DNA from: a virus
Taxonomy: Duplodnaviria > Caudoviricetes
Length of the DNA: 24,264 nucleotides
Virus record (IMG/VR): IMGVR_UViG_3300025803_000100
Location: 1-24,264 of that record
Direction: 5' to 3' (one strand)
The notes below the pieces were generated by a model. That model searched no databases, was not told where the DNA came from, and saw only the letters and a program-made list of their open reading frames with translations. The first letter of the stretch is position 1. Every line of letters begins with the position of its first letter. A program made the translations under genes and the position numbers. Shown here piece after piece: positions 1 to 24,264 of the stretch.

Positions 1-570
1 GGCCTCGCATCAGACGACGCCCGATTCCCGGACGCCACGATGAACCGCATCGTGAACCGGGCGATCCGCCAGATCAGCTCAGAACACGACTGGCCGTGGA
101 ACCACGCCCAAACCAACCTGTCCACCACCGCCGACGTACAAACCGTCAACCTCCCCGCCACCGCATCCAAAATCCTGCGGCTAGAAATCGACGGCAAACA
201 ACTCCTGCAACTCTCCCCCACCGAAGGCGGCTCGTACTCGCAGGACCGAGGCCAACCCCAAGCCTACTGGGTTGAGCACGAAAAGATCCATTTCGCTCCG
301 GTCCCCGACGGCGTCTACACCGTCTACACCCTGTACTCGGCGTACGAAACCGCCCTGTCCGACGACACCGACACCCCGAACCTTCCCGACCGGTACCTCG
401 ACTGGCTCGTACAAATCGCTCTCGTACAGGTAGCTCAACGCATCCGAGACACGGACCTGTATCAGATGGCCGACAGGGAACGGCGCATGTGGGGCCGTCG
501 GGCAGCGGACGAAACCCGCCGTAGCGGCCAGTCCGTGAAACTGAAGACCCGTAACGACTGGTGGATGTGA
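1..570 (+). CDS. Podovirus-type head-tail adaptor / tail tubular protein A-like (5' truncated)
   Basis: The frame is open from position 1 (GLASDDARFPDATMNRIVNRA), so the true start is upstream of the window. It carries IN.A..I...WPW, G.P..Y, I.F.PVPD..Y and D.P.LP..Y patterns typical of phage adaptors, and lies directly upstream of the nozzle-like gene. Confidence 0.7.
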   Translation, partial: GLASDDARFPDATMNRIVNRAIRQISSEHDWPWNHAQTNLSTTADVQTVNLPATASKILRLEIDGKQLLQLSPTEGGSYSQDRGQPQAYWVEHEKIHFAPVPDGVYTVYTLYSAYETALSDDTDTPNLPDRYLDWLVQIALVQVAQRIRDTDLYQMADRERRMWGRRAADETRRSGQSVKLKTRNDWWM

Positions 571-571
571 C

Positions 572-2185
572 ATGAGACAGTCAGTGCGGATTTACCGGGA
601 CTGGAAGCAGGGTAGTTCTGGTTCTGCGGACCCTGCCGGAACCGAGTACAACTCGGAGAACGCTCAAGTGTACGAGAACGGTACGCTCGGGCCCCGCCCC
701 GGTTGGAAAGAACTCACCGAGTCGGGCACGCCCGGCATGGATCAGGCAGCCGATGAGCTGGTCGGGTTGCAATGGTATCCGGAAACGGACGGCGACCAGA
801 ACCTTGCCGTTGTCGTGTACGACACGACCGCTACCGCTCACGCCTTTGACACGTTCGATCTGGACACGGCCTCATGGGACAACAACCTGCGTGCCCTAGC
901 GGACCTCGCAGACACCGGGCATGAGTTGTCTCCGGCCTTGTACGACGATTCCCCGAAGGCCCCGGTATCCAACGACGGGTCCATTATTACAGCGCTCGGC
1001 CCGTATCTGCTGTTCGCTACCGCATCCGCTATCGGCACCGTATCAGCCATCACCACCTCCGACGGGGACGCACGGGCTGCTGTCGTCAACCGTGAACGAG
1101 CCTACTACTACGGGATCGCATCCAAACCGGGACGCATCTACTACTCGAACGCAGCCGATTTCTCAACGATCGCTTCCACCTCGTTCTTCGATATCAACGC
1201 CGACGTGGACTCGGTCGCAGGCGCCCCCGTCTCGTTGTGGTCTGTGAAGAACTCGCTGCTGATCGCATGCAAAGACAACCGGTGGCTCGTGTTGACGGGC
1301 GCTTCCCCGGAGAACGGCACGCTGAAAGAGCTAGGCAAAGACGTTGTGCCGGTGCACGCTACCGCTACGGTCGTTGACAACACCGTCTGGTTCTTGTCTC
1401 CTACGGGGCACGGAGTTGTTGCAGCGTCGCCGGGGTTCGTAGAAACCGAACAGCTAGCGCATCTGTCCCCGCTCGCCTACCCGGGGTCTACCGAGTCTCG
1501 CCCGTCTAACGCTTTCATGCCGCAAACGGGCGTCGGGGACGACGTCAACGGGTCGCTGTTTCTGCCGGGCCGCAAACTATCTAACGCCACCGACATTCTT
1601 GCGGTGGAACGAAACAATCAGGTGTTCACGTTGAGCCGGTGGGTGCGGCAGTCAACCACCGAAGACGTCGTGTTCTCGAAGGGTCGCCCGAACGAAATGT
1701 ATTGTGCGGTCGACAACACCACCGACTACGCTTTGTATTCACGGAACATGACGTTGAACCGTCCCGCTAACTCGGGCGATTCGTTGAGTGTTGCGTTGGC
1801 GTTGGAAGCGGACACTGCGTCCGGCACGGATGTTGTTGTTGATTTGGGTGAGCATCCTGCGGGGCAGGGGCGGGTTGTGCGTCCGGTGAAGGTTGTTGCC
1901 GACATTGATTATTGGAAAGGCGGCAACTATTCGGCACCGGAGTTTGCGGTGGACGCTACCGTTTACGGCACCGAGTCTACGACCCCGGAGGATGTGATGG
2001 CGCAGCAGACGGTTACGACTACGGGCTGGGCGGACACGTCGGGGGATGCGCCGTACAAGCGGCGGGTTTCGGTGGCGTTGCCTAACTTGCAGTTCGGTAC
2101 CCGGTTCCGTGTCCGGTTGACGTTTGACAATTTGGCGTTGGATAACGTGCAGGTGTATTACGACGAGCAGGACGACATTCGATGA
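572..2185 (+). CDS. Tail nozzle / tail tubular protein B-like (beta-propeller virion protein)
   Basis: 537 aa, beta-rich. N-terminal N...Y.NG.L..RPG and internal RIYYS...DF segments are typical of podoviral stabilisation/nozzle proteins. It sits between adaptor and tail fibre, with an ATGA overlap to the next gene. Confidence 0.65.
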   Translation: MRQSVRIYRDWKQGSSGSADPAGTEYNSENAQVYENGTLGPRPGWKELTESGTPGMDQAADELVGLQWYPETDGDQNLAVVVYDTTATAHAFDTFDLDTASWDNNLRALADLADTGHELSPALYDDSPKAPVSNDGSIITALGPYLLFATASAIGTVSAITTSDGDARAAVVNRERAYYYGIASKPGRIYYSNAADFSTIASTSFFDINADVDSVAGAPVSLWSVKNSLLIACKDNRWLVLTGASPENGTLKELGKDVVPVHATATVVDNTVWFLSPTGHGVVAASPGFVETEQLAHLSPLAYPGSTESRPSNAFMPQTGVGDDVNGSLFLPGRKLSNATDILAVERNNQVFTLSRWVRQSTTEDVVFSKGRPNEMYCAVDNTTDYALYSRNMTLNRPANSGDSLSVALALEADTASGTDVVVDLGEHPAGQGRVVRPVKVVADIDYWKGGNYSAPEFAVDATVYGTESTTPEDVMAQQTVTTTGWADTSGDAPYKRRVSVALPNLQFGTRFRVRLTFDNLALDNVQVYYDEQDDIR

Positions 2186-3423
2186 GCGGCAGGACGTTTA
2201 CGTACACGACGGGGTTTGATTCGTTTGTGAAGACGTTGTTGCCGGAGGTTGAGGCGCCGGTTCGTCGTAAGGCGGGCGGTGTCGGTGACGGCATGTTGCG
2301 TGACGTTGAGGAGTTTATCAACCGGTTTTGTGTGACGGCTGCCAACGATGACGGCGATTTGACGTTTGATGCTGCGGGCACGTACACGTTCGACGGTGCC
2401 CTTGTGGTGAACGGGGACGCTACGATCAACGGGGACACGACCGTAGCCGGCGATATTACGGTAGAGGCGTCATTAGGCGGAGGTCTAACTCTCAACACTT
2501 CGGTAAACTCTCAGGTGCGTTCGTGGCTGTCCTCGTACAACGCTGGATGGTTCTTTACCCCCTCTACCTCCGGGTACGACGACGGCGAAATCGGGATTGT
2601 TCCGGCAAATAGAACGTCAGCTAACGAGTTCTGGTCGCTTGTTCTCCGCAGCCCGGCATACAACACGTCTAGCAGAGCGTATGCAGAAATCACACTAAAC
2701 GGCGAAGCAGAAAACGCATCGACCGCAGAGTACATTGGGCTCAATGCCGGGTCGTGGGATGCGTATGTTGGAGGAACCAACGGAGTGTCGGTAACGTATC
2801 TTGGCACGCTGTGCATGTCGTTCAACACCAGCAGAAACATGATTCTCCCGTACCAGTTGCGTGGAGCCTCTGGGTCGGCAGGGACCCCGTCGTTTAGTTT
2901 CAGCTCGGACACTAACACCGGCATGTACCGGCACGGGGCAGACGAAATCGGCTTCTCTACCGGCGGAACCGTAAGGTTCCAAATCCAGTCCGCCAACGTG
3001 TACGTACCCACCTCCGGCGGTTCGTATGTAGCCAACAGCCCAACCACCGGATCGGGAAACTCCGCAGACTGGAACACCGTGTTCGGGGTCTACTATCTGT
3101 ACCGAAACACTTCCACGGCCGCAGGCAAACGAAACGTCCAAACAGATCTGGAAGGCTGGCTAACCGCCGACATGGTCGATCAGATCGTTCCCAAAATGTG
3201 GACCCGAGACCACGCCCCCGAGTTCCCAGAGATCGGCCCGATGGCTGAAGATATGGACGCTATCTCTCCGTTCCTCGGCGTGCACGGAACCGACAAAGAC
3301 GGTAATCAAGTGCTTACGGGCATTGACCGCAACAGTTACCTATCGCTTCTAGTGTTGGCGCTGCAAGACGCTAGGCGAAGGATATCCGTGTTGGAAGCTA
3401 GGAATCACGGCCCGGGCGTGTGA
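2182..3423 (+). CDS. Tail fibre/spike with C-terminal intramolecular chaperone (Peptidase S74-like)
   Basis: 6-aa beta repeats (GALVVN GDATIN GDTTVA GDITVE) and a GSAGTPSFSFSSDTNTGMYR fibre motif. The autocleavage dyad S-x4-K is present (STAAGKRNV), followed by IGPMAEDM and a terminal coiled coil (LALQDARRRISVLE). Confidence 0.85.
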   Translation: MSGRTFTYTTGFDSFVKTLLPEVEAPVRRKAGGVGDGMLRDVEEFINRFCVTAANDDGDLTFDAAGTYTFDGALVVNGDATINGDTTVAGDITVEASLGGGLTLNTSVNSQVRSWLSSYNAGWFFTPSTSGYDDGEIGIVPANRTSANEFWSLVLRSPAYNTSSRAYAEITLNGEAENASTAEYIGLNAGSWDAYVGGTNGVSVTYLGTLCMSFNTSRNMILPYQLRGASGSAGTPSFSFSSDTNTGMYRHGADEIGFSTGGTVRFQIQSANVYVPTSGGSYVANSPTTGSGNSADWNTVFGVYYLYRNTSTAAGKRNVQTDLEGWLTADMVDQIVPKMWTRDHAPEFPEIGPMAEDMDAISPFLGVHGTDKDGNQVLTGIDRNSYLSLLVLALQDARRRISVLEARNHGPGV

Positions 3424-3429
3424 TAAGAT
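3421..3429 (+). promoter_or_regulatory. Putative extended -10 promoter (TGnTAAGAT) for a leaderless transcript starting at 3436
   Basis: TG-A-TAAGAT, then 6 nt, then ATG at 3436, with no Shine-Dalgarno sequence. This matches actinobacterial leaderless geometry. Confidence 0.5.
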
Positions 3430-3435
3430 TATGGC

Positions 3436-3582
3436 ATGACTGAGCCGGCCCCTATTACGTTTACAGATGAGCAGCTTCTCGAAGCAGTAAAGGCTGCACC
3501 AGAACCGATCCAAACCCAGATAGCTATTATCGCTATGCAGATGGAACTCACCGAACGGCGAGCCGCCGACGAACAGGAATGA
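3436..3582 (+). CDS. Small helical protein, 48 aa (MTEPAPITFTDEQLLEAVKAAPEPIQTQIAIIAMQMELTERRAADEQE)
   Basis: Translated by hand (below the ORF-track cutoff). It exactly fills the gap between the tail fibre and the next gene. Confidence 0.65.
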   Translation: MTEPAPITFTDEQLLEAVKAAPEPIQTQIAIIAMQMELTERRAADEQE

Positions 3583-3585
3583 CCA

Positions 3586-4380
3586 ATGGCTCTACTAACT
3601 TCCGCAGAGATGGCGGCTCTTGCTGCGTTGCCGCCCGAGGAGCTCGAGGTTCTTAGACAGTTTGCTGCAACAGCGACCCCGCAGGAGCAAGAAGAACTTA
3701 GGATCTTTGCTACGACCGCTCCTCTAGAAGAACGTGAAGCGCTCAAGAAGTTCTCTTTGACTGCTACTGAGGAGCAGAAGGCAGCCCTGCGGCAGGCAGC
3801 GGCGGAGGCTGCGGCAGAAGCCGCAATGCAGTCGGCGGAGGAACAGCGGGAATCTCAGAACCCTGCGTACGCTGCGTTTCTGCAGGCTCAGGGGTTGTCC
3901 GAAGCTAAGATCGATGACGAGATTGCGTTGCGGCAGGCGCTGTTTCAAGAAGATGCCCGCCGCCGCAGCGAAGCGTACGCTCGTGCCACTGAGCGTGCGA
4001 TCGAAGGGCATCAGATGGATTTCGAGAACCGTGGCCTGTTCCGGTCCGGTACCCGATTGAACCGGGAAGCTAAGACTCGGGAACGTATCGGGTTCGATTT
4101 GGAACAGGAACAGTACGCTGCTCAGCGGGCGCAGGAAGAACTGCAGCGCCGGCTGGAACAGCAACGTTCGGATCTTTCTCGTGAGGCGGCGGCTATGCGT
4201 TTGCAACTGGCGGCGGAGGAGGCTGCCAATGAGATTGATAAGGGCACCACATCCTCCAGCCCGGCACCTAGCTACTCTAGCCCAACGTACACGCAACCTA
4301 AAACATACACTACTTATACTAACAACACCACTACCACGAGTAAAACCCGCACCGGCGGCGGAGACTCCAACTACCGCTAG
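3586..4380 (+). CDS. Probable internal virion (ejection) protein, coiled-coil
   Basis: A/E/Q/R-rich helical protein with an RGLFRSG motif of the kind seen in podoviral core proteins, and an S/T-rich tail. AGGA lies upstream of the ATG. Confidence 0.55.
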   Translation: MALLTSAEMAALAALPPEELEVLRQFAATATPQEQEELRIFATTAPLEEREALKKFSLTATEEQKAALRQAAAEAAAEAAMQSAEEQRESQNPAYAAFLQAQGLSEAKIDDEIALRQALFQEDARRRSEAYARATERAIEGHQMDFENRGLFRSGTRLNREAKTRERIGFDLEQEQYAAQRAQEELQRRLEQQRSDLSREAAAMRLQLAAEEAANEIDKGTTSSSPAPSYSSPTYTQPKTYTTYTNNTTTTSKTRTGGGDSNYR

Positions 4381-4409
4381 TCCGCAACGACCCGAAGACG
4401 AGATTCATA

Positions 4410-5255
4410 ATGGCTGAACTTGATCGCAACATGAGCGAAGGTGAACGTCGGGACATTGTTCGGGCGCTCGCTACCCGCACGGACCGAGGGCACGAGATCA
4501 AAGAAACTACGGTCCAACCCCAGTATGATTACGCTGCGGCTGCGCAAGCAGCGATGGCCGCTGACCCGGTAGACATTCCGCCGGAAGCGCTAGCGGACCT
4601 GTCTGCCCGCACGAACGCCCCTTCGGAGGCGGGCTCTCTTTACGCTGAAGCGCAGCGGGCTATCTTCGAGGCGGGCCGTGGGCGTGAAGGCGAATACAGC
4701 GATGTTTGGTTTGACGACCATCAGGGCGTTATTGACGCTTCTCTGTTTGCGCTGGACGAGTACCGGGCTGCGGTTGAGGCGGGGCGGGCTAAGGCTGCGG
4801 TGGGGACCGGCGGGGATACTCCGAGGATGCCTACTCCGAGGATTCCTACTCAACCCACGGACGGCGAGAACCCGCTAGCTCCGTGGCTAGCTATGTTGTC
4901 TACTGACCAATATGACCGGCTGACTTCTGTGGCAGGAAAGCACAATGATGTGGCTGAGATGTTCTATGAGCAAAGCGGCGAGTTCTTCCAGCTACGCCTA
5001 GACGACGGGTACACGTGGGAGCAGGCCCGACGAGAGGCATACACCTACCTCACCACCCAAGCGGGACTTACTCCAAACGAAGCTATGGACATGCTGTCCA
5101 TTTACACGGCTATGTGGGAATCTGAGTTCAAGGGTGAAACCATCACGTATGACCCGGCCGCAGGCATGGGGCCCGGAGTCACCGGACCGTACCTTCCTAC
5201 TCCGGGAGTGGGAACCGCACCCATCGCGCGTTCTAGTAATCTAGCCGCCCAATAA
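4410..5255 (+). CDS. Probable internal virion protein
   Basis: 281 aa, helical and acidic with a Pro/Gly linker. Located between the coiled-coil protein and the giant protein. The function is inferred from position only. Confidence 0.5.
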   Translation: MAELDRNMSEGERRDIVRALATRTDRGHEIKETTVQPQYDYAAAAQAAMAADPVDIPPEALADLSARTNAPSEAGSLYAEAQRAIFEAGRGREGEYSDVWFDDHQGVIDASLFALDEYRAAVEAGRAKAAVGTGGDTPRMPTPRIPTQPTDGENPLAPWLAMLSTDQYDRLTSVAGKHNDVAEMFYEQSGEFFQLRLDDGYTWEQARREAYTYLTTQAGLTPNEAMDMLSIYTAMWESEFKGETITYDPAAGMGPGVTGPYLPTPGVGTAPIARSSNLAAQ

Positions 5256-5268
5256 GCAGGTACCTGCC

Positions 5269-8200
5269 GTGATAACCGCCGCCCTCGGCATCGACCCTTC
5301 CGGGACCCAGTCGTCTACCCAGACGTCTACGTCCACATCTGTACCCAGCCTCCTCGACTGGGCCAACGGGGCTACCACTAGCCCCCGACCCCAACAGGTG
5401 ACCCCAGCCCCAGCCACAACATCGAGCGTTCCTAGCTTGCTTGAATGGTCCGGGATTGCGCAGCCGACCACTAGCCAGCAGCAGCCGCAGCAGCCACAGC
5501 AGCCGGCTGCGTTCGCCACCGACAACGTCGACACGGACCGCGGCATGCGGGTAATCGAGTGGGTCATTGAGCATCAAGCTGTCCCGCTCGGAGACGACGA
5601 CCAGCAACTCCGAGACATGGTGGGCACTATGGCCCGCCTGTACTTCGGAGGCGACGAGGAAACTAAATCCTCCGTAGAAGAAGTCATGATCGCAGTGTCC
5701 GATGTTGTGCCCAAAGAAATGTGGGCACAGTACGGGCTAGAAAAGTTCACAGACACAGAATCCGGGTTCGATAACTTCGGTGGCCGGTTCTTAGACAACG
5801 CCAAAGGACTCGGCGGCACTATCACCAACTGGGGGTTCGGAGATAACCCGTTCGGTAAATACGTGGGGCAACCGCTAGCTACCGGCCTGTCTCACATGCA
5901 GCAGACCGCACTTATGACGGTGTCCGCTGTACGCAACGGCCGCATCGGTGACGCCGCAATGATTCTTGCTGAGGCTGTAGCGGAGCCGGCTACCCTCGGG
6001 AAGATCGACACGGACGGCGGGGCCGTCGACCGGGAACTGGCCCGGTGGGACATCGACTCGAACGGGTGGATGGACTTTGCCGAAGCGCTCGGCTACAACC
6101 CTAACTCGTCCGGGCGAGGCGGCTGGGTTGGCGGGTTCATCTTTGAGCTAGCAAACTTTGTGGGCGGCGAACTGTTAGACCCGCTCAACTATTTGACCCT
6201 CGGTGGTGCTTCCGCTAAGGGCGGGCTGGACATGGTGGAAGAAATGTACGGCACGGGCGCCCGTCTGGTCGTGGAACGAGAAGGTCTAGATGCGGTACTC
6301 AGCGCCAGCGAACAGGCCGCGTTGCAGAGTAGGCTCACGAAATCTTTAGAAATAGCGTTCGGGGAGGAGGGTCGTAGACGCACCGCCTACGAGGTTCTGC
6401 GCCGTCTGGACCCGAGCGACGTAGCAGACAAACGAGTTCGGGAAGCTATTTCTTCTATCCAATCCGGGCGAGGCGTTCACGTTGCCGGCGTTCGGCTCCC
6501 CGGGTCGGAGGCTGTGCAGCAATTCCCGGGCCGCCAAAAGGTAGAGTACGCTGGCCGGGCAGACGAGATCGCCCGACGCAAACTATTGACTCCCGACCCG
6601 ACCGATATTCGCCCGATCGACCAGCAGTTCGGTAAGCGAATAAACATTCTGGACGGCACGTACATCGACGGGGACGACCTGCGGGCGCTGGTAGATTCCC
6701 CGACGGAGTTGACTCCGGCAGCGGAAACAGCAGCAGCGGCCCGCTACGAGTTCGGGGTGACCACCCACAGCGGCGACCCGATGGGCACCGGCCGGTTCAC
6801 GTTGTACGACGACGGCACTGCGATCATTGACGACGTCACCCCTTCCGACCCCGCAGGGTCCCTTGTAGATGTCAACAGTCGCCTACTGGACGACGTGATC
6901 CCTACGTTGGAAAACTCCGGGTTCCACACTATCCGGGTTCGGGCAGACGGAGATCCGTGGTCTTGGACCGACAAGGGTTTTGTGCTGGACACGGCACGCA
7001 CTAGCGAGGTGATGGAGTGGTTGGATCATTTGGATGCCCGGCTGGGCCAGATTCTTTCTGATGAAGGCACAGCGTCAGCGGCAGGCAAAGCGCTCGGCGG
7101 CGGGTCGGACCGGTTCGGGTATTACGCTGCGGTTCGTGACCTGCGGGAACGGGTCCTTGCTGCTCGGGACAACCCGAACGCAGCTAACTTGTTTGCCATA
7201 GCGGACCCTACTGGGCCTAACTGGAAAGCTATTGGGGAACTCATCGACGGCGATTGGGGTGTTGTTCCCATGATGCGGGGCATCACTAACGTCCCCGGCA
7301 ACGGGCACATTGCACGTATCGTATCTCCGGGGTTGGCGCAGCGCATCAGGCAGTCCCCTACGGGGCAGTTCTTTGGGGACCGCCTCACGCCGAGGGCTGG
7401 GGTTCGCCGCACGTCCGGCACTCAAACCGCCGAGGGCTTGTACCGTTCGCAGCAGCGAGCAAAGTTTGCTGCCGAGAACCAGTTGGATGACAACATCGGT
7501 GCCATGACTAAACTGAAACGTCAGGCTCAGGCCGAGTTTGCGGATGACCCTACTGTTGTTGATGACATTGTTCGGGAAGCGTTGGAGAAGACGGATGAGC
7601 CCGGCAACATTTACGGCCCGGTCGGAGATCCGCTCGACGGCACAGCGGTTTTAGCTAAGCTAGACCACGAGGACTTGTTGACTGCGGAACTTCAGGCGCT
7701 GCGCAGCGAAGGCAAGTTTGCGACCGCAGAGTATTTGGAGTTGATGCACGATCTGCGTAAGGCGGGAGATGACGCTGCGGTCAAGGCCGGGCTTCCTGAG
7801 GATTTCTTGCGGGAGGGGTATTTCCCTCGGATCACTACGCAGGAGGGCGAGAAGGCGATCAAAGAGAACGCTCATTTGATGGAGAAGTTTGGGCTGGACC
7901 CGAACAGTAAAGTGTCGTTGCATGAGCAGATGCATCAGAAACGCCGTACGTTCATGCCGGAGGCTACTATTGAAGAAGCCAACGACGCGGCGCGCATCAT
8001 GTTCGATTTGGAAGATGGCGTGAACCTGTTTGTAGAGGACCCGCTGGTGGCGTTTGCTCTGCGATCGAAGTCGTCGTTTACGGCGGCAGCGCAGATGGAC
8101 ATGCTGGACGAGCTAGTTGGACTTACGGACGACACCGGCCGCACGGTGGCTGCGTGGGGCGAAGGGGCCGTCGGGTACAACGAGAAGGCGCTACGTCAAC

Positions 8201-10764
8201 TACAACTGCGCCGATCCGAGGCGGGCTTTCGCACGGTGAAAGTGGACACCCCCCGAGGGCCGCTGTACACCACCCCGGAGATTGCGAAAGAAATCGACAA
8301 CATCCGCAAGGTGATGTTCAACGACGAAACGTTGGAGCACTTCCAAGCGTTTCTTGATCGGTGGTCGCAAATCTGGGGCACCTATGCCACGGTTCCGTTG
8401 GCCGACGGTTTCGGGTTCCACATGCGAAACGCATACGGCAACGTGATGCTGAACCTGACCGCAGGGGTAACGAGCCCTGCGGTGTACTGGCACGCCGCCC
8501 GCCTTCAGAACGCCAGCGGAAAGGCACGCCGCCGCCTCGGTGCAGTGTCCGGAACCGGCGACCGCAACGCAGTGTTTGCGGGCATGTCGTTTGACGACAT
8601 CGTCAAGAGCGACCACCTTGGGTTGTCTTCCCGAGATCAGGCATTGCTGATCGGTGCCCGAGATCGGGGAATTATCGGCAACGGGTTCTTCCAAGACCTT
8701 GCCCCCGACGAGCTAGACAACGTGTACCGTGCCATCCCTAAAGGCAAGGTCGGTAAGGGTTTGCAGACGACGACCGACAAAGCGATAGACAATAGGGTCG
8801 TGCGAACCGGACGTGCAGTCGGCACTTCGGTGGAAAACAACGCCCGACTCGCTCACTACATTGACCGGATCAACAAGGGTTTCTCAGCGGAAGAAGCCGC
8901 TGCGTCTGTGCGCCGCTACCTGTTCGACTACGGGGACCTGACCCCGTTCGAGCGTGCCCGCCTGCGGTCTATTTCCCGGTTCTACACGTTCATGCGTAAG
9001 AACACGGCGCTACAGACGTGGGCTATTATGCACAACCCGGCCGGCGTGGCACGTCAGCTTCGTGCTCACCGGTCGCTGGTTCCGGTTGACGACGAGGACG
9101 GCGGATTGAACAGTCTGATCCCGGACTGGGCTAAAGAGCAGGGAACGATTGGTACGGCGCTGATGGGCGGCGTTGCGATGGCCCCAGAGTCCGTGTTCAA
9201 CGCAGCCTTTGACCCGTACAACGCTGCGTGGAAACTCATAGACCAGATCCCCGGACTAAAAGAGATTCTCCCCGGCGAAACAGAAGGCAAAGACTCAGCG
9301 GCTGCGCTTCTTGGGCTGCTGGCCGGCGGCCCGATGTCTATGGTTGACTTCCTCTTCGAGGTCCGATCACAAGAAACTTGGTACGGCAAAGACATTTCAG
9401 ACCGGGGCCTCGAAGGCGACTTGATGAGGTTCGCTGACACTATCATGCCTCTGTGGGGGCCGGTGGATCGGATGATCTCTGAACTGTCCGGAGGCGCTCT
9501 CGAAGGAAGCAGCGGCCTGTTCGGCACCGGACTCGGAAACAACCCAACCCCCATGCAGAAAGATATGTCGCTTGGGGTTGCTCTCATCAAAAACCTCCTC
9601 GGCTGGAACGCTGTGCCGCTAGGCGACGCCGCTCAACGTTCCGTGATCTACAGCATGTCCGCAGAACTAGACACCCTGATTGAGGAGGCCAAACGCCGAG
9701 GCGTTGACATTGGAACACAGCAGGACCTGCGACATCTAGGAATCATCCCGGAACTCCCAGACATTGCAGAAGACATCGGCGTGTCCGGTTCCCGAGCAGA
9801 CTCGTACATCCTGCGGGACCGTTTGGAAGCCGCAGGCATCGACCCGATGACCGACGCCAACTATCTCGAACTGCTGGAACGGGAACGCCGCCTCGGGTTT
9901 GAGATCATCACCCGAGCTGACGTAGAGAACTGGTCCGAACAGGCCGGGCTGGACCCCGAACAAACGTTGGAACTCGTCGAGGATCTGGAAGGCCGATACA
10001 CGAGCCGAGAAACCCGAGGAGATCAGTACGCTGTGGAGATGGGATGGACCCGCCCAGACAAGGCCGGCGGCGACCCGCACGGCATTGTAGATTTCCGCAC
10101 CAAAGCACACTACAACGCTGCTAACCCAGACGACCCGTTCCTTGATTCCGACGGAAATGTAATCACGCTGGATGCGTGGCGTCAATGGGTGGAAGACAAG
10201 GGTGTCCGATACTTCGAGAAGCCAGACGCAGACGGCAACAGTTACAGTACTAGGTCCAGCAGGGCCGCCGACCTATCCGTGTCCGTGGGGCTCGTCAACG
10301 AAGACGGCGACCCGCTGTCTAACAATCTGACGAAAGCGTACTACAACTCAAAGAACCCGGACGACGTGTTCGTTGACCGAGAAGGCAACACGATCACGTA
10401 CCGGGACGTTGAGACTGTGTGGCCGGGATCTCGGCTGTCAGACGTGCGGTCGTGGGCGTTGTCCGTCGGGTACCAAATCAACCCGGCTGCGACGTCGCTT
10501 CCTATGGACGTGCGCAGGGCGTACAACGACGCCCACCCGAACTCCCCGTACTTCACCCCAAGGGAATGGGTGCAGGCCGGGCATAACCCGCTGCAAGGCG
10601 TGTACCAGTGGTGGGTGGACGGCACCGTCTACGAGTATTGGCCGGACGGAATGTCCGAAGATAACTGGTGGATAGCTGACTTGCCGTCGACCGCATCCGG
10701 TAGTTCCTCGCTGCTGGACTCCGGCAACAAAACGTCCCTGTCGGACGCGCTGTTCGGAAACTGA
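5269..10764 (+). CDS. Giant internal virion / DNA ejection protein (large polyvalent-type), 1831 aa
   Basis: GELLDPLNYLTLGG, GYFPRI, GFHMRN..GN and FDYGDLTPFER...FYTFMRKN segments resemble conserved blocks of large podoviral core proteins. It is the last gene of the + strand block. The GTG start is uncertain. Confidence 0.7.
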   Translation: MITAALGIDPSGTQSSTQTSTSTSVPSLLDWANGATTSPRPQQVTPAPATTSSVPSLLEWSGIAQPTTSQQQPQQPQQPAAFATDNVDTDRGMRVIEWVIEHQAVPLGDDDQQLRDMVGTMARLYFGGDEETKSSVEEVMIAVSDVVPKEMWAQYGLEKFTDTESGFDNFGGRFLDNAKGLGGTITNWGFGDNPFGKYVGQPLATGLSHMQQTALMTVSAVRNGRIGDAAMILAEAVAEPATLGKIDTDGGAVDRELARWDIDSNGWMDFAEALGYNPNSSGRGGWVGGFIFELANFVGGELLDPLNYLTLGGASAKGGLDMVEEMYGTGARLVVEREGLDAVLSASEQAALQSRLTKSLEIAFGEEGRRRTAYEVLRRLDPSDVADKRVREAISSIQSGRGVHVAGVRLPGSEAVQQFPGRQKVEYAGRADEIARRKLLTPDPTDIRPIDQQFGKRINILDGTYIDGDDLRALVDSPTELTPAAETAAAARYEFGVTTHSGDPMGTGRFTLYDDGTAIIDDVTPSDPAGSLVDVNSRLLDDVIPTLENSGFHTIRVRADGDPWSWTDKGFVLDTARTSEVMEWLDHLDARLGQILSDEGTASAAGKALGGGSDRFGYYAAVRDLRERVLAARDNPNAANLFAIADPTGPNWKAIGELIDGDWGVVPMMRGITNVPGNGHIARIVSPGLAQRIRQSPTGQFFGDRLTPRAGVRRTSGTQTAEGLYRSQQRAKFAAENQLDDNIGAMTKLKRQAQAEFADDPTVVDDIVREALEKTDEPGNIYGPVGDPLDGTAVLAKLDHEDLLTAELQALRSEGKFATAEYLELMHDLRKAGDDAAVKAGLPEDFLREGYFPRITTQEGEKAIKENAHLMEKFGLDPNSKVSLHEQMHQKRRTFMPEATIEEANDAARIMFDLEDGVNLFVEDPLVAFALRSKSSFTAAAQMDMLDELVGLTDDTGRTVAAWGEGAVGYNEKALRQLQLRRSEAGFRTVKVDTPRGPLYTTPEIAKEIDNIRKVMFNDETLEHFQAFLDRWSQIWGTYATVPLADGFGFHMRNAYGNVMLNLTAGVTSPAVYWHAARLQNASGKARRRLGAVSGTGDRNAVFAGMSFDDIVKSDHLGLSSRDQALLIGARDRGIIGNGFFQDLAPDELDNVYRAIPKGKVGKGLQTTTDKAIDNRVVRTGRAVGTSVENNARLAHYIDRINKGFSAEEAAASVRRYLFDYGDLTPFERARLRSISRFYTFMRKNTALQTWAIMHNPAGVARQLRAHRSLVPVDDEDGGLNSLIPDWAKEQGTIGTALMGGVAMAPESVFNAAFDPYNAAWKLIDQIPGLKEILPGETEGKDSAAALLGLLAGGPMSMVDFLFEVRSQETWYGKDISDRGLEGDLMRFADTIMPLWGPVDRMISELSGGALEGSSGLFGTGLGNNPTPMQKDMSLGVALIKNLLGWNAVPLGDAAQRSVIYSMSAELDTLIEEAKRRGVDIGTQQDLRHLGIIPELPDIAEDIGVSGSRADSYILRDRLEAAGIDPMTDANYLELLERERRLGFEIITRADVENWSEQAGLDPEQTLELVEDLEGRYTSRETRGDQYAVEMGWTRPDKAGGDPHGIVDFRTKAHYNAANPDDPFLDSDGNVITLDAWRQWVEDKGVRYFEKPDADGNSYSTRSSRAADLSVSVGLVNEDGDPLSNNLTKAYYNSKNPDDVFVDREGNTITYRDVETVWPGSRLSDVRSWALSVGYQINPAATSLPMDVRRAYNDAHPNSPYFTPREWVQAGHNPLQGVYQWWVDGTVYEYWPDGMSEDNWWIADLPSTASGSSSLLDSGNKTSLSDALFGN

Positions 10765-10788
10765 AAGAGCCGCCCCGAAGGGCGGCTC
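10758..10788 (-). terminator. Rho-independent terminator between the convergent blocks
   Basis: The - strand reads GAGCCGCCC-TTCG-GGGCGGCTC-TTTCAGTTT: a perfect 9-bp stem, a cUUCGg tetraloop and a U-rich tail. It may act bidirectionally. Confidence 0.85.
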
Positions 10789-10818
10789 CATCAGAGATAC
10801 GTGGCCTCCTCTCAGAGG

Positions 10819-10953
10819 CTACTGGCAAGACTCACAAGTCTCAGGGTTCTCAACCCCGCACGCCAGCTCCTCATCCTCGTAGGCAGACCAGTCGATCTCC
10901 TCGACGTTCCCGTCGAACTCCGACTGGGCCAGCTCAGTGCGTTCAATATTCAC
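10819..10953 (-). CDS. 44-aa acidic peptide ending ACGVENPETCESCQ (resembles the RNR alpha C-terminal tail)
   Basis: Translated by hand: (V/M)NIERTELAQSEFDGNVEEIDWSAYEDEELACGVENPETCESCQ*. The GTG abuts the holin stop codon and the ORF ends just before the terminator. Confidence 0.75.
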   Translation of the reverse strand: MNIERTELAQSEFDGNVEEIDWSAYEDEELACGVENPETCESCQ

Positions 10954-11142
10954 TCAGCCACGCCCCGCCTTCTTCGACACGAACACAATCAGCGGCTTGA
11001 TGCCAGCCGATGCGCCCGCAGCGACAGCAACCTTCCACTCCGGAAGGCCAATACCAAAGATGTTGTCAAACACCAAAGCGGTAAGGAAACCGTCGGCTGC
11101 ACGCCAAGCGATTCGTTGAGCAAGGTCCTTGTACTGTTCCAT
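10954..11142 (-). CDS. Putative holin (r1t-like, 2 TM); alternative in-frame starts at 11145 and 11295
   Basis: MEQYKDLAQRIAWRAADGFLTALV...WKVAVAAGASAGIKPLIVFVSKK matches the r1t/actinophage holin pattern (kd..eRa..Tf...l...w......a..A..s.l). It has a basic C-terminus and lies in the lysis block. Confidence 0.65.
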   Translation of the reverse strand: MEQYKDLAQRIAWRAADGFLTALVFDNIFGIGLPEWKVAVAAGASAGIKPLIVFVSKKAGRG

Positions 11143-11148
11143 CATTAC

Positions 11149-11157
11149 AGTGTACCA
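11149..11157 (-). promoter_or_regulatory. Putative extended -10 promoter (TGgTACACT) for a leaderless holin transcript
   Basis: The - strand reads TG-G-TACACT-GTAATG-ATG(11142), in a locally AT-rich patch. Confidence 0.55.
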
Positions 11158-11291
11158 CTTTCTACTAGGGAATAGTATTCTGGGGCGGTAGCCACGGTAC
11201 AAATCGAACCGTCGCCGTGTCCCCCAGATCGGTGACGCCCTCAAATCACGCTGCGCTTGCAGCCGCAACAAGAACGCTAGTTCATCATCAA

Positions 11292-12032
11292 TCATCGCCG
11301 GGTAATGTCCTTGTACTCGGCCTTCGACACGAGACCCGGAACCGTAAAGTACCCGCCGCACGACTGGCATTCACGTTTCTGATACGTGACCCCGCCCTTC
11401 GTCGTCGTATACCCACGCCCATGCGAATGATCACTGCCGCACTTCGGGCAGCCCGTAGCGTGCAGCACCGGATGGTTAGACATCCACGGACGGATCTTGT
11501 GATACAACTCCGGCAGCAACGCCACATCCTGCTTGTTGTACCTCACCATCTTGTTCCACGCCGCAGGGTCGCCGGCGAGACACCCCGCCCACAACTCCCA
11601 ACCGCCAGTGGACACCTTGCCTCCGAGCCCGAGCGCCTCACACACATCCCCGAGACGGTTAGATGTCAGCTTGAAATGTTTGCGGATAACTGACAGCGTG
11701 TCGATCGACTGAAACGGAGACGGCGGCGTCATGCCGAGCAGCAACATCCGGCCCTGCACCTTCTTGATATCAAACCCGTTAGCGTTGTGACCGATCACCA
11801 CGTCGGCCTCGTCAAACAGATCCCACATCTTCTCCACCATAGCGGTGTCATCATGCGGATTGTCACGGGCATCCATCGCATGCGTCCGCTTCTCGCCTTC
11901 CCACTGCCACGCAATAGAAGCAATGCTCCACTCCCGCTCGATGGACACAACCGGGCCGTCCACAAACTTGGACCACACGTGGGCCAGCAGCGGGAACGTT
12001 TCAATATCGAAGTAAAGGATTCGGGGGCTCAT
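11292..12032 (-). CDS. DnaQ/RNase H-like (YprB-type) exonuclease with C-terminal zinc ribbon
   Basis: DEDD motifs ILYFDIET, VIGHNANGFD and YNKQDV, plus CPKC...CQSC. Confidence 0.85.
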   Translation of the reverse strand: MSPRILYFDIETFPLLAHVWSKFVDGPVVSIEREWSIASIAWQWEGEKRTHAMDARDNPHDDTAMVEKMWDLFDEADVVIGHNANGFDIKKVQGRMLLLGMTPPSPFQSIDTLSVIRKHFKLTSNRLGDVCEALGLGGKVSTGGWELWAGCLAGDPAAWNKMVRYNKQDVALLPELYHKIRPWMSNHPVLHATGCPKCGSDHSHGRGYTTTKGGVTYQKRECQSCGGYFTVPGLVSKAEYKDITRR

Positions 12033-12035
12033 CTG

Positions 12036-12332
12036 TCAGTCCTGTTCTTCCGGAAGGGGTAGCCCTTCTCGAATAATGTATATCTCTAATTGGTTCACTC
12101 GTCTACGCAACTTCACATTCGCTGTTTCCAGATCCCCGATCCTTTGCTCCAGCAACGACACCCGATTCATAACTGTTTCGAGAGTGTCGTCGTACACACT
12201 ATGCACCACCTGCAACGTGTGGGCGTCTGCTTTCTCTGCCTCATTACGGGCACGCACAACGGCCATGATCCCCGACCCGAGCGCACCAAGCACCCCCGAC
12301 CCGAGAAGCGCCGCCACCACTTCGCTGCTCAT
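12036..12332 (-). CDS. Membrane-anchored coiled-coil protein (lysis-cassette accessory)
   Basis: N-terminal Gly-rich TM helix followed by a heptad coiled coil. It has an ATGA overlap with the upstream gene. Confidence 0.7.
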   Translation of the reverse strand: MSSEVVAALLGSGVLGALGSGIMAVVRARNEAEKADAHTLQVVHSVYDDTLETVMNRVSLLEQRIGDLETANVKLRRRVNQLEIYIIREGLPLPEEQD

Positions 12333-12649
12333 CTTTCATGCCCCTCCACCAGTCGCCGTTGAATCTTGAAGGCGTACAGGGTGGCCCATCCGGGAAGAAT
12401 CCAAACAACGGGCCACCCTACGAGGGCAACGTACGCAAGCATCTCGGACCATTCTGCACGGTCCGGGTTGCCGAACGCCAGCCACGTGTATGCGGTGGCG
12501 TAGGTAAACGTCAAAGCTGCGGTACCCAACGACAGATAGCTCCACGTGTAGCTAAACTGTCCTTGCCCAGACCGGAGCCGACGCCAGCACACGAGGTGCA
12601 CGGCGCAGGCAATCCAAGCCCAGCAAGCGGATACGGCAGTCACGAACAT
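12329..12649 (-). CDS. Membrane protein, about 3 TM (holin-like or lysis accessory)
   Basis: Three hydrophobic segments. It lies immediately downstream of the endolysin. Confidence 0.65.
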   Translation of the reverse strand: MFVTAVSACWAWIACAVHLVCWRRLRSGQGQFSYTWSYLSLGTAALTFTYATAYTWLAFGNPDRAEWSEMLAYVALVGWPVVWILPGWATLYAFKIQRRLVEGHER

Positions 12650-12653
12650 TCTA

Positions 12654-13346
12654 TCAGTCTACCAGACGGCGACGGATTTCTTCGATGATAGAATCCGCAT
12701 CCTCAGCGGGGGTACGGGCAAGGTTTTCCAGCAACCCGAGGCGGGTACGCAGCACCCCAACGGACAGCTCAAGCCCCGCAACCTTCTCGGTCAACGCATC
12801 AAGGTCTGCCGTGTCGGGCTGCGGCGCCGGCGGCGGAGGCTGATGAGCCAGCGCAGCCCGGATAGCGTCCAGTTCGATACGCCCATTGTTACCGGGGCAC
12901 GCCGTAGCCGACCGGTCCGAATGCCCCCGCACCTTCGCAGGGTCACCGAACGTCGCCCACCGGGCTACCTTCACGAACGACTCGTGTTGCGCTGGCGTCA
13001 CCTTCGGGTCGTTGCCGGGCAGATGCACGGTGATAGCGTTCGCTGCCTTCGACGTCGACGCACGACGCACGTCTCGCCCTTCCCAAATCTCGCCGTCAGC
13101 AAACACAAACACCTGATAGAAGATGTCCGACCACGACTTCGTGACCTCATGGTACCGTTCGATGCCGAGCAGCCACGACTTCTTCGCAGAGAACGTAAGC
13201 GACGACGGCCCGGACGCCCCGGTGTGGTGGAGCTCAAACTCGGTGATGTCGGACACGCTACGGGTAAACGAAGCGGTCGGTTCGTCCGGGTCCCAGTCTC
13301 TCCGTTTCGCATCAAACAAGTTGAAGTATTCTTCCAATCGTCCCAT
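12654..13346 (-). CDS. Endolysin, N-acetylmuramoyl-L-alanine amidase (Amidase_2/PGRP fold)
   Basis: Zn-amidase motifs LHHTG, WSDIFYQ...DGEIWEGR and GHSD..ATACPG, then a Pro linker and coiled-coil tail. The start is reassigned to ATG 13346 (MGRLEEY), which follows AAGGAG. Confidence 0.85.
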   Translation of the reverse strand: MGRLEEYFNLFDAKRRDWDPDEPTASFTRSVSDITEFELHHTGASGPSSLTFSAKKSWLLGIERYHEVTKSWSDIFYQVFVFADGEIWEGRDVRRASTSKAANAITVHLPGNDPKVTPAQHESFVKVARWATFGDPAKVRGHSDRSATACPGNNGRIELDAIRAALAHQPPPPAPQPDTADLDALTEKVAGLELSVGVLRTRLGLLENLARTPAEDADSIIEEIRRRLVD

Positions 13347-13347
13347 C

Positions 13348-15834
13348 TCATTCTCCTTCGTTGTCAGGGAACACTTTGCAGGCGGGCATCGCCCATACAC
13401 GCTTGTACTGCCCGCCGAACGGCGGGGATTTACGGGTCTGCTCTGCGCCGTACTCGGCTACCAGCAGGTTACTGATCGTCCGTCCGTTGTTGCCGGGCAA
13501 CACGAACGCCCCCGATCTGCGAACGTCCGCCACGAACCCGGACACCTGCACATACAACATACCGTCCTCGATCCACACGTTCTCCGAAGCGAACCGGTCA
13601 CCCAACGCCCACTCCAACGCATCCAACGTCGGGTTCGTGGACGTTGCCGCCTCCACGGTGCCCACGACACCAGACCAGTCGGGGGCGTCCAAACCAGCAG
13701 CGCCTCGCATAGCGAGGAAATCGTTGAGGATACGCCACCCGAGATCCAACACCCCGAGGTTGTACCGGACACGATCCGGCAGGTCCGCCGGCCCCGACGG
13801 AGTGACCTTGACCGAGCCATCTTCCTGAATCGATCGGCACACGAAAGACAAGAACGAATACGCCAGCGTGCCGTCCTCGCCGTCCTGCACGAACCGCAAC
13901 GCCCGCTCATGCCGAGACTCACGCACCTTCGGACGCACCACGTCCACCAGAATCATACGCTCAGCGTGCGACGTTTCCGTAATCGACTGCTCGCCGGCAA
14001 TAACGATCGGCGCTTCGGTACGAATGTAAGCGATCTCGTTCCACCGGTCACCGCCCATAGACTTCGCTGACGGGTTCCCGTCGTAGGCGTCACGAGCCAA
14101 CTGCTCCAACCGCTCCAACGTAGCGGTCCGAGCACCCGGACGGTACTCGTCAAACACGACAGGGAACCCGTTGGTGGCGTTCACCAACGACTCAACAGCG
14201 TACGGCGTCGACGACGTCAACGTCTGAAAGATGTGCGACCCAGTCAGCACAGGAATGATGGCTTGGGCGGTTGTGGTCTTTCCGGACCCAGACACACCGG
14301 TGATGTTCAACACCGGGAACTGGGGGAGGAGTGACCGGAAGGGGGCGACCGCCGCCCAAGCCAGAATGGGATCAACCACTTTGCGTTCGTTCATTTCACG
14401 CATCGCATAGATGAGGCGATGATCGCCTCGGCCTTCGGTGACACGAATGTCTAGGTTCACGATCGAAGCGCCCGGCACATACCGGACCGGCGAATCCCCA
14501 ATCGACCCGCCATCCCACACGATATGCCCGTCGTGATACCCGGCAATATCGGACGCCGACTCCTGCGGCACGAACATGGACCGGGCCTTCAACCGAGACG
14601 CCAACACCGCAACGTCCGTGTCGCTCCCCGACCACACCAGCCCGTGACGGTGCGCCCACTTACGAAACTGATTCTTCGAGCCGATGTCACCGGCGACCAG
14701 CAACAGATCCCGAGCCCCGTCCGTCACCTCATACGACATGCCGCCGCTCTGATCAATCATGACCCGCACTGGATCAATCACGAAATCCGACAACTCCATA
14801 CCCGGGTCGCCGTTGTTAGACACCCGACGATACCGGCCGCCGATCTCCACGATCCCCCGCATCTCCGCCTCGTACCGGCGGGCACGTGCCAGCAGACCGG
14901 GGATGTCCGCCACCGACGACAAGTCCCGACCCTCCGGGACCGGAACAATAAACACCTCGTTGTCTTCTCGCAGGTAATCGGCCCACAAGGTAGATGCGTC
15001 CCGGCCCGCCTCATCGCCATCGAGCGCAATGTACACTCGGCGTCCAGCGAGCCGGGACTGCATCTTCTCAGGGCGAGTACCGGCCCCCGACGGTAGCCCC
15101 AAGAACACGTACTCTCGGGTGGCGCCGGTACCTGACCAGACGTCTGGTTCTCCCTCACATACTACCACAGGACGTTCGCCGTCATCCAGCCATTCCCCGT
15201 AGAACACGGTCCACATGCCACGGGTACCCGCCGGCGACATGAACTTCTCACCGGGCCGCCGATACTTGTATGCAACAAACTCGCCGTCCGCATCGAAGAA
15301 CGGCGCCTTCACCTCGCCGCCAACGAACGACACACGGAACGTGTCACGCAGCAGATCGGCAGGCAACGCAGACACTGCGTCGTCTCGTTCCCGCATCCAC
15401 AACTCCAACTCGCCCGGGTCCTCCTGCGCCGCCCACTCCGCCATCTCAGCACGGGCAGCGTCCACATCAAACGACCCCACCGACGGCAACGGTTCCGGGG
15501 CAACCCAATCGCCCTCCAAGAACCGGACGTACAGGGTGCGAGCCATCGCAAGCTGATCAGCGAACGACTCACGACTCGAGTCCAGCATGCCGATCAGGTC
15601 CAGCATATCGCCGCCCTCCGACCGGGCCATGTCCCGCCACCGATCCACGACACCGTCATCGTCGGAGGCGTAGCAGGCAAGGCTCGGGTTGGAGTCCTGC
15701 CGCCACGGCGTCAGATACATGAGGTCCCTGCCGCTGCGATCTACCGGCTCATGCCCGGCAGCGTACAGAACGTACGTCACCGGCATCCGGGCTTTGATCT
15801 CCTCGATAGTAGCGAACTCCGGGAATGTGCTCAT
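13348..15834 (-). CDS. Primase-helicase fusion (TOPRIM + P-loop NTPase, DUF927-like)
   Basis: TOPRIM motifs VVVCEGEPD and IALDGDEAG, Walker A GVSGSGKT and Walker B VVFDE. The N-terminus is a Cys-less variant of the CHC2 finger (TPWRQDSNPS...WRD...GGD). Confidence 0.85.
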   Translation of the reverse strand: MSTFPEFATIEEIKARMPVTYVLYAAGHEPVDRSGRDLMYLTPWRQDSNPSLACYASDDDGVVDRWRDMARSEGGDMLDLIGMLDSSRESFADQLAMARTLYVRFLEGDWVAPEPLPSVGSFDVDAARAEMAEWAAQEDPGELELWMRERDDAVSALPADLLRDTFRVSFVGGEVKAPFFDADGEFVAYKYRRPGEKFMSPAGTRGMWTVFYGEWLDDGERPVVVCEGEPDVWSGTGATREYVFLGLPSGAGTRPEKMQSRLAGRRVYIALDGDEAGRDASTLWADYLREDNEVFIVPVPEGRDLSSVADIPGLLARARRYEAEMRGIVEIGGRYRRVSNNGDPGMELSDFVIDPVRVMIDQSGGMSYEVTDGARDLLLVAGDIGSKNQFRKWAHRHGLVWSGSDTDVAVLASRLKARSMFVPQESASDIAGYHDGHIVWDGGSIGDSPVRYVPGASIVNLDIRVTEGRGDHRLIYAMREMNERKVVDPILAWAAVAPFRSLLPQFPVLNITGVSGSGKTTTAQAIIPVLTGSHIFQTLTSSTPYAVESLVNATNGFPVVFDEYRPGARTATLERLEQLARDAYDGNPSAKSMGGDRWNEIAYIRTEAPIVIAGEQSITETSHAERMILVDVVRPKVRESRHERALRFVQDGEDGTLAYSFLSFVCRSIQEDGSVKVTPSGPADLPDRVRYNLGVLDLGWRILNDFLAMRGAAGLDAPDWSGVVGTVEAATSTNPTLDALEWALGDRFASENVWIEDGMLYVQVSGFVADVRRSGAFVLPGNNGRTISNLLVAEYGAEQTRKSPPFGGQYKRVWAMPACKVFPDNEGE

Positions 15835-16379
15835 CGGTTCTCCTCAATAGTCTTCACAGCAAAGTAAACAGCAGCGCAGATCACACCAGCGATCAGCCCA
15901 CCGAGGTGCCCTTCCCAAGAAACACCGTCCCGAGGCACCAACCCGGACACGGCTATAGCGCCGCAAACCAGCAGCGACAACGACTTCGAGATCCAGTATT
16001 CGTTCGGGAACGTCAGCACCGTAGCCACGATGTACGCACCGAGCAGAGCGAACACGACCCCCGACGCCCCGATCACTGGGGTGCCGTGATCTCCGATCGC
16101 CCACAGCAGCCCGCCGCCGGCGACCACGCCCGCCGTCAACACCGCACCCAGATAGGCGGCGCCTCGGGTAGCGGCGATCCCTCCGAGGATACCAACCCCC
16201 ACGATGTTGCCTGCCAGATGCGCCTGATCTGCGTGCAGAAACGCACCAGTCACCGCACCGGGCAAACGGTCCACGTCCCGAGGCCACACCGCATGCGCCA
16301 GCCCGGGGCCTGCGTTCGCATCGATTACGTACAATGCGGCAATGTATGCGAGCAGCAGAACCGCTGCGGATTTAGTCAT
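15831..16379 (-). CDS. Rhomboid-family intramembrane serine protease, 182 aa
   Basis: FLHADQAHLAGN (HxxxxHxxxN), catalytic GASG and SWEGHLGGLIAG (catalytic His, GxxxG), with about 6 TM helices. The start is reassigned to ATG 16379 (MTKSAAV), with SD GAGGAG at 16385-16390. Confidence 0.92.
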   Translation of the reverse strand: MTKSAAVLLLAYIAALYVIDANAGPGLAHAVWPRDVDRLPGAVTGAFLHADQAHLAGNIVGVGILGGIAATRGAAYLGAVLTAGVVAGGGLLWAIGDHGTPVIGASGVVFALLGAYIVATVLTFPNEYWISKSLSLLVCGAIAVSGLVPRDGVSWEGHLGGLIAGVICAAVYFAVKTIEENR

Positions 16380-16399
16380 CAGAACTCCTCTGAACTGAT

Positions 16400-16476
16400 T
16401 AGTGGACGTGCCGGGGATCGAACCCGGGTACCCGCACCTGCCCGTGGCCGGTGCAGCGAAGCCAACCTTCACGCCC
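16400..16476 (-). ncRNA. tmRNA-like tRNA mimic: isolated tRNA-like domain with alanine identity, no anticodon loop, no MLD
   Basis: GGGCGUG AAGGUUGGCUUCG CUGCACC G GCC ACG GGC A GGUGCGG GUAC CCGGG UUCGAUC CCCGG CACGUCC A CUA. It has a 7-bp acceptor stem with G3-U70, discriminator A, a canonical T arm and a 13-nt stemless D region. Confidence 0.8.
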
Positions 16477-16480
16477 GAAA

Positions 16481-16568
16481 CCTGCGGGGCTCCAAGCCCA
16501 CCCCGCAGGGATACTCATTGCCGGTGGGGGGAGGAGGGGTGACGCCCCTGCTTGGACCCCCGGCAATG
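16481..16568 (-). ncRNA. Structured RNA: two hairpins with complementary loops (kissing loop / pseudoknot)
   Basis: P1 CAUUGCCGG/CCGGCAAUG, P2 AGGGG/CCCCU and P3 CCUGCGGGG/CCCCGCAGG. The internal-loop UCCAAGC is complementary to the P3-loop GCUUGGA. Confidence 0.55.
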
Positions 16569-16570
16569 GA

Positions 16571-17095
16571 TCAGATGGCCCAAGTGTCGCCGGTGTCGAG
16601 ATCCTTCTCGAACGACTCGGCGGCGGTCGGGGCCGGAGCGGGGGCAGGAGCCGGGGAAGGCACAGCCTTCAGACCGGCGTCGCCGCCCTGCTTCTTGCCG
16701 AGGTAGCAGTTCGTCCACTGGCCGTCCTTCGACAGCTTCACCTCGATCGACCACACCTGCCCGACGGTCGTCTGAACCGCAGCCTGCGGGTCGGCGTTGA
16801 GCATCGCACCGGTCACACCGAGCGAGGCGCAGTCACGGGCAGCGAACCCGGCGGCCTTCTCGGAGAACGTGGCGTTCAGCCAGATGGTACCGCCCGACAT
16901 GTCTTCGCCGTCGGCGCTGACGCTGCCGTCCTGAGCGACGAACATGAACCCGGCCTTCGGGGCTCCCGCCTTCGACTCACCGAAGTTAGCGGACTTGATC
17001 TCGGCAATGTACTTGCCGGGTGCAAGGTCGATGGACGGGCCGAAACCCTCCGACACTGCCTCTTGGAAGATGGACTCAAAGTTGAAACTGGACAT
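16571..17095 (-). CDS. Single-stranded DNA-binding protein (DUF669-like)
   Basis: LAPGKYIAEIKSA...SKAG pattern, a PAPAPAP linker and an acidic/aromatic tail (DLDTGDTWAI). It lies downstream of the Sak4-like ATPase. Confidence 0.75.
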   Translation of the reverse strand: MSSFNFESIFQEAVSEGFGPSIDLAPGKYIAEIKSANFGESKAGAPKAGFMFVAQDGSVSADGEDMSGGTIWLNATFSEKAAGFAARDCASLGVTGAMLNADPQAAVQTTVGQVWSIEVKLSKDGQWTNCYLGKKQGGDAGLKAVPSPAPAPAPAPTAAESFEKDLDTGDTWAI

Positions 17096-17349
17096 TACTG
17101 TTGCTCCTCAATTGGTAGAGATTCTTGGTTCGTATCGATAGTAGGTGGATTCTTCAGTTCGCTGCGCAACAACGGAACATCATCCTTGTGCATGATGAAC
17201 GTCTGCTGCACGATGTTACCCTCGGAAATAGCAAGCTGTAAAGTCAATGCGACAATTGCGTGCCGTTCACCTTCGGTGCCGACAGCGTACGTCTTGTTCA
17301 CAGCAAACCCCGTGATGATAGCGTTCGGCAACTGGACGGGCTCAGTCAC
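17095..17349 (-). CDS. Hypothetical protein, 84 aa
   Basis: Overlaps both neighbours in an operon-like way and contains the GAGGAG SD for ssb. Confidence 0.65.
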   Translation of the reverse strand: MTEPVQLPNAIITGFAVNKTYAVGTEGERHAIVALTLQLAISEGNIVQQTFIMHKDDVPLLRSELKNPPTIDTNQESLPIEEQQ

Positions 17350-18082
17350 GGTTCATCAACTCCAGCATCTGCGAAATGTTCCACGTCATAGTGTCGCTCT
17401 CCTCATCGAGATCCACGGGCACTACCCCGTGGAACTGGCGGCGCAGCACCTTCGTACGATCGCCGGCGGTGATGCCCTGCCGGGCGTCAACGATCAGTTC
17501 ACGCCCGACCGTGCCATCCGACCGCATCGTGCCCGGACGCAGATAGGCGATGGTGTCCATCTGCCCTGCGAGCGAGCGAGCCATGCTGCCCTGAATGTCT
17601 GGCACTACCCGATCCTCTCGATGGTTAGCAAGGGCAGTGATAATCACGACCTCGACGGGGGACCCGGGCAGCTTCGTGAGGTCACGAATATCCCGGAGGG
17701 GAGCATCCATCTTATCATAGAGCGTACCCCAATCCTTTAGCTGCATGCCGGTGTCCGTGATCGAACGCTTCGCCTGCTTCTGCAGTTCGGTGAGCGAGTC
17801 CAGAATCACAGAACGAAACTGGTGATCACCCTTCTGCAACCAGCGGGTCACCTTCTCAATCATTTCCCAGTTGAGGACATGAACCACGACACTGACGTCA
17901 CCGTCAACCTGCGGCGGAGCACCCTGCATCGGGTCCCACTGCACAGTCTCGGAGGACAACCAGTCGGTCCCGCCCTCAGCGTCAAGGATGAGCCGTGGCC
18001 CCGGGGCCGTCTCGGCCAGTGAGGTCTTCCCGGTCTTGGGCTCCCCGAACAGCAGGAGCCTCCATCGCTTGCTTGTTGTCAT
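17342..18082 (-). CDS. Sak4-like / AAA_24 ATPase (phage recombinase)
   Basis: Walker A GEPKTGKT, LILDAEGG and Walker B VILDSLTE, in the nuclease-ATPase-SSB gene order. Confidence 0.85.
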   Translation of the reverse strand: MTTSKRWRLLLFGEPKTGKTSLAETAPGPRLILDAEGGTDWLSSETVQWDPMQGAPPQVDGDVSVVVHVLNWEMIEKVTRWLQKGDHQFRSVILDSLTELQKQAKRSITDTGMQLKDWGTLYDKMDAPLRDIRDLTKLPGSPVEVVIITALANHREDRVVPDIQGSMARSLAGQMDTIAYLRPGTMRSDGTVGRELIVDARQGITAGDRTKVLRRQFHGVVPVDLDEESDTMTWNISQMLELMNRD

Positions 18083-18972
18083 TGCATCCCTTCCTGACCC
18101 TTGGGCCGGTAGTGGAGATCGACGATCATCTCGACGTCATCTCCGTGTTGTTGAGCGAGGCAAATATCCTGCGCCCGACACTTCCATCCGCACTCGGTAG
18201 TCACGTTGTACAGGTACGAACCAGACTCGATGGTGTGCAGCATGCTGTTCAGCGTGTCTCGCAACGCCAACGCATGCGAAGCATACGCCTCCTCGTTGAG
18301 CGGCAGCCAGCTACGAGCATAGAACGGGCCGCCCTTTGTGCGCTTCACCTTCCGGATCTCCGTGATCCGAACCCGATCGGCACGCCAACCCGTCGACGCC
18401 CGCAGCATCACCGCATACCGACCCAACTGCTGCACGTGAGTGAGCGCACCGGACAACGGGCCAACCGTCTTCCAATCGTCAATGATCCGGACACCGTCGT
18501 CCGTTTCGATCAGACGATCCACACGTCCATGCACCCGGGCAGTCCACCCGTCACGCAACCCGGACACCTCACCCACGACCGGCACCTCCACCTCCACCGT
18601 GGTCTCACCGAGATCAGCGCCGTCCTGCGCAAGATCATCAAGGTGCCCGTCGATCATCACATCGATCAGATCCTCCGGGCAATCCTCCGGGACGACACCG
18701 TCAAACGTTTCCTCCGCCCACGCACGCCACGCCACCAGCGGGTCACGACCGGAGCCGTCATACCACGCCCCGAGCGCCTCATGCACCGCAGTACCGGTGT
18801 CGACCGTAGCCCACGGGCGGGTACCCGCCGGGTAGTCAGGCTCCAACCCCTCCACGTACTCCCAGTAGAACCGGCGAGGACATCCAAGGTACGCTTGCAG
18901 CGCCGACTGGCGCACGTCCACCACCTTGTTTGTGTAATCCAACTGAACCTTCAGGTTCGGGTCTGTAGTCAT
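18079..18972 (-). CDS. Cas4/RecB-like PD-(D/E)XK exonuclease with 4 Cys (Fe-S)
   Basis: CPRR...GTAVHEAL...E...GRVDRL...IDDWKT...QL..Y...CGWKC....C. The start is reassigned to ATG 18972 (MTTDPN), following GAGGAGGAG. Confidence 0.9.
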   Translation of the reverse strand: MTTDPNLKVQLDYTNKVVDVRQSALQAYLGCPRRFYWEYVEGLEPDYPAGTRPWATVDTGTAVHEALGAWYDGSGRDPLVAWRAWAEETFDGVVPEDCPEDLIDVMIDGHLDDLAQDGADLGETTVEVEVPVVGEVSGLRDGWTARVHGRVDRLIETDDGVRIIDDWKTVGPLSGALTHVQQLGRYAVMLRASTGWRADRVRITEIRKVKRTKGGPFYARSWLPLNEEAYASHALALRDTLNSMLHTIESGSYLYNVTTECGWKCRAQDICLAQQHGDDVEMIVDLHYRPKGQEGMQ

Positions 18973-19126
18973 TTGCTTTCTCCTCCTCGCAGGCGTGCAC
19001 GCACTGCCCGCTGACGTTTCGCCCACGCCGCACGGGCAGCAACACACGGCTGCGAACCCTCACGACGGTGACGCATATAATCATTGTGCCGATCCGCCGG
19101 CGTGTAATCCTCGCAACGTTTACCGC

Positions 19127-20836
19127 TCACGCCTTGCTCCTCATCAGCGACCGGGCCTGATCCCGCAGCACCTGCTCCGACATCTCCCCCTTGGACTGTA
19201 ACGCAGCAATCACTGCCTCGTCAACTGTTCCCTCCGAAACAAGGTCGATGATCGTGACGTGATCCGCTTCCTGCCCGATGCGATGCACCCGAGCCTCGGC
19301 CTGCAACGACTGACCGAAACTGTAACTGCGTTGCAGAAACACGGCCGTGTCCGCCGCAAACAAGTTGATGCCTTCCGACCCGGCGCCGAGAGTCACCAAA
19401 GCCACACGTGCATCCCCTCGTTGAAACCGCTGCACGTTAGCTTCTCTCAGCGCCGGGTCAACCGCACCCGTCACCATCGCAGTAGAAATCCCTTTACGTT
19501 CCAGTTCAGACGCCGCCAACTCCACCAGCTTCCGAGACTGAGCAAACACCGCAACCGGCTTGTCCTCGCCCAACTCGTCCAACACCTCGAACAGCGCCGT
19601 GATCTTGTTCGACGGCGTATCCAACGCCAGCACCTCACCCTCCGGCGACACGACAGGGGTAGCGGATGCGATCTGCGACAACCGAATCAGCAACGCCAGC
19701 GGGTCAGTAGCAACCAGCACCCCGTCGTCGATCGCCACGATCAGATCGTTCACCATCTTGTTGTAAGCGGTCCGCTGCTTCTGATGCATCTCCACCGTGC
19801 GGGTCTGGTACGTGATGGGCGGCAGGTCCAGCACCTCGTCTTTCGTGCGGCGCACAAAGTTCATATCAAACCACGCCTCGAACAGGTCCTTGCGGTCCTG
19901 CCGCAGCCCGATGTCTTTCGGCCCCCAGTTCGTTTCAATGTACGCAACGTACTGGTTGTGCCACTTGTGGCGAGAATCACCGAACGTCGCCGGGTCATAG
20001 AACCTGCCGATAGCCCACAAATCTCCGGGCGTGTTCAACACGGGCGTGCCCGTCAACGCCCACCGCCACCGTGCGTTAGCAGATACCGCCCAAAGAGCCC
20101 GGGTCTGTTTCGAGTTGGCGTCCTTCGCACGGTGCGCCTCATCAGCTATCACCACATCCCAGTCGATAGCGTTCAACGGCCCCGGCGTCTTCTCTTTCTC
20201 GGACAGTTTCTGCGACCCGTACCCTGCGACCCGAGACAACGTACGCAACGCCTCCCAGTTCACGATGACCACGACCGGACCGTCCGCCTCTTGCGCCGCA
20301 CCGATCACCGCCTCCTTCTGCTTAGCGGTACCGTGCACCACAAACGTCGACGCCTCCGGGTACCACACCTTCGCCTCATCAGCCCACCGGTGCTTCATCG
20401 AGTTGGGGCACACAACCAACGCAGCCCCACCCACGGTGCGGGCAGCGGTCAACGACATCACCGTCTTGCCTGTGCCCATCTCGTCCCCGAGCAGGACACG
20501 CTTACGGTTCAACAACATCCACACCCCGACCGTCTGATAGTCAAACAGCCGAGGGTCCTGCGACTCGACGCCGTCCCGCTTCACGTTACGGACCTGCGCC
20601 CGCACCGCCTGAATCCCAGACATCAACGAGTTGGCCTCGGGTGTGGGGGTGAACCCATCCAACCGACCAAGCGTGTCCGCCACCGCCAACATCACCTGCG
20701 GCGTGATCGGCCCCGCCCAACACCCAGCCTGCGCATCCACCTTCAACCCGGGGATACGTCCAATCAAATCAGAGATCCGAGACGGAGCCCGAACCTCTAA
20801 CCGCATCGAATGCGGATCAGCGTGCACCTCAATCAT
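19127..20836 (-). CDS. SNF2-family (SF2) helicase
   Basis: DEMGTGKT, DEAH, LTGTP, GSEGINL and QAEARVHRIGQ. Confidence 0.93.
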   Translation of the reverse strand: MIEVHADPHSMRLEVRAPSRISDLIGRIPGLKVDAQAGCWAGPITPQVMLAVADTLGRLDGFTPTPEANSLMSGIQAVRAQVRNVKRDGVESQDPRLFDYQTVGVWMLLNRKRVLLGDEMGTGKTVMSLTAARTVGGAALVVCPNSMKHRWADEAKVWYPEASTFVVHGTAKQKEAVIGAAQEADGPVVVIVNWEALRTLSRVAGYGSQKLSEKEKTPGPLNAIDWDVVIADEAHRAKDANSKQTRALWAVSANARWRWALTGTPVLNTPGDLWAIGRFYDPATFGDSRHKWHNQYVAYIETNWGPKDIGLRQDRKDLFEAWFDMNFVRRTKDEVLDLPPITYQTRTVEMHQKQRTAYNKMVNDLIVAIDDGVLVATDPLALLIRLSQIASATPVVSPEGEVLALDTPSNKITALFEVLDELGEDKPVAVFAQSRKLVELAASELERKGISTAMVTGAVDPALREANVQRFQRGDARVALVTLGAGSEGINLFAADTAVFLQRSYSFGQSLQAEARVHRIGQEADHVTIIDLVSEGTVDEAVIAALQSKGEMSEQVLRDQARSLMRSKA

Positions 20837-21093
20837 CGGAAATCAATCCCATCCATGATCCGATCCAACTCGTCCCGAGGGATCAGATTCCGTACCGTCG
20901 CAGCAATGTGTTCCAGCACCAGATCCGCCAGCATCGTAGCTACCAGATCCTCACCGTTCAACAAGCGGTAATCCAGCAGCGAGTTGATCGCCTTCCACTT
21001 CTCCAACAACTCGCCGTCCGGCAGCGACGCAGCAATCTCTGCCAGCCGCTCCTCAATCTTCTGGTCCCGCACCACTTCCAGATCGTCAGTCAT
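20833..21093 (-). CDS. Hypothetical protein, 86 aa, helical
   Basis: Overlaps the PolA stop and the helicase start (ATGA), with AGGAGG upstream. Confidence 0.7.
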   Translation of the reverse strand: MTDDLEVVRDQKIEERLAEIAASLPDGELLEKWKAINSLLDYRLLNGEDLVATMLADLVLEHIAATVRNLIPRDELDRIMDGIDFR

Positions 21094-22900
21094 TGTCGGC
21101 CTCCTGAAAGCCGTAAGCCTCGCCCCAATGAGAAAGCGGGCCGGTCACGTCCACGGTCAAAGGAATCTCCCACGACCGGTCCTCTAAGCACCGGGCAGCT
21201 TCGGCTGCGATCTCCGCATGACCCTTCGGGATCGAGAACACAACCTCGTCATGCACCGGCACAACAATAAAGTCAGCGAGACCGGCAACATCCAACCGGA
21301 CCAGCGCCTCCTTCAACACATCCGAGCCGGTGCCCTGCATCAGCCCGTTGATCGCCTTGTAATACTCGCCCTCGGGCATGGAGAAACGGCGACCGCCTCG
21401 GGTACGCACATAAGCGAGACCCTCAGCGGCCTGCCGTTCCTCCGCCAACAGGGCAGGCTTGCCGGGGTAGTTGCCTCCAACGGCGTGATCCCCGGTCATG
21501 TCCCGCACCGTCGGGAACTCAGCAAACAAACGCAACAAGAAACCCTCAACGTCTTTCGACGGCATACCCGACGCCACCGCCAACGTATCCACACCCGCAC
21601 CGTACGTGAACGCCAGAAGAATAACTTTCGCCACGCCCCGGCGGGCATCGTCCTTCGTGATCGAAGGGTCCGACCACACGATCCGGGCAACGTGCGTGTA
21701 CAGGTCATCGCCTGCCTCATACGCCGCCGTCATCCCCGGGTCACGGCTCAGGTTCGCAAACAGGCGAGCCTCCTGCCCGTCGTAATCGATCGCCCACAAC
21801 TCGCAGCCCGGCTCCGGCAGGACACACCGGCGGATCTCCCCGCCGCTACCCTTCGACGGCAACGTCTGCAACGCAGGGTTCGTGATCGACATGCGCCCCG
21901 TCTTCGCACGCAGCGTGTTGATCGACGGATGCACCCGCCCACCCGACGCAGCGAACGGCTCCAGATACGCACCGATCCACTTAGTCAACCGCTTGTACTC
22001 AATGATGTGCGGCGCAATATCCGGATACCGTTCCGACAACTGACCGAGCACGATCTTGTCCAACGCAGCCTGCCCCGTCTCCGTGAAATCCTCGGGCTCC
22101 CACCCGAGATCCCGAAACACCCGCTCCAACTGCTGATTCGAGTTTGGGTTCGTAACCCCCCGAGACGACAGGTGATCCCGCAACTCCACTGACCGGGCCA
22201 GCCAACGCCGGCGGGTCGCCTCCGCATACCGGTGATCGACCCGCATGCCTCGCACCTCGGCCCGGTACATGATCGCCGACGCATGCATCTCCCGCTCGTA
22301 GGCTGCGAACATCCCGGCCTCGGTAACCTCGGGCAGTAGCTGATGAACCAGCATCTGGGTGAGGAACACGTCCACCACCCCGTACTGCCAGTACGACGGC
22401 TCATCGACCGGCACCGTGGACCACGTCCACCCGTGCTTCGCCATCCGAGCCTTCAACAAGTTCTGCCCCGTCGTCGCCCACCGACCCAACCGCTCAGCCG
22501 ACACGCCCTTCAACGAATGCCCGACGTGCGGAGCGAGCAGATGATGCAGCACCATCCCGTCGTGCACGTTCGACCAATGAGGCACCGGGAACCCGTCACC
22601 CTCCAACGCATGCATGTCGAACCGGGCGTTCCACATAGCCACCGGGTTGCCCTTATCACGCAGCCGAGCTAGCGCCTGCGACAACGGCCGCCCCCACCAC
22701 GATGTCGGCACCGCCCAGCCTTGGTGGTCGTCAGCGAACGTCACTAGCCGAGTGAAATCCCGCTCGGTCCAGTCGAGCCCGTGAGTTTCGGTGTCGATCG
22801 ACACCATCCCGACCGCCCCATCAACCCACCCGAGGAACGCATCGACGTCCGTTGACGACTCAACCAACGTCAGCTTCCAATCTGGCAGGTCATACTTCAC
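21086..22900 (-). CDS. polA: Family A DNA polymerase with 3'-5' exonuclease domain (no 5'-3' exonuclease)
   Basis: Exo I-III DTET, NARFD and YGVVD; TGRMS..NPALQ; motif A DYDGQEAR; motif B R..AK.......YG; motif C VHDE. Confidence 0.93.
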   Translation of the reverse strand: MKYDLPDWKLTLVESSTDVDAFLGWVDGAVGMVSIDTETHGLDWTERDFTRLVTFADDHQGWAVPTSWWGRPLSQALARLRDKGNPVAMWNARFDMHALEGDGFPVPHWSNVHDGMVLHHLLAPHVGHSLKGVSAERLGRWATTGQNLLKARMAKHGWTWSTVPVDEPSYWQYGVVDVFLTQMLVHQLLPEVTEAGMFAAYEREMHASAIMYRAEVRGMRVDHRYAEATRRRWLARSVELRDHLSSRGVTNPNSNQQLERVFRDLGWEPEDFTETGQAALDKIVLGQLSERYPDIAPHIIEYKRLTKWIGAYLEPFAASGGRVHPSINTLRAKTGRMSITNPALQTLPSKGSGGEIRRCVLPEPGCELWAIDYDGQEARLFANLSRDPGMTAAYEAGDDLYTHVARIVWSDPSITKDDARRGVAKVILLAFTYGAGVDTLAVASGMPSKDVEGFLLRLFAEFPTVRDMTGDHAVGGNYPGKPALLAEERQAAEGLAYVRTRGGRRFSMPEGEYYKAINGLMQGTGSDVLKEALVRLDVAGLADFIVVPVHDEVVFSIPKGHAEIAAEAARCLEDRSWEIPLTVDVTGPLSHWGEAYGFQEADND

Positions 22901-23403
22901 GACAGCACCAGCACGCCGGCCGCCACCGCGCCCTTAGTGTTAGCAACCCCGATCTTCCGGCCGCCGCCACCGTAGAACACACCGCCGCTGCCTTCCTCCA
23001 GATACATGCCGTGCGCTCCCTCGTACGTCGCAAGCACACCATCAGCATCGATCCGTTCCTCACGAGTCAACGGGGCCTGCTCCTCCACCGGCTCCCGTTC
23101 CTCCGCCGCAGGCTTCGGAGCGGCAGGCATCACATCACCGGCACACGCAGCGTACCCGGCGATATCCACCAGATGATCAGCGAGATGCGGCGACGCTTGA
23201 ATGCGAGCCACCTTCACCAACACCATCATGATCGCAGTGTCGTACGGGGTGACCTCACCCCGCCCTTCCAGATACGTGTTCCACAAGTCAGCGATCCTCC
23301 GGAAGTTCTCCTCCGGCGGAGCGTAGTCTGCGTTGCGGTCAGTCATGACCGCCTGCGACGCTGCTTCGATGACGGCCTTGCGACCCTTGATCTTCTTACT
23401 CAT
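22897..23403 (-). CDS. DUF6378-like protein
   Basis: R..DY.PP.ENF.RIA.LW..YL...MM.LVKVAR......D..VDIAGYAAC is the characteristic pattern of this phage family. Confidence 0.8.
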   Translation of the reverse strand: MSKKIKGRKAVIEAASQAVMTDRNADYAPPEENFRRIADLWNTYLEGRGEVTPYDTAIMMVLVKVARIQASPHLADHLVDIAGYAACAGDVMPAAPKPAAEEREPVEEQAPLTREERIDADGVLATYEGAHGMYLEEGSGGVFYGGGGRKIGVANTKGAVAAGVLVLS

Positions 23404-23699
23404 TTCGTTTCCTCCTCAAGGAAATCATACGGCTCAATTCCTGTACGGCGCAAGCGTTGCCGCTCCGCCGGGGTCAGGCCACCCCACATCCCGTACCGTT
23501 CGTTACGTGACATCGCGATGTCTAAACATTCACGCCGGGCCGGGCAGCCAGCGCAAATGCTACGGGCCAACGCCACCACATCCTCGTCGTCCTCCTCATA
23601 GAACAGATCGACGGCTGCGGCAACCTCGGCCGGGTTAGCGGACCAAGAGTCCGGGGAGCACGCCCCCCGGATCTCCTGACCCACCACCTCATCACGCAT
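23400..23699 (-). CDS. whiB: WhiB-family Fe-S transcription factor
   Basis: C...LFY...A..IC..CP....CL..A......GMWGG.T..ER. The start is reassigned to ATG 23699 (MRDEVVG). Confidence 0.92.
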   Translation of the reverse strand: MRDEVVGQEIRGACSPDSWSANPAEVAAAVDLFYEEDDEDVVALARSICAGCPARRECLDIAMSRNERYGMWGGLTPAERQRLRRTGIEPYDFLEEETK

Positions 23700-23892
23700 C
23701 CGACCCAGACGGACACTCCCCGTAATCAACGATCGTCGTTGGCGGGTACTGGGCAAGCGCAGGCACCGACTGGCCCGTGTTCTCCTCGATCGCCGGCGTC
23801 CCAATGTCCGTCGTTACCGTATCTCCCACCGGCCCCAACGCACACCCCGTGAGCGTCGCCGCAACGGCAATCATCATCAGCTTATTCCTCAT
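23692..23892 (-). CDS. Small lipoprotein, 66 aa
   Basis: Basic N-terminus, hydrophobic core and lipobox LTGC. Confidence 0.7.
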   Translation of the reverse strand: MRNKLMMIAVAATLTGCALGPVGDTVTTDIGTPAIEENTGQSVPALAQYPPTTIVDYGECPSGSDA

Positions 23893-24131
23893 ACTGTTCC
23901 CCTTCCCTCAGTAGTCGCAACCTCGAGCAGGCCACCACGCCCGAACTCATAGTTCAACTGCCGCACGACAGCAGTGTCACGTGGGCAATCATCATAGAAC
24001 GAATACCATCCCTCGCTGAAGAACTCAGCGGACCGAGGATCGAAGAACTCCCAACCCCGATCATGCACGGTACGCCGAACGATCATCCCGTTCCAACGGT
24101 ACAGTTTCTCGTCCATCACTTCTTCGCTCAC
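23889..24131 (-). CDS. Hypothetical protein, 80 aa
   Basis: GGAGG upstream of the GTG and 4-nt overlaps with both neighbours. Confidence 0.6.
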   Translation of the reverse strand: MSEEVMDEKLYRWNGMIVRRTVHDRGWEFFDPRSAEFFSEGWYSFYDDCPRDTAVVRQLNYEFGRGGLLEVATTEGRGTV

Positions 24132-24262
24132 TTCCCCTCCCGGGACTCATCCCAACCATTACTCACCACCGCAAGCCAACCCAACCCACGGCACAACCAA
24201 CGCACCCACAACGACGGACGCCGCTCAGGCAACACACGAGGCCCCACATACGGGCCGCTCAC
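24128..24262 (-). CDS. Possible small hypothetical protein, 44 aa (may extend beyond the window)
   Basis: Hand-translated VSGPYVGPRVLPERRPSLWVRWLCRGLGWLAVVSNGWDESREGK*. The stop overlaps the next GTG (GTGA). Confidence 0.4.
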   Translation of the reverse strand: MSGPYVGPRVLPERRPSLWVRWLCRGLGWLAVVSNGWDESREGK

Positions 24263-24264
24263 TC

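Follow-up and report, generated by a model that had tools for sequence, protein, structure and literature searches.

A phage-encoded tmRNA-like RNA that lacks a message domain and combines an altered SmpB junction with a predicted pseudoknotted leader

Downstream of a phage gene of unassigned family lies an element of 77 nt that looks like the two ends of a tmRNA joined by a short hairpin. The locus therefore raises the question whether this is an RNA gene in its own right and, if so, what a phage would gain from a tRNA-like domain (TLD) carrying no message. The window, i.e. the whole stretch of 24,264 nt that was analysed, is a phage fragment with genes for DNA polymerase A, an SNF2 helicase, a PD-(D/E)XK nuclease, a Sak4-like ATPase and a primase as well as endolysin, adaptor and WhiB genes. 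The WhiB gene presumably points to an actinobacterial host; a search for WhiB homologues yielded no named host. The structural genes end with a 1831 aa ORF (5269-10764, plus strand) that has no match in Pfam or PHROG. The element is encoded by the phage, as indicated by the virus record and by the capsid and portal genes of G404, a close relative that is 94% complete and in which no integrase was found.

The element occupies 16400..16476 and is read from 16476 to 16400 on the minus strand, on which all features of the locus described below are located; the first-pass annotation gave no strand. The upstream gene (16571..17095), termed ssb in that annotation, has no Pfam or PHROG match. Directly downstream a rhomboid-domain gene (15831..16379) starts at ATG 16379, preceded by a strong Shine-Dalgarno sequence (SD), GAGGAG (16385..16390), 10 nt past the end of the RNA. 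The rhomboid-domain gene sits between the RNA and the primase gene in some relatives and is absent from others; in L006 and L008 it is missing at this place and the primase gene follows the RNA. In 3/3 rhomboid-carrying phages the RNA is traversed by a GTG frame that continues into the rhomboid gene. A coding 5' extension was rejected, as L006 and L133 interrupt this frame and the strong SD precedes ATG 16379. An attachment site for integration at the host ssrA gene was likewise rejected, as an integrase was found neither in the window nor in G404. A simple scan found no sigma-70 promoter and no terminator adjoining the RNA. Against annotated phages, blastn of the 1.3-kb region gave no match and blastn of the RNA alone only T-arm fragments. 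Relatives carrying a normal tRNA or a full-length tmRNA at this place, which had been named as a sign of a decayed copy, did not turn up: the close relatives found have the same short RNA, and a search for relatives without it reached four contigs, 4/4 of which carry it.

All parts of the TLD that had been read from the letters alone are in place. According to the sequence and the Rfam alignment, the 5' strand of the acceptor stem (16470..16476, G3 at 16474) pairs 7/7, G3·U70 included, with a 3' strand that together with the discriminator A (16403) and a terminal CUA instead of CCA covers 16400..16410 (U70 at 16406). The stem is followed by a stemless D region of 13 nt (16457..16469), reaching from A8 to GG-C-UUCG, and by a hairpin of 25 nt (16432..16456) in place of helix 2 and the message domain. 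The GUAC linker (16428..16431) retains the AC of the tmRNA GAC linker with one base extra. It leads into a T arm with a 5-bp stem and a 7-nt loop (16411..16427). As read in the window, the replacement hairpin consists of 7 bp, a G·A mismatch, a 3-bp tip and a 3-nt loop. This earlier description holds for the window, but the third tip pair is not kept in relatives, hence the loop, which is variable, is better read as 5-7 nt.

At a relaxed threshold the Rfam tmRNA model RF00023 matches both ends of the element (E=5.5e-11, 30.9 bits, with a cut-off of 47 bits). The alignment spans model positions 1-374, whereby 326 model positions are replaced by 27 nt. ARAGORN at default and Rfam at the gathering threshold returned nothing in the window. 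The partial match to both tmRNA ends without a confident tRNA call, anticipated in the first-pass annotation, is thus what was obtained. Two real tRNA-Ala genes outscore the element on this model, reaching 41.7 and 36.8 bits in a separate search, so the Rfam match alone cannot separate a TLD from a tRNA. No mt-tmRNA model was listed among the Rfam matches, in which overlapping matches within one clan are hidden, and the check for YrlA found no Y RNA model among the 9 Rfam matches at E up to 10.

ARAGORN likewise made no confident canonical tRNA call: its relaxed cloverleaf score is 97.2 for the window RNA and 101.6 for two members of the subgroup of closely related RNAs described below, compared with 120-121 for real tRNA-Ala. 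A canonical tRNA-Arg(ACG) was rejected based on the low score of 97.2, an unconserved triplet and the absent D stem. Neither ARAGORN nor the Rfam alignment reveals a tag reading frame or a message domain in the window RNA. The folding energy by itself is unremarkable (z=-1.08); the minimum-energy fold has 4 bp within the D region, and the fold with an open D region is 1.2 kcal/mol less stable. The strict TLD pattern found 0 matches in 200 base shuffles of the window. The element is not a chance match.

Whether it is maintained by selection was addressed by comparison. The RNA is 0.95 identical to that of each of two relatives. Identities of the flanks are lower: 0.86 and 0.71 for the upstream gene, 0.67 and 0.57 for the leader, and 0.79 and 0.69 for the first 600 nt of the primase gene. 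An identity of 0.95 against 0.57-0.86 in the flanks indicates a discrete conserved unit. Moreover, near-identical copies of the RNA occur in unrelated flanks. With a subgroup pattern that placed no constraint on the acceptor stem, 16 metagenome stretches were found, the window itself among them; all loci of this pattern comprise 15 distinct leader-plus-RNA strings, and 15/15 show a 7/7 acceptor stem, G3·U70 and A73. Among the 10 distinct subgroup RNAs 99.3% of the cells of the arm and the T stem are paired, with 3/14 pairs changing on both sides, and for the replacement hairpin by itself 98.9% of cells are paired with 2/9 pairs changing on both sides. None of 500 shuffles reached the arm and T-stem pairing of the subgroup RNAs, a comparison in which kinship is uncontrolled. 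The arm loop is ACG, AUG or 6 nt long and thus holds no conserved anticodon; nor did the subgroup comparison find a conserved U33, purine 37 or D stem. The proposal of a message-less tmRNA TLD under selection is borne out by the match to both tmRNA ends, the conservation, the alanine identity and the shuffles. As judged from the sequences, the element is a real, selected RNA gene of the kind known from the Mycobacterium phage DS6A.

The ssrA gene of DS6A (tmRNA Website tmID 11587, Phage__Mycobacterium.9, JN698994 28478-28560) is listed as 'TLD only' in PMC4131195. The claim that phage tmRNAs keep a tag frame is contradicted by this published example (PMC4131195, PMC11915505). The implied novelty does not hold either, as the class is published for DS6A and common in phages by our pattern search. 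Like the window RNA, that of DS6A is phage-borne and joins the tmRNA ends by a short hairpin. Both have G3·U70, a stemless D loop, a T arm and a CUA end, are missed by ARAGORN and stay below the Rfam cut-off. The DS6A RNA differs by its length of 83 nt, by retaining UCGA and by its longer arm, which contains an internal loop and ends in a CCGCACGCGG tip; this tip type is found in 30/103 family members among the matches listed. In contrast, the window RNA has 77 nt, no A after UCG, a GUAC linker, a plain arm and a pseudoknotted leader upstream.

Bacterial tmRNA (ssrA, RF00023) shares the acceptor stem, the alanine identity, the GG-x-UUCG loop, the AC of the linker and the T arm with the window RNA, which however lacks the message domain, the pseudoknots, the tag frame and the A after UCG and scores under the cut-off. 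Further tmRNAs without CDS are described for mitochondria and for plastids of Mallomonadaceae (PMC11915505). They resemble the window RNA in having a TLD without tag frame, but serve their own organelle, and the mitochondrial ones co-occur with a targeted SmpB (PMC11915505). The window RNA is viral instead, and its host presumably has a full tmRNA. With tRNA-Ala and degenerate phage tRNAs it has G3·U70, A73, the T arm and a similar length in common, yet no D stem, conserved anticodon, U33 or purine 37. Full tmRNAs of phages were surveyed with ARAGORN (PMC9004378), a program that misses the TLD-only form. We found no report of a widespread phage TLD-only family in the literature searched, largely papers outside subscription journals; the tmRNA database may hold further phage TLD-only entries.

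Degenerate patterns returned 15 and at least 120 loci in viral contigs. A filter for 7/7 acceptor pairs left at least 105 distinct sequences and, after two tRNA-Glu genes were dropped, at least 103, DS6A among them. A small number of the 103 matches listed seem doubtful (e.g. L051, L062, L068, L086, L103 and L111). As patterns and filters imposed G3·U70, counts of this pair in the family are not used as evidence. An arm-based pattern not imposing it found 24 loci with 20 distinct sequences, and 20/20 keep G1-C72, G2-C71, G3·U70 and A73. Every copy from patterns that left G3·U70 and A73 free thus keeps the predicted alanine identity. Among the matches listed, the T-stem pair 49:65, likewise unimposed, is paired in 103/103 with all four Watson-Crick types, 83/102 copies reach 6 pairs or more in the outer arm helix versus a shuffled mean of 3.5, and CCA is encoded in 28/103 copies.

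In 50 virus records, 22 of which are at least 90% complete, no SmpB was found (0/50). The 50 records yielded no full-length tmRNA either, nor any match to the tmRNA model longer than 85 nt. Hence any partner of the RNA must be that of the host. A tyrosine integrase is present in 8/50 records. In two (G440 8960-10074, G442 48234-49348) it is located ~0.55 kb from the TLD-only copy, which may double as an attachment site there. Another record, G451, has two matches of 81-82 nt to the tmRNA model (68294-68375 and 76863-76943), possibly two TLD-only copies. In 185,579 prokaryote genomes the strict pattern matched only 2 stretches. The first, L133, belongs to the subgroup and lies in a Gemmatimonadota MAG, flanked on either side by a 100-N gap. 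It probably represents a mis-binned phage contig, for which reason it was left out as host evidence. The second forms the 3' portion of a full-length tmRNA. Unannotated copies of the main type are found in the tRNA regions of three cultured Streptomyces phages, LuckySocke (L197 701-781), Shaeky (L198 ~710-791) and BRock (L199 ~692-773). GiJojo, pSt2308 and Alone3 were also matched in the search that found these copies.

What could the RNA do? In our best reading, which we regard as about evenly balanced between right and wrong, it would be a host-processed, alanine-charged competitor of host trans-translation. Host tRNA-processing enzymes would cut it out of the replication-gene transcript and, by what is known of tRNA and tmRNA biology, RNase P would make the 5' cut, the 3' end would be trimmed and CCA be added by the host. 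On the same grounds AlaRS would charge the RNA with alanine and EF-Tu would then bind it. The charged RNA and host tmRNA may compete for SmpB, EF-Tu and stalled ribosomes, resulting in fewer phage or host proteins tagged for degradation; for SmpB binding and for inhibition this follows the analogy with DS6A. The TLD anatomy, its conservation, the kept alanine identity and the lack of a tag frame and, in the searched records, of a phage SmpB are shown by the comparisons above. A DS6A-like RNA is reported to inhibit tmRNA strongly in its chargeable as well as its unchargeable form, possibly through titration of SmpB (PMC4131195, citing Mao 2009), and the inhibition of endogenous tmRNA in E. coli by this type is repeated in PMC11915505, again citing Mao 2009. 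Pure titration, however, leaves the retention of G3·U70 unexplained, as the DS6A-like RNA inhibits in both forms.

The strict conservation of G3·U70 and A73 would be explained if the RNA entered stalled ribosomes without adding a tag. The alanine-charged RNA together with SmpB and EF-Tu would take over the nascent chain and add one or several alanines. There would be no message to resume on, the chain would be released by another route and the fate of the stalled product would be changed, so that the phage would do more than block trans-translation. SmpB with a TLD fragment makes polyalanine without template in vitro (PMC3929946, citing Shimizu and Ueda 2006), and tmRNAs without CDS are maintained in mitochondria as well as in some plastids (PMC11915505). 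On the other hand, the one in vivo test of a DS6A-like RNA reportedly gave inhibition irrespective of chargeability (PMC4131195). Moreover, no release route is known, and the same SmpB binding is needed, which is doubtful for the subgroup. We consider such an entry unlikely.

The doubt about SmpB concerns both readings. A loop ending in UCGA and a GAC linker are motifs for SmpB binding. By cryo-EM the bases at the SmpB interface are A15, U17, C18, G19 and A334 (PMC8363625). The counterparts of U17, C18, G19 and A334 are present in the window RNA and invariant in 10/10 subgroup RNAs. The counterpart of A15 is C in the window and C or G in the subgroup; C is also found in some host tmRNAs. The A after UCG, replaced by C in the window RNA (UCGC), is found in 0/10 subgroup RNAs, in contrast to actinobacterial host tmRNAs, in which 36/36 readable 5' ends have UCGA (36/37 loci were readable; G003, G020, G050 and G241 were excluded from this reading and included in the linker tallies). 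A separate 5'-end pattern gave chance matches, 0/20 loci being tmRNAs. The linker G is less strict in hosts, with the GAC 3' end in 33/101 genomes and a non-G version in 7/401. In the subgroup the linker has 4-5 nt and is not GAC, the window RNA combining UCGC with GUAC. Among the matches listed, loss of the A and loss of the linker G co-occur (62/13/4/23; Fisher p=5e-10, uncorrected for kinship). The first-pass idea of an SmpB decoy gains from the DS6A precedent but is weaker for the subgroup, because of the missing A and the longer linker, which that annotation itself had flagged as deviations. SmpB binding, proposed by analogy with DS6A, is the weakest step of our best reading for the subgroup.

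This linked loss is also what would be expected if the junction was rebuilt (A lost, longer linker, an arm of ~9 bp, a loop of 6-7 nt) such that the RNA looks like a whole tRNA. It would then act independently of SmpB by soaking up tRNA-cutting defence enzymes, AlaRS or EF-Tu. The relaxed ARAGORN cloverleaf scores of the window RNA and of the two subgroup members fit such a shape. The loop triplet is unconserved though, which is odd for a decoy of anticodon nucleases, and the SmpB-contacting GG-x-UUCG and AC bases are invariant in the subgroup. We therefore hold this kind of mimicry to be improbable.

Another potential role is suggested by the leader. The stretch from the upstream stop codon to the RNA holds two hairpins. 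Hairpin 1 (16516..16568) has an internal loop with the 5' side of a predicted pseudoknot (16556-16550) and contains a C-rich CCUCC strand (16537-16529); hairpin 2 (16481..16509) exposes the complementary bases in its loop (16497-16491). In 6/6 rows, which represent only about three lineages, the predicted 7-bp pseudoknot has 7/7 pairs, 3 of them with changes on both sides. No Rfam family fits the leader (16481-16568). A leader pattern found 10/188 loci, close relatives only, and is too strict for the window's own version. The pseudoknotted leader is undescribed. That it controls processing or downstream translation via the CCUCC strand is a guess. Upstream of the RNA in L024, L120, L158, L160 and L168 a second shared motif is found, a GAGA-capped hairpin with GAAACACCC, in four of these five loci followed by a terminator-like hairpin; it has no Rfam match in L120.

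Hence the RNA could mainly be a processing signal in cis: RNase P and a 3' nuclease would split the replication operon at this place and define the 5' end of the mRNA that follows, possibly under control of the pseudoknotted leader, the structure of which is conserved. An SD and an ORF follow within 60 nt in 5/10 subgroup RNAs and, among the matches listed, downstream in 19/97 family members with enough flank. L133 (1014-4690) and L160 (109-2950) harbour 7 and 5 further intergenic repeats of a tRNA top half before short genes, consisting of a stem of ~5 bp, an 11-nt linker, a 7-bp T stem, a T loop and an ACGAT tail. They share the 3' tail of the RNA, and the arrays are possible RNase P/Z punctuation. 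Processing however needs neither G3·U70 nor GG-x-UUCG, yet both are kept. Moreover, 61/97 family members with enough flank, among the matches listed, show neither a tRNA in the vicinity nor an SD with ORF downstream of the RNA, and in L024 the next gene is convergent. As the main function we deem this quite improbable; cis processing is likely a side role.

Finally, that the TLD is non-functional, be it a decayed tRNA, an attachment site or a coding extension of the rhomboid gene, is largely refuted already and very improbable: tRNA-Ala does score on the same Rfam model, some records of the family have an integrase, in two cases close to the RNA, and the GTG frame exists, but conserved anticodon, U33 and D stem are absent, the RNA is more conserved than its flanks, and both tmRNA ends are present, of which an attachment site needs one.

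Beyond the competitor of trans-translation that we prefer, a more far-reaching scenario is conceivable, though we would not expect it to be right. Phages would widely use alanine-charged, message-less tmRNA heads as active tools of translation. These would enter stalled host ribosomes, where alanine tails made without a template would take the place of the tmRNA tag. The SmpB junction of the subgroup would have been rebuilt for a different partner or none, and the RNA would be set free from a leader controlled by the pseudoknot.

The class as such is already known from DS6A, and what seems particular to the RNA described here is the remodelled SmpB junction together with the pseudoknotted leader. 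DS6A is the one published phage example in the literature searched, yet viral and metagenome data hold at least 103 distinct copies. The subgroup represents a natural test of the rules of SmpB binding, having lost a base that is kept in 36/36 host tmRNAs. As copies are present in cultured Streptomyces phages, whether and why phages would interfere with trans-translation is directly testable.
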